A stretch of DNA of 64,000 bases from a bacterium. GTDB taxonomy: Bacteria > UBA8248. This document shows positions 1-64,000 of the stretch, piece by piece. Each line of letters begins with the position of its first letter. The stretch's first letter is position 1. The notes under the pieces were generated by a model. The model ran no database searches and was not told where the DNA came from. It saw only the letters and a program-made list of their open reading frames with translations. Location: NCBI GenBank assembly GCA_965213685.1, contig CBDBZY010000036.1, positions 1 through 64,000 on the forward strand, read 5' to 3'. Position numbers and translations under genes: made by a program.

Positions 1-177
1 GCCGTTTCCCCTGGCGAGTAGCACGGTGGGGTGGCGCCCTTCGCCCGCCGGTTTTCTCAGCCCTATCGGCGCGTAGACGCCGTCGAGCAGTTCGACGTAC
101 ATGAGGTGGACGGGGTATCTCGACCCCGGCACCCGTTCGAGGATGACGACGCTTTCGGGGTTGATTCCGTTTTTCAA
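1..177 (-). CDS. Probable alpha/beta-hydrolase-fold protein, N-terminal fragment (runs off the window edge)
   Basis: Not in the ORF track. TTG at 177 with GAGGAG RBS; translates MKNGINPESVVILERVPGSRYPVHLMYVELLDGVYAPIGLRKPAGEGRHPTVLLARGNG, resembling the 'P-x-G-x-G-x-x-P-x-V-L-L-x-x-G' lead-in of alpha/beta hydrolases. Confidence 0.6.
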   Translation of the reverse strand, partial: MKNGINPESVVILERVPGSRYPVHLMYVELLDGVYAPIGLRKPAGEGRHPTVLLARGNG

Positions 178-380
178 GGGACGCTCCTCACCGCGTCAAA
201 CAAAACCCAAACCCTTCGTCCGTTTCCACGACTCCGCGCACGATCACCGCGTTGCCCTCGGGAGAGTGTCAGACAAACCTCAACAAACCTCTCGCCTGTT
301 TCCACGGGCGCCCATGGTATGTGAAAATCGCGGTTTCATGAAGCGCCGTTTTTCGTTCTCCCGGAGGAGTCCGCGCATCC

Positions 381-672
381 ATGTCCGACGTGCCCGAAAA
401 AATCCCCTGCCCGGAATGCGGAGCGGAAACGGAGAACCCGCCGGGGGCGGACGCCCTGCCCGGCCTGCGGCGCGAAGCGGGGGGACGACAGGCCCCTGAA
501 CGTCATCGACGCCAAGGAGATCGTCGTGAAAGTCCTGTGGGGCACGGGCGCCTTGATGATCTGCGGCGGCCTCGGCGCACTCTCCATCGGCGCGACGAAG
601 CCCGCGGTCGGCCTCCTTGGCCTGGGCGGCGCCCTCTTCGCCGCCTCCTATGCGCTGGACTGGTGGACGTGA
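381..672 (+). CDS. Small double zinc-ribbon membrane protein (one frameshift)
   Basis: GGAGGAG RBS and ATG at 381; CPECG, then after a one-base shift near 440-455 CPACG and two hydrophobic segments (IVVKVLWGTGALMICGGLGAL, AVGLLGLGGALFAASYALDWW); TGA 670-672. Confidence 0.6.
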
Positions 673-689
673 GCCGCACGTCCTCCGGA

Positions 690-766
690 TGGCGCCCCCG
701 GCAGGATTCGAACCTGCGGCCTACGGATTAGGAATCCGGCGCTCTATCCTGCTGAGCTACGGGGGC
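690..766 (-). tRNA. tRNA-Arg(CCT)
   Basis: Cloverleaf: GCCCCCG/CGGGGGC acceptor stem, TAGCTCAGCAGGATAGAGC D-arm, anticodon loop TTCCTAA, GGTTCGAATCC T-arm, encoded CCA. Confidence 0.97.
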
Positions 767-800
767 GCGCGGGGCGCGCGCTGCGAGGCGCCCTCCCGCC

Positions 801-1329
801 TCACTCATATCGTATCAAAGCGTGCGCGGGGTGGGGAGCGAGGCGTCCGCGTCCGTTCAGAAACGCTAGCTCGATGAAGAACGACAGGCCGTGGATTCTC
901 CCTCCGAGGGACTCCACGAGCTGGACGCAGGCGGCGGCGGTGCCGCCGGTGGCGAGGAGGTCGTCGGCGATCACGACCTTCATGCCGGGTTCGATGGCGT
1001 CCTGGTGAATTTCCAGGGCGTCGGCGCCGTATTCGAGTTCATAGGTGGCCCGTGTCTTCTCCCAGGGGAGCTTTCCCGGTTTCCGCACGAGGGCGCAGCC
1101 CGCGCCAATCTTGTAGGCCAGGGGGCGCCGCGATGATGAATCCGCGCGCCTCGGCGCCCAGCACAACGTCGATCCCCTGCCCCATCAGAGGCTCCGCCGC
1201 CATGTCCACGGCCGTCTGAAAGGCCTTGGGGTCCTGGAGCATGGGGGTGATGTCCTTGAAGACGATTCCCTCCTTCGGGAAATCCGGCACGTCCCGGATA
1301 TGCGGCAAAAGTTGGCTGACGTCGGACAT
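801..1329 (-). CDS. apt: Adenine phosphoribosyltransferase (one frameshift near 1120-1130)
   Basis: [37 protein letters not shown] and PRPP motif [13 protein letters not shown], split over two frames at a G run. Confidence 0.93.
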
Positions 1330-1478
1330 GAAATGAATCTCTCTCCCGAAGTTTTGGATACGGCATGAGGCGTCTGCGTCGCGGCCCATGCGTCCTCGCC
1401 GCCCCACTATAGCACCCCTCGCCGGGGGATGACGCGCTCCCCGGAGGCGATGCCGCGCGTTTTCCGGTGTCCCCGCCC

Positions 1479-2255
1479 TCATGGAAGATAGGACAGCGGG
1501 TTTTGGGGCCTCGTGCGGTGCCGTATCTCAAAGTGAAGGCGCGCGCTCCGGAAGCGCTGCGTGCGACCCGCGAGGGCGATGGGCGTTCCGCGCGAGACGA
1601 TCTGCCCCTTGCGCACGAGATTCTTGGCGATGTGGGCGTAGATCGAGTGGTACTCGCCTCCTCGGTGGCGCAGGATGATGAGGCGGCCGAGGTTGCCGGG
1701 CCCAAAATCCGAGAAGATGACGCGGCCCCTAGCGGAGGCGCGCACCTTGGCGCGCTCCCGGGCGACGATGAGGATGCCGTCCGCCTTCTTGCCGCCGCGC
1801 GTGCCGAAGCGCCGGATTACGCGCCCGCGCAGGGGCCAGGAGAACCGGAGCGGCGCGCCCGCATGCGCCCTCCGCCTTGTGCTGCGCTGCGCTGCGGCGC
1901 CTCGCGGTTTTCCGGACGGGCGGCGGGCCGCCCACCTCGGGCGGGGCCCGGCGGGGCGCTGGTAGGTTCTGCTCCTCGGCACGAGGCGCGCCCGTCTCGC
2001 CCCCGGGATGAAGAGTCGCTCTCCCACCTTCAGCCGATCCGGGTTGGCGATGCCGTTCAAGACGGCGATTTGCTCGAACCCCACCCCGTAGGCGCGCCCG
2101 ATGCCCCAGAGGGTGTCGCCGCGCCGCACGACGTGGTGGACGCCGGCCAGAGCGCCCGCGTCGCGATGTTCGGTCGTGCTTCTCGTCGTCGGCATCGGCA
2201 ACGCCGCGCATCCGGCAAGCAAAACGAGACAGAACAACCGCGCCGCATGCCGCAT
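1479..2255 (-). CDS. nlpD: LysM / M23 peptidase-domain lipoprotein (NlpD-like)
   Basis: Lipobox LLAGC; LysM (HVVRRGDTLWGIGRAYG...NPDRLKVGERLFIP); M23-like domain (FSWPLRG, SIYAH, LHFEIR). Confidence 0.85.
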   Translation of the reverse strand: MRHAARLFCLVLLAGCAALPMPTTRSTTEHRDAGALAGVHHVVRRGDTLWGIGRAYGVGFEQIAVLNGIANPDRLKVGERLFIPGARRARLVPRSRTYQRPAGPRPRWAARRPSGKPRGAAAQRSTRRRAHAGAPLRFSWPLRGRVIRRFGTRGGKKADGILIVARERAKVRASARGRVIFSDFGPGNLGRLIILRHRGGEYHSIYAHIAKNLVRKGQIVSRGTPIALAGRTQRFRSARLHFEIRHRTRPQNPLSYLP

Positions 2256-2331
2256 CACGGCAATCCCCGCCGGATGATGGCAACCGGGCGAGACGCCATT
2301 CCGCCGCCCCCGATTTGGCCCTCCCCAGACA

Positions 2332-2790
2332 TCACCCACCGTCCGTTGTCATCAGGGCCATCCGCACGGCCTCCTCGGCGCAGGAGGCTGCGACGACGCC
2401 CTCCGGGCTGCTCTCCCGGCCGAGGGCGACGACCCGTTTGCCGAGTTTGAGCCCGAGTGCGATCTCAGAAAGGGTGCCGTGCGCGCCCGCCAGAGCGATG
2501 AGCGCGTGGGACGTGGCTGCGATGATGACGTTTCGGGCGTGGCCCATGCCGGTCGCGATGGGAATGTCAATGAACGGGTTGGCGGATTTCACGTCGTAGG
2601 AGGGCAGGATGCCCACCGTGAGGCCGCCCGCTTCTTTCGCCCCGCGCGCGGCGGCCCGCATGACGCCTCCCAGCCCCCCGCAGGCCAGCACGGCGCCCGC
2701 CCGCGCGATGGCGTTGCCCGCAGCCTCGGCGAGGGAGGTGGTTTCCGGGTCGGGCGCGGAGTCGCCAACGACGCCGATGATGATGCGCAT
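2332..2790 (-). CDS. TIGR00725-type LOG/SLOG family nucleotide-binding protein
   Basis: IGVVG, CGGLGGVM, GGLTVGILP, TGMGHARN, GAHGTLSE motifs. Confidence 0.85.
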   Translation of the reverse strand: MRIIIGVVGDSAPDPETTSLAEAAGNAIARAGAVLACGGLGGVMRAAARGAKEAGGLTVGILPSYDVKSANPFIDIPIATGMGHARNVIIAATSHALIALAGAHGTLSEIALGLKLGKRVVALGRESSPEGVVAASCAEEAVRMALMTTDGG

Positions 2791-2964
2791 CGGATAGTCT
2801 CTCATCCCGGGGCGGATGATGTTTCCCCCGCCATTCTATCGGGTGCGGGCGTCCCGTCAAGCCCCCGGCAATTTGATGGCACCGGGGGGGGGGGGGGCAT
2901 CCGCAATCCGGTGTGGGGGAGACGCCCTCCCCCCTCCCCTCGCGCGCGTCCCGCGCGGCTTCCC

Positions 2965-4155
2965 TTATTGCCCCTCCGGAATGATCACCCGTTCGTTGTG
3001 GTCCGTCGGCAGCCCGTTGTTCAGCGTGTGCAGCATCCAGTCCGCGATGGCGGGATACATGTCGGCCGCCACCTCGCCCATGGGGTGGAAAACGCCCTCG
3101 TAGAGCCAAAGCTCGCGCGGGCACCTGAGGTGTGCGAAGAAGACGTCGATGTCATCCGGCGTGCAAAGCTCGTCCATGTCGCCGGCCACGAGCAGATAGT
3201 TCGACTTCATCTTGCCCGCCATGGGCAGCCAGATGCTGTCGCGCTCCTCGACGAAGGCGTCGAAGGCGTCCTCGTCCAGTATGTTGGCCATGTACATGTA
3301 GATTCTCTTGAAGTTGGGTTGGGCCTGGTTGAATATGATGTCGGAGGGCCCCACGTTCGCCATCTGGCCGACGACGGTGTGGACGCGCTCATCCTGGGCT
3401 GCGATCTCCACCGTCCAGCGGCTTCCCATGCTCATGCCCATGAGGCCGATTCTCGAGGGGTCCACCTCTTCCTGTGCCGTGAGCCAGTCGATCACCGCAC
3501 TTCCCGCCCGCGCGTAATTGGCGTGGTCCACCCACACCTGGCGGATGTTGCACTCTCCCTGTCCGGGGCCGTCCATGATGGCGAAGTTCATGCCGCGCGC
3601 GCGGAACCAGTTGTTGTAGGGCAGGAGCCCGTCCTCCTTGATCATGTCCATGCCGGGGATGAGGAGGACGGTGGGTTTCCCGGTGCCCCCGCCCTCCGCC
3701 GGCCAGAAATAGAAATAGGCGCTCTTTCCCGGCTCGAACTCCACCTCGTGCTTCTGAATGTCGCCGCCCATGAGTTCGCGCATCCTGTCGAAACAGCGCG
3801 ACACGCCCGCATAGTATTCCTTCTTTCGGGGATGCCCGTCCACGGGAATGAGGTGCTGGCCGCGCCCGAAGCAAAGTCCCGCGCGGTTGTAGTGCATGGC
3901 GGCGGTCACGTGATTTCCGGCCTCGGCCGCCGCCATCGCCTTCTTCTCCTGCAGGGCCGCCTGTTTTCCCCACAAAAGGGGGATGGAGCGCCTGCCCGAC
4001 ACCTTCGCATAGACCGCCTGGAGGTCCTGGTGCCGAAATCCCCGCTCGTAGCGCGTGCCCATGATGCCCGGGTGGAGGACGTCCTCGTTTTCGGAGAGCT
4101 TGAGAAAATTATCAAAAATCCAGTTCTGATTCGCGCGCGACGCCTGTCGTCTCAT
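2965..4155 (-). CDS. Alpha/beta hydrolase, 2,6-dihydroxypseudooxynicotine hydrolase / FrsA-like
   Basis: PTVLLIPGMDMIKE, DGPGQGE, nucleophile elbow GMSMG, C-terminal His (GVFHP); AAGGAG RBS before ATG 4155. Confidence 0.8.
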   Translation of the reverse strand: MRRQASRANQNWIFDNFLKLSENEDVLHPGIMGTRYERGFRHQDLQAVYAKVSGRRSIPLLWGKQAALQEKKAMAAAEAGNHVTAAMHYNRAGLCFGRGQHLIPVDGHPRKKEYYAGVSRCFDRMRELMGGDIQKHEVEFEPGKSAYFYFWPAEGGGTGKPTVLLIPGMDMIKEDGLLPYNNWFRARGMNFAIMDGPGQGECNIRQVWVDHANYARAGSAVIDWLTAQEEVDPSRIGLMGMSMGSRWTVEIAAQDERVHTVVGQMANVGPSDIIFNQAQPNFKRIYMYMANILDEDAFDAFVEERDSIWLPMAGKMKSNYLLVAGDMDELCTPDDIDVFFAHLRCPRELWLYEGVFHPMGEVAADMYPAIADWMLHTLNNGLPTDHNERVIIPEGQ

Positions 4156-4423
4156 GCCGCCACCTTCTCCTTTCGCGTGGGTGAATGGATGCGAGCCTCC
4201 TCCTTCCTCCGTTCCCGGGAGCGGAGAATGCCGATGCAACGCGCTATCTTCCAGCCAGGAACCGCTCGGGTCAACCGCCTCGGGGGATCGGCCTCCGCCG
4301 CAATTTTCGGCGCGCGCGTTGATGGAGCCGCCGGTTTTGTGTACACTCGCCCCCTGGTTCTGACGAAGGCGTGAGACGCCTCCTGCCGACATATCTTTTT
4401 ATCGCGAATAAGGGGTTGTGCTA

Positions 4424-5716
4424 ATGACAGTGGAGTCGAGCAACGACGAAACCATCGTTCTTCATGCCGGATTCCGGAAGGATGACGCCACGAACGCCGT
4501 GGCCGTACCGATCTACCAGACCTCGTCCTACCAATTTGACAGCACGGAGCACGCCGCCAATCTTTTCGCGCTGAAAGAGTTGGGCAACATCTACACCCGC
4601 ATCATGAACCCCACGAACGACGTGCTGGAAAAGCGCCTGGCAGCCCTGGAGGGCGGCGTGGGCGGCCTCGCCGTCTCCTCGGGCCAGTCGGCCTCGATGA
4701 TGGCCGTGATGAACGTGGCGCGCGCCGGCGACAACATTGTGAGCTCGACCGACCTCTACGGCGGCACGTGGAACCTGTTCGCCAACCAGCTGGCGGACGT
4801 CGGCATCGAATGCCGCTTTGTGGACCCGGAGGATCCGGAGAATTTCGCGAAAGCGACCGACGAGAAGACGCGCGCCTACTACGCCGAGACGCTGCCGAAC
4901 CCGAAGCTGCACGTTTTCCCGATTCGGGAGGTCGCCGACATCGGGCGCGGGATGGGGATTCCCCTCATCATGGACAACACGGCGGCCCACGGCCTCTGCA
5001 AGCCCTTCGCGCACGGGGCGGCCGTCATCGCCTCCTCGTGCACGAAGTACATCGGCGGGCACGGCAACTCCATCGGCGGCATCATCGTCGACGGCGGAAA
5101 CTTCGACTGGGCGGCCCACCCCGAAAGGCAGCCCTACCTGAACCAGCCGGACCCGAGCTACCACGGCGCCGTGTGGACGGAGGCCGTCGCACCGCTCGGC
5201 CCCATCGCCTACATCATCAAGGCGCGCGTCACGCTCCTGCGCGACTCCGGCCAGGCGATGAGCCCCTTCAACGCCTTTTTGTTCCTCCAGGGTCTCGACA
5301 CCCTGCCCCTGCGCATGGAGCGCCACTGCGCCAACGCAGCGCGCGTGGCGGACTTTCTGGAGGCGCATCCCAAGGTGCGCTCCACGATTTATCCCGGCCT
5401 CATGGACGGGGAGTTCCGGCGCCGCGCCGACGCATACCTCCAGGGCGGCTACGGCGGCCTGTGCGGCTTCGACGTCGAGGGCGGCAGCGAGGCCGGCCAG
5501 AATTTCATCAACGCTCTCCAGATGTTCTACCACGTGGCGAACATCGGCGATTCGAGAAGCCTGGCCATCCACCCGGCGAGCACCACGCACTCCCAGCTCT
5601 CCGCCGAGGAGCAGGAGCAGACGGGCGTGACGCCGGGCTACGTGCGCCTGTCCATCGGCATCGAGCACATCGACGACATCATCGCCGACCTCTCGCAGGC
5701 TCTGGACGCCGCATAG
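4424..5716 (+). CDS. metY: O-acetylhomoserine aminocarboxypropyltransferase (MetY family), copy 1
   Basis: AVPIYQTSSY, GNIYTRIMNPT, PLP lysine motif [31 protein letters not shown]. Confidence 0.92.
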   Translation: MTVESSNDETIVLHAGFRKDDATNAVAVPIYQTSSYQFDSTEHAANLFALKELGNIYTRIMNPTNDVLEKRLAALEGGVGGLAVSSGQSASMMAVMNVARAGDNIVSSTDLYGGTWNLFANQLADVGIECRFVDPEDPENFAKATDEKTRAYYAETLPNPKLHVFPIREVADIGRGMGIPLIMDNTAAHGLCKPFAHGAAVIASSCTKYIGGHGNSIGGIIVDGGNFDWAAHPERQPYLNQPDPSYHGAVWTEAVAPLGPIAYIIKARVTLLRDSGQAMSPFNAFLFLQGLDTLPLRMERHCANAARVADFLEAHPKVRSTIYPGLMDGEFRRRADAYLQGGYGGLCGFDVEGGSEAGQNFINALQMFYHVANIGDSRSLAIHPASTTHSQLSAEEQEQTGVTPGYVRLSIGIEHIDDIIADLSQALDAA

Positions 5717-5733
5717 CGGAAGCCGAGAGAACG

Positions 5734-5774
5734 AAAAGAGGGGCGCCGCCTGCGGGAGGGGGCGCCCCTCTTTT
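5734..5774. terminator. Bidirectional rho-independent terminator
   Basis: Perfect 14-nt inverted repeat AAAAGAGGGGCGCC / GGCGCCCCTCTTTT between convergent metY and tRNA-Pro/pcm. Confidence 0.85.
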
Positions 5775-5953
5775 GTCGCGGGAAAATCCGTGCGCGCGGC
5801 GTCTGTTATCGACGCAGAAAGGCATCGTGAAACAGGGCGGGGAGCGGGAGTGCCCGCGTCATCGGCGTCCGCCGGGAATCGTCCCGCCGGCCGCGTCAGG
5901 GGAGCCCTCCCGCGCGCGGCGGGCGGGTTGGCTGTCCTTGCGGGAGGAGAAAA

Positions 5954-6030
5954 TGGTCGGGGCGAGAGGATTTGAACCTCCGGCCTCCTGCTCCCGAAGC
6001 AGGCGCGCTACCAGGCTGCGCTACGCCCCG
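5954..6030 (-). tRNA. tRNA-Pro(CGG)
   Basis: CGGGGCG acceptor stem, anticodon arm CCTGC-TTCGGGA-GCAGG, GGTTCAAATCC, CCA end. Confidence 0.97.
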
Positions 6031-6079
6031 TCCCGATGCGGCGACTCCGGCGGGGGATGCCGGTCGTCCGCCCTTTTGC

Positions 6080-6765
6080 CTATGGCCCCGCCCATCCGTA
6101 TTTGCCCACCAGCTTTACAAAAACGCAGTTCACCAACTCCTCCGGCTCGCGCATTCCTCCCCCGGCCGAGACGCGGCACCGCACGAGCGTCTGCCGCCTC
6201 TCCTCTCCCAAGGGCATGACGATGCGGCCGCCGGGGGCGAGCTGCTCCGCCCAGGGCGCCGGAATCCGGGGGGCCGAGGCCGCGCTGACGATGGCGTCGA
6301 AGGGCGCCTGCTCCGGCCAGCCGTATGTCCCGTCCGCCGTCCAGAGCATGTAGTTCGTCATGCCCAGGGCGTCCAGGCGCTTTCTCGCCTCCTCCGACAG
6401 CTCGGCCACCCGCTCGATAGCGCGGACGGCGCCTGCGAGCCTCGTCAGGAGCGCGGTAACGTATCCCGAACCCGACCCGATCTCAAGCACCTTCTCCCCG
6501 CCCCGCAGCTCGAGTGCCTCGAGGGTGGCGGCCACCATGTAGGGCTGGGAGATCGTTTGCCCGTGCCCGATGGGCAGCGCCTTGTCGGCGTAGGCGTTCT
6601 CCTGGAATATCTCGGGCGCGAAGTGGTGCCGCGGCACGCTCCGCAACGCCTCGATGACGCGCGGGTCGCGGATGCCCCTGGCGATGACCTGCTTTTCCAC
6701 CATCTCCTCGCGCAGGCGGAGCCAGCGGCCCGCCGGCGGCGGCGTCCCCCTCCTCCTTTTTCCGT

Positions 6766-6781
<16 letters not shown>
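6080..6781 (-). CDS. pcm: Protein-L-isoaspartate O-methyltransferase
   Basis: VPRH, GQTISQPYMVA, VLEIGSGSGY, GWPEQAPFDAI; follows surE; exact start uncertain. Confidence 0.93.
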
Positions 6782-9600
<2,819 letters not shown>

Positions 9601-9714
9601 TCCGGGATGGAGCGCGCGGTGTTTGTTCACGAACCGAGGAGATTGAAAATCCCCCGAATGTCCTTTACAAAATGTTTCCGGGATTGGAGCCTGTCGCCTT
9701 CCCCTAGGCTGAAG

Positions 9715-10335
9715 ATGAACAAACTCAAAATGCTGATTCTCGGCGTCCCTCTCCTCCCCGTGTGGATGGCGTCGTCCGCGCAATGCGAACACAGGCTCCT
9801 CGTCTATACGACGCCGATATCCGGCCAACCCTACATTCTCCTCTCGCGCGGAAAAAAAATCCTTCTGGAGGGCAGGCGCAAACGCCTCATGCGACCGGGA
9901 GATCGCATCATCACCAGCAGAAGGTCCCGGGCGCTCATCCATTTTTCGTGGCATCCGGTTTGCCGGCTCAGACTGGAGCCGAACAGCTCGTTCCAGCTCG
10001 TGGGACCGCAGCCGGGCAACATATACTCCGTGAAGTTGAGCAAGGGCGCCGTGAAATGCGAAGGCGCCTCCTGTCGAATGCGCCTGAGCGTCGTCACGCC
10101 GGCGGGAATGCTGAGCGGGAAAGACGCGGAATTCACCCTGAGAGTCTATCGCGATTCCACCACCGTGATACTGAAAAGCGGCCTGATGCGCCTGTTCGTT
10201 CGCGGGCAATCCGTTCCGCTTCCCGCGATGACGCGCACCATCGTCTCCCAGACGGGAGAGCATCGGATATCCACCATGTACGGAAGCGATTTCACGCGCG
10301 AATACCGCATGCGCACCGTCCCCTCCCTTCGCTGA
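9715..10335 (+). CDS. Exported FecR-like domain protein
   Basis: Signal-like N-terminus; PGDRIIT, LRLEPNS, VVTPAG, G-x-x-x-EF, TVILKSG pattern typical of FecR domains; start uncertain (9607 or 9715). Confidence 0.6.
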   Translation: MNKLKMLILGVPLLPVWMASSAQCEHRLLVYTTPISGQPYILLSRGKKILLEGRRKRLMRPGDRIITSRRSRALIHFSWHPVCRLRLEPNSSFQLVGPQPGNIYSVKLSKGAVKCEGASCRMRLSVVTPAGMLSGKDAEFTLRVYRDSTTVILKSGLMRLFVRGQSVPLPAMTRTIVSQTGEHRISTMYGSDFTREYRMRTVPSLR

Positions 10336-10533
10336 ATCCCCGGTTTCCCGGGGAAATCCAATCCCCCTCCCCCGTCTCGCAACGCGCGAAGCCCTTGACG
10401 AAACCACCCGCAGGCATTACTACATAACGTGAAGCGTTTCTTTCGCCTCACATCGAGTGCGGTCTGGCCTTCACCGGCCCCCGGCCGCGCATCGTGCCTT
10501 TTTGTTTTGCGCGGGACATTTCTTTTTTCTGGT

Positions 10534-10610
<77 letters not shown>

Positions 10611-10667
10611 CTTTATTTCCTCACGATGGGGGAATCGCGCGCATCCCGCGAGGAGATTGTCGGGCAG

Positions 10668-11600
10668 ATGGAACTCGGATTCATCGGTCTGGGCAGGATG
10701 GGCAGCTGCCTCTGCGGCCATCTCATCGAGGCGGGCCACGCGGTAGCCGCGTATGACGTGCGCGAGGAAGCCGTCGTCGCGGCCCAGGAAAAAGGAGCGA
10801 GCGCGGGCCGCAGTCCTGCGGACGTCGCCGCGCGCGCCGAGGTTGTCTTCACCTCCCTGCCGCATCCCGACGTATCGCGCGAGGTCATTCTCGGCGAGGA
10901 GGGCATTCTAGCGGGCGCGCGTGCGGGGGTGCTGCTGGCGGAGACGAGCACCGTCTCCCCTTCCCTCATCCGGGAGCTCCTCCCCCGGGTGCGGGCGCGG
11001 GGGGCCGAACTGATGGATGCCGCCGTGAGCGGCGGCGTGCAGGGGGCGCAGGCGGGAAGCCTCACCCTGATGGTGGGCGGCGGCCGGGAGGGCTTCGAGA
11101 GGCTCAGCCCCCTACTGGCGCATTTTGGAAAGAACGTTTTTCATTGCGGCGCGGCGGGCATGGGGATGCTGTTCAAGGTCGTGAACAACATGCTCTCCCA
11201 CGTGAACCTCGCGGCGTTGACGGAGGCCATGGCACTGGGCGTCGCGGCGGGGGCCGACCCCGATTTGCTGTGCGACGTCATTGCCGTGAGCTCGGGCCGC
11301 AGCCGCCAGGTGGAGGACAGGCTCCGAAAGCACATCCTGCCGGGAGAATTCACCCCGGGGATGACGACCGACCTCGCGACGAAGGACTCCGACTTGTGCC
11401 TCGAGCTGGCGCGCGAATTGCGCGTTCCCACCTTCATCGCCAGCGCGGCGCATCACGTCTATGAAATGGCGATCCGGAAGGGATACGGGGCAGAGGAATA
11501 CGCCTCCCTCATCAAGCTCTGGGAGGAGTGGCTGGACATCGAGGTGCGCTCCCCCAAAGAGGCGGCCGCTTCCGGGGGCGCGCCCGGCGAGGAGGCCTGA
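10668..11600 (+). CDS. 3-hydroxyisobutyrate dehydrogenase-family NAD(P)-dependent oxidoreductase
   Basis: GFIGLGRMG, DAAVSGG, LTLMVGG, KVVNN. Confidence 0.9.
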   Translation: MELGFIGLGRMGSCLCGHLIEAGHAVAAYDVREEAVVAAQEKGASAGRSPADVAARAEVVFTSLPHPDVSREVILGEEGILAGARAGVLLAETSTVSPSLIRELLPRVRARGAELMDAAVSGGVQGAQAGSLTLMVGGGREGFERLSPLLAHFGKNVFHCGAAGMGMLFKVVNNMLSHVNLAALTEAMALGVAAGADPDLLCDVIAVSSGRSRQVEDRLRKHILPGEFTPGMTTDLATKDSDLCLELARELRVPTFIASAAHHVYEMAIRKGYGAEEYASLIKLWEEWLDIEVRSPKEAAASGGAPGEEA

Positions 11601-11647
11601 CGCGCCGCCGCCCGCCAGCGGACCCTCCAGTGGAAAGGACCCCGAAA

Positions 11648-12202
11648 ATGCAGCCGGAACAAATGTTTGACGAGGCCTTTCAGTCGGCCTTCGAGGACCG
11701 GAGGAATCTGGTTTCCTTTCTGGAGGGCATCGACGTCGAGCATGTGCGCTGGCGGCCCCCCGACGGGGAATGGTCCCTGCATGAGAATCTCGAGCACATC
11801 GTTTTGACGGACGGGTATTTTGCGCGCTTCGTCGAAAAAAGGCTGGAGGAGGCGGCCGAGTCCGGCACATGGGATACGGCACCGGAGAACCCGCAGAAGA
11901 TGAGCCGCGAGGCGCTCCGGCGCAGGGAGCAGGGGCGGGTTCCCGCGCCGGATTTCCTCCTGCCCAAAGGCGAGGGCGATTTCAGCGAGATGATCGCCGG
12001 CCTTCTCCCCAGGCGGGAGGCGGTTTATCAAATGATGCTCCCCTGCCGGAGCGTTGACATGAGCCGCTACGTGCACGCGCATTTTCGCTATGGCGACCTC
12101 AACATGTATGACCGCATCGTCTATTCGGGGACGCACGACTATCTGCACCAGGACCAGATGGCGCGCGTCATCGGCGCGTCGGGCTACCCGGGGAGAAAAT
12201 GA
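11648..12202 (+). CDS. DinB family protein
   Basis: WSLHENLEHI and C-terminal HDYLHQDQ histidine pattern. Confidence 0.78.
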   Translation: MQPEQMFDEAFQSAFEDRRNLVSFLEGIDVEHVRWRPPDGEWSLHENLEHIVLTDGYFARFVEKRLEEAAESGTWDTAPENPQKMSREALRRREQGRVPAPDFLLPKGEGDFSEMIAGLLPRREAVYQMMLPCRSVDMSRYVHAHFRYGDLNMYDRIVYSGTHDYLHQDQMARVIGASGYPGRK

Positions 12203-12419
12203 CGCGCCCGAGTCCGCCCGCGCCCGCATCCCGATTTTCGCTCCCCTGCATTCTGGAAACGGTGCCTCCTGACATATGGATGGAGGAAATGTATCCATAG
12301 AAATGTCTGGGGATATTCTCAGCGGGAGACCGCCGCAAGCGCGGTGGAGGACGGGTTTTCTTCTTTTCCGTGGAGCAGACAGGAGCTCGAGGAGCTCCCT
12401 TTCCACGGGTGCGCGGACG

Positions 12420-14288
12420 TCAGGAGGCGCCCCGTTCTTTTTCGGTTTCTTCTTTCTCCCAGCTTTTCAACGATTTCGGGAGCTTCTCCTCGTTATATTT
12501 CTTTGTCATGCGGTAGATTTTTCCGCCCGCTCTCACGTAGAGAAAACCGGATTCCGCCTTGTGCGCGAACCGAAGCGGCCCCCATGGCTGGTGGCGAACG
12601 TCCTTGCCGGACAACTCGACGAGGAAGCGCCGGAAATCGGGCGCCTCGCCTGGTTGCGCCTCCCCCTGCTTTTCAAAATCCCTGAGTGCGCCTATGAGGT
12701 CGTCCACCTTGCTGGAGGCGGCCTCCTTGCCCGCCGGGGAGAGGAAGCGCCATTTTTCGCCATACCGCTCCAGCCGCATGGCCGACCCGCCGGGAAAGCG
12801 GGCGGTCACCTCCGTGATCTCCTCGTCCTTCTCGTAGCGGAGAAAGCGCCGTTCGCTCAGGAAATACGACGTTTTCGTAATCTTGTCATAGTCCTCTTTT
12901 TTGAAGGCGAAGAGGCGTTTCTCCCCGGCCATGCGGCCATAGACCCTTTTCTTGTCTTTCAGGAAGCGTCCGAGGATGAAGGATTTTTTCTCGGGCGGCC
13001 CGCCGTCCTCTTTCTTTTTGAGCCACAGGGTGTAGCGAAGCGGTGCGCCCTCGCCGTCCTCCCGGATGAGTGCGTATTTCGACAAATCCTCTCCCGGGGT
13101 GTCGACGTATTCTATCGCGTTGCTCCATTTGATGTCCCACAGAAGGTCATCGACGTGCTTGTGGCGGCCGATGCGCCTTTGCCGCTTTCCATCCGCCGAG
13201 GTGACGTGGAGGTCCCACCGCTTTTTCGCCTTTCGCAGGATGTCGAGCTTCCGGGATTTCGACTCGATCAAAAGGCGGGTGATGTGGTCGACATCGTAGT
13301 CAATCACGCTCTTGTGCCGAAGGGAGAAGGGGGATTGGGGCAATTCCCGGACGGTTTTCTCGTTGATCAGCATGACGGGGCCGCCGGAGAGCCTTCTGGC
13401 GTAGTAATAGACCTTCGGCTTCTTCTCGGGGCTTCTGGGGCCGGGAGCCTCCATCTTCTTGTATCCGAATATGACCCCATCCTCCGGCCTTCCGTCGTCT
13501 TCGGTGAATATCCGCACGGTGATTTTGGGTTTGTCGAGCCCGTAGGGGACGAGGTCCTTGGGTTTTTCATCCACAAATTTTTGCACCTTGTCCCACCTCA
13601 GGGTGGAGACGATGCCCTCGGAATCAATGGCGTCCGCCCGCGCTTTGACGGGACTGGTCAACCCCCACTCATCCTTGCCCCTGCGAACCACCGTGAAGTC
13701 GCCGCCGTCCTGTAGTTCGACCATCACCTTCTGGGCACGCTCCGGCATGATGGGGACGATCGCCTTGTCCCGGATGCTGAATACCGTCTTGTCAAATTTC
13801 GCGACGTCGGAAAGCTGGAGGGTGAAAATTCCGGGGGTTTTCTCGAGTGCGGCGTATCGAAATTCGCGCGTGGGGGTCCTGTCCCCAACGTGAATGGAAA
13901 CGTCGTTCTTGTCCTTGATCCCGAACGTGATTTTCATCTCCGGCTCGTCCATCCCGAACTCGGATTTCTTCTCTACGCTCCCCAGGTTCCGGCGCTCCCG
14001 AAGGCCGGTCGCCGCTTTCAGAAGTTTGTCGGCCTCCTCCTCGTCCACGGCGGCGTCCACGGGTTCGACGAAGCGCCATCCCTGTTCGGTGCGGATGATC
14101 TGGTAGGGATCCTCTTTCCTCTCCACGCGGATGCGGATGAGCGCCGTCTCGTCGAGTCCCTTGAGGAGCTTGACCTTGCGCTCCTCCGAGGCGCGCTTCT
14201 CGGCGGCCCACCTCACGTCATAGACGTAATAGGCGCCGCCGACCACCGCCAAGACGAGGAGCAATAGGAGGTTTTTTCTGGGGTTCAC
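12420..14288 (-). CDS. DUF4340 multi-repeat periplasmic protein
   Basis: N-terminal membrane anchor; repeated W-x-[FL]-x-x-P-x-x-x-x-x-[DA] units and YGLDKP / FGMDEP motifs; last gene of a GldA/F/G-like operon. Confidence 0.75.
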   Translation of the reverse strand: MNPRKNLLLLLVLAVVGGAYYVYDVRWAAEKRASEERKVKLLKGLDETALIRIRVERKEDPYQIIRTEQGWRFVEPVDAAVDEEEADKLLKAATGLRERRNLGSVEKKSEFGMDEPEMKITFGIKDKNDVSIHVGDRTPTREFRYAALEKTPGIFTLQLSDVAKFDKTVFSIRDKAIVPIMPERAQKVMVELQDGGDFTVVRRGKDEWGLTSPVKARADAIDSEGIVSTLRWDKVQKFVDEKPKDLVPYGLDKPKITVRIFTEDDGRPEDGVIFGYKKMEAPGPRSPEKKPKVYYYARRLSGGPVMLINEKTVRELPQSPFSLRHKSVIDYDVDHITRLLIESKSRKLDILRKAKKRWDLHVTSADGKRQRRIGRHKHVDDLLWDIKWSNAIEYVDTPGEDLSKYALIREDGEGAPLRYTLWLKKKEDGGPPEKKSFILGRFLKDKKRVYGRMAGEKRLFAFKKEDYDKITKTSYFLSERRFLRYEKDEEITEVTARFPGGSAMRLERYGEKWRFLSPAGKEAASSKVDDLIGALRDFEKQGEAQPGEAPDFRRFLVELSGKDVRHQPWGPLRFAHKAESGFLYVRAGGKIYRMTKKYNEEKLPKSLKSWEKEETEKERGAS

Positions 14289-15973
14289 CGCAGTTGTCTT
14301 CTCCTGACGTAGACGGCGGCTCCGGCGAGAATGATGAACAGGGGCATCACCCAGACGGTGAACAGGTGAACGAACCTGCCCTCGCCTCCGGCCAGCAACA
14401 GGGGCTCGCCCGTGCGGCTCTTGGGGCGAATGGTGATCAAGTCCTTTTCGCCGCCCAGCCAGTTCACAGTGTTGAACACGAGGTTCGCGTTGCCCTGGGC
14501 GCCGATAAAAGCGTCGCTCGCAAAATCGGCGTCCCCGAACACAACGATTCTGGCCTCGTTTTTCTCGTCGGCTTTCCTCTCGGGCGCGGCCGCTTTCCCG
14601 TCGTCCTTCGAACCCTGCCCGTGCGCCATTTTGTAGAGGTCCAGGGTGACGGTGACGGCGGCGCCCAGCGGGACGGGGCCCTCCTTCTGGGTTTTCTCGT
14701 CAAACACGATCTCGCCGTCCCGGATGGATACGCTCTCGACAGTGAAGCTTCCGGCGCCTGTTTTCACCAAATCCTCTGCGTGGAGTCCCGCTTTGGGCAT
14801 GCCCGTAGCCGACACGCGGCGCGCGGTGGGAAACACCGTGGCCAGCCCCTTCAGCTGCCTGGTGATGTCGTGCAGCCCGTAGTTCACGGCAAACGGCGTG
14901 ATTTCGTTGCCGCCGGCCAGTGCGAAGCGCACCGCCTGGGGGTCGATGACGAAAGACGGGGGAATCCGGAAGCCATATTTGGCCAAAAGCAGGGTCAGGC
15001 GCGTCTGTTCGGCGTCAGGCTCCAGCAGGACGAGAAGCCTTCCTCCGGATTGGACGTAATCGTCGATGTAGCCGATTTCCACCTCTTCCAGCTCTTTTCG
15101 GGGCGCCGCGATGATCAGCATGTTCGCGTTTTTCGGCACGCCTTTTTTTCTGAGCAGAAGAAGCTCATCCACCTGGTAGTTGTCGTCCCGCATTCCGATG
15201 GCCAGCACCTTCATCACCTCGCGGCCCTCGCCCGAGAAAAGCCGCTCGCCGTGGCCCGTGAGGTAATACACGCGCTTTTGTTCGGTTTGAATGGTTTTCA
15301 GCATCGCGTTGGCGATCGCGTTTTCGGAGAGGTTGAATATTTTTTCCGAGCGGAAGCTCTTTTCCCCGCCCGCCTCCCCGGGACTGCGCTCGTTCATCTT
15401 TTCCATCTCGTTTTTGCCGAAATGGTGAATCACAACCAACGTGCCATAGGCGTCCACGTCATATTTTCGGGCGATGCGAGGGGAGGCGTCCAGGTCGAGA
15501 AAGCGGAAGGAGACCTGCTCCGACGCCTGCGCGTATTGCTCCAGAATCTCCGCTATCGCCGGTTGCTCCACCTTGCGGGTGAACGCAACGAGCTCGATGC
15601 GCCTTTTCTCCCTGTCGATTCTGGCGAGCAGGTTTCTGGTTTTCGTGGAGAGGCTGAAGAAATTTCCCGGGGTGACGTCCCAGCGCTGGAAATGCTTCAG
15701 GCTCGCGAGTTCGACGACGACCAGGATGGCCGTCACCACGAGCACCATCAGGGCGACCTGTATGCCCGTTCTCGTCGAGCGAAGGCGCATCCCGCCCTGG
15801 AGTTCGCGGCGCGAGATCCACACCGTATACGCGAAGCAGCCTATCCCCAGGGCGATGGTGGCGTAGGCCCATTTCGGAGGGGGCGAGAACTGGTCGTTTC
15901 CCGCCCAGCCGGAGATGCCCACCATGAGCAGGGCGGCGGAGGCGATAAACAGATACAGGTTTCTGTTTTCCAA
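14285..15973 (-). CDS. GldG-like ABC transporter auxiliary component
   Basis: WDVT..FFSLS..T, YYLTGHGE, GGRLLVLL, RIVVFGDADF, NTVNWL...LITIRPK; TM segments at both ends. Confidence 0.85.
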   Translation of the reverse strand: MENRNLYLFIASAALLMVGISGWAGNDQFSPPPKWAYATIALGIGCFAYTVWISRRELQGGMRLRSTRTGIQVALMVLVVTAILVVVELASLKHFQRWDVTPGNFFSLSTKTRNLLARIDREKRRIELVAFTRKVEQPAIAEILEQYAQASEQVSFRFLDLDASPRIARKYDVDAYGTLVVIHHFGKNEMEKMNERSPGEAGGEKSFRSEKIFNLSENAIANAMLKTIQTEQKRVYYLTGHGERLFSGEGREVMKVLAIGMRDDNYQVDELLLLRKKGVPKNANMLIIAAPRKELEEVEIGYIDDYVQSGGRLLVLLEPDAEQTRLTLLLAKYGFRIPPSFVIDPQAVRFALAGGNEITPFAVNYGLHDITRQLKGLATVFPTARRVSATGMPKAGLHAEDLVKTGAGSFTVESVSIRDGEIVFDEKTQKEGPVPLGAAVTVTLDLYKMAHGQGSKDDGKAAAPERKADEKNEARIVVFGDADFASDAFIGAQGNANLVFNTVNWLGGEKDLITIRPKSRTGEPLLLAGGEGRFVHLFTVWVMPLFIILAGAAVYVRRRQLR

Positions 15974-15977
15974 GTCC

Positions 15978-16754
15978 CTACCCTCTCCACCGGTAGTATT
16001 CAAGCGATCGGAGCGCCAGAAAAACGCACAATATGTTGATGTTCACGAGATAAATGATGTCGCGGGTGTCGATGACGCCCCGGATGAAGTTCCGCAAGTG
16101 CATTCCCAGTGAAAGGTGTCGCAACACGGCGGCCACCGGCGCGCTGGCCGAGGCCGCGAGAAAATCCATCAGAAAAGTGGCGAGAAGCACCATGAAGGCG
16201 ACCATGGCCGCGACAATCTGGTTGGAAGTCCAGGAGCTGGCCAGCAGTCCGACGGAGAGGAACGCCATGCCGGTCAGCAGCATTCCAAGATAGGCGGAGG
16301 ACACGATGCTCCACTCCACCTGGACGAAGGCGCTCAGGATGAGGGGGTAGATGAGCGTGATGGCCAGCATCATCAAATAGATGGACAAGACGGAAAGGTA
16401 TTTTCCGGCGAACAGCTGCCCGTTGCGCAGCGGAAAGGTGAGCATCAACTCCATCGTGCCCTGCTTTTTCTCCTCGCTGAACAGGCGCATCGTCAGCAAC
16501 GGGGCGACGAACAAAAGGATGACGGTGACGCTGGAGAACACCGGCTCGAGGATGCCGGAGGTGGGCGTGATGTTGTATTGTGCTGCGGCCCTGGGGTTTC
16601 TGGCCAGCTGCATCGAGATGGCGGCGTAGGTCAGGAATGAGCCGGAATAAAATATGCCCATCAGCACCGTCCATGCCGTGAGAATCACGTAGGCGATGGG
16701 CGAGCAGAAAAACGACGCGAGCTCGCGCCGGCATATCCAGAACGTGTTATGCAT
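15978..16754 (-). CDS. GldF-like ABC-2 permease
   Basis: RRELASFF.SPIAY, PLLTMRLFSEEKKQGTMEL, TSNQIVA; six TM segments. Confidence 0.88.
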   Translation of the reverse strand: MHNTFWICRRELASFFCSPIAYVILTAWTVLMGIFYSGSFLTYAAISMQLARNPRAAAQYNITPTSGILEPVFSSVTVILLFVAPLLTMRLFSEEKKQGTMELMLTFPLRNGQLFAGKYLSVLSIYLMMLAITLIYPLILSAFVQVEWSIVSSAYLGMLLTGMAFLSVGLLASSWTSNQIVAAMVAFMVLLATFLMDFLAASASAPVAAVLRHLSLGMHLRNFIRGVIDTRDIIYLVNINILCVFLALRSLEYYRWRG

Positions 16755-17712
16755 GTGGCGTTTCCCCATCCTGCTTGGACTCCCCGCTGACGATGCGAAC
16801 GAAAAGGTCCTCCAGCGTGAGCCGGACCTGCCGAATCTCGGTGAGTTTTACCTTCGACGCGAATACGGCGGCAGCGAGGTCGGAGCGAACGTCCGCCCCG
16901 CCCTTGGCGTGCACCTCGAAATGCGTCTCCTCTCCCGCCGACCTGCCGAGGAGTTCCACGTTCCCGACCCCCGGCACGGCTTTCATCTTCCCGGACAGGG
17001 CGTCCGCCCCCCCGATGGCCGACACGCGAATGATGGAGTCCGCCTGCATGTTTGCCGCCAGCGTATCGAGGGCACCCTCCGCAGCCACCTTCCCGTGGTG
17101 GATGATCACGACCCGGTCGCAGACCATGTTCACCTCCGGGAGGATGTGCGTACTCAGGATGAGGGTCCGGCTGCCCTTGAGCTCGGAGATCAGGTTCCGG
17201 ATCTCCACGATCTGCGCCGGGTCGAGGCCCGAGGTGGGCTCATCCAGGATCAACACGGGCGGATCGTTCACCATCGCCTGGGCCAGGCCCACGCGCTGGC
17301 GATACCCCTTGGAGAGATGGCCAATGGTGCGGTTGGCGACCTCCTCCAGCCCGCAACTGCCGATGACTTTCCGGACGCCGGCGTCTTTTTCCGCCCCGCC
17401 CATGCCCTTCATCGACGCCACGAAGCCCAAAAAGGACTTGACGGTCATGTCGGTGTAGAGCGGGTTGTTCTCCGGGAGGTATCCCAGGTTTCTTTGCGCC
17501 TCCAGGGGTTCTTCGGAAACGTTGCAATCCGCTATCCAGGCCGACCCGGAGTTTGGCGGCATATAGCCTGTCAAAATCCGCATGGTGGTGGATTTGCCGG
17601 CGCCGTTGGGGCCGAGGAACCCCAAAACCTCTCCCTCTTCCACGTGAAACGATATGTCCACCACGCCTCGAAGGTTGCCATAATATTTCGTGAGGTTTTC
17701 CACCCGTATCAA
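16747..17712 (-). CDS. GldA-like ABC transporter ATP-binding protein
   Basis: GPNGAGKST, LSKGYRQRVG, ILDEPT, STHILPEV; TTG start with GGAAGGAG RBS. Confidence 0.92.
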   Translation of the reverse strand: MIRVENLTKYYGNLRGVVDISFHVEEGEVLGFLGPNGAGKSTTMRILTGYMPPNSGSAWIADCNVSEEPLEAQRNLGYLPENNPLYTDMTVKSFLGFVASMKGMGGAEKDAGVRKVIGSCGLEEVANRTIGHLSKGYRQRVGLAQAMVNDPPVLILDEPTSGLDPAQIVEIRNLISELKGSRTLILSTHILPEVNMVCDRVVIIHHGKVAAEGALDTLAANMQADSIIRVSAIGGADALSGKMKAVPGVGNVELLGRSAGEETHFEVHAKGGADVRSDLAAAVFASKVKLTEIRQVRLTLEDLFVRIVSGESKQDGETPHA

Positions 17713-17949
17713 CGAAGCGCTCCTTCCAGGGGCCTGTGCACAGACCCTTCGCATCGGTGGGGGAGCCGTGCGGGGCCCCCAAGCGTTCATACATGTGCGC
17801 AACAGCATCCGAGAATCTAGGGACATGCCCGAGGGCAACAATTAATAAATGGATGATTTATCAATATGTTGGCACGAGACGATACCGAATGCCAGAATCA
17901 AGCTAACCACTTCTCCCACTTTTGTCAACCAGATTCGCCCGGATTTCCT

Positions 17950-19011
17950 TCACCCCTCCCCCCTCGGCATGATGAAAATGCTCCGCTCCTCTAAGTTTTC
18001 GTTTGCAGATGGGCCGAGGAGGGCCGCCTTGTTCAGGACAGCGGGCACATCCAGTATCGCCGGCCCGTCGAGCCGCAACGATATCGCGACCTCCTCGCCC
18101 CTGGCCAGTGCCCTGCTCTCTTTCGCCGTCGAAGGCCAGCACCCTGTCGCCGGGTGCCCGGTAGCAAACGCTTTGGCCCCACCTGGATGACCTCGTGCCT
18201 CTCCACGGGTGCGGAGGAGACCTGTCCGGGGCCCTATGGGAGGACAGGACGCGGCGGCTCCGTTTTTTCTCCTGGAGCCCATCTTCAGCCACAGCCCCAC
18301 CGGTTCGCCCGCATGGACGGGGCGCAAACCCCGCGCCCAGCGAGGAGAGTCCGAGACGCCCGGGCTCGCTTCTCGTCAGTGCCAGCGCCTCCACCCGCTC
18401 CACGTCCCAAACCGCGCGGGCACCGGCGAAGGATTCCCTGATGATGGCGATGTCCACCAGTGCGCTTTCCGGATTCTCTCCGATGCGGACGTGCAGCTGC
18501 TTCGTCGCCTTTTTCTCGCTTCCATAGGCGCCCGGGCGAAGCGCATACAGCCCGGCGGCCATGCCAGCCACCGTCCCCTCCCACGCGAAGGGAAAGGGCG
18601 TTGTTCGTTCCGGTCGACAGGGGAATCAGGGAGGTGGTCTCCGCATCCTTTGGCCACGGCGCGGCACGTGCCGTCGCCCCCCGAGAACGACGATGCACCC
18701 GACGCCCATCTCATCGAGTTTCCGCGCCGCCCTTCGTGGAGTCGTTCGTCTCGCCTCTCGCCGTCGACGTCGAAGAGATTGCGCTCTTGCGGCCCCGCTG
18801 TCACGGCGAAAGCCATCCACCGCGACGGCTCCCAAATGAGCCGAGGTCGTTGAACGTCCATATCTGGGCGACGCCCCACGGAGGCGAGGCCGGCCATCAC
18901 GCGGCGAAGTATCAACACCTTTTCGTTGTTGCTGAACGAACTCGCCAGCGCCACGAGCCTGCGGATGTCCTTGCCGGATTGCGGGTTTGCGATGATGCCG
19001 ACGCTCGCCAC
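17950..19011 (-). CDS. ATP-NAD kinase / AcoX-like protein (several frameshifts)
   Basis: VGIIANPQSGKDIRRLVA, GGDGT, PLSTGTNNA, VLAFDGERE fragments spread over different frames. Confidence 0.72.
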
Positions 19012-19151
19012 TGCCCCTCCTTCATGCGTCCGTCTTCACGGGAAAGAATCGTCAGGTTCGTGTAGAATCCAGATTACGTGGGAGCCGGAAAAAGGGCGAT
19101 GGGGGCCAGACGTATTTTCGTTTCACCGTCCAGCGGAGACGAGGCGCCGAC

Positions 19152-20513
19152 ATGAAATCCGCACGCCGCAGATCGCTGAAAACAGAGGCGCGCGCCATCT
19201 TTCGGGCCGGCCTCCGCGCGGTGCAATGCCGGTGAAGCCGTGTATCAATATACAAGAATCGAGAAAAATGAAAGCGGGGAGACGCTCGTCTGCGGCAATC
19301 AGGAAATACCTCTCGAAAAAACGGAACGAATCATCGTCGTGGGGAGCGGGAAAGGGCGAGCGCGCAAATGGGGGCGCGCCCTCGAGCGGCGCCTCGGGAG
19401 CCGGATTTTGCGGCGGCGCCATCGTCACGCAATACGGCCATGCGGAAAAATGCGGGCGCATCGAAATCCTGGAGGCCGCGCACCCCCGTTCCCGACACGT
19501 CGGGCGTCAACGCCAGCAAAAAGATAGAAAAATGGGCGGAAAGCGCCGGGAGGGCGGACGTGGTGATATGCCTGCTCTCCGGCGGCGGTTCCGCCCTGAT
19601 GCCCGCGCCTGCGGATGGCGTTTTCTCTCGAGGACAAGCAAGCCGTCACCGCCTCGCTCCTGCGGGCGGGCGCTCCCATAGAGGCCCTCAACTGCGTGCG
19701 CAAGCACCTGTCCGCCCTCAAGGGGGGGGAATCTGGCCCGCAAGGTCTTTCCGGCGCGCATGGTCGTTCTTCTTCGTGTCCGACGGTGATTGACGACCCC
19801 CTCGACGTCATCGCCTCGGGTCCCGCCGTCGGCGATTCCTCCACCTTCGCCCAGGCGAAGGCGTATCTACAGGGCTATGGCGTGTTTCGCGAAACCCCCG
19901 TATCGATCAGGCGGAGATTGGAGGCGGGCTGCCGGGGCGAGATACCGGACACCCCCGCTCCCGGAGAGAAGATATTCCGGCGCGTGCGCCACCATGTTGT
20001 GGCGAACAACGCGATCGCCCTCGGGGCGGCATGTCGCAAGGCAAGGTCCATGGGCTACGGGGCGCCTCCATACAGACCCGATCCCTGAGCGGCGAAGCCC
20101 GCGAGGTGGGCAAAGCGCTGGCGGAGAAGGCCCGCAGGATCGCCGCCCATTCCCGAGAAAACCGCTCCCCCAGGTGCCTGTTGTATGGAGGCGAGACGAC
20201 GGTGCGCGTGGTCGGAGACGGCTTGGGGGGCAGGTGCCAGGAGCTGGCGCTTGCGTTCGCCATGGAAATTCGCGGCCTCCGGAACGTCTGTCTGCTCGCA
20301 GCGGGAACCGACGGGAGGGATGGCCCCACGGAGGCCGCGGGCGCGATCGTCGACGGAATAACAGCCAAAATAAAAGAAAATCAAGAGGTTGACCCCGCCG
20401 CCTGTTTGCGTGATAATGATAGCTACCATTTTCTGCGACGTCGGTACGCTTGCGTGCTCACTGGCGCGAGCGGAACCAACGTGATGGATTTGGTGATTAT
20501 GCTGATACGCTGA
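19152..20513 (+). CDS. Glycerate 2-kinase (MOFRL / DUF4147 family; several frameshifts)
   Basis: VVGSGK, LLSGGGSALM, LNCVRKHLSALKGG, IASGP, GEAREVG, GGETTV, GTDGRDG, GTNVMD. Confidence 0.85.
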
Positions 20514-20593
20514 ACGTAGCGCTTCAATCTCATCGGTTATCCGCAATCCTGCGGTTCGCCCAATCGATTGAGAATGGTGATAGGATATCGGTT

Positions 20594-21379
20594 ATGAAAC
20601 GCGCTGTTTTTGTCCATTCTCATCATTTCGGGAATTTGCCTGGCCTCCCCGTTTCTCGATCGCGCTTTTGCCCGGCAGAAAAAAGAAGTCGTCGTGATGG
20701 ACTTTTGCCGTCAGCCCGGCTCGCCAGAATTCCGGCAAATTGCCAAAGGGCTGGACGCTGAAGGTGTGGCGCGGAAGGGCGGACATCCGCCTGATTCGGG
20801 ATGGGGACAAGGGCGCAAAGGTTCTTCGGATGCGAAGCGACAAATCGTCCGCCTCCGTCTACCGCGAGATGCAGCTGAACCCCAGGAAATACCCCGTCTT
20901 CTCATGGAAGTGGAAGGTGACGAAACTTCCCCGGGGTGCGGATGCGAGAAACGGCCGAATCGGATGATCAGGCGGCCGGCATCTATGTCGTGTTCCCCCG
21001 GTTCCCCCAGTTTTTTCAACAGCCGGTTGGTTGGCTACGTCTGGGAGACCAACGCCCCGGTGGGCACGATTCTCAGGAGCCGCAAAAATCCGATGGTTCA
21101 TTACATCGTCGTCAGAAGCGGCGTGGGAAATCTCGACCAGTGGATAACCGAAAAGCGCAAACGTGAATGGATGACTATCGGCGCGTCTTCGGGTCCGATC
21201 CGCCGGAAGTCGGCGGCGTCGCGTTGATGATAGACGCCGACGACACCCGCTCGGATGCGGAGAGCTATTTCGCGCAGATTGAATTCAAGGGGCGAGACGC
21301 CTCCCTGGCCTCGGCGGAGCATCAGGACATCTGGATCGCCCGGGCGATTTCCCCTTCCACCTGGCGGAGCTACGAATAG
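20594..21379 (+). CDS. DUF3047 family exported protein (several frameshifts)
   Basis: Signal peptide; FSWKWKV..LP.GAD, DD.AA.IYVVF, GYVW, DYRRVFGSDPPEVGGVALMIDADDT. Confidence 0.75.
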
Positions 21380-21494
21380 CGCGCAAGAGGTTTTCGCCCG
21401 CGCGCAATGCGCCCTCCTTTCCGGGAAGTCCCATCCCCTGCCCTCCCTCCGAATGGCCGGGTGCGGCGCATAGCGGCCCGGAACGGGGGACGCC

Positions 21495-22448
21495 GTGGAG
21501 GATTTCCCATCCGTGCCCGGTAGCGAAATGTATGTCGGCCTCGACCTGGGGGGCTCCTTTCTCAAGGCGGCGTCTTTCAACCTGGACGGGACATGGCGAG
21601 AGAGACGCTCCCTCGACGCGAGGGGTTGCCGGGAGACGGAAGATTATCTTGCCCTGTTCGAGGACGCGGCGGAATCGCTCCTCCCGGACGGGCGCGTCCG
21701 GGGCGTCGGGGTCGCCGTTGCGGGCGTGCTGGCGCCCGATGCGGGGAAAGTCGTTGATTCCCCGAACCTGCCCGCCCTTTGCGGCGTCGACCTTCTCGCG
21801 CTCTTGAAAGATGCGTTTCCCTCCCTCCCGATTTATGTGATGAACGACGCGAACGCCGCCGCACTGGGCGAGTATTTCGCGGGCGCAGGCGAAGGGTGTC
21901 GGAGCATGTTCATCCTCACGCTGGGCACGGGCGTCGGTGGAGGCTTTATTGTTCAGGACGGAGATATTTGGCGCGGCGCGTCCGGGATGGCCGGGGAAGT
22001 CGGCCACATGATTATCGAACAAAACGGCAAGCCGTGCACCTGCGGTGCCCGCGGGTGCCTGGAAGCGTACTTCTCGGGATGGGCTCTGGAGCGGGACGCG
22101 AAAGCGTATGCGGCCCAACATCCGGACTCCGCCATCGCCTCGCTCGACGAGATATCGCCCATCGCCCTGGCCGAACTCGCCGGCTCCGGAGACCATGCCG
22201 CCCAACTCCTGTGGAAAAATGGCGGCCATGCGCTGGGGACAGGAATCGCCAACATCATGAACCTGCTGAATCCGGAAAGCATCGTTCTTGCGGGCGGGCT
22301 GGCGAACGCGCGGGAGCATTTTTTGCCGGCTGCCCGAAGGACGTGGGAGGAGAGCGCTTTCGAGCGGGCGCACGGCTCATCGCAAGTGCTTTGGGGGACG
22401 CTGGGCGAATGGGCGGGTGCTCGGGGTGCCGTTCAACACTTTTTATAA
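21495..22448 (+). CDS. ROK family kinase (glucokinase-like)
   Basis: GLDLGGS, NDANAAALGE, TLGTGVGGG, AGEVGH, CTCGARGCLEAY. Confidence 0.9.
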   Translation: MEDFPSVPGSEMYVGLDLGGSFLKAASFNLDGTWRERRSLDARGCRETEDYLALFEDAAESLLPDGRVRGVGVAVAGVLAPDAGKVVDSPNLPALCGVDLLALLKDAFPSLPIYVMNDANAAALGEYFAGAGEGCRSMFILTLGTGVGGGFIVQDGDIWRGASGMAGEVGHMIIEQNGKPCTCGARGCLEAYFSGWALERDAKAYAAQHPDSAIASLDEISPIALAELAGSGDHAAQLLWKNGGHALGTGIANIMNLLNPESIVLAGGLANAREHFLPAARRTWEESAFERAHGSSQVLWGTLGEWAGARGAVQHFL

Positions 22449-22620
22449 CCGCGCGACACAAGCATTTCGTCCATCGGGGCCTCGCCGTTGTCCGCCGCCG
22501 TGTCCTTCTCCCTCCCTTGCCTGCCGGGGCTTGAAAGAACAGCTACGCAGGCGGACGGGCGGCCCCTCCGCATAAAACGCATAAAAATTCGACAAAAAGC
22601 GCAAAGAACGGAGATTGTCC

Positions 22621-22668
22621 TTGACAAAATGTGAAGGCGGCACAATACTATTAAACAGGATTAACTTT
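22621..22668 (+). promoter_or_regulatory. Sigma70-like promoter with an overlapping DtxR/SloR-type operator candidate
   Basis: Perfect TTGACA at 22621; AT-rich -10 region near 22644-22651; TTAA-N6-TTAA at 22651-22664 directly upstream of a DtxR-family gene. Confidence 0.55.
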
Positions 22669-22718
22669 CTTGTATGGAGTTAACAAATGAACCCGCCCAT
22701 CCCGGAGGTATGTATCCC

Positions 22719-23255
22719 ATGACTCCACCGCGTTCCCGAGGTTCCCTCTCGCCCAGCCTGGAGCACTATCTTCGCGCCATCCACGACCTCCAGGAGAGCA
22801 AGGGCTATGCGCGCGTGACGGATATTGCATCCCTCCTGGGCGTGGCGAAGCCGGCCGTTTCAGCCGCTGTCAAGACGCTCCGCTCGAGCGGGTTCGTATC
22901 GCATCGCGCCTACGAAAGCGTGCTGTTGACGGAAGAAGGCGCGAAGCGCGCAAAAGGCGTGTCGGGCAAATTCTCCGTTCTCATGCACTTCCTCATCCAT
23001 GTCCTGGGCGTGGAGGAGGGGCAGGCGCTGATCGACGCTTGTTTGATGGAGCACTACGTAAGCGGGAACTCCATAGACAGGCTTCTCGACCTGCTGCGCT
23101 TTTTCGAGGAATCGGACAACCAGCAAATCCTGGAGAAATTTCACCTCTTTCGCCGCTCCTGCGAGAGCGACGATACATGCCCGACGTGTTCCTACCATTG
23201 CGACATCAGCATTATCGACTTCGACGATATGTCGAAGAAAGCGAAGCAGACCTGA
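22719..23255 (+). CDS. DtxR/MntR family metal-dependent transcriptional regulator
   Basis: SLEHYLRAI, ARVTDIA..LGVAKPAVS, LTEEG, DACLMEH; Cys-rich C-terminus. Confidence 0.9.
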   Translation: MTPPRSRGSLSPSLEHYLRAIHDLQESKGYARVTDIASLLGVAKPAVSAAVKTLRSSGFVSHRAYESVLLTEEGAKRAKGVSGKFSVLMHFLIHVLGVEEGQALIDACLMEHYVSGNSIDRLLDLLRFFEESDNQQILEKFHLFRRSCESDDTCPTCSYHCDISIIDFDDMSKKAKQT

Positions 23256-23350
23256 TGACAGGTTGGAAACTGAAAACCGAATGTTCCGCCACTAGTAGCC
23301 ATCTGGCCGATCCGGCCGACTCTCTCCACACAACAGGAGGAATCAAAACC

Positions 23351-24430
23351 ATGTTCATGATGTTCCGCAGAACGAAACTCGCAAGATTGTGTTTGTTGCC
23401 CCTCATGGCAGCCCTCGCGACCCTCGCTATGCCCATTTGGGGAGAGGCCGCAGCAAGCGCAGGAGAGAATGCCGTCAACCTCTACTCTTACCGACAGCCT
23501 TTTCTCATCAAGCCGATTTTGAAGGCGTTTACGGAAAAAACAGGCATCAAGACCAACGTTGTCTTTGCGAAAAAGGGCATGCTGGAGAAAATGAAGGCCG
23601 CACCGGGGGCGGCCGATGCGGTGCTCACAGTGGACGTGGGTCGTCTGCACGACCTGGACAAAGCCGGATTGCTGCAGCCGGTCAGCTCGAAAGTTCTGGA
23701 GCGAAACATTCCCTCCGCCTACCGCCATCCCAAGGGCCACTGGTTCGGCCTTACGCTGCGCGGGCGCGTGATATTCGCCAGCAAAGAGCGCGTGAAGCCC
23801 GGGCAACTCAGTCGGTATGAAGATATGGCCAACCCGGAATGGAAAGGCCGTATCTGCATGCGCTCTGGAAAGCATGTGTACAACGTATCTCTATTCGCCT
23901 CGATGATAGCGCACCTGGGCGAGGCGGAAGCCCGGAGTTGGCTGGCTTCCCTCAAGTCCAACCTCGCCCGCAAGCCGAGCGGCAACGACCGCGCCCAGGC
24001 GAAAGCCATCTATGCCGGGGAATGCGACATCGCCGTGGGCAACACCTATTACATGGGGAAAATGGTGACGAACACGAAGCAGAAAGCACAGAGAGAATGG
24101 GCGAAAGCGATCCGTCTCGTTTTCCCGAATCAACAGGATAGGGGCGCTCACGTCAACATCAGCGGTGCGGCTGTCGCGAAGCACGCCAAAAATCGGGAGA
24201 ACGCCGTTCGACTCATCGAGTTTTTGAGCGAAAGCCATGCGCAAAAATTGTATGCCGATCAGAATTTCGAGTATCCTCTGAAAAAGGGCGTGAAGATACA
24301 TCCCCTGGTCGCGTCCTGGGGGAAATTGAAGGCGGATACCGTCAATCTGGCCGAGGTGGCGAACCATCGCGCGCTGGCCTCCCGGCTGGTCGATAAAGTG
24401 GACTTCAACAACTTTCGCCCGAGCAACTAG
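23351..24430 (+). CDS. Fe(3+) ABC transporter substrate-binding protein (FutA/FbpA family)
   Basis: VNLYSYR, LTVDVGRL, WFGLTLRGR, GNDRAQAK, NTYY iron-ligand tyrosines, HVNISG. Confidence 0.92.
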   Translation: MFMMFRRTKLARLCLLPLMAALATLAMPIWGEAAASAGENAVNLYSYRQPFLIKPILKAFTEKTGIKTNVVFAKKGMLEKMKAAPGAADAVLTVDVGRLHDLDKAGLLQPVSSKVLERNIPSAYRHPKGHWFGLTLRGRVIFASKERVKPGQLSRYEDMANPEWKGRICMRSGKHVYNVSLFASMIAHLGEAEARSWLASLKSNLARKPSGNDRAQAKAIYAGECDIAVGNTYYMGKMVTNTKQKAQREWAKAIRLVFPNQQDRGAHVNISGAAVAKHAKNRENAVRLIEFLSESHAQKLYADQNFEYPLKKGVKIHPLVASWGKLKADTVNLAEVANHRALASRLVDKVDFNNFRPSN

Positions 24431-24437
24431 ATAGCAG

Positions 24438-24501
24438 CGTGAAGCCCCCCAAAGTCCCATCCTCCACATATGGCGGCATGCATACTTTTGGGGGCTTCAC
24501 G
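24438..24501. repeat. Intergenic inverted repeat (17 of 18 nt matching)
   Basis: CGTGAAGCCCCCCAAAGT ... ACTTTTGGGGGCTTCACG between the binding-protein and permease genes. Confidence 0.75.
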
Positions 24502-24561
24502 AACCTGAAAAGACTCCGAGAGGCGCTTTCATTTTGATGGATATTTTGCAGCTGGTATGGA

Positions 24562-26256
24562 ATGAGCGCAGCTCTTGATTCCGGCATCGTCGCCTTTTCC
24601 GGGCGCTGGCGAAAATATTTTCCGCTGGATTTGTGGACGCTCGGAACCCTTCTGCTCGCATCTTTCATTGCGGCGCCCATCTTGTCCGTCATCGTCCTCG
24701 CGCTTCGTCCGAGTGGCGACATCTGGATGCACCTGTTCGCGACCGTCCTGTCCCGCTATGTGACGACCACCCTGCTCCTGATGCTGGGCGTGGGGGCTGG
24801 CACGATCCTCATCGGCACGTGCAACGCATGGCTGGTGACCCTGTGCCGCTTTCCGGGACGAAAAATGTTCGAATGGGCGCTTCTTCTGCCCCTGGCGATG
24901 CCCGCGTATGTCGTGGCCTACGTATATACCGACATCTTCGAGTTCGCGGGCCCGGTGCAGGAGGTGCTGCGCGATGTTTTCGGCTGGAAATCTAGCCGAG
25001 ATTACTGGTTTCCGGAAATACGCTCGACCGGCGGTGCCATCTTCGTGATGACGATTACGCTGTATCCGTATGTGTATCTGCTCGCGCGCGTCGCGTTCAT
25101 GCAGCAGTCGGTTTGCATACTCGAGGCGGGCAGAACCCTGGGAAAAACCGCGTGGCAAAGCTTCTTCTCCATCGCCCTGCCCTTGGCCCGCCCGTCCCTC
25201 ATCATCGGGGTGAGCCTTGTTTTGATGGAGACCTTGAACGATTTCGGAACCGTCGATTTCTTTGCCGTGGAAACGCTGACGGCCGGCATATTCGACGTGT
25301 GGCTCAACCTGAACAATATCGCCGGCGCCGCCCAGCTTGCCGTTGTCGCCCTGTGCTTCGTCTTGCTTCTTCTGTGGGCGGAGAGAAAATCCCGCAGCAG
25401 CCAGCGCTACTTCCACACCTCCACCAGATACCAGGCGCTTCCGAGCTACCGGCTGAGGCGCGCCAAGGCGTGGGGAGCGGCGCTTTCATGCCTGCTTCCG
25501 ATAGGATTCGGATTCATCCTGCCAGCGTGCGTCTTGGCCTATTACGCCTGGGGGTTTTACGAGGAAAGCGTTGCGCATCATTTTTATTCGATTCTCTCCA
25601 ATAGCCTGGCCTTGTCATCCGGCAGCGCCGTCCTCTCCGTGGCGATAGGCGCCTTTGTGGCGTATGGCACGCGATTGAAGAAGCACGCCGTGCTGCGGTC
25701 GGCCGCCAGATTCGCCAGCGTGGGGTATGCGATTCCGGGGGCGGTTCTCGCCGTTGGCGTCCTCGTTCCGATGGGAAAGGTGGATGTCGCCCTCCAGGGA
25801 TTTTTCCGGGATTCTTTCGGCATGCCCGTTGATCTGATCTTCAGCGGCACGGTCGCGGCGGTCATGTATGGATACCTGGTTCGTTTCCTGGCGCTTTCCC
25901 ACGGCACGGTGGAGGCCAGCCTGACGAAGATTACCCCCAACATGGACGGCGCCGCCCGAACGCTGGGCATGGGGCCCGCCCGAGTCCTCCAGCGCGTTCA
26001 TCTGCCCATGATCCGTGGCGGCATTCTCGCGGCGGCCATTCTCGTGTTCGTCGATACGATGAAAGAGCTCCCCATGACGATCATCCTGCGCCCGTTCAAT
26101 TTTGAAACCCTGGCCACGCACGTTCACCAGCTGGCCTCGGACGAGCTTCTGGAGGAAAGCGCGCTGGGTGCGCTGAGCATCGCGGCGGCGGGATTGTTGC
26201 CCGTCATCTATTTGAGCCGCACCATCCGGGGGTCGCGTCCGGGAGGGAAACCATAA
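24562..26256 (+). CDS. Fe(3+) ABC transporter permease (FbpB/FutB)
   Basis: Two EAA-like loops (EAGRTLG, DGAARTLG); LPLAMPAY, KELP.T..LRPFNFETLA. Confidence 0.92.
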   Translation: MSAALDSGIVAFSGRWRKYFPLDLWTLGTLLLASFIAAPILSVIVLALRPSGDIWMHLFATVLSRYVTTTLLLMLGVGAGTILIGTCNAWLVTLCRFPGRKMFEWALLLPLAMPAYVVAYVYTDIFEFAGPVQEVLRDVFGWKSSRDYWFPEIRSTGGAIFVMTITLYPYVYLLARVAFMQQSVCILEAGRTLGKTAWQSFFSIALPLARPSLIIGVSLVLMETLNDFGTVDFFAVETLTAGIFDVWLNLNNIAGAAQLAVVALCFVLLLLWAERKSRSSQRYFHTSTRYQALPSYRLRRAKAWGAALSCLLPIGFGFILPACVLAYYAWGFYEESVAHHFYSILSNSLALSSGSAVLSVAIGAFVAYGTRLKKHAVLRSAARFASVGYAIPGAVLAVGVLVPMGKVDVALQGFFRDSFGMPVDLIFSGTVAAVMYGYLVRFLALSHGTVEASLTKITPNMDGAARTLGMGPARVLQRVHLPMIRGGILAAAILVFVDTMKELPMTIILRPFNFETLATHVHQLASDELLEESALGALSIAAAGLLPVIYLSRTIRGSRPGGKP

Positions 26257-26272
26257 GGGTCCCGATGTAAAA

Positions 26273-27346
26273 ATGGCCAAACTCGAGATGGAAAACATAT
26301 CGCACGCCTATGCGACGAAGGTAGTCATCGAGGATTTGTCCCTGACCGTGGGGTCAGGCGAAATCGCGTGTCTGCTGGGGCCTTCCGGCTGCGGCAAGAC
26401 GACGCTGCTGCGCCTGGTAGCCGGGCTCACATCGCTGCAGTCCGGCAGGATTTCCCTGGACGGAAATGTCGTAGCAGAACCTGCCCGCGGCATAGAAGCA
26501 CCGCCCGAGAAAAGGAATGTGGGGTTCATGTTCCAGGACTACGCGCTTTTCCCGCACCTCGACATTTTCCACAACATCACCTTCGGCGTCTCCAGGCCTT
26601 CGCCGGAGAAGCTGGCTGAAATACAGAGGGCGATGATCCAGATGGATATTGTGGAACTGACGAACGCCTATCCGCACACCCTGTCAGGCGGCCAGCAACA
26701 GCGCGTCGCCCTGCTGCGGGCACTGGCGCCCGCCCCCCGCCTTCTTCTGCTGGACGAGCCCTTCTCCGGCCTCGACATCAACCTGCGAACCCAGGTACGC
26801 GAGGACATGCTGGGGCTGATCAAACAAACGGGCGTTACCACGCTGATGGTCACGCACGACCCGCAGGAAGCGATGTACATGGCGGACTACATATTGTTCA
26901 TGAGAGAGGGGAGGGTGGAGCAGAGCGGCTCGCCGCGCGAGATGTACCAGTTTCCGGCCACGGAGTTCGCCGCCCGCTTCATCGGGCAGACGAACATTCT
27001 GCAGGGGATCATTCTGTCGCCCAGCTACGATGAGGTGATGACGACCATTGGCCCCGTGCCGTGCCTCTCCATGCGCGATCTGGAATTCGGCACGGACGCT
27101 TTTATCTCGATTCGGCCCGAGAGCTTTGAAATCGACCCGGACGGCCCCTTTCGGGCCAGGATTTGCAGCATCCGCTACGTGGGGCAATCCATGCTGCTGG
27201 AGGTCGAAATGATGGAAGAGATCGGGAGGGGGCATCGACTGAAAATGCGCGTGCACCCCAACTTGCGGGTGGACGTCGGGGAGGAAGTCAGGTTCCGCAT
27301 CACGCCTGATTTCGTCACGGTGATTGAGGACCCCCTCGACGATTAA
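26273..27346 (+). CDS. Fe(3+) ABC transporter ATP-binding protein (FbpC)
   Basis: GPSGCGKTT, FQDYALFPH, LSGGQQQR, LLDEPFS, TOBE-like C-terminus. Confidence 0.92.
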   Translation: MAKLEMENISHAYATKVVIEDLSLTVGSGEIACLLGPSGCGKTTLLRLVAGLTSLQSGRISLDGNVVAEPARGIEAPPEKRNVGFMFQDYALFPHLDIFHNITFGVSRPSPEKLAEIQRAMIQMDIVELTNAYPHTLSGGQQQRVALLRALAPAPRLLLLDEPFSGLDINLRTQVREDMLGLIKQTGVTTLMVTHDPQEAMYMADYILFMREGRVEQSGSPREMYQFPATEFAARFIGQTNILQGIILSPSYDEVMTTIGPVPCLSMRDLEFGTDAFISIRPESFEIDPDGPFRARICSIRYVGQSMLLEVEMMEEIGRGHRLKMRVHPNLRVDVGEEVRFRITPDFVTVIEDPLDD

Positions 27347-27400
27347 CCGCCTCTCTCTACCCGAACGGACAGGGGCACCTCGCCCGGCGTCAAAGGCACC

Positions 27401-28417
27401 CTATTCCAATCCTTCCCGAACTTTCGGGAACACCTCCTCCGCCAGCATCCCCATCGTCTCCAGGACGAGTGCCTGGGGCATTCCCGGCCATTGAACGCTC
27501 ATGATGAGGTGGTTGATCCCCAACCTGGCCAGCCCCAGAACGCCCTCCGCCACCTCGTCCGGCGAGCCGAGGATGAAGCGGTCTTTCAGGAGATCGTCAA
27601 ACTGCTGACCGAGGTCGTCGTCCCCCTGCGGCATCGCCCTGTCCTGCCCCCATCGGTGATATTCCCGATATTTTATCTCGAGATAGGGCTTGCTGAGGCG
27701 GATGGCCTCCGCCCGGTCTTTTGCGACAAACATCTCGCGCCGCATCGGAAACTCATCGGGAAAGGGTTTGCCGAGTTCGTCGAGCGTCCGGCGATAGAGC
27801 GCGATTTGGCGCCTTGTCGTATCGAGCCGATTGTGCGGATTCACGTAGTAGCAATCGCCCAGCCTCGCCGCGCGGCGGATGCCGGGGTCGCTGTTCGCCC
27901 CGATCCAGATGGGAGGGTGCGGCTTTTGGACGGGCTTCATGGGGCAGGACGCCTCTATCAGCTCGAAGTGGGAGCCTTTCATGGAGACCTTCTCCTCCGA
28001 CCAGAGGCGCTTGATGGCCTCCAGGTTCTCCTCGAGGCGCTTCACCCTCTCCTTCTGCGTTGTGCCGAACCCCCTGAATTCCACCTCGCGGTAGCCGAGC
28101 CCGGCGCCGAATATGAGTTTTCCGTTCGACATCACGTCCAGCGTGGCCAACTGCTCCGCCATGTCCATCGGCTTGTGCAGGGAAAGCAGCACGATGCCGG
28201 CGTTGAGCCGCAGCTTCGGTGCCTCCGCGCTGACGCGGGCGAGAAAGGGCAGCTGCTGAAAATCCTGCAGCGGATACGCGCTATAGTGATTCCCCTTGGT
28301 GATGGACGCGAACCCCAACTCTTCCGCCCTTCTGGCCTGCTCCATCAATTCGCCGAAGCGAACCTGCATATCGTCTTCGAGGGTGAATTGACCCCGCAGC
28401 ATGATGCCGAACTGCAT
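27401..28417 (-). CDS. LLM-class flavin-dependent oxidoreductase (luciferase-like)
   Basis: MQFGI, AEELGF, AEQLATLDVMSNG.L..G.GLGYR..EF, PKP-like 'MKPVQKPHPPIWIG', GSPDEV. Confidence 0.88.
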   Translation of the reverse strand: MQFGIMLRGQFTLEDDMQVRFGELMEQARRAEELGFASITKGNHYSAYPLQDFQQLPFLARVSAEAPKLRLNAGIVLLSLHKPMDMAEQLATLDVMSNGKLIFGAGLGYREVEFRGFGTTQKERVKRLEENLEAIKRLWSEEKVSMKGSHFELIEASCPMKPVQKPHPPIWIGANSDPGIRRAARLGDCYYVNPHNRLDTTRRQIALYRRTLDELGKPFPDEFPMRREMFVAKDRAEAIRLSKPYLEIKYREYHRWGQDRAMPQGDDDLGQQFDDLLKDRFILGSPDEVAEGVLGLARLGINHLIMSVQWPGMPQALVLETMGMLAEEVFPKVREGLE

Positions 28418-28537
28418 GTCTCAGTTATTCCCTTCTCCGGCGAGAATCCTTCGCTTGATAGCGGACGCCTCAGACCGCCGACGTGAGACGATGCGGAGGA
28501 GCGTCATGCGACGCAGCCCCCCTCCCACCACCAAGGT

Positions 28538-29152
28538 CTATTTTTCCATCAGGAACCACGTGACGTCTGCCTGCGGAAAGTAGTTGTCCCGGTGATACCA
28601 GAATCCGTAATCGATGAGTTTCAGGCCGAATTCCTCCATGAGTTCTCCGGCGAAATCGCGCTTGTATAATCGCTCGTCGTGTCCGCGATAGTTCACGGTC
28701 ACCGGCGTCGGATTATAGAACTCGCAGACGAGAACATACTTGTTCGATAGCGCATATAAATTCCTATAAACGTTCCGCAGGTTCGCCGGGCTGATGTGAA
28801 TGAGAACGCATCTCGTAAATACGAGATCATATGTTTTGTCCGTCGCGATCGGCTGGATGATTGTATTGTGGACAATTTCAGCGATTCCATGGTCCTTGGC
28901 GATATTCAAGGCGGTCTCGTTGATTTCATACCCGCAAAGTTCCAATTCCGGGCGAATCTGGCGAAACGCCCGCAGATTTAGCCCGATGTTGCAGCCCAGC
29001 TCCAGAACCGACTCGACGTTCGGAGCGCGCTTCAGAACATCCCCGAATAAAACCGCAAGAATGTTGACAAGCTTCTCGTCTTTATTCCGCTGTATGTATG
29101 CGTTCCCGAACTCTCCGGCCCAAAACTCTTCTTGCTCCGTCTGGTATTTCAT
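28538..29152 (-). CDS. Pseudaminic acid biosynthesis-associated SAM-dependent methyltransferase family protein
   Basis: TEQEEFWAGEFGNAYIQRN, VLELGCNIGLNL, VLIHI.P, YRGH...LYKRDFAGE, TWFLMEK. Confidence 0.85.
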   Translation of the reverse strand: MKYQTEQEEFWAGEFGNAYIQRNKDEKLVNILAVLFGDVLKRAPNVESVLELGCNIGLNLRAFRQIRPELELCGYEINETALNIAKDHGIAEIVHNTIIQPIATDKTYDLVFTRCVLIHISPANLRNVYRNLYALSNKYVLVCEFYNPTPVTVNYRGHDERLYKRDFAGELMEEFGLKLIDYGFWYHRDNYFPQADVTWFLMEK

Positions 29153-29298
29153 GCGCCGACCTCTCCGGGCACGGGCGGCCCGCAAAACCTCGTCTCCATC
29201 GCACTCCCCTCCTCCCCCCGAGGTGCGGGCGCGATTTCGGACGCCTCCGTGATTTGTCATCCCGTCCTCTGCGGGAGCGCCCGGCCACGCATCCCCCA

Positions 29299-32097
<2,799 letters not shown>

Positions 32098-32248
32098 GGT
32101 GGATTGAAAAACGGACCCTTTCATTCATCGCTCCATCGGGCTTTGCGCATCGAAAACCACTTCCCATTACGGGCAGGTTAGCATGGGGTTTGCCAGGAGA
32201 AAAAGCAAATATCCCGGGCGGGAGGAGGAGGCGTCAAACGAATGACCG

Positions 32249-32355
32249 CAACACAACCTCGTCGAACGCGCGAATGAAATACCAATGCCAAAGAGACGAT
32301 TGATCTTGATGAAGAGGAGACAACGCAATCTCGCCAAACGCGAGGATGAAATACC
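32249..32355. repeat. Two degenerate 35-nt direct repeats separated by 37 nt
   Basis: 32249-32283 and 32321-32355 match at 29 of 35 positions; both end ATGAAATACC. Confidence 0.7.
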
Positions 32356-32356
32356 C

Positions 32357-33190
32357 TTAGTGCATGACAGCCCCGGAGTCGACGAGAATCGCCTGGCCCG
32401 TGATGGTTTTCGCATCGTCGCTGGCCAGAAACGCGACCGCTCGTCCGATGTCCTCGGCCGATTGCTCGACCCCCATGGGCGTTTGCTTCACGAAATGATC
32501 AAAAACCTCCCTGGCCGTTTTCCCGTGGAAGTTCGGGAATTTTTTTCGGAATTGCGCGGCCAGCTTCTCCCACATCGCACTCCAGATGAGTCCCGGACAA
32601 ACGGCGTTCACCGTGATGCCCTCCCGCGCCACCTCCCGCGCGAGTGCCTGGGTGAATATGATGACCGCCGCCTTGCTCGCGCTGTAGTGCGGTATCGTTT
32701 CGCGGCCATCCCGACCGGCGCGCGAGGAAATGTTGATCACGCGCCCCCAGCCCCTGCCCTTCATCTTTTCAAGGGCGGCCTGGCAGAGGAGAAAAACGCC
32801 CTTCACGTTCACGTTGTACGTGTCGTCCCAATCGTCCTCGCGGATGTCGGACAAGGGCATGCCGAGCCGGAAGTCCGCCCCGCCGATGACGCCCGCGTTG
32901 TTGACCACAATGTCCAGGCCGCCCAGCTCCCTGACGACCCTCTCCACTACGTCCGCGCATTGGCGCCCGTCCGTCACGTCGAGCGCATACGGTATGGCGC
33001 GGACGCCGAACGCGCTCATCTCTCTCGCCGTCGCCTCTGCCCCGGATGCCGAGATGTCGGCCGAGGCGATCTGGACGCCCTCCTCCGCCAGGCATTGGGC
33101 GATGCCGCGTCCGATCCCTCCTCCGGCGCCGGTGACGAGCGCGACCTTGCCCGGCAGGCCGCGTTCCCTGGAGAGCGGGGCAGGAGACAT
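32357..33190 (-). CDS. SDR family oxidoreductase
   Basis: TGAGGGIG, NNAG, NISS, YSASK, NAVCPG. Confidence 0.92.
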   Translation of the reverse strand: MSPAPLSRERGLPGKVALVTGAGGGIGRGIAQCLAEEGVQIASADISASGAEATAREMSAFGVRAIPYALDVTDGRQCADVVERVVRELGGLDIVVNNAGVIGGADFRLGMPLSDIREDDWDDTYNVNVKGVFLLCQAALEKMKGRGWGRVINISSRAGRDGRETIPHYSASKAAVIIFTQALAREVAREGITVNAVCPGLIWSAMWEKLAAQFRKKFPNFHGKTAREVFDHFVKQTPMGVEQSAEDIGRAVAFLASDDAKTITGQAILVDSGAVMH

Positions 33191-33193
33191 CGC

Positions 33194-33589
33194 CTACCTG
33201 CCGTATCCCGTCATGGCACCACCCGCCTCGCGCCACTCCTCAAAGACCTGGAGGCTTTCCAGAACGGCGGGAACGCCGCTGTATGGCGACATCTGGAAGA
33301 TCACCTCCATGATCTCCCTGTCCGTCGCCCCGTAGCTCCTCGCCGCCGTGAAGTGAGAGCGCATCTGGTTGAATCGTCCGGTCACGCACAGGGCGGCCAG
33401 GGCGCAAAACTCTCTCGTCTTGTGCGGGATGACGTCCCGATCATACAGGCCGCCGTGGACGAACCGTTGGAACAGCATCGAGAAATCAGGGTCGAGCTTG
33501 TTCAGCCGGCCAAACAATTTCTCCGTATAGCCCTCTCCGTATTGCGCATCTCCGCGCCTGATCGCCGGAGGATAAAATTCTTCGCTCAT
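33194..33589 (-). CDS. Carboxymuconolactone decarboxylase (CMD) family protein
   Basis: GGLYDR..IPHKTRE, H..AA...GAT..EI.EV, YSGVP. Confidence 0.82.
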   Translation of the reverse strand: MSEEFYPPAIRRGDAQYGEGYTEKLFGRLNKLDPDFSMLFQRFVHGGLYDRDVIPHKTREFCALAALCVTGRFNQMRSHFTAARSYGATDREIMEVIFQMSPYSGVPAVLESLQVFEEWREAGGAMTGYGR

Positions 33590-33624
33590 TTCCCGCTCTC
33601 CTCGGGGATGGCGTGCGAAAGCCG

Positions 33625-34551
33625 CTATTCCGCCTCGACAATTTTGTTGGTCAGTCGGCCCAGGCCGCCGATTTCCACCTCTACCACATCCCCCGGCACA
33701 AGGAAGGAGGGCGTCTCCCGCGCGTATCCCACCCCCGAGGGCGTCCCCGTCAGAAAGACGTCGCCCGGCTCCAGGGTGAAGCCTTCGGAAAGGACCGAGA
33801 TCATAGACGGGATATCGTGAATCATCATGCTTGTGCTGGAGTCCTGGCGCGCCTCGCCATTCACCCAGCTCCGCACGGTCTGGTTCATCGGGTCGCCATA
33901 GTCCTCCCTGGGGACGATGTATGGCCCCAGCGGGCATGTGCCGTCGAGGGTCTTGCCCTTGAATATCTGTTTATGGCGCCTCTGGATGTCCCGCGCGGAG
34001 ATGTCGTTTGCGCAGCAATAGCCGAAAATGTGCGCGTAGGCCTCGTCCCGGGGTATGTTTTTGGCGCGTTTGCCGATGATGACGGCGATTTCGGCCTCAT
34101 AGTCGAGTTTCTCCGTCACAGGATGGGCGGGAATGCCCTCGTTGTGCCCGATGAGGGTGCCCGGGGCCTTGGTGAAGAAGATGGGGTGGTCGAGTTCGAC
34201 CTTCGCCGTGCGCACGTCCTTCGCCTGCAATCCCTCGTTCACATGGTCCTGATAGTTGAGCCCCATGCAGAGGACGTGCTTGGGGGGATGGGGAACGGGG
34301 GCGATGTGGTGGACGTCGGCGGGGGCCATGAGGACGGGAGCCAGATTCTCGCTGTTGGCCTCCGCCTCCGAGATCAAATCGTGAAGCGCCGGGCCGGACG
34401 CCTCCCAGGCGTTGATGACGTCAATCATGCTGCCGAACGCCAGCTCCCTTTTCCCCAAAATTCCGGCCAGACGCGACAGGTGCGCGATTTTGTCGCCCAC
34501 ATACACGCCGACTCGCTCGAGTCCTCGGTAGCGATATGACAGCAGCTTCAT
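33625..34551 (-). CDS. Fumarylacetoacetate hydrolase family protein
   Basis: CMGLNY..H, FFTK, DYEAE, NDISARD, GKTLDGTCPLGP, TGTPSGVG. Confidence 0.92.
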   Translation of the reverse strand: MKLLSYRYRGLERVGVYVGDKIAHLSRLAGILGKRELAFGSMIDVINAWEASGPALHDLISEAEANSENLAPVLMAPADVHHIAPVPHPPKHVLCMGLNYQDHVNEGLQAKDVRTAKVELDHPIFFTKAPGTLIGHNEGIPAHPVTEKLDYEAEIAVIIGKRAKNIPRDEAYAHIFGYCCANDISARDIQRRHKQIFKGKTLDGTCPLGPYIVPREDYGDPMNQTVRSWVNGEARQDSSTSMMIHDIPSMISVLSEGFTLEPGDVFLTGTPSGVGYARETPSFLVPGDVVEVEIGGLGRLTNKIVEAE

Positions 34552-34584
34552 TCGTATCTCCTCGATGAGATGGCTCTGGAAAAC

Positions 34585-35679
34585 TCAGGACACCCGATAG
34601 CGTTCGATCGCGTCGGGGGTGAATTCCACGCCATGGCCGGGTGCCTCCGGCACGTGGATGTACCCGTCGCGCACGGAAAAATCTTGCGTGAGGTCGTCTG
34701 CCGCGAAGAATTCCATGTATTCGACCATGTAGCCGGCGGGCGTTGCGCCCACCAGGCTGACCGACAATTCATGCGCCAGATGACTGCTGAGGGAGATGTT
34801 GAAGGCGTCGGCCAGGTGCGCGATTTTGATGAACTCCGTCACCCCGCCGCAGCGGCAGACGTCCGGCTGCAGGAACCCCGCCGCCCGGCGTTCGCATATT
34901 TCGCGAAAACCCCAGCGCATGTAGGCGTTCTCGCCCGCAGCGGTGGGCACCATGCTCCTCCCGGCTACTTCCGCCAGGTCATCGACGCAGTCGGCCAGCA
35001 CGGGTTCCTCGAACCAGGCGACGCCGTATTCCGCCAGCATGGAGGAAATCTCGACCGCCTCGCGCACGTTGTAGTTCTGGTTCGCATCGCAAAACAGAAT
35101 AAAATCCTCCCCCATATTTTTTCGGAGGAAGTCGATGCGCTCCCGATCCCGCGCCGTGCCGATCTTCAGCTTGTAGCCTCTCATGCCCAGTGCGGCGGCT
35201 TCCTGCGCCTCTTCGAGCAGCTCGGCGTCCGGCAGCGTGTGCCATCCCCCGCTCCCATATACCGGCGTCTTCTGGCGGAACCCGCCCAAAAGGCGGTTCA
35301 ACGGCAGGCCGGCTGCTTTCGCCACAACGTCCCAGCAGGCGATGTCCACCGCCGAGAGGGCGTACAGGCCCAGCCCTCCGCGCATCCTCGCCTTGTTCGG
35401 CGACCACATGCGGCTCCAGAGCGCCTCGGGGGCCAGGGCGTCCTGCCCCATCGCCAGGGGGGCCAGTTCGTTCTGGATGTATGGCAGCATCGCGGCGCCG
35501 CCCTCCCCGCCGAGCCCCATCGTGAAGCCCGTGCCCGTTGGACCGTCCTCGGTGCGCAGGTGAACGACGATCACGTCCAGGTGGGTATAGGTGCCGAGGG
35601 AGCTTTGAAACGTTTTCCGGAGGGGCACCTGGAGCCGAACGGGCTGGACGGAGCGTATTTTCAACTGGGGGTTTGACAT
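34585..35679 (-). CDS. Mandelate racemase / muconate lactonizing enzyme (enolase superfamily) protein
   Basis: AVDIACWD, KLK, DANQ, FEEP, GEN, QPDV..CGG. Confidence 0.9.
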   Translation of the reverse strand: MSNPQLKIRSVQPVRLQVPLRKTFQSSLGTYTHLDVIVVHLRTEDGPTGTGFTMGLGGEGGAAMLPYIQNELAPLAMGQDALAPEALWSRMWSPNKARMRGGLGLYALSAVDIACWDVVAKAAGLPLNRLLGGFRQKTPVYGSGGWHTLPDAELLEEAQEAAALGMRGYKLKIGTARDRERIDFLRKNMGEDFILFCDANQNYNVREAVEISSMLAEYGVAWFEEPVLADCVDDLAEVAGRSMVPTAAGENAYMRWGFREICERRAAGFLQPDVCRCGGVTEFIKIAHLADAFNISLSSHLAHELSVSLVGATPAGYMVEYMEFFAADDLTQDFSVRDGYIHVPEAPGHGVEFTPDAIERYRVS

Positions 35680-35692
35680 TTCTCCCCTCCGC

Positions 35693-36868
35693 CTACAAAA
35701 AACGCATGGAGCGAACGCGCATGGCCTGGTTCGTTCCGTCGGAGTGCAAAAAGCTGGTCACGTCTCTCAGATATTTTTCCATCGGCGCGTCCGTCATGTA
35801 GCCGGTGCCGCCCCACACCTCCAACGCGCGCGTGGCCACCCGGTAGGATGACTCGGACACGAAGCATTTGGTCATAAAACCCATCTTGGGGTCATACAGG
35901 CCTGGCTGATCCGCCGTCCAGGCGGCATAGTGGAGCAACCGCCTGCTCGCTTCGTATTCGGCGAAGCAATCCGCGAGCATGAAGCCGACCGCCTGATGCT
36001 CGATAATCGGCCTGCCCCCCTGAATGCGGCTTCGCGCGTGGGCGAGGGCGTCCTCATAGGCCGCCCGGGCGGTGCCGAGAACCGTTGCGGCGGCCTCTAT
36101 GTTCGAGCCCGGAACGAAGTTGCGCCGCGCCGCCATGGCGTGGTTGACCTCGGTGATGCGATTTTCATCCGGCACCCTGCAATTCTCAAAAATCAGCTCC
36201 GCGTTCAGGGAGAGCCGCTGTCCCAGCTTGTCGTGAATCTTGCCGTAGCGAAAACCCTCCATGTCGGGCGTGATGAGGAAATACGTCAGCCCCTCGGACA
36301 CGCCCCTCGTCTCGTCCGTCCTCATGGCGACGATGCACAGCTTGGCGATTCCGCCGTTGCTGATATATCTCTTCTTCCCGTTCGCGATCCAACCCTCGCC
36401 GTCGCGAACCGCGCGCGTCCGGACGCCCGCGTCCGGGCTGTCATAGGGGATGATGTTGTCCGATCCGCCCGTTTCCTCCGTCATGCCCACGGCCAGATGA
36501 AAATGGTGGTCTTCCAGGAAAGATTTCAGGTAGCGCTCCCTTTGTCCCTCACTCGTCAGCCGCTCAAAGAGGTGGGTGATCTTCCACGTCTGGTCGAATG
36601 TGACGGCCGTGCCCAAATCGCCCCAGGCGATCTCCTCGCCCGCGATGCACAGGGAGAGGACGTCGCAGCCGCCGCCCCCCATCTCCTTGGGCAACGCGAG
36701 GGTTCTCAGGCCGAGCTTGCTCCCCTTCTCCAGAACGTCCCACGGGAAACGCTTCATGGGGTCGGGTTCTTTGTCCAGGGCCGCTGCGACGGGGCGAATC
36801 TCTTTCTCCGCGAAGTCGTGCGCCGTCTTTTGCAGTTTTTCCTGCTCGGGGGTGAGTGCGAAGTCCAT
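35693..36868 (-). CDS. Acyl-CoA dehydrogenase family protein
   Basis: MDFALTPEQ, MTEETGGSD, NGKKRYISNG, KLGQR, R.QGG.PI..HQ, GGTGY, DGTNQ. Confidence 0.9.
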   Translation of the reverse strand: MDFALTPEQEKLQKTAHDFAEKEIRPVAAALDKEPDPMKRFPWDVLEKGSKLGLRTLALPKEMGGGGCDVLSLCIAGEEIAWGDLGTAVTFDQTWKITHLFERLTSEGQRERYLKSFLEDHHFHLAVGMTEETGGSDNIIPYDSPDAGVRTRAVRDGEGWIANGKKRYISNGGIAKLCIVAMRTDETRGVSEGLTYFLITPDMEGFRYGKIHDKLGQRLSLNAELIFENCRVPDENRITEVNHAMAARRNFVPGSNIEAAATVLGTARAAYEDALAHARSRIQGGRPIIEHQAVGFMLADCFAEYEASRRLLHYAAWTADQPGLYDPKMGFMTKCFVSESSYRVATRALEVWGGTGYMTDAPMEKYLRDVTSFLHSDGTNQAMRVRSMRFL

Positions 36869-37194
36869 TTTTCTCGCCCTTTGCTTTGCGCGGAGCCATC
36901 CACCGGCCAGCAGAAAGCGACCGGAAGAATCACCGCGATAGGGATACAGTTGCCGGCAGCGTTTCGCTTTGTCTCTGATCTTATCTTTTCGCTCTTTCCT
37001 CCGCAATCGCGCACAGGGGGCGCGTCGCCGCCTTCCCGCGCCTCCCGAATCCGGGCCGCCTGGCGCATCGCCATCTTCCCGCCGGTGAACGCGGCGAACC
37101 TGGATATGCGGGCGAAGCGAAAGAAACTCCCCGAAACCTCTGCGTGGAAGGACGATGGCGGCTTTGAAGTGAAATTTCTCGGCGCCGACGCGCT

Positions 37195-37911
37195 TCAGTC
37201 GTGGTAAATCGCCACCGCGCGCACGGGAGAGCCGGTGCCTTCGCGTATCTTGAGCGGCAGGCACGAAAAGATGAACTTCGTGTTCGCCACTTTCTGGAGG
37301 TTCGCCAGATTTTCCACGTTCAGGACTTTTCGCTCCCGGCACGCCTTATGCGCCCAATAGCCCTTGTCCTGGAACGCTTGCGAGGAATCGACGCTGGGCG
37401 AATCGATGCCGACGTTGACGCAGCCCCTGTCGGCCAGCCACGTCATGGCCGCTTCGCTCAGCCCCGGATACTTGTGGAGCCAGACGTGGTAATCGCCCCC
37501 GTAGTTCGCTTCGTAGTGCCCCGTCCATATGAGAACGCTCCCCCGGTCCGGGACTTGCAAGGCCGCCCTCTCGCACGCCTCCTCCAAATCGGAGGGCTGC
37601 ATCCATTCCTCCGTGTCGCAGAACCTGGACAAGTCCAGGCAAATCGCTTCCGTGTAGAACCACTCCAGCCCCAGCCGGTCGATGGTCTCGCCGTTCTTGT
37701 CGATATGGAAAAAGGCGTCCACATGGGTGGGGCCGTGGTCGCTCATGACGAGGCAGTTCGTCGTCGACGTGTGGCCGGATGGAGATTGGGCATAGGCCCT
37801 GGCCGTTTCGGCGTGTGTTTTGTTCGGGAAGACGCCCGTCCTCTGATGGCCGGGATAAACGGGCATTCCATTAAAAATCTCTTGCGACAGATCTACCAGT
37901 CGAAACCCCAT
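37195..37911 (-). CDS. Cyclase family metal-dependent hydrolase (KynB-like)
   Basis: VDLSQ, HGPTHVDAFFH, GIDSPS, ENLANL, GTGSPVRAVA. Confidence 0.88.
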   Translation of the reverse strand: MGFRLVDLSQEIFNGMPVYPGHQRTGVFPNKTHAETARAYAQSPSGHTSTTNCLVMSDHGPTHVDAFFHIDKNGETIDRLGLEWFYTEAICLDLSRFCDTEEWMQPSDLEEACERAALQVPDRGSVLIWTGHYEANYGGDYHVWLHKYPGLSEAAMTWLADRGCVNVGIDSPSVDSSQAFQDKGYWAHKACRERKVLNVENLANLQKVANTKFIFSCLPLKIREGTGSPVRAVAIYHD

Positions 37912-37982
37912 GTCAAGATTCTCCAGTCGTCATTCTGGTGATGCGGCGAAAAAGGCGCGTGCGCCCTCGGCGGTCATTTTAT

Positions 37983-38759
37983 TTATCCGCTGTTTTCGGT
38001 TTCCCACATACGCCATTTCAGGATCGTGGCGCCAAACGCGACGATGAGCAGCGCACTGGCGAGATGGGCGGCGCGAACCGGCCCGAGCCAGAGGCTATCC
38101 GCGCGGAAGCCGCTCACCGCGGCGCGGCCGAGCGAGTATAGAACAAAATAGAGGCAAAATATAAACCCGGGCTTGTGCTGCGTCAGCCGCAGCCTTCGCA
38201 GGATGAAAAACCAGGAGAGGTTCAACAGCAGCTCGTATATCATCACCGGGTGCGTCGCCTGCCCGGGAAACTGCCTGCCCGCGATGGCGTCCGCCGGAAA
38301 TTCGACCCCCCACGGCATCGTTGTCGGCACGCCGTGGGCGTCGCCGTTCATGAAATTTCCGAATCGCCCAAATACCTGGCCCAGCATGACGGCGGGCGCC
38401 ACCGCGTCGGCGAACTCCCACGTGGAAACCGGATGGCGCCTCAGGTAGATGTAGCCGGCCAGCACTCCCCCGATGAGGCCGCCGTGTATGGCGAGACCGC
38501 CCTTCCATACAGCGATGATTTCCCACGTGCCGCCGCTGTAAAACTTCCAGTTGAACAGGACGTAGTAGATTCTTCCGCCCAGGATGCCCGCGAACATGAC
38601 GATGAGGGCGAAGTTCATCACCTCGTCCGGGGTGATGGGCATCCTTTTCCGCGCCGCCTCCTTGCTCACCAGCCATGCGCCCGCCAGGACGGCGGCGACA
38701 TACATGAGTCCGTACCAGCGCAGCGCGAATGGCCCGATTTCAAATATGACGGGGCTCAA
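37983..38759 (-). CDS. lgt: Prolipoprotein diacylglyceryl transferase
   Basis: LRWYGLM, GGRIYY, GGLAIHGG, GRFGNFMNG, HPVMIYE; TTG start at 38759. Confidence 0.95.
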   Translation of the reverse strand: MSPVIFEIGPFALRWYGLMYVAAVLAGAWLVSKEAARKRMPITPDEVMNFALIVMFAGILGGRIYYVLFNWKFYSGGTWEIIAVWKGGLAIHGGLIGGVLAGYIYLRRHPVSTWEFADAVAPAVMLGQVFGRFGNFMNGDAHGVPTTMPWGVEFPADAIAGRQFPGQATHPVMIYELLLNLSWFFILRRLRLTQHKPGFIFCLYFVLYSLGRAAVSGFRADSLWLGPVRAAHLASALLIVAFGATILKWRMWETENSG

Positions 38760-38898
38760 ATGTCCGCTTCCTCGACAAGCGGGCGATGCGCGCGCGGCCC
38801 GCCTTTGTGGGGGGGAGGAACGGTTTCGCGCTTTCCAACCGAACGGGCAACCGAACGGGGAGAGGCGGAGGCTGGCCGGACGGGACGAATGCGGCCGC

Positions 38899-39993
38899 TC
38901 ATTTCGGATGACGGTAGATGTGGCTTTCGGGATAATAATCCTTCCAGCCGAACCAGAACGCGAGCGTGCTCGGAATCTGGCGCAGGCGCGCGCCCTTTCG
39001 CGCTCCCGCAACGGCGAGACCGGTGAGGCGCTGCCATCGCGAACCCGTTTTTTCGTCCCGCATGAACCGGCAGGCGGCGGCGCCTTTCGCGTCTCCGCTC
39101 CCGGCGAGCGCGAACCGGAGCGTCTCTCCTCCCAGGACGCGATCAAAAACAACGCCGGCTCCCGCCCCCTCGCAATAGGTGATCAGGATTTCCCGGCCGG
39201 CGAGACGATCGTTCACCACCCCGGCGCGGTGCAGGTCGGCAAACGGATACGCCTTGGCCGCCCTTTGTCCGCGCTCCTTCGGCGCGTCCAGGGCGAGGCC
39301 GACCACCAGGGCTTTGGGATGCAGCCGGTTGTCCCTGTATTTTTGGGGGAGCACGCCGGTTTGCGCACTGTAGTAATACCCCTCGTAGGGGTCTCGCGAG
39401 CCGCCGCGCAACATGACGCCTCCCCTGCCCCTGCCCTCTTTTTTCAGTACCAGGGTGTCGGGATAGAGCCGCTTCCATTCTGAATAGCGGAGCATGGCGG
39501 AGGGATGCGTCTGGAGGCGCTTGCCCTTCAATGGGCCAACGACAGCCTCGCCCGTGAGGTGGCTCCAAAGAGAATCCGTTTGCCGATCATACATGATGAG
39601 GGCGTTTTTCCAGAGTTTTCCGGAGACGCCGAAAGTGAGCTCCCTGCCCCCCAGGTTCCGGTCATACACGATGGCCGTATAGCAAAGGGGTCACCACGTC
39701 ACGGCGATGGCGCGCCCGCCCACGACATCGTTGACAATCTCATGGGAGCTGAGCAGGGGAACCGCATAGGCCCTCTTGTCCCCCTCGATATTGATGCCGA
39801 TGACCATTTCGCCCGGACGCATGAATTCCTCGGCTTCTTCCGCCTTGGCAAACGCTGGCGCATCGATGGAGGGTATGGCGTCTTTCGGCAGCAGGGTGCG
39901 AATTTCGTCTTCGGCGCCCGCCCCGCAAAGCGCGGGAAAAACCAGCGCGCCGGAAAAGCATAACGCAAAAAGCGCGGCTCTCGCTTGCGGCAT
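38899..39993 (-). CDS. DUF3179 family exported selenoprotein (364 aa; UGA at codon 101 read as Sec)
   Basis: ORFs 39691-39993 and 38899-39669 are in frame and separated only by one TGA: VTW-U-PLCYT, where DUF3179 has CPLC. Also DAIPSID, HEIVND, FGVSGKL, MYDRQTDSLW, FWFGW. Confidence 0.85.
39665..39681 (-). promoter_or_regulatory. Candidate bacterial SECIS hairpin
   Basis: UAUACG-GCCAU-CGUGUA stem-loop starting 10 nt after the UGA, with G first in the loop at +16. Confidence 0.55.
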
Positions 39994-40024
39994 GGGAAGG
40001 ATCTCCTCGGGCGGCTACAGCTTG

Positions 40025-41449
40025 CTAGCGGCGAAAACCGTGGAGCACCGCGAAGGTGGTCCGCTCGCCGCGGTCCGTTCCCCGGGCGATCCGCGCCAAA
40101 ACGTTCGCTCCCGCCGGGATTTTTTTCAGCAGTTGCTCGACGTCCTCGAGTTTTTTGATCTCCACGCGGATGGGCATCCTCCCGCCGGGGGGGCGATACG
40201 TCAATTCGCTTATCACCATGCCTTTGCGCAGGCCATCCGCAAAGGCGCGGCTGCCCATTCTCACGTCGTGGACATACACGCCGCTCTTGGCCCGCAGTTT
40301 GCTCTTCTTCCGCAACGCATCGGTCAGATTTTCCAGGTCCACCCCGTAATCCTTGTCCTCCTCCGGTGGATGGCTCTCGCTCCCGGGCGTCTGCTTTGCC
40401 GCCATCCCCCGATCAGGCAAGCGGGCCAGCTTGACGGAGAACCGTTTTCTTTGGGCGTTGCGCACTACCTCCACGGTCACGGCCTCTCCCGGTGCCGTCC
40501 AGCCCACGAGCCGCTGCAGGTGGGACGTATCCGCTATGTTCGCGCCGTTGAGGCGAACGATCACGTCTCCCGCCTGAATGCCCGCTCCCGCTGCCGGCCC
40601 GTCTTTCAGCAAAGAGCCCACCAACGCGCCCTTCGGCTTCTGGAGCCCCAGGAGGTAGGTCATGTCCGGACTCACCTGCTGTATGCTCACCCCCAGATAG
40701 CCGCGGGGAAAATTGCCGATTCGCCGCAAATACTTGATGACGTCTTTCGCCATGTTCACGGGAATGGCGAATCCGATGCCGCTGCCGGGCGAGGGGATCG
40801 CCGTGTTGATGCCGATGACGTCTCCCGCAATGTTGACCAGCGGTCCGCCGCTGTTGCCTCGGTTGATGGCTGCGTCCGTCTGGATGAAATACTCATATCG
40901 CGCCACGCCGACGCCGGTGCGCCCAATCCCGCTCACGACGCCCACCGTGAAGGTTCTCGCAATGCCAAAAGGGTCTCCGACCGCTATCGACCACTGGCCC
41001 ACCCGCACCTCGTCGGAGTCTCCTAGGGTGGCGGCGGGCAGCGGACGCTCCGGATGAATCCTGATGAGCGCAAGGTCTGTATATCGATCCGTGCCGATGA
41101 CCTTCGCCCAGTACACCGACTCGTCCGCAAGCCGGACGCGCAGCCTCCCCGCGTCGCTCACCACGTGGTTATTCGTCAGAATGTATCCTTTCGGGTCGAT
41201 GATGACGCCAGAGCCGGACGAATACCGGGGAATCTGGGGGTGGGGTGCTTTCGGCCCCTTTTGCGCGGGGTCTCCCTTTTTCTCCGAGCGTATGCTCACG
41301 ACGGTCGGTTTCACCCTGTCCGCTATGCGGGTGAATACCGTTTCGATTGTTCTCATCAAATCGAGACCGGATCCGGCACAGGCAGGCGCGGCGGCGAGGT
41401 GCGCGAAAAATACCAGAAACATCGACACAATGACGGCCCGATAAATCAT
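40025..41449 (-). CDS. DegP/HtrA (Do family) periplasmic serine protease with PDZ domains
   Basis: GSGVII, TNNHVV, DLAL, QTDAAINRGNSGGPL, IGINT, RGYLGV. Confidence 0.93.
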   Translation of the reverse strand: MIYRAVIVSMFLVFFAHLAAAPACAGSGLDLMRTIETVFTRIADRVKPTVVSIRSEKKGDPAQKGPKAPHPQIPRYSSGSGVIIDPKGYILTNNHVVSDAGRLRVRLADESVYWAKVIGTDRYTDLALIRIHPERPLPAATLGDSDEVRVGQWSIAVGDPFGIARTFTVGVVSGIGRTGVGVARYEYFIQTDAAINRGNSGGPLVNIAGDVIGINTAIPSPGSGIGFAIPVNMAKDVIKYLRRIGNFPRGYLGVSIQQVSPDMTYLLGLQKPKGALVGSLLKDGPAAGAGIQAGDVIVRLNGANIADTSHLQRLVGWTAPGEAVTVEVVRNAQRKRFSVKLARLPDRGMAAKQTPGSESHPPEEDKDYGVDLENLTDALRKKSKLRAKSGVYVHDVRMGSRAFADGLRKGMVISELTYRPPGGRMPIRVEIKKLEDVEQLLKKIPAGANVLARIARGTDRGERTTFAVLHGFRR

Positions 41450-41623
41450 CGTTCCCTCTCTGTTTGGCAGCGACAGCGGATATTTTCTCATCAGCGGCTA
41501 CGCCTGGAACCGGTAAAGAGCGCGCCGACGAAGGCGCTCCCGAAGAGATAGCCCAACCATTCCAGCGCGCATCATGGCATCAAATACCAGAGACGTTTTG
41601 TTCAACCATTTCAAAGATATACA

Positions 41624-42082
41624 TCATTTTATCTCAAGAATTACTTCCAGCTCCACGGGGGCTCCAAGCGGAAGCGCGGCCACCCCGACCGCCACCCGGG
41701 CGTGCCTTCCTTTTTCCCCGAAGACGTCAACGGCCAGATGGGATGCGCCGTTCATCACGAGCGCCTGATCCGTGAAATCTTCCGAGGAGGCCACGTAACC
41801 GGTCATCCGGACGATTCTCCTCACGCGCTCCAAATCGCCGAGGGCCGCCTTCGCCTGCGCCATGGCGTTCAGGAAGCAGACTGCGGCGCACTCCTGGGCC
41901 TGGGCCACGCTGACGGCACGGGAAACCTTTCCTTCATAAAGCAGTTTGGCGCCTCTGAGGGGGATTTGTCCGGAGATGAACATCAGCGATTGCGCCATGA
42001 CGCATGGAACGTACGCGCCCACAGGGGCGGGCGCCTCGGGCAACTCTATTCCCAGCGCATCCATTCGCTCGGAGACATTCAC
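41624..42082 (-). CDS. RidA (YjgF/YER057c) family protein
   Basis: P.PVGAYVP, ISGQIP, NGAS, GRHARVAVGV..LPLGAPVE; GTGA overlap with mobA. Confidence 0.9.
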   Translation of the reverse strand: MNVSERMDALGIELPEAPAPVGAYVPCVMAQSLMFISGQIPLRGAKLLYEGKVSRAVSVAQAQECAAVCFLNAMAQAKAALGDLERVRRIVRMTGYVASSEDFTDQALVMNGASHLAVDVFGEKGRHARVAVGVAALPLGAPVELEVILEIK

Positions 42083-42702
42083 CTCGCACCTCCCGCCGCG
42101 CGCCTCGCTTTCATCTTCCGGAATTCCTCCGGCGTGTTCGCGTTCAGGAAAGATGCGGCGTCGGGGTCCCACAACCTCCAGGTCGCCTCCTCCACCCTCC
42201 TGACGCGCACCTCAGAATGAAAGCCTATCATTTTCAGCGCGCCCCTTGAAATGGAGCGCGCAATGGGCGTTTTGCATTTTTTCCCGTAGAAAGCGCACAG
42301 CGGCTCCGGGCGCGCGTCTAGGACGGGAACGACCACATCCCAATCGTCCACCAGGGAGGCGATGCCGGATATGAGCGCGGACCGCAACAATGGCATGTCG
42401 CATCCCGTCACGAAAACATGGGAGGCGCTGGCGGTCGCCACGGCAGTGTACAGGCCGCCCAACGAGCCGTTTCCGGGATGGATGTCCGCGATCACGGAAA
42501 ACCCCAGTCGCTCATACGGCGCCTTCGCGTTGGCGATGACGAGAACCTCCGGAAACATCTTTTCCAGAACGTTCCCTACGCGCCGAATCATGGGAACCGC
42601 ATCTATCGGGAGCATGGATTTGTCTCGGCCCATTCGCCGGCTCTGGCCGCCCGCCAGGATGGCCGCGGAAAAGGGGAGTTTTTCCGCTGCGTCTCCGCTC
42701 AT
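42079..42702 (-). CDS. mobA: Molybdenum cofactor guanylyltransferase
   Basis: ILAGGQSRRMGRDK, GSLGGL, CDMP, EPLCAFY, FLNANTPEE. Confidence 0.92.
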   Translation of the reverse strand: MSGDAAEKLPFSAAILAGGQSRRMGRDKSMLPIDAVPMIRRVGNVLEKMFPEVLVIANAKAPYERLGFSVIADIHPGNGSLGGLYTAVATASASHVFVTGCDMPLLRSALISGIASLVDDWDVVVPVLDARPEPLCAFYGKKCKTPIARSISRGALKMIGFHSEVRVRRVEEATWRLWDPDAASFLNANTPEEFRKMKARRAAGGAR

Positions 42703-42748
42703 CCGAGAAATGCTCCAGAGATGCGAATCGCCAAGCCCGACGTCGAAT

Positions 42749-44029
42749 TTACGCTCCCGAACGCGCCCGCCCGGGGAGGAAACCCGTCCCGGGGACTTCC
42801 GCAGGCTCCCCGGCAGGCGCCTCGCCCAGCAAGATGGCCTGGACAAGGCTGCCGGCGGCGAGCGCCGTCTCAAACTCCGGGAATATGACCAGCCCGTTCG
42901 CCCGCACCATGGAATGCAATATGTTGGAGCCCTGCGCCTCGAGCGCCCGGGCCACCCATCCTTCCCGCGAACGATGGACGATGGAGCGCACATAGTGGCG
43001 TCTTTCGGGCGACTTGGCGAGCGGCGCGAGGAGGCGCGCCTCCACCGTGGGGCGGAACAACCTCTTCTGTCCCTGCATTTTTCGCAGCCCCGGCCGGACA
43101 AACAACTCGAAGCTCACCATCGTGGAAACGGGATTTCCCGGCAGGCCGAATACGGGCTTGCCGTTCAGCACCCCGAAAGCCATGGGCTTGCCCGGCTTCA
43201 TGCGGACCCGCCAGAACCGCATCTCGTTGCCGAGTTCGCCCAATGTGGATTTCACCAGGTCAAAATCCCCTACCGACACGCCGCCGCTCGTTATCATCAG
43301 GTCGGCGGCCAGCCCGTCGCTGATGCGCCGCTCCAGGTCCGCCGCGTTATCGCGGGCGATGCCCAGCAAAACGGGTTCGCCGCCCGCCTCGATCACCTGG
43401 GCGGCCAGGGCGTAGGAATTGGAGTTGAATATCTGGCCCACGCCGGGGTGTTCGCCCAGATCGACGAGCTCCTCTCCTGTCGCCAGAATCGCCACCCTTG
43501 GCTTTTGATATACCTGCGCGCTTGGCCGACCGATATTCGCCAGCATGCCGACCGAAGCCGGGCCGAGGACGGCCCCCGCCTCGAAGACCTTCTCGCCGGC
43601 CCGGACATCCTCGCCCGCCAGCCGGACCGCCTCTCCCTGTGGCGCCTCGAGAAAAATATGGACTGCATCGTCCGAGATTCTTTCCGTCTCCTCCACCAGC
43701 ACGACGGCGTCCGCCCCGGGGGGAATGGGCGCCCCGGTCATGATCTTGACAGCGTCTCCCGGGCCGACTTTTCGCGTTGCGACGACGCCGGCCTGAATCT
43801 CCTCTATGACCCTCAACTTCCTGGGCGCCTCGCGGGTCGCGCCCCTGACGTCTTCGGAGCGCAGGGCGTATCCATCCATCGCCGAATTGTTCCAGGGGGG
43901 AATGGGCCGCGGCGATTCCACGTCCTCGGCCAGCACCCTGCCCAGACAACTGCGCAAATCCACCTTTTCACGGCCCATCGGCTGAATCATCGCCAGTATG
44001 GATTTTTGAGCGTCCTCTACGCTAATCAT
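42749..44029 (-). CDS. moeA: Molybdopterin molybdotransferase
   Basis: SAMDGYA, IMTGAPIP.GADAV, TGEEL, SGGVSVGDFD, KPGKP, GLPGNPVS. Confidence 0.95.
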   Translation of the reverse strand: MISVEDAQKSILAMIQPMGREKVDLRSCLGRVLAEDVESPRPIPPWNNSAMDGYALRSEDVRGATREAPRKLRVIEEIQAGVVATRKVGPGDAVKIMTGAPIPPGADAVVLVEETERISDDAVHIFLEAPQGEAVRLAGEDVRAGEKVFEAGAVLGPASVGMLANIGRPSAQVYQKPRVAILATGEELVDLGEHPGVGQIFNSNSYALAAQVIEAGGEPVLLGIARDNAADLERRISDGLAADLMITSGGVSVGDFDLVKSTLGELGNEMRFWRVRMKPGKPMAFGVLNGKPVFGLPGNPVSTMVSFELFVRPGLRKMQGQKRLFRPTVEARLLAPLAKSPERRHYVRSIVHRSREGWVARALEAQGSNILHSMVRANGLVIFPEFETALAAGSLVQAILLGEAPAGEPAEVPGTGFLPGRARSGA

Positions 44030-44218
44030 CCATCACTCCAGAGGTTTATTGTGTATGCAAGGGTTTAATATGTTTATGTATGAAGACCGCCTCCCGCATC
44101 CGCGGGGAGGAGCCATTATAACCGACGCCGACGCAGGAACAAGCCGAACATCATCATGGCGGGGCGGTTCCGCGTCCCCGGATTTGCGGAGTTTCTGAAG
44201 ATTCATTAGAAAGACACT

Positions 44219-44662
44219 ATGGCCAAGGAGGAATTTCGATACAAAAGCGAGATGCGCGTCCGGTTTGGCGAAACAGACCTCCAGGGGGTCGTGTTCAACG
44301 CGAACTACCTTCTGTATGTGGACACCGCCCAGATGGATTATCTCCGCTTCATCGGCGTTCCATACCGGCGCATGCTCGAGTGCGGGCATGATATCGTCAT
44401 CGTGGACGCCTCGCTACAGTTCATCTCCCCGGCTTGCTTCGATGACGTCCTGGAAATCTACGCGCGCATCTCCGAAATCGGGAACTCCAGCATCAAAATG
44501 GATTTCGAGATCCATGAACGAGGAGCGGAGCGCCTAGTCGCGAAAGCGCGAACGGCGTACGTCCTCATCGAGAAAGAGACGAAAAGGCCCGTCCGGGTGC
44601 CGCCCTACATTCGCGACGCAGCGAGAAAATTTGAAGCGAGGCTGGATTTTGAGGCGACCTGA
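44219..44662 (+). CDS. YbgC/YbaW-type acyl-CoA thioesterase
   Basis: VRFGETDLQGVVFNANYL hot-dog-fold motif. Confidence 0.88.
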   Translation: MAKEEFRYKSEMRVRFGETDLQGVVFNANYLLYVDTAQMDYLRFIGVPYRRMLECGHDIVIVDASLQFISPACFDDVLEIYARISEIGNSSIKMDFEIHERGAERLVAKARTAYVLIEKETKRPVRVPPYIRDAARKFEARLDFEAT

Positions 44663-44992
44663 GCCTCCAGGCTCCGCGCCCGGCCGCGCGAAGAGTCTCG
44701 ACAGCCGCCGCACAGCCGTCCCGGCCGGAGGCGGGAGAAATTAGATTCTTGCCTCTCGCGTCGCTTTCGTGGTAGATTCGGAGAAACGCCAACCAGCGAA
44801 CGCAAGAAAAAACCGGAGCGGGACAACAACAGCCCTTTTAAATGGCTGATGCATTCCGATGATGGAAAATATGTTTCCCGCGTATCCGGGTTGGGTGAAG
44901 TCGCGGTTTCCTATCACCGAGAGAGGTGAAGCCATCGCTTGCGCCGTGGCCGCTGCGGCGTTCCGTCTCACAAAGGAGAAGGAGGGAATATA

Positions 44993-45991
44993 GTGAAAAC
45001 ATTGCGACGCTCGATGCGGGGCACTCCGTTCCTCACGCTCGCCCTGGTTTTGTTGGTCACGATTGCGCTGGGAGCCACCCAGGCTCTCGCCGCCTGGAAG
45101 CCGACCCGCCCGATTGAATTCATCATCATGGCGGGCAAAGGCGGGGGTGCGGACCGCATCGCCCGTCTCATGCAAAAAATCGTCACCCAAAACAAGTGGT
45201 CGCCGCAGCCCCTGGTGCCAATCAACAAAAAGGGGGGGTCAGGTGCCGAGGCGATGCTCTATCTCCATTCCAAAAAAGGGAATCCGCACGTCATTCTCGT
45301 TACGCTGAACAGTTTCTTCACCACCCCGGCCTTGCGGAACCTCCCGGTGAACTACACGAAACTCACGCCGGTCTATCGCCTGGCCATGGACACGTTCCTT
45401 CTCTGGGTCAATCCGAAATCGGGCATCAAGAACATCGACGATTTCGTGAAGGCCGTGAAAGCCAAGAAAGGGAAGTGGACGATGGGCGGCACCGGCAAGA
45501 TGCAAGAGGATCAGCTCGTCACCAACATGCTGATGCAGACGTATGGATTGAAGGGGATGATCACCTATGTGCCCTTCCGAGGCGGCGGCACCGTGGCCAA
45601 AAACCTCGCCGGCGGACACGTCGATTCCACCGTGAACAACCCCTCCGAGGGACTGCCCCACTACCCCGGCAAAATGCGGCCCATCGCCGCCCTGACCCCG
45701 GAGCGGATTCCGGCGTTCAAGGAGGTTCCCACCTTCAAGGAGCTGGGGAAGCCGGAGCTCGTGTATTTCATGCAGCGCAGCATCAACGCACCCGGCGGCA
45801 TCTCGAAAGACGCCCTGAAGTGGTATAGCGATTTGTTCACCAAGCTGTGCAATTCCGAGGAGTGGAAGTCCTACACGAAACAGAAAGCCCTGAACCGCGC
45901 CTGCCTGAGCGGTGCGCCGCTGGGAGAATTCTTCGCCTCCGAGGACGTGAAACACAAGCAGTTGCTCAAGGGCATGGGATTGCTGAAATAA
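44993..45991 (+). CDS. tctC: Tripartite tricarboxylate transporter substrate-binding protein (TctC/Bug)
   Basis: Signal peptide; WKPTRPIEFII..GKGGGAD..AR, NKKGGSG, YVPFRGGG, VPTFKELG. Confidence 0.9.
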   Translation: MKTLRRSMRGTPFLTLALVLLVTIALGATQALAAWKPTRPIEFIIMAGKGGGADRIARLMQKIVTQNKWSPQPLVPINKKGGSGAEAMLYLHSKKGNPHVILVTLNSFFTTPALRNLPVNYTKLTPVYRLAMDTFLLWVNPKSGIKNIDDFVKAVKAKKGKWTMGGTGKMQEDQLVTNMLMQTYGLKGMITYVPFRGGGTVAKNLAGGHVDSTVNNPSEGLPHYPGKMRPIAALTPERIPAFKEVPTFKELGKPELVYFMQRSINAPGGISKDALKWYSDLFTKLCNSEEWKSYTKQKALNRACLSGAPLGEFFASEDVKHKQLLKGMGLLK

Positions 45992-46008
45992 TCGGGAGAA
46001 GAATCTAG

Positions 46009-46500
46009 ATGCAGCGGGCGGATAGGGTTACCGCCATCGGGCTGATTCTTTTATCCCTTGGCGTCGCCTGGAAGTCGACAGAACTACCCATCGGCATTCT
46101 TCCCAAGGAAGGGCCAGGAGGGGGGTTCCTCCCCTTCTGGCTCTCTTTGGGGATAGCCGCCCTCGCGCTTCTCGTGCTGTTGAAGTCCCTTTTTTTCTCC
46201 GCGCAAGATGAATCAACCGGGGACGACGCCCCTCCGTTCGTGAGTTCGCAAGGGCTGGTCGACCTGTTGCGCGTCGGCTTTCCCGGAATGCTCATGATTC
46301 TGTTTGTCGCCATTATTTCGGTATATTTCTCCGCCGCGATCTTCATATTCTATTGTCTGTTCGTGGTCGGGAGACACAACCTGAGAACGAGTGTTGCCGT
46401 ATCTCTGGGCGTTCCCGTTGCGATCTACTACATCTTCGAGAAGTTCTTGATCATCCCCTTGCCAAAAGGGTATCTGGATTTCCTGTTTTACTGGAATTGA
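46009..46500 (+). CDS. tctB: Tripartite tricarboxylate transporter TctB
   Basis: GPGGGFLP, four to five TM segments, F...L.IPLPKG. Confidence 0.88.
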   Translation: MQRADRVTAIGLILLSLGVAWKSTELPIGILPKEGPGGGFLPFWLSLGIAALALLVLLKSLFFSAQDESTGDDAPPFVSSQGLVDLLRVGFPGMLMILFVAIISVYFSAAIFIFYCLFVVGRHNLRTSVAVSLGVPVAIYYIFEKFLIIPLPKGYLDFLFYWN

Positions 46501-46597
46501 GGGGCTCTCTTTTCTCTTTGTTGCGTTGTCCCGCCGTTCGACAAGACGTCCGCGCGATGGAGAGGGACAAGGTTGTTGGTCGGAAGGGTCGAATATA

Positions 46598-48124
46598 TTG
46601 GAGATTCTTGGAAACCTGTTTTACGGGCTAGGGATTGCGCTTTCGCCTCAAAACCTCTTGATGGCCCTGTTTGGCGTTGTTCTGGGCGTCGCCATTGGCG
46701 CGATGCCCGGCCTGGGTTCCGTGAACGGCGTCGCCATCCTCCTGCCGATCACGTTTGCGGTTCCGCCGACGAGCGCCATCATATTCCTGGCCGCCATCTA
46801 TTACGGCGCCATGTACGGCGGCGCCATCAGCTCCATCACCCTCAACATTCCGGGGGCGTCCACCGCCGTCGCGACCACGTTTGACGGCTATCCCCTGGCC
46901 AGAAAGGGCAAGGCGGCGGAGGCCCTTGTGGCTGCGGCGGTGGCCAGCTTTGTGGGCGGAACGCTGTCCATCGTCCTTTTTACGTTCTTCGCGCCGCCTC
47001 TGGCGGAATTCGCCCTCCGCTTCGGCCCCCCCGAGGAATTCGCCGTCGTGCTGCTGGCCTACGCCACTTTCGCGGGACTCGGCGGTGAAGACCCCATCAA
47101 GACGATCATCGCCACCATGCTGGGTCTGCTCATGTCCACTGTGGGCACCGACATCGTGAGCGGCTCGCCGCGCTTGATATTCGGAGGGATCACGGGTTTT
47201 TATCACGGCATCAATTTTCTCGTCCTGGCGATTGGCATCTACGGGGTCGGTGAAATTTTCTACACCCTGGAGGAAGGCATTCAGACGAAAGAGCGCTACC
47301 AGGCGAAGCTCAGCCTCCAGGAAGCCATCTCGACGCTCCGAAGCCTCTGGCAGCACTCCGCCACCATCCTGAAGGGTTCCGTTCTGGGGTTTTTTGTCGG
47401 CATGCTTCCGGCCGCCGGCGCAACGCCGGCGAGCTTCATGAGCTACAGCATCGCAAAAAAGTTTTCCAAAAACCCGGAGGAATTCGGCAAGGGCGCCATC
47501 GAGGGCGTCGCCGCACCCGAGTGCGCCAACAACGCCGCGAGCACCGGCTCCATGCTTCCCATGCTGACGCTGGGGATTCCGGGTTCCCCGACCACGGCGG
47601 TGATGCTCGGCGCCCTGTTCGTGTGGGGGCTTGTGCCGGGCCCTCGATTGTTCGTCGAGAACGCGGAGTTCGTGTGGGGACTGACGGGGAGTCTCTACAT
47701 CGCCAACACGCTGGCGGTCATGGTCGCTATTTTTGCGGTTCCGATTTTCATCTGGATGCTCAGGATGCCCATGACGATTCTGGCGCCGGTCATTCTCGTC
47801 GTCTGCGCCGTGGGCGGATTCTCGCCCACCCAGGACATGTTCGACGTGTATCTGATGTTCATATTCGGCGCGGCAGGGTATGTGTTTCGGAAGCTCGACT
47901 ATCCCCTTGCCCCGATGGTGCTGGCGCTGGTACTCGGAGGGCTGACGGAGCGCACCTTCCGCCAGAGCATGATCATGAGCCACGGGAGCCCGGGGATTCT
48001 TTTCGACTTCGCCGGGCGTCCGATAGCCGCAACCTTGATGGTCATTTCCATCACCTTGTTCATCATGCCCCTGTTGCCCATGCTCTTCAGGTTCCGGGTT
48101 TCTCGGAAAAAGACGGCGGCGTAG
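46598..48124 (+). CDS. tctA: Tripartite tricarboxylate transporter permease TctA
   Basis: GAMPGLG, YGGAISSI..NIPG, DGYP, APECANNA, LTLGIPG; TTG start. Confidence 0.93.
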   Translation: MEILGNLFYGLGIALSPQNLLMALFGVVLGVAIGAMPGLGSVNGVAILLPITFAVPPTSAIIFLAAIYYGAMYGGAISSITLNIPGASTAVATTFDGYPLARKGKAAEALVAAAVASFVGGTLSIVLFTFFAPPLAEFALRFGPPEEFAVVLLAYATFAGLGGEDPIKTIIATMLGLLMSTVGTDIVSGSPRLIFGGITGFYHGINFLVLAIGIYGVGEIFYTLEEGIQTKERYQAKLSLQEAISTLRSLWQHSATILKGSVLGFFVGMLPAAGATPASFMSYSIAKKFSKNPEEFGKGAIEGVAAPECANNAASTGSMLPMLTLGIPGSPTTAVMLGALFVWGLVPGPRLFVENAEFVWGLTGSLYIANTLAVMVAIFAVPIFIWMLRMPMTILAPVILVVCAVGGFSPTQDMFDVYLMFIFGAAGYVFRKLDYPLAPMVLALVLGGLTERTFRQSMIMSHGSPGILFDFAGRPIAATLMVISITLFIMPLLPMLFRFRVSRKKTAA

Positions 48125-48206
48125 GCGCAACCGCGCCAGCGCGCCGCGCGCGGGAACGCCGGGGGTATCGCCCCGGCGCCATCGGACCCCGCGGCGGACG
48201 GAGATT

Positions 48207-49121
48207 CTAGGGGTCCATCGCGCACCGGAAGCCGATGTTGAAATTCTTGTACCACGGCTCGAAGCCTTCGCGCGCCGAACAGCGCAAGCTGTCCTCGATA
48301 TAATCCCAGCCGCAGCCGCGCGCCACCTTGGCGGTCCAGGCGTAGCCCGCCCTGCGGGGAAGCCAACCCTCGTCGTCTCCGAAGCGAATCTTGTAGCTGT
48401 CCTCGTCGCGCTGGAGGATTTCGTAACGCTCCCCCCGCCTGGCCTCCCCTACGCTCAGCGTCCCCCCGCCCGGGACGGCGAATACGGGAACCCGCGCCAT
48501 CGCCACTTCAAAGGTGGGTCTCTCCAGTCCGCGCGGGTTCTCCGCCGGGCTTGTTTGGTAATAAAAACCGTCAAACCAGTCCGAGACCCACTCAAAGACG
48601 TTCCCCGCCATTTGCACGCACCGATACGGGGAGCCGCTCTCTTCTTCGAGTTCATGGACATTGCGGGGATGGTGGACGTCAATCCCCGCGAAGACGGCCC
48701 GTTCGGGAGAAGGCTCCTCCCCGCCCCAGGGATATTTGCGCCCATCCGTTCCGCGCGACGCCTTTTCCCACTCCGCCTCGGTCGGCAGACGCTTGCCCGC
48801 CCACTCGGCATACGCATGGGCCTCGTCCCAACTGATGCTGACAATCGGCTGCTCTGGCCCCACGAAATCATCCTTCGAGAATGACGGCGGGGGAGGAAAT
48901 GCGTTGGTCTCCTCCAGAAAGGCGCGATACTGCGCGTTCGTCACGCAATACCTGTCGATCCAGAAAGCGTCGAGAATGACCTCATGCTGCGGACGCTCAT
49001 CCGCGTTGCCGGCATCCGATCCCATCAAGAACGGCCCGGCCGGCACGCACACCATGGGGGATTGGTCCTTCCCTCTTTTCATTTCCTCCGGCACCTCGTT
49101 CATCCTCATCTGCGCGCGCAT
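48207..49121 (-). CDS. Formylglycine-generating-enzyme (SUMF1/EgtB/PvdO) fold protein with an SH3-like insertion
   Basis: F.MGS, ERPQHEV, VTNAQY, RLPTEAEWEKASRG, YPWG, MAGNVFEW, NIGFRC. Confidence 0.85.
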   Translation of the reverse strand: MRAQMRMNEVPEEMKRGKDQSPMVCVPAGPFLMGSDAGNADERPQHEVILDAFWIDRYCVTNAQYRAFLEETNAFPPPPSFSKDDFVGPEQPIVSISWDEAHAYAEWAGKRLPTEAEWEKASRGTDGRKYPWGGEEPSPERAVFAGIDVHHPRNVHELEEESGSPYRCVQMAGNVFEWVSDWFDGFYYQTSPAENPRGLERPTFEVAMARVPVFAVPGGGTLSVGEARRGERYEILQRDEDSYKIRFGDDEGWLPRRAGYAWTAKVARGCGWDYIEDSLRCSAREGFEPWYKNFNIGFRCAMDP

Positions 49122-49140
49122 CCGTTTTGCGGCGTGGGCG

Positions 49141-49172
49141 AAAAAGGACGGGGCCCGCGTCCGGGCCCCGTC
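49141..49172 (-). terminator. Rho-independent terminator after the oxidoreductase operon
   Basis: 11-bp stem GACGGGGCCCG / CGGGCCCCGTC followed by a T run on the minus strand. Confidence 0.8.
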
Positions 49173-49205
49173 AGGAACTTGCCAATACAGATGATTCGCG
49201 AAGCA

Positions 49206-50234
49206 TTACTTCTTGCTGGGGTCATTCACCCGGAAGGGGATGACGCCGGGCACCATCCAGTCGTCCCACATTTTGTCCACTTCTTCCTGGAAGTATTGAT
49301 AGTCTTCCTCCTCAAAATGGTGGAACCGACCCTGCGTCTCCAGGTATTCGCGCACCTGCTTGCGGGAGCGCTTGCCGTAGACCTGGCGCGCGGAGATGCC
49401 CGTATAGGTCAGCTGCCCGTCCGTCATCTCCCAGAGGGGGAAAAGGCCGGTTTCGACGGCCAGCTCCCCGAGCTTGTGAGAATAGAACGGGTCGTAGTCC
49501 CAGCCTTTGGGGCATGGATCCAGCGTGTGCACAAACGCCGGGCCCGTCGTGGCGAGGGCTTTTCTGACCTTGTCGATCAGGTCCGCCGGATACGAGGCGT
49601 CCGCCGTGGCCACGTAGTTGCAGCGCGTGTGCCCGACGGCGTACATGGCGGCGATGTTCTTCTTCCAGCAATCGTGCATGATGCGGAATTTCTTGCCGGG
49701 AGGCGTGAACGTCGTGTTGGCACCCCAGGGGGACGCGCCGGAAATCTGGATGTCCGTGTTCGCGTATGACTCGTTGTCATAGCAGATGATCGCCAGATTG
49801 TACTTCGCGTGCATCAGCGCGGCGGATATGGACGACACGCCCATGTCGATGCCGCCCCCGTCTCCGCAGAAGGCGATGACGTTGATCGGCTCTTCCTTCA
49901 TCTTGCCCTTTCTCATCAACGCGCGAAGAGCCGCCGCCGTTCCCGTCGCGGCCGAGCCGGACGACCCCAGCTGCGTATGCATCCACGGCACCACCCAGGG
50001 GGTGCTGTAATACGTGGTGTTCGCCACGTACATGCACCCCGTGCTGCCCAGAATGATGGAGCGGGGGCCTGCCGCCTTCGCCATGAGACGCATGATAAGG
50101 GCACTCTCGCAGCCCTGGCATGTCCTGTGCCCGCTCGTGAAATACTCCTCCACCGCTTTCTCGGGAATCGCGTTGACTTTCCCCATCAAGGGAAGCGCTT
50201 GCGTTCCAATGTTGTATTCGGAAGTTTCCGCCAT
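49206..50234 (-). CDS. 2-oxoacid:ferredoxin oxidoreductase beta subunit (oxalate oxidoreductase-like)
   Basis: GHRTCQGC, TGCMYVANT, TPP motif GDGG...DNESYANT, GANTTFTPPG, PCPKGW. Confidence 0.9.
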   Translation of the reverse strand: MAETSEYNIGTQALPLMGKVNAIPEKAVEEYFTSGHRTCQGCESALIMRLMAKAAGPRSIILGSTGCMYVANTTYYSTPWVVPWMHTQLGSSGSAATGTAAALRALMRKGKMKEEPINVIAFCGDGGGIDMGVSSISAALMHAKYNLAIICYDNESYANTDIQISGASPWGANTTFTPPGKKFRIMHDCWKKNIAAMYAVGHTRCNYVATADASYPADLIDKVRKALATTGPAFVHTLDPCPKGWDYDPFYSHKLGELAVETGLFPLWEMTDGQLTYTGISARQVYGKRSRKQVREYLETQGRFHHFEEEDYQYFQEEVDKMWDDWMVPGVIPFRVNDPSKK

Positions 50235-50236
50235 GA

Positions 50237-51454
50237 TTAGCCCCTCACTCCGATCCAGTCGACCTCGTTGTCGGCCACGTTGTTGTTGGCGATGGAAAAG
50301 ACTTGGTCCGCCATCTGTTTCACGTCCTCCAGCAGCACCTCGCGGCCCCCGAGGCCGCAAACGAACCCTTTCATGTGAGGCACCTTGTCCGCTCCATACA
50401 TGGCGGCTTTCACCTCATTATACAGGATGCCGCCGTGATAGGGCGACCCGAAAGAATAGTCGCGGTCAATGACCCCCACGGCCCGGAAGCGCGAGAGCGA
50501 CGCGCGCAACTCCTCCGTCGGGAACGGCCGGAACCATTTCAGGCGCACCAGACCGATTTTCTTGCCCTCCTTGCGCATTTCGCGGATGGCGACCTTCACC
50601 GGCAGGCTCAGCGTTCCCATGCCGCAAAGCACGATGTCGGCGTCCTCCGTCATGTATTCGTCGAGAAACGGGTCCGTGTCCGCGCCGAAAATCCTGCAGA
50701 AATCCGCGTGGGCTTCCTTCAGCACGGTGTAGGCGTTTTTCGCCGCCTCGCTGCTTTGCCGCCGCACTTCCATGAGCCAGTCTTCGTTGGCCTGCGGTGC
50801 GATGGTGATGGGATTGTCGGGGTGCAGCAACAAGTCGCCCCGATCATAGGGGGGGAGGAAGGCATTGACTTCCTCCTGTCCGGGCAGCCGCACCGTCGCC
50901 TGGCTGTGCGTCAGGAACGCGCCGTCCATCGCGATGGCGCACGGCAGATAGACCCTGGAGTCTTCAGCCACGCGATACGCCAACAGCCCGAGTTCGACGA
51001 CCTCCTGCGCCGTATCCGGAAAATTGATCATCCAGCCCAAATCGCGGACGAGCATGGCGTCGTTGTGCTCGGTGCCGAACGCGCCCGGATCATCCAGGGC
51101 GCGGCAGCCGACCAGCGCCACCATCGGCAGGCGCAAGCCCGCCGTGACGGCCAGCGGCTCCATCGCGTAGAGCCATCCCACGCCGCTGGAGCCCGTGAAT
51201 ACCCGCGCACCGCAAGCCGAGGCGTGCTTCACGATTTCAAACTGCCCGTGCTCGCTTTCCGCCGGAATGTAATCGGCGTCAAAATCGCCCTCTGCGATGA
51301 ATTTCGACACATACTGCATCACCGTGTCATACGGGCGTATGGGATACGCCGTGATGACGTCCACGTCCGCCAGGCGGCAGACGTGCGCCATGACCTCGCT
51401 TCCGGTGAGGAGATGTATTCCCGCACCTTGTTGCTGTTCGGTTGCCGTTGCCAT
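50237..51454 (-). CDS. 2-oxoacid:ferredoxin oxidoreductase alpha subunit (oxalate oxidoreductase-like)
   Basis: AYPIRPY, ESEH, RVFTGSSGVG, RALDDPG, FRPFP, GLGGR. Confidence 0.9.
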   Translation of the reverse strand: MATATEQQQGAGIHLLTGSEVMAHVCRLADVDVITAYPIRPYDTVMQYVSKFIAEGDFDADYIPAESEHGQFEIVKHASACGARVFTGSSGVGWLYAMEPLAVTAGLRLPMVALVGCRALDDPGAFGTEHNDAMLVRDLGWMINFPDTAQEVVELGLLAYRVAEDSRVYLPCAIAMDGAFLTHSQATVRLPGQEEVNAFLPPYDRGDLLLHPDNPITIAPQANEDWLMEVRRQSSEAAKNAYTVLKEAHADFCRIFGADTDPFLDEYMTEDADIVLCGMGTLSLPVKVAIREMRKEGKKIGLVRLKWFRPFPTEELRASLSRFRAVGVIDRDYSFGSPYHGGILYNEVKAAMYGADKVPHMKGFVCGLGGREVLLEDVKQMADQVFSIANNNVADNEVDWIGVRG

Positions 51455-51474
51455 CTGTCCGCTCCTATTTCCTA

Positions 51475-52662
51475 TTAAAGCTCTTTGAGAGGCTTGATTT
51501 TCGCCGTTTCGGAGTTGTGCCCCGCTTCGAGGCCCGCGCCCGAGAACGCCGCCGCGAGGCCGGTGATCGGGTGGCGGCCGCCTATTTTCCCGGTGGCGAT
51601 TTTCTCGTCCATGTAGTTTTCGTATTCCTCCTTGTTCTCGTGCCACATCTGGTATTGGCTGTCCCGCTCCTCGAAGACGACCTCGTTCACCATCGTGATG
51701 CAGTCTTTGACGGGACAAATGGCCTCGCACACGCCGCAGCCGCAACAGGCCTCCATGTTGGCGTCGAAGAAGCCGTCCGGGGTGACGTCGAAGCAGGTGT
51801 CCGGACACGCGACCCAGCAAAGGGTGCACTTCGTGCATTTATCGAAGGAGACGACCGGGCGCATGGTGCGGGTGGACCATTTTTTGAAATACGGGTTGCG
51901 GCCCGGCTCATACCCGCCGTCGCCGCCCCGAAAGCCCTCATGGCCGCCCACTCCGTCGATGACGACGCCCTGCCGCATTTCATGCCATTTCAGGAGCTCG
52001 AAGGTGAACGGGACTTCGTCGTTGCCCTGTCCCGGTTCGACTTCGACCGGGCGCAAATCCTCATAGACTTCGCGCGCGGCCTCGACGTGCGTCTCCGAGC
52101 CGATGTTCTCGCGAATGGCCGACTCCAGGGACGCGACGGAGCACATGCCGGGCTCGGCTTTCAGTGCCGCCCCCAGGCAGCGCGCGTCGGTTCCGTCGTC
52201 CTTGTACACCCAAAGGCCCGCGAAGCTCGGGTCGCTGTGGATGACCGCAAGTTTGTAGGGCGTTTCCCGGCGGTGAATATGCTTGACGAGCTCGCTCTCC
52301 TTCTTCGTCGAGGTGACGATCAGCGTGCCGCCAGGCTTCGTGACGGCGTTGATGGGCTGGAGGCCATACCATGCCCAGGACTCCACGCCCTTGCAGAGGG
52401 TGTCATCCACGCAGATGGAAATGTCCACCTGCTTGGGCTCATACTGCGCCGCCACGGACTCGAGCTCCTCTTCATTGTCCGCGATGTAGCCGAATTGCTT
52501 CGCCGGAATCCCGTTCCGCTCGGGCGAGTCGCTGTAGCGGCCAAATGAAATTCCCGGCTTCCCCTCCTTCACGGCCGCGAGAATCAGCGACCGTGAAATG
52601 TTCACGGCAAGCTGCTTCTGAAAGATCCCCCTGTAAATCACCTCAAATGATATGACGCTCAC
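51475..52662 (-). CDS. 2-oxoacid:ferredoxin oxidoreductase fused gamma/delta subunit with two [4Fe-4S] motifs
   Basis: Gamma-like N-terminal domain (DSPERNGIP) plus CTKCTLCWVACP and CCGCGVCEAICP. Confidence 0.88.
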   Translation of the reverse strand: MSVISFEVIYRGIFQKQLAVNISRSLILAAVKEGKPGISFGRYSDSPERNGIPAKQFGYIADNEEELESVAAQYEPKQVDISICVDDTLCKGVESWAWYGLQPINAVTKPGGTLIVTSTKKESELVKHIHRRETPYKLAVIHSDPSFAGLWVYKDDGTDARCLGAALKAEPGMCSVASLESAIRENIGSETHVEAAREVYEDLRPVEVEPGQGNDEVPFTFELLKWHEMRQGVVIDGVGGHEGFRGGDGGYEPGRNPYFKKWSTRTMRPVVSFDKCTKCTLCWVACPDTCFDVTPDGFFDANMEACCGCGVCEAICPVKDCITMVNEVVFEERDSQYQMWHENKEEYENYMDEKIATGKIGGRHPITGLAAAFSGAGLEAGHNSETAKIKPLKEL

Positions 52663-52761
52663 ATTCGATACCCCCCGCTCTGAAGTGGACGAAATGAAAT
52701 TCTCTGCTTCTAAAACCCGGATTGCCGGAAATCGAGCGATGCTGCGCGCCCCGCATTCGCG

Positions 52762-53532
52762 CTATGTTCTGATTTTCATTGCGCTCATCTCCTGATCCTC
52801 GATGCCCTCCGCCTCGACCAGATGGCGGATCATTCCCGAGATCGCCCTGTTTTTGTCGTTGGCGAGAACGGCGTCCAGAATCTGGCGATGCGCCTCCCAT
52901 GAATGCAGCCGGGCATTCTTGTCCCGAAGCGAGCGCTCCCGCATCTCGCTCAGGGAATTCAGCAGGCTATTCAGCAAGTGGTGCAGAAATTTGTTTTTCG
53001 CCGCTTCCGCAAGACCCAGATGAAACTCGGTGTCCTCCTCCAGGCCGAGTCCCCCTCCCGCTATCTCGGCGTGCTGCCGCTCCAGCGTGCGTTCGAGGCT
53101 CTGCGCTTCCTCCACGGTTGCCCGTTCCGCCGCCAGGGCTGTAATTTGCGGCTCCAGGACCCTGCGCGCCTCAAAGAGGTGGCGGATGCCGCTCTCGGTG
53201 CTGGACGACACTTTTTCGGAAATCACGGGGACCAGGGATTCGGGGCGGGCGGTGACAAACGTGCCCTCCCCCTGTCTCGTCTCCACCAGCCGGGCCGACT
53301 CCAGGGAGCGCGTGGCCTCCCGGACCGAATTGCGGCCAACGCCGAACTGCTCGCACAACTCGCGCTCGGACGGCAGCTTCTCCCCCGGCCTGATGGCGCC
53401 TTCCAGTATCAAGGAAGTGAGCTGGGCGACTATCGCCTCGTAGACGCGGGTTTTCTTCACCGCCTGGAGTTTGGCGTTGATGGCCAAAGCAGGTTCCTTC
53501 CCCACCAGGTTGCGCGTTTCGCGGTGCGCCAA
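52762..53532 (-). CDS. GntR/FadR family transcriptional regulator
   Basis: PGEKLPSERELCEQFGVGRNSVREA, QGEGTFV, FCD domain (EARRVLE, DTEFH, H..ILDA). Confidence 0.93.
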   Translation of the reverse strand: MAHRETRNLVGKEPALAINAKLQAVKKTRVYEAIVAQLTSLILEGAIRPGEKLPSERELCEQFGVGRNSVREATRSLESARLVETRQGEGTFVTARPESLVPVISEKVSSSTESGIRHLFEARRVLEPQITALAAERATVEEAQSLERTLERQHAEIAGGGLGLEEDTEFHLGLAEAAKNKFLHHLLNSLLNSLSEMRERSLRDKNARLHSWEAHRQILDAVLANDKNRAISGMIRHLVEAEGIEDQEMSAMKIRT

Positions 53533-53554
53533 GAGAGGCCTGTCCGCTTATGGG

Positions 53555-53568
53555 ATTGTCCTACCAAT
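53555..53568. promoter_or_regulatory. Candidate FadR-family operator
   Basis: ATTGTCCTACCAAT (reverse ATTGGTAGGACAAT), resembling PdhR/LldR-type TTGGT-n-ACCAA boxes, just upstream of the regulator. Confidence 0.55.
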
Positions 53569-53720
53569 GATTCTATCCCCTCCGCGCAGCCGGAGTCAAC
53601 CCCGGAAACGGGGGGCATTTGCGCCTTTTCCTCTGGAACAACCACATTTTCGCAACTTTTTCCTGCGGCGCTTGGTGAGAAGTCCCCCGCCAGTTTTCGC
53701 TCATCCGCCCTGGTGCTAGA

Positions 53721-54995
53721 ATGCGCCGTTTCCGTTTCCCCGCATTTCGTTTCCGTGAAAGACGCGAAGCCTTGAAAAAATGGCAGCTTCTCGCCCTGCT
53801 CACCACCGGACACGCTTTTGAGCATTGGTACCAAGGCGTCCTGGGGCCCATCCTCCCCTTCCTGGCGGCGGACCTGCACCTCACCCTGACCCAGGTGGGA
53901 CTCCTGTTCACGGGCCGGGCCGTGATGAGCGCTTTCAGCAGCGTGGGAACGGGCCTGATCATCGACTCCTATGGCGGCGGAAAATGGCTGCTGGCCGGCT
54001 GCATGGTCTCCGTCGCCCTGTTCTACGGCGGCGCGAGTTTCGCGACCGGATTTTTCACGTTGGCCCCCCTCCTGTGGCTGAGCGGCCTGGCAACCCACAG
54101 CTGGCATCCGCCCGCCATGGGGCTGCTGGGAATGCGTTTTGAGAACCGCAAGGGTTTTGCGTTGGGCATACACGGAACCGGCGCGAACGTGGGGCAAACG
54201 CTGGCGCCCATCATCGCGGGTTTTCTGCTCCTGGTAATGAATTGGCGAGGCGTGTTGCTCGTCAACACCATTCCGCTGTTCGCCACGGCGCTGCTCCTGG
54301 GCATGTATCTGGAGCCCTTCGCGCTGGGCGGAAGCCAGAAGTTCGCCTCCCCCATTCGCGCGGAAAACTTCCAAAGCTCCCTCCTCAGAAATCCCGGCAT
54401 GATGGGCGCTTGCGTCCTCTCGGGGGCGAGAACGCTGGCGCATAACGTGATTCTGATTTTTCTCCCCATATTGCTCGTCCAGAAATACGGAATGGCTCCG
54501 GGCGCGCTGGGAATCGTCATCGGCGTATATTCGGCGGCGTCCATATTCCCAGAGACGATTGTCGGCTATCTCTCCGACAGGGTGTCGAGAAAACTGATCC
54601 TGTTTGTCGGGGTCGCCGCCGGCGGCGCATCGATGCTCGCGATTCCGCACGCGGGAACGGGAATGCTCCTCTACGTTTGCGTCATATCCGTCGGCGTTTT
54701 CCTGATTTCCATGCGCTCCGTCATTTTCGCGTACAGCTTCGAGGTCAGCCCGCCCGAACTCGCCGGAAGCGTCGTCGGCGTCATATTTACGGCGAACCAG
54801 ATATGGGTTGGTTTGGGTTTGTTTTTTCTGGGTATACTGGCGGACGCGCACGGGCTAGATGTCGTCTTCGGGGCCATCGGCATATTATGCATGGGAAGTC
54901 TGGCCGCTTTCTCATGGCTGCCCAGGACAGAGGGAAAATCAGGATTTCAGCGACCGGCTGCCGATATGGGAGATTCCGCGCGCTCCTCGCCATAG
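53721..54995 (+). CDS. MFS transporter (Fsr-like)
   Basis: About 12 TM segments; H...H.YQ..L.PILP, WHPPA, G.ALGIH..G.N.G, GYLSDR.SRK. Confidence 0.88.
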   Translation: MRRFRFPAFRFRERREALKKWQLLALLTTGHAFEHWYQGVLGPILPFLAADLHLTLTQVGLLFTGRAVMSAFSSVGTGLIIDSYGGGKWLLAGCMVSVALFYGGASFATGFFTLAPLLWLSGLATHSWHPPAMGLLGMRFENRKGFALGIHGTGANVGQTLAPIIAGFLLLVMNWRGVLLVNTIPLFATALLLGMYLEPFALGGSQKFASPIRAENFQSSLLRNPGMMGACVLSGARTLAHNVILIFLPILLVQKYGMAPGALGIVIGVYSAASIFPETIVGYLSDRVSRKLILFVGVAAGGASMLAIPHAGTGMLLYVCVISVGVFLISMRSVIFAYSFEVSPPELAGSVVGVIFTANQIWVGLGLFFLGILADAHGLDVVFGAIGILCMGSLAAFSWLPRTEGKSGFQRPAADMGDSARSSP

Positions 54996-55016
54996 TTCAT
55001 TTTCGGGAGATGCCAT

Positions 55017-58000
55017 GTGAGCGAACAAGTCGACAAACATTTCGGGTTCTCCCATATAGAGAAATTGCTGGCGGGCGGCACTCCTACCCCTGCGGCGGCG
55101 CATCTCCTGGCCTCGATCGGGGTGACGGAACCGGTCAACGCGATCAGGAACCTGCAATCCCTCGCCCTGCATCCGGCGTTTCCGCGCAACAACCCGAAGT
55201 TTCTGGGACAACTGCTCTCCTCCCTGGGCGATACGTTTGATCCGGAGCGCGCCCTGAGCAATTTCGAGCGGATTCTGGCGACTCGCGACAAACCGGACGC
55301 GCTTCTGCGAACCCTCACGAACTCCGACGATCGCAGGGCGGAACTCTTCGCACTGGCCGGCGGAAGCCAGTTTCTGACCGAGACGATCCTCCGGCATCCC
55401 CATTTTCTGGACTGGCTCTTGCGCCCGAACACGCTGCAAGCCGTCCGAACCAAAGAGAAGATGGAATCCGAATTGTGGCGATGGGTGCGCGAGGGGCGCG
55501 ACTCCCCGAACGGGCCGGAAAACGCGATGCGCCGATTCCGGCAGCGAGAATACCTGCGGATTGCGGTACTGGACTTGATGCGGCAGACATCTCTCCAGGA
55601 AATCACGGCGAGCCTTTCGCATTTGGCCGACGCCTCCCTGGAGACGGCGGTCCGAATCGCCAGGGCCGAGCTCGAGAAAAAATACGGGAAGCCCCGAGAG
55701 AAAAACGCGGACGGAAAATGGCGCAACGCGGCATTCAGCGTCATTGGCCTGGGGAAACTCGGCGGACTCGAACTCAACTTCAGCTCCGACGTCGACCTGT
55801 TGTTCATCTACTCATCAAACGACGGCCAGACGTCCGGGGTGAGCGACCCGTTGACGGGGCGAATCAAGCGCACGATCAGGAATCACGAATTCTTCGCGCA
55901 CCTGGCGCGGCGCGTCATATCCCTGATGGGGAAGAATACCGAAGAAGGCCACGTGTTCCGGATAGACACGCGCCTGCGGCCCGAAGGCACGCAGGGAGCG
56001 TTGGCGTATTCGCTCAGAAGCTGCGAAGTGTATTACGAGTCATGGGGAGAGACCTGGGAGCGGCAGGCGCTCATCAAATCCAGACATTGCGCGGGCTCTC
56101 GCGCCTTGAGCGACGCATTTCTGAAGATGATACGCCCTTTCGTGTATCGCCGAACGATGGACATCAGCGTCATCTCGGAAATCGGAAAAATCAAGGACCG
56201 CATCAACAGAAGCCTGAAGGGGGCGGACGCGACGAGCCGAAACGTGAAGCTGGGCGAGGGCGGCATCCGGGAAATCGAGTTCATCACCCAGGCCCTCCAG
56301 CTCATCTACGGGGGCAACGAAACCCTCCTCCAGAATTCCAACACGCTGGAGAGCCTCGCCATCCTGGAGGCGGTTGGCTTTTTGCCCGCCAACGAATGCG
56401 CGGAACTCTCTCGCGCATACGTGTTTTTGAGGGACGCCGAGCATCGCGTGCAACTCACGCACGGGCTTCAATCACACGAGATTCCGGCGGATGAGAAAAA
56501 CCTGACCGTCCTGGCGCGCAAAATGGGCTGCGCGGGAAGCGAGGAGCTCAAGGCACAACTCGCATACCATCAAAACAATGTCTCCAGGATATTCGAGAAC
56601 ATGTTTCGCGGCGGCGGCGAGGATGAACAGGAGATGTCGTCCGCAAGCGCGCAGTCCCCGGCGCTCACCCTGGGAGACTCCATATCCGCCGAGGATCTGG
56701 CGCCATATAATTTTGAAGACCCCGAAAGCGTGAGCACCCACCTCAAGCTTTTGCGGAATGGCGCATCGCTCGAACACGTCAGCGCCAAGGCGAAGCGGAT
56801 ATTCGACGAAATCCTCCCCCGCCTGCTTTACCAGACGCTGGAGCTCCCGGAGCCGGACAGGGCCGTCGCGCATCTCAACAGGTTCGTGGACAAGGGGGGG
56901 GGACGCGAATCCATCCTCGGATTCATGGCGGAGCAGAAAGAATCGCTGGAAATCATTCTGAAGCTGTTCGCTTCGAGCGATTACCTGTCCGGCGTCCTGA
57001 TTGCGCGGCCGGAACTGCTGGAGACGCTTTTTCAAACGGAGACGCTCGTCCGGCCGCGCTCCCGGGAGTTTCTCGCCGGCGAGATGGAGAAAATCACGGG
57101 CGCGCCAATATCGGCGGAGGAGAAATTCAACCGTCTGCACTTTGCGAAAAAAAGCGAGGAGCTCGCCATAGGCGTCCGCAGCATTCTTGGCGCGGCGGAT
57201 ATTCTGGAAACCTTGTCCGCCCTCTCCTGGCTTGCGGAAACAACCCTGAAAAGCGGCTACGCGATCGCCCGCGAAAAAATGTGCGCATTGTATGGCACCC
57301 CCATCGAGGCGGAGACGGGAGAGGAGGCGCGCTTCGCCATCATCGGCCTCGGCAAGCTGGGAAGCGGCGAAATGAATTTTGGCTCCGACCTGGACATGAT
57401 GGTCGTCTACAGCGCGAACGGGCAAACAAGCGGGCGGGCCGGCGGGAAAAATTCCGGGTACAAACCCATCTCCAATCATGAGTACTACATCAGGCTGATC
57501 ACCTGCTTGCGGGATGGCCTGTCCGCGTCGAGCGCCCGGGAGCGCACCTATGAAATAGACTTTCGCCTGCGGCCCGAGGGGCAGAAGGGGCCACTGGCGG
57601 CGCCGATCGGATCGTTCATCAAATACTTTGAGAATCGCGCTGAAACATGGGAGAAACAAGCGCTTACGCGAGCAAGACACATTGCCGGATCAGAAGCGTT
57701 TGCCACGGAGTTCATGGAATCTGTCCATGCCTTTGTCTATGGGGAGGAGGCGCCGGAGAACCTTGCCCGGGAGGTTCACCATATGCGCAAGCGCATTGAG
57801 CTGGAATTGTCGCGGGAAGATGAAAAAATCATGGACATCAAGCTGGGACGCGGCGGAATCATTGATATTGAGTTTTTGACCCAGTATCTCCTGATTCGGC
57901 ATGGGAGGGCGCATCCGGAGATACGGGTTCCCAACACCTGGCTCGCGTTGCAGGCACTGGGCGCAAGCGGAATACTTGCCGATGCGGACAGCGCCATCCT

Positions 58001-58253
58001 CCTCGACGGGTACCGCTTCCTGCGCCTGCTGGAAAACCGGCTCCGCATTGGCAACGCCCAGTCGATCAACATATTTCTGACCACGCCGCACGCCATGGGC
58101 AGGCTGGCCCGGCGCATGAACATTGTGGATGACATGGATGGAAGCGCCCATGCCAAGTTCCTCGCCCTGTATGAGGGGAAAACGCGCGGGGTGCGAGAAA
58201 TCTATGAAAAGATTGTGGTTGCGGAAAGCAATCGCCCCGCGAAAATGGCGTAG
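55017..58253 (+). CDS. glnE: Bifunctional glutamine synthetase adenylyltransferase / adenylyl-removing enzyme
   Basis: Two nucleotidyltransferase domains GLGKLGG.ELNFSSDVD and GLGKLG.GEMNFGSDLD; D.RLRPEG; WE.QAL; KLG.GGI..IEF. Confidence 0.95.
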   Translation: MSEQVDKHFGFSHIEKLLAGGTPTPAAAHLLASIGVTEPVNAIRNLQSLALHPAFPRNNPKFLGQLLSSLGDTFDPERALSNFERILATRDKPDALLRTLTNSDDRRAELFALAGGSQFLTETILRHPHFLDWLLRPNTLQAVRTKEKMESELWRWVREGRDSPNGPENAMRRFRQREYLRIAVLDLMRQTSLQEITASLSHLADASLETAVRIARAELEKKYGKPREKNADGKWRNAAFSVIGLGKLGGLELNFSSDVDLLFIYSSNDGQTSGVSDPLTGRIKRTIRNHEFFAHLARRVISLMGKNTEEGHVFRIDTRLRPEGTQGALAYSLRSCEVYYESWGETWERQALIKSRHCAGSRALSDAFLKMIRPFVYRRTMDISVISEIGKIKDRINRSLKGADATSRNVKLGEGGIREIEFITQALQLIYGGNETLLQNSNTLESLAILEAVGFLPANECAELSRAYVFLRDAEHRVQLTHGLQSHEIPADEKNLTVLARKMGCAGSEELKAQLAYHQNNVSRIFENMFRGGGEDEQEMSSASAQSPALTLGDSISAEDLAPYNFEDPESVSTHLKLLRNGASLEHVSAKAKRIFDEILPRLLYQTLELPEPDRAVAHLNRFVDKGGGRESILGFMAEQKESLEIILKLFASSDYLSGVLIARPELLETLFQTETLVRPRSREFLAGEMEKITGAPISAEEKFNRLHFAKKSEELAIGVRSILGAADILETLSALSWLAETTLKSGYAIAREKMCALYGTPIEAETGEEARFAIIGLGKLGSGEMNFGSDLDMMVVYSANGQTSGRAGGKNSGYKPISNHEYYIRLITCLRDGLSASSARERTYEIDFRLRPEGQKGPLAAPIGSFIKYFENRAETWEKQALTRARHIAGSEAFATEFMESVHAFVYGEEAPENLAREVHHMRKRIELELSREDEKIMDIKLGRGGIIDIEFLTQYLLIRHGRAHPEIRVPNTWLALQALGASGILADADSAILLDGYRFLRLLENRLRIGNAQSINIFLTTPHAMGRLARRMNIVDDMDGSAHAKFLALYEGKTRGVREIYEKIVVAESNRPAKMA

Positions 58254-58310
58254 CCCCCATCCCAGGTTCGCGCGCATTGGGGCCGGCGACGCCCGGAGGG
58301 CGCATCTGAA

Positions 58311-59534
58311 TTGATGATCAATCCGGATCGTTTCCGCAAATCCATGGAAGAGATGGCCCGCATCGGCGCGACGCGCAGGGGCGGCGTGCACCGCCTCGCG
58401 CTTTCGGATCAGGACAAAGAGGCCAGGGATCTGTTCGCCGCCTGGGCACATGACGCCGGACTGGAAGTGCGCGTCGATCAGATGGGAAACACGTTCGCCA
58501 GGCGGGCGGGCCAGGACGATGGCGCCTCCCCCGCCATGTCGGGGAGCCACCTCGACACCGTGCCGCACGGAGGCCGGTTTGACGGGTCGCTGGGCGTGCT
58601 GTCGGCCCTGGAGACCATCCGGACGCTGAACGACCGGAATATCCTGACGAGGCGTCCGATAGAGATTGTCAACTGGACAAATGAGGAGGGGGCCAGATTT
58701 CCGCCCTCCATGCTCGGAAGCGGCGTATTCTCGGGCGCCATATCGCAGGAGTCCGCATACGAGACGAGAGACGGCGAGGGGGTGCGGTTCGTTGATGAGC
58801 TGGAGCGCATCGGGTATCGCGGAGATACGTCCTGTGCCCCCCGGCCCCTCGGGTCCTATGTGGAGCTCCACATAGAGCAAGGCGCCGTTCTCCTGAACGA
58901 GGGCAGGCAGATAGGCATCGTCGAGGGAATTTTCGGGATAGCGTGGCTTCGCGTCACCATGAAAGGAGAGCGGGACCACGCCGGCCCCACGCCGATGCAC
59001 ATGCGGCGCGACGCCCTGGTGGGTGCGGCGCGCGCCATTTCCGCCATCCGGGAAATTCCGGCAAGGCTGCACCCGGACTTCGTGGCCACGGTGGGGGAGG
59101 TTTCCGTGTCGCCCAACGCCATCAACGTGATTCCCGACCGGGTGCGGTTCTCTGTCGATTTGCGGCACAGCCAGGCAAAGACGCTGGACGATGCGCTGCA
59201 ACTCGTCCGGGAAGCCGCGGGCAAGGAAGCCGGAAGAGAAAATCTGGAAATCGGGGTGGAAGAGATTGGCTCCTCCAGCCCCGTCGCATTCGACGCGAAC
59301 GTTGGCCGGGCTATCCAGGACGCCTGCGTGGAGTCAGGCTACAGCCACCGACGCATGTGGAGTGCCGCCGGGCATGATGCGCGCTACGCCGCCGAGCTTG
59401 GTCCCACGTCCATGATTTTCACCCCCTGCGTCGCAGGGAAAAGCCACTCCGAAGAAGAGGACGTGGATTGGGAAGACGCCTGCAGGGGCTGCGACGTCCT
59501 GGCCAAAACGTTGCTCAGGCTGGCGAATTCATAG
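58311..59534 (+). CDS. Zn-dependent M20 amidohydrolase (N-carbamoyl-amino acid / allantoate hydrolase family)
   Basis: GSHLDTVP.GGRFDG, NEEGARF, ELHIEQG, HAGPTPM..R.DAL, AGHDA, SHSEEE. Confidence 0.92.
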   Translation: MMINPDRFRKSMEEMARIGATRRGGVHRLALSDQDKEARDLFAAWAHDAGLEVRVDQMGNTFARRAGQDDGASPAMSGSHLDTVPHGGRFDGSLGVLSALETIRTLNDRNILTRRPIEIVNWTNEEGARFPPSMLGSGVFSGAISQESAYETRDGEGVRFVDELERIGYRGDTSCAPRPLGSYVELHIEQGAVLLNEGRQIGIVEGIFGIAWLRVTMKGERDHAGPTPMHMRRDALVGAARAISAIREIPARLHPDFVATVGEVSVSPNAINVIPDRVRFSVDLRHSQAKTLDDALQLVREAAGKEAGRENLEIGVEEIGSSSPVAFDANVGRAIQDACVESGYSHRRMWSAAGHDARYAAELGPTSMIFTPCVAGKSHSEEEDVDWEDACRGCDVLAKTLLRLANS

Positions 59535-59577
59535 GCGAGGTTTTTGTTTTCCGGAAGTCCGCAGGGGGGGGAGCCGT

Positions 59578-60417
59578 ATGCCGCAGATACAATGGGCGAA
59601 TGGCGCGCGATGCGCCGTATGCTTGACGTTTGACGTAGATGGCGAAACGGTGTGGATGGCCAGAGACCCGTCGCTGGGAAACCGGCCCATTCACAACTCC
59701 ATGGGCGCCTATGGCCCGAAGGTGGGCGTCCCCCGGATACTCCGGCTCCTGGAAAAACACAGCCTGCCCGGTGCTTTTTACATACCCAGCTGGACGGTGG
59801 AAAAATGGCCGAAAATGACCGAATCCATCGTGAAGGCGGGCCATGAAATCGGACACCACGGCCACATTCACGAAAAACCCTATCAGATGGCGGACGCGGA
59901 GAGAGAAGAGGAGCTGCTCGTGCGCGCCCTCGAGGTGTTGCGGCGCGATACGGGACAAGAAATTCTGGGTTCCCGGACGCCTTCGGCGGACCCGAGCGTC
60001 CACACCATGGGCCTGCTCAAAAAACATGGGCTTCTCTATCATTCCAACATGATGGACGACGACTGGCCCTATTATCATGAATGCGGGTTGGTGGAATTGC
60101 CGACCAAGTGGAGTCTCGACGATTTCATCTTTTTCGCGCACAGCACCAACCCGCCGCTCGGCCACGGCATTCGCGACCCCGAATCGGTCTATTCCATCTG
60201 GGTCGAGGAATTCGAGGGAACGCATGCGGAGGGCGGATACATCAACATCATGTGCCATCCCCAAATCATCGGCCAGCACCATCGCATGCGGATGCTGGAC
60301 AGGCTCGTCCAGCATATCCTGAACAAGGGAGACGTATGGTTTGCGGCCCCCGGCGACGTGGCGAAATGCTGGGCCTCGCAAAACGAGGAGCCGAAGACGA
60401 AAGAACGAAACCGCTGA
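59578..60417 (+). CDS. Polysaccharide deacetylase family protein (PuuE/PgdA-like)
   Basis: LTFDVDGE, YGPKVGVPRIL, GHEIGHHGHIH, LVELP..W..DD, HPQIIG. Confidence 0.88.
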   Translation: MPQIQWANGARCAVCLTFDVDGETVWMARDPSLGNRPIHNSMGAYGPKVGVPRILRLLEKHSLPGAFYIPSWTVEKWPKMTESIVKAGHEIGHHGHIHEKPYQMADAEREEELLVRALEVLRRDTGQEILGSRTPSADPSVHTMGLLKKHGLLYHSNMMDDDWPYYHECGLVELPTKWSLDDFIFFAHSTNPPLGHGIRDPESVYSIWVEEFEGTHAEGGYINIMCHPQIIGQHHRMRMLDRLVQHILNKGDVWFAAPGDVAKCWASQNEEPKTKERNR

Positions 60418-60468
60418 GGCGCGCTCAGAAAGAAAAGCGCGACGGGCGCGGACGCCCATCTGCAACGC

Positions 60469-61650
60469 CTATCCCGCATACTCCAGTATGTGCATTCCGG
60501 CGCCGTTGCGATCGATCAGATACAGCAAACCGTTCTCATCCATTCCGATGTCGTTCGACTGCGCGTAGTCTTTCCCGAAATTGAGTTCCGGTATGTAGTG
60601 CCCTGTCTCTTTCGGGCGGAACGGGTCGGAGAGATCAACGGCCCGCAGCCCCGCATTGAAATAGGTGAGGAAAATCATATCTTTCCAGGGGCCATCCGCC
60701 GGAGCGTATTCCAGAATGTTATGGGCACCGAAGCGCCCTCCCCGGTTCATGTTCTCTCCCCTGTCCGGCATGTATGTGGATATGGGAATCGGGTTGCTCT
60801 CCTCGCGGATGTCCACCACCCACATGAACTGGCTGTTCTCGTAGTTTTTCTGGGCGCGCGCCTCGTCGGTTACGACCAGGTAGGGCCTGTCGCCAAGCGG
60901 CCATACGGTGTGCGTGGAGCCAACGAAAGGCGGCGACCAGCAGAGGTGCCCCACGAACGTGATATTGCGCAGATCCGCGCAATCAAAAATGCCCAGTCCC
61001 CCTCCCCAGAAACCGGCGAACATCCGGTTCCCGCGAATCACGGCGGGGCCGTGGCACGTCCACGCGCGCTCGAATGCGTCCGGCTCTTCATACGGAAGGT
61101 CCAGGCCGAGGTCTTGCTCGGGCAGCCCCACAATGTTGAGCACTTCGGGCTGGAGGGGGTTGCGGATGTCCACCGTCCACATGACCCGATTTCTCCACCC
61201 CTCGGCGTCATTCGGGAAAAACGCGAGATGGCGATCGTTGTCGACGCCAAATCGGTGCGGTCCCGTTCCGGGCAGATCGTAAAACCCGACTTGCCTCGGT
61301 CGGGACGGGTCGCCGATGTCAAAAATCCCGATGCCCGCCCTCGCCTTCTCCCCCTCCGGCGTCTTGAGACGCTCGTGGTTCACATAGAGCAGGTCGTCTC
61401 CCACGATGCGGACCTTGTGATTGTGCGTTCCGGGCGGGGCGAACACCTCGGCGATGCGTCTCGGTTTTCGGGGGTTGGAAACGTCGTGAACGGTCCAGCC
61501 CTCCGGCCCGTCATAGCTGGCCTTTCCCACCGCACCCACATAGGCGTATCCGTTTTTCACCTCGACGAGGCTCCCCCCGCCCCATGCCGCATCCGGGTCG
61601 TGCCCTATCAACCTGAAGTTTCTGGATTCCGCCGGCGCGCCTTTGGCCAT
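60469..61650 (-). CDS. LVIVD-repeat beta-propeller protein
   Basis: Repeats VHDVSNP, IFDIGDP, TVDIRNP, VVDIREE, AVDLSDP; THT, DEA, FGAHN, YFNAGLR. Confidence 0.82.
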   Translation of the reverse strand: MAKGAPAESRNFRLIGHDPDAAWGGGSLVEVKNGYAYVGAVGKASYDGPEGWTVHDVSNPRKPRRIAEVFAPPGTHNHKVRIVGDDLLYVNHERLKTPEGEKARAGIGIFDIGDPSRPRQVGFYDLPGTGPHRFGVDNDRHLAFFPNDAEGWRNRVMWTVDIRNPLQPEVLNIVGLPEQDLGLDLPYEEPDAFERAWTCHGPAVIRGNRMFAGFWGGGLGIFDCADLRNITFVGHLCWSPPFVGSTHTVWPLGDRPYLVVTDEARAQKNYENSQFMWVVDIREESNPIPISTYMPDRGENMNRGGRFGAHNILEYAPADGPWKDMIFLTYFNAGLRAVDLSDPFRPKETGHYIPELNFGKDYAQSNDIGMDENGLLYLIDRNGAGMHILEYAG

Positions 61651-61686
61651 ATCGTCCGCCTCCTGTTGGGTCGCTGCAAGATTCCG

Positions 61687-62591
61687 TCATGAACGCCGCT
61701 GGTCTTTCCCCTCATACGCTTCTACCACGCGCGCGCAATCATCCTCGTTCCATCCGGCTTCCGCCGCGCGCCGAAACATGGCGAGGGCGGCTTCCGTCAC
61801 GGGCGCGTCGAGCCCTCGCTCTTTCGCGAGCGCCGCGCAAAGGCCGAGGTCCTTCACGTATATTCCCACGGAGGCGTGGGGCGTGAAATCGCGCGAGAGA
61901 ATCTTCTCTCCCTTCAACTCCAGAAGAACGCTCGCCGCCCGCTCCCGAGCGCAGGCAGGACATGATCGCGTCCAGGCGCCAGTCCCGAGCGCTCCCCCCG
62001 AGGAGCAGGCCCTTCCGCGAGGAGCGCGACGCCGGCGTTCACGATCAGGTTCGTCACCAGCTTCATGGAGCAACCCGTGCCGTGGGGGGCCGGTATAGAG
62101 GACGCTTTTCCCCCAGAGGCTCGATGATGGGGCTTGATGCGCGTAAAAACCTCTTCTTTCCCGCCCCACCATGTAGGCCAGCGTCCGCGACTCGACGTGC
62201 GGCACCGTGCCGGACACGGGGGCATCGACCATCTCCACCCCTTTTGCTTCCAGCTTCCCTCGCCAGTCCGGCGGACCATGCGGGGTTTCATCGTGCTCAT
62301 TTCCACCAGCACGAGGCCCCTCCTTGCCCGCGGAGGCGATGCCCTCAGGCCCGAGGGTGCTCGCCTCGACCTGTTCGGGGCGAAGCAACATGGTGAACAC
62401 GACGTCCGAGCGCTCGGGCGACCTCCCGCGCGTTCGCGCAAGGGACTTCCGCCCGCTTCCCGCAACTGCGCCATGCGCCTCCCGTCCACGTCGAACCCGC
62501 ATACCGCATGGCCATCGGCCAGGAGGTTCCGGCTCAGGGGAGTGCCCATCTTGCCGAGTCCGATACATCCGAGCCGCGCGCCCATCTTCAT
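61687..62591 (-). CDS. Second 3-hydroxyisobutyrate dehydrogenase-family oxidoreductase (several frameshifts)
   Basis: GCIGLGKMG, DAPVSG, MKLVTN, KDLGL fragments in different frames. Confidence 0.8.
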
Positions 62592-62746
62592 CCCGCCCTC
62601 GCGCGCGGATTGCGCGGAGCGCGCTTGATGGCGGAATCGCTTCGCGTCCCTCTCCACAAAAGCGTAGAATGCGGATTCTGGCAGCCATTGCCGAACAATT
62701 TTTTCACGCTCCCGACATCAAAAAACCATGCGCCGGAGAGGAAGCC

Positions 62747-63857
62747 ATGTCAGCCACCCCCCTTCTCGCCTTGCATCAAACGGCCCGGGCCCGCCTCGTG
62801 GAAGAAGCCGGATGGAAAATTCCCGCAACGTTTGACAATGCGGCCTCCGAGCATCTCGCCTGCAGGGCAAGCGCCATTGTGATCGACCTCTCCCATCGGG
62901 GCAAGCTCCGGTTCAGCGGCCCGGACGCGGAGGAATTCCTCCACCGCATGCTTTCCAACCGGGTCAAGGAACTCGAGGCTGGCGAGGGCGTCTACAACGC
63001 CTTCCTCACGCGACAAGGGAAATTCATATCCGACCTGTACATGTACAAGCACGCAACCTGCATCACGGCCACCGTAGCCCCGGGAGCCGCGGGCGTTCTC
63101 GCCGGGGAAATGAATAAATTCATCATTATGGACCAGGTGGAGGTCGCCGATGAGACGGAAACCTCCTTCTGCCTCGGGCTTTTCGGGCCGAATTCCCGGG
63201 AGATCATTTCCAGGGCGGGCGTGGGTGCGCCTCCGTTGGCGGAGCATGGCCACACGGCACGCGCCGGCTTGACGATAGCGCGCGAATTCTGGACGGGAGA
63301 GGATGGCTATCTGCTCACGGGGCGCTGCGGGGAGGCGGAATCTGTCTGGCAATCCCTGTTGGGTGCGGGAGCGAGACGAGGAGGCGTTGGCGCACTGGCG
63401 TCCCTCACCCTGGAGGCCGGCGTGCCCTTGTTCGGAAAGGACATGACATCAGCGGTGAATCCGATGCAGGCCGGGCTGGAGGAGAAGGCCATTGACTTTG
63501 AGAAGGGCTGCTACATGGGGCAGGAGGTCATCGCCAAGATCAAATACCTGGGCCGCGTGAACCGCGGACTCGTCGGGCTCCGGGTCGATGGCGAGGTTGT
63601 GCCCGAGAGCGGCGCGGCGGTCTCCCTCGACGGGAAGAACATCGGGACGATCACCCGGGCTGCGAACTGCCCGACCGTCGGCGGCGTCTCTGGCTTTTTC
63701 CTATCTGCCCCGTCGCCAAATGAAACCGGACACGCGCGTGCGGGTGGACTGCAAAGGCTCCTGGGCGGAAGCGACCGTCCATGCGCTACCCTTTTACCGG
63801 CGAGAAAATTTGCCCGTCGAACAAGCGACGGGCGATTCGGTGAATCCTCAGAGTTGA
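62747..63857 (+). CDS. GcvT/YgfZ family folate-binding protein (one frameshift near 63690)
   Basis: Not listed whole in the ORF track. ATG 62747: DLSHRGKLRFSGPDAEEFL, LTRQGK, YgfZ motif KGCYMGQEV; C-terminus (ATVHALPFY) in the 63588-63857 frame. Confidence 0.88.
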
Positions 63858-64000
63858 CGCGGCGGACGCAGGGAAAAGCCATTTTCGGCGAGCAAGCCAT
63901 CGCTTCATGCAACATGCGCGAGCAGAGGGAGGGGGGCGCTCTCCCCCCTTTCGCCGCACCCTGGAATCGCAACCTTTTCCTTGTGAATGCGTGCGGAAAC

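Follow-up and report, generated by a model that had tools for sequence, protein, structure and literature searches.

A predicted oxalate:acceptor oxidoreductase from a clade sister to the Moorella enzyme

Oxalate is a major product of plants and fungi and drives the oxalate-carbonate pathway of soils. To our knowledge, the enzyme of Moorella thermoacetica is the sole known oxalate oxidoreductase (OOR; EC 1.2.7.10; PDB 5C4I, 5EXD, 5EXE; NCBIfam models NF045790-NF045792). The related pyruvate:ferredoxin oxidoreductases (PFORs) have a CoA-dependent chemistry; the four-subunit PorABDG (PDB 9bt4) belongs to the same superfamily and has the same domain set, but its gamma and delta subunits are separate chains, it is without the OOR-type switch loop, and its alpha carries YPITP, as most Por-type alphas do. 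OOR combines alpha, beta and fused gamma-delta subunits, a layout taken from the available part of PMC5020499, and holds thiamine pyrophosphate (TPP) along with three [4Fe-4S] clusters. In the same part of that paper, a secondary source for the roles of Arg31 and Asp116, the alpha motif YPIRP is stated to be unique to OOR, Arg31 of this motif and Asp116 act in a "bait and switch" mechanism, and Asp116 is called important for the mechanism (PMC5020499).

The window, by which is meant the whole 64,000-nucleotide stretch of bacterial DNA analyzed, contains a comparable enzyme, and positions 49206..52662 are filled exactly by three consecutive minus-strand ORFs in the order gamma-delta, alpha and beta:

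51475-52662, minus strand: gamma-delta fusion gene (GTG start, 395 aa ORF), domain III plus two-[4Fe-4S] ferredoxin domain V; 5c4i_B, E 2e-19; Fer4_21; NCBIfam OxalOxreddelta, 95.6 bits (cut-off 230)
50237-51454, minus strand: alpha gene (405 aa ORF), domains I and II; 5c4i_A, E 1.3e-99; Pfam POR_N and PFOR_II; best NCBIfam model OxalOxredalpha, 366 bits (cut-off 500)
49206-50234, minus strand: beta gene (342 aa ORF), TPP-binding domain VI plus proximal cluster cysteines; 5c4i_C, E 1.4e-83; Pfam TPP_enzyme_C; best NCBIfam model OxalOxredbeta, 339 bits (cut-off 590)

These genes encode a thiamine- and iron-sulfur-dependent 2-oxoacid:ferredoxin oxidoreductase, and the Pfam domains of this superfamily were all found above their cut-offs (POR_N 9e-58, PFOR_II 4.3e-28, TPP_enzyme_C 2.5e-15, Fer4_21 2.6e-9). 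For alpha, beta and gamma-delta alike, the closest solved structure is that of Moorella OOR, with PorABDG second (alpha 3.1e-63, beta 2e-58, delta 9.1e-15), and E-values from 1e-19 to 1e-99 mark the subunits, at the level of sequence, as homologues, chance being excluded. Residues 8-331 of gamma-delta align to residues 17-314 of the 315 in OOR delta, and residues 272-324 form the 4Fe-4S dicluster domain, followed by about 64 C-terminal residues without a counterpart in OOR. The beta motifs GHRTCQGC, TGCMYVANT, GANTTFTPPG and PCPKGW each pair with an identical motif in 5c4i_C. The original prediction had proposed a three-subunit layout, with gamma fused to a two-[4Fe-4S] domain, and beta motifs that follow OOR; the gene order, the full-length alignments with chains A, B and C of 5c4i and all four motifs bear it out. 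The top NCBIfam model is that of OOR for all three subunits, yet every score is below the curated cut-off (alpha 366 < 500, beta 339 < 590, delta 96 < 230). This shortfall counts little against the assignment, because the cut-offs are narrow and the beta of one acidobacterial operon of the Moorella type (class B, defined below) also fails (438 < 590); a Moorella-type representative (P0133) passes the alpha cut-off (583 > 500).

The alpha subunit departs from Moorella OOR at the active site. Residues 37-41 read YPIRP (Arg40), a motif kept in 121 of 121 sequences (the query and its best 120 homologues), and residues 118-130, RALDDPGAFGTEH (Arg118, Asp122, Ala125, Phe126), pair with RTLDPPGDFGEEH of OOR (109-121) in the 5c4i_A alignment (E 1.3e-99). 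The first arginine of OOR (Arg31) corresponds to Arg40, the second substrate arginine (Arg109) to Arg118 and the switch-loop Phe117 to Phe126, whereas the mobile-loop Asp116 corresponds to Ala125. The retention of both arginines and the change of the aspartate to alanine had been anticipated from an OOR loop motif given, correctly, as RTLDPPGDFG; YPITP, cited in the same context as the pyruvate-type form, is indeed the most frequent one among the PorA-type representatives compared.

Two classes can be defined by motif: class A, with RALDDPGAFG in alpha and NT-D-IQ in beta, to which the query belongs, and class B, the Moorella type, with RTLDPPGDFG and NT-G-IQ. At the position equivalent to Asp116, all of 119 class A alphas (100%) have Ala and all of 94 class B alphas (100%) have Asp, and the replacement is a fixed character of the clade, not a mutation of a single enzyme. 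Two further changes, Pro to Asp122 in alpha and Gly to Asp161 in beta, are both fixed within class A. Asp161 lies in YDNESYANT-D-IQ, two residues past the active-site Asn, and occurs in 70/70 class A betas, while 96% of 85 class B betas have Gly. The active-site acid of class A may accordingly have been relocated, not lost, with alpha Asp122 and beta Asp161 as its new sites. Relative to Moorella OOR, the class A loop also has Asp for Pro113 and Ala for Thr110; fixed differences between the classes are found at 46 positions in alpha and 21 in beta, several of them adjoining active-site motifs, and include His77, Trp94, Glu224-Asp225-Trp226, Arg231 and Asp330-Arg331-Asp332. The alpha identity between the classes is about 41-45%.

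The relationships were examined in a tree of 64 alpha subunits (a quick tree, with SH-aLRT support only). Its YPIRP clade (22 rows, support 99) consists of 18 class A rows, one of the FPIRP type and three of the Moorella type, and 42 PorA/VorA/PadG-type rows lie apart from it. Class A (18 rows, support 99) and the FPIRP row together form the sister group of the Moorella type (3 rows, 99), which places the query beside the clade of the characterized Moorella OOR and outside it. Membership of the OOR clade, as opposed to a grouping with ordinary pyruvate enzymes, had been expected, and so had mislabeling: every name on the best 120 homologues is "pyruvate ferredoxin oxidoreductase". Relatives turned up in at least 475 matched stretches of a one-genome-per-species collection, and the gene is stable in the lineage of the window (19/22 same-genus and 21/24 same-family genomes). 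In the searchable literature, whose coverage leaves out the primary OOR papers, no description of the class A clade was found; by these comparisons, class A appears to be a large, uncharacterized sister group of Moorella OOR.

The database names amount to a rival explanation, namely, a CoA-dependent pyruvate (or 2-ketoisovalerate) ferredoxin oxidoreductase of the ordinary kind, and the PorA, PorB and VorB models do match strongly (327 bits for alpha with PorA_Arch, 278 bits for beta with PorB). This reading is highly improbable, as both scores are far below their cut-offs (550 and 405) and below those of the OOR models, Arg40 stands where YPITP has Thr, and the query is separated from the 42 Por/Vor-type rows with starred support in the 64-alpha tree. 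Furthermore, the genome of the window encodes AceE (1413 bits, over the cut-off), which would already cover pyruvate oxidation, and pyruvate reportedly inactivates OOR, to judge by the title of Pierce et al. 2017.

The operon is headed by a gene that Moorella OOR does not share, and carries candidate expression signals on both sides:

52762..53532, minus strand: GntR-family regulator whose ligand-binding domain is of the FCD type, encoded first in the unit; Pfam GntR 1.3e-23, FCD 1.6e-23
53570..53599, minus strand: promoter-like site upstream of the GntR gene, TTGACT-18 nt-TAGAAT; consensus scan, 10/12 matches, pattern match only (the region has 2 such sites, shuffled sequences 1.2 on average)
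53556..53566, minus strand: candidate FadR/GntR-type operator-like site TGGTAGGACAA, read from the sequence
49147..49172, minus strand: terminator-like hairpin (11 pairs, 10 of them G-C, then CTTTTT) just past the beta stop codon and before an FGE-like gene; consensus scan, pattern match only

A survey of the context covered 80 loci from other species, including a subset of 40 flanked by 4.5 kb or more on each side. In 55 of the 80 (tblastn) and in 34 of the 40, a GntR homologue with the same orientation lies directly 5' of gamma-delta, and the gamma-delta subunit has a median length of 391 aa across related loci. The operator-like site begins 4 nt past the -10 hexamer, and 24 nt separate its end from the GntR start; an identical site occurs in the near relatives (L004-L008). 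Of 51 related loci, 22 have TGGTnnnACCA, with at most one mismatch, close to the GntR start; the background frequency in these loci is 0.043 per 230 bp. The regulator probably keeps its own promoter repressed through TGGTAGGACAA, and binding of an organic-acid effector would end the repression. The downstream FGE-sulfatase-like gene was rejected as a member of the operon, from which the hairpin separates it, and it is conserved only in the lineage of the window (15/80 loci). The clade-wide alanine, the two new aspartates (alpha 122, beta 161) and the GntR/FCD regulator of the operon were all absent from the original prediction.

The neighborhoods in other phyla are more telling about the substrate, since there the same GntR-headed operon lies beside genes for an OxlT-type transporter, an oxalyl-CoA-synthetase-like protein and a PanE-like reductase. 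An MFS gene adjoins the operon in 34 of the 80 loci (18 of the 40 with long flanks), and its representative exceeds the NCBIfam cut-off of the oxalate/formate antiporter equivalog (528 > 335) and, by a far smaller margin, that of the L-lactate MFS (336.5 > 320). The same representative matches OxlT (8hpj) at 1.8e-70 and, in the alignment, keeps Gln34, Tyr35, Tyr124, Arg272 and Lys355, 5/5 of the first-shell oxalate-binding residues listed in the available part of PMC10070484. Nine loci have a gene for an AMP-ligase that, among solved structures, is closest to oxalyl-CoA synthetases (6qjz 1.1e-122, 5ie0 8.9e-122), and the same nine encode a PanE/ApbA-family reductase; in Methylobacterium extorquens, PanE2 acts as an oxalyl-CoA reductase, according to the portion of PMC8411744 available. 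Because of these neighbors, oxalate is the likeliest substrate. The original prediction had hedged between oxalate and a new compound; its oxalate half is favored by the neighborhoods in other phyla, which make the new-substrate half the less likely branch.

The lineage of the window itself gives a different picture, with two transporters flanking the operon:

44939..48124, plus strand: transporter of the tripartite tricarboxylate type (TctC-TctB-TctA), convergent with the operon; Pfam TctC, TctB, TctA
53721..54995, plus strand: divergent MFS transporter, assigned to no specific family and possibly associated; Pfam MFS_1, weak NCBIfam matches, none to OxlT

Together with the FGE-like gene, these are the neighbors in the window. 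TctABC is possibly the uptake system in this lineage, and Tct genes occur near the operon in 15-17 of the 80 loci, including distant lineages (L025, L030, L034, L039, L043, L077), while the divergent MFS gene is conserved only in the lineage of the window (13/80 loci). A lactate permease gene lies near the operon in four loci of this lineage. No OxlT, Oxc or Frc was found above cut-off anywhere in the genome of the window, nor a close oxalyl-CoA synthetase, the best match being 33% identical. Points against the oxalate reading include the replacement in class A of Asp116, important in OOR, the many fixed differences from class B, and the lack of telling oxalate neighbors in the lineage of the window. 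Class A might, instead of being a copy of OOR, act on some other small 2-oxoacid with two negative charges, or be an OOR with fixed acids (candidates, alpha Asp122 and beta Asp161) in place of the moving aspartate; such a departure from the known system, in either form, is rather unlikely.

The first of these options can be stated more broadly: the substrate of class A would be some other 2-oxo compound that is small and either doubly anionic or polar (such as mesoxalate, oxaloacetate, sulfopyruvate, oxamate or glyoxylate), and the enzyme would have only the two-arginine binding mode in common with OOR. The replaced Asp116, the fixed differences from class B (46 positions in alpha, 21 in beta), and the TctABC, generic MFS and lactate permease genes, with no oxalate genes nearby, would all fit. 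Classes A and B, moreover, stand side by side in one acidobacterial locus (L076) and are both present in 2/5 acidobacterial genomes searched, which suggests non-redundant roles, as expected of paralogues with separate jobs; because of this co-occurrence and the limited neighborhood in the lineage of the window, a different dianionic 2-oxoacid keeps its place among the explanations. The acidobacterial class B operons (L076, L102, L103) belong to the same YPIRP clade and have a GntR/FCD regulator nearby, and the L076 operon shares the oxalate-type locus of the class A operon. Unlike class A, they keep RTLDPPGDFG and NT-G-IQ, and they have a separate 215-aa gamma, a delta domain fused to a 610-aa GltD-like flavoprotein and a CDC48-type AAA ATPase upstream. 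The co-occurrence is equally explained by differing electron acceptors, since class B of these three loci is joined to the GltD-like NAD(P)-binding protein. The enzyme retains the two arginines and Phe126 with a spacing that fits a C2 dicarboxylate, oxalate-specific neighbors recur across phyla, and none of the neighbors indicates an alternative substrate, so that a different substrate is unlikely.

The GntR, gamma-delta, alpha and beta unit is, on balance, probably a CoA-independent oxalate:acceptor oxidoreductase of a distinct clade. Oxalate would be bound between alpha Arg40 and Arg118 and then added to the TPP held by beta, and two decarboxylations would release 2 CO2. The negative charge that helps to expel CO2 may come from alpha loop Asp122, beta Asp161 or both, replacing the mobile Asp116 of Moorella. 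Two electrons would pass from the proximal [4Fe-4S] cluster of beta to the pair of clusters in the delta domain, and from there to an acceptor of the ferredoxin type.

One version of the oxalate reading gives the enzyme another physiological direction or partner, with electrons delivered to the respiratory chain of aerobes by an oxygen-tolerant OOR whose gamma-delta tail shields the clusters. It is a refinement of the preferred explanation rather than a true alternative. The class A hosts are mostly non-acetogens, and, by record titles, mostly belong to lineages known as aerobic or facultative (Acidobacteriota, Myxococcota, Rhodospirillales, Gammaproteobacteria, Nitrospinota); AceE in the genome and a gamma-delta that runs 64 residues beyond the end of OOR delta, with a clade median of 391 aa, point the same way. 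However, no ferredoxin or reductase gene conserved beside the operon was found in the lineage of the window, and this version is quite unlikely.

The motif pair RALDDPGAFG in alpha and NTDIQ in beta provides a simple annotation rule that separates class A from PFOR and from Moorella-type OOR. In the available part of one gut-microbiome survey, oxalate degraders were profiled by OXDD, FRC and OXC, with OOR omitted (PMC8062136). If class A oxidizes oxalate, surveys may undercount degraders in the Acidobacteriota, Myxococcota, Nitrospinota and other groups, since these enzymes are filed as "pyruvate ferredoxin oxidoreductase". As class A is without the "bait and switch" aspartate and has two new aspartates fixed, it can be used as a natural test of that model. 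If the reading as an OOR with fixed acids is true, class A would represent a second catalytic solution, one that may tolerate oxygen, and aerobic soil and marine bacteria would carry out a CoA-free oxidation of oxalate that is invisible to surveys based on frc and oxc.

The interval 49206-52662 is filled by three consecutive genes; these and the neighbouring features of the window are as follows.

51475-52662, minus strand: gamma-delta fusion, first of the three genes, GTG start, 395 aa
50237-51454, minus strand: alpha, 405 aa
49206-50234, minus strand: beta, 342 aa
52762-53532, minus strand: GntR regulator with FCD domain, directly upstream of gamma-delta
53721-54995, divergent from the operon: generic MFS gene
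44939-48124, convergent, on the other side of the operon: TctC-TctB-TctA
48207-49121, minus strand: FGE-sulfatase-like gene, next after beta, 304 aa (Pfam 3.5e-47)
49172-49147, between beta and the FGE-like gene: terminator-like hairpin, 11 pairs (10 G-C), T-run
53599-53570, upstream of the GntR gene: promoter-like TTGACT-18-TAGAAT
53566-53556, four bases past the -10 hexamer: FadR-type operator shape TGGTAGGACAA

Alpha contains the Pfam domains POR_N and PFOR_II, with YPIRP at residues 37-41 and RALDDPGAFGTEH at 118-130; beta contains TPP_enzyme_C and the motifs GHRTCQGC, TGCMYVANT, GANTTFTPPG and PCPKGW, and gamma-delta a 4Fe-4S dicluster domain. The original prediction had given the active-site motif of Moorella thermoacetica oxalate oxidoreductase (OOR) correctly: phmmer against the solved structure (5c4i_A) sets OOR RTLDPPGDFGEEH (109-121) opposite RALDDPGAFGTEH of the window. 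By this alignment, OOR Arg31 therefore corresponds to Arg40, Arg109 to Arg118, Asp116 to Ala125 and Phe117 to Phe126, which bears out the claim that both arginines are kept and the Asp is replaced by Ala; the four beta motifs, also said to follow OOR, are all identical in OOR beta. The top solved match of every subunit is OOR (alpha 1.3e-99, beta 1.4e-83, delta 2e-19), with the four-subunit pyruvate-type enzyme (PFOR, 9bt4) as runner-up for all three. The NCBIfam OOR equivalogs are likewise the top-scoring models for all three subunits, yet below their cut-offs (366 < 500, 339 < 590, 96 < 230). Residues 331-395 of gamma-delta (window 51475-51670) extend about 64 residues past the end of OOR delta; the median length across the clade is 391 aa, and our guess is that this tail shields the clusters.

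A quick IQ-TREE of 64 alphas included 18 sequences of the enzyme's own clade, four others with YPIRP or FPIRP, and 42 of Por/Vor/Pad type, the last being every second of the 84 remaining full-length representatives at 50% identity. The query falls within a well-supported clade of 22 rows (support 99), apart from all 42 Por/Vor/Pad-type rows and so not among ordinary pyruvate-type enzymes, as the proposed OOR-clade placement had anticipated. This clade holds class A (18 rows, support 99), which includes the window's enzyme, class B (3 rows, support 99), which is the Moorella type, and the FPIRP sequence P0132. The class B representative P0133 exceeds the curated OOR alpha cut-off (583 > 500). 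P0132, a 414-aa representative with a different loop, is a third type in the YPIRP clade; it branches beside class A (support 87) and scores 385 bits with the OOR alpha model, below the cut-off of 500. Given this placement, it is very improbable that class A is an ordinary PFOR, although the 120 best homologues, wherever a source names them, are called "pyruvate ferredoxin oxidoreductase", the mislabelling that had been foreseen.

YPIRP and RALDDPGAFG[V/T/C]EH occur in the query and in all of these 120 homologues (64-92% identical). The 80 loci of other species yield 79 alpha ORFs, of which 75 have RALDDPGAFG; three of the remaining four are truncated and one is a class B second copy. Between 119 class A and 94 class B alphas, 46 positions are fixed differently, including Ala125 against Asp and Asp122 against Pro (both 100%/100%), Ala119/Thr, Asn131/Thr, His77/Gly, Trp94/Val, Asp43/Thr, Glu224-Asp225-Trp226/Pro-Glu-Gln, Arg231/Gln and Asp330-Arg331-Asp332/Glu-Thr-Asn. 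The most telling of the 21 positions that differ in beta is Asp161 (YDNESYANT-D-IQ): all 70 class A betas have the Asp, and 96% of the 85 from class B have Gly in its place. It sits two residues past the Asn aligned with OOR Asn143 beta, which we take to be an active-site residue. Judged from these alignments, the changed active site is a character of the whole clade, and the acidic charge appears to have been moved rather than lost, because alpha Asp122 and beta Asp161 are fixed in class A where Asp116 has become Ala. A literature search found no account of an Asp-less sister clade of OOR; the primary OOR structure papers, outside its coverage, may hold a homologue survey.

With each species represented by one genome, the scan gave at least 549 matching stretches; at least 475 of them code for a relative, and the best 80 loci were taken further. 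By record title these belong to Nitrospinota, Tectomicrobia, Acidobacteriota, Myxococcota, Alpha- and Gammaproteobacteria, Chloroflexota, Bacillota, Actinomycetota and Gemmatimonadota; tblastn with the window proteins located gamma-delta in 72/80, beta in 79/80 and the GntR gene in 55/80. Neighbours were counted by clustering 903 called ORFs and by family searches, also for the 40 loci with at least 4.5 kb on each side.

Neighbouring genes at the best 80 loci, and at the 40 flanked on both sides by 4.5 kb or more
MFS gene adjoining beta: 34/80; 18/40
Tct genes: 14-15/80; 7-9/40
PanE/ApbA-family reductase: 9/80; 9/40
AMP-ligase: 9/80; 8/40
Class-V aminotransferase: 4/80; 4/40

A few loci have TRAP, lactate-permease or CitMHS transporters. 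A representative of the beta-adjoining MFS proteins exceeds the oxalate/formate antiporter equivalog (528 > 335) and, by less, the lactate model (336.5 > 320), and matches the transporter OxlT (8hpj) at 1.8e-70. It retains Gln34, Tyr35, Tyr124, Arg272 (NGLCRP for OxlT NGGCRP) and Lys355, the five residues described as first-shell oxalate ligands in PMC10070484. The closest solved relatives of the AMP-ligase are oxalyl-CoA synthetases (1.1e-122 and 8.9e-122), and in Methylobacterium extorquens PanE2 acts as an oxalyl-CoA reductase (PMC8411744). Together with the class A operon, these neighbours would describe oxalate uptake, its oxidation for reducing power, and assimilation via oxalyl-CoA and glyoxylate. 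On balance, we favour oxalate as the class A substrate. At gammaproteobacterial and Acetobacteraceae loci (L065, 5075-6457; L070; L074; L072), a 460-aa Pyr_redox_2/GltD-like protein adjoins the class A operon, directly upstream of gamma-delta in the first three, and may couple class A to NAD(P).

The co-occurrence of the two classes speaks against the simple OOR reading and lends something to the rather unlikely alternative that class A acts on another small dianionic 2-oxoacid. At an Acidobacteriaceae MAG locus (L076:10641-15529), which also has oxalyl-CoA-synthetase-like and PanE-like genes, a class B set comes straight after the class A operon. Its genes encode a stand-alone 215-aa gamma, a 610-aa GltD-like NAD(P)-binding protein with the delta ferredoxin domain at its end, alpha (RTLDPPGDFGSEHTD) and beta (NTGIQ), and suggest an NAD(P)-linked OOR next to a ferredoxin-linked one. 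Two of five acidobacterial genomes with class A also encode a class B alpha that shares 88% identity with P0133, once about 14 kb from class A. These class B operons come with a GntR/FCD gene of their own, with a CDC48-type AAA ATPase and with the GltD-like NAD(P)-binding protein; in two Acidobacteriota (G045:C10:212000-229000, L102; G043:C2:2257000-2274000, L103) the common order is ThiC, divergent GntR/FCD, the ATPase (about 738 aa), gamma, GltD-like-delta fusion, alpha, beta. One acidobacterial genome (G042) has two class-A-like alphas about 20 kb apart (C6:989983-991173 and 1010454-1011632), which share 44% and 42% identity with the class B query. Different substrates would explain the co-occurrence as well as different electron acceptors (NAD(P)+ and ferredoxin) would, and oxalate remains the likeliest substrate of class A.

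In the window, the layout of operator-like site, promoter-like site, GntR gene and terminator-like hairpin defines a unit GntR - gamma-delta - alpha - beta, probably autoregulated, with predicted promoter, operator and terminator as clear borders. TGGTnnnACCA (at most one mismatch) lies near the GntR start in 22/51 related loci, against a background of 0.043 per 230 bp in the same loci. Conservation of the FGE-like gene next to the operon is confined to the window's lineage (15/80 loci), and its Pfam match stops at residue 194 of 304, profile position 203 of 255. The window's assembly (8.0 Mb, 71 contigs) encodes AceE (1413 bits) and only one other 2-oxoacid:ferredoxin oxidoreductase, of the two-subunit type, on contig 27. 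The 22 same-genus genomes span 2.9-4.6 Mb; although its contamination is estimated at 3.7%, the assembly may represent a bin that was merged or duplicated.

The alpha gene is present in 19/22 same-genus and 21/24 same-family genomes searched. In the window's genome OxlT, Oxc and Frc had no match above cut-off and no close oxalyl-CoA synthetase was found (top match 33% identical); thus the class A enzyme would be the lineage's sole recognisable oxalate-degrading function, serving oxidation, not assimilation. The window adds a lineage in which the operon stands beside TctABC, without OxlT or oxalyl-CoA neighbours, and in which uptake may proceed via TctABC or the generic MFS protein.
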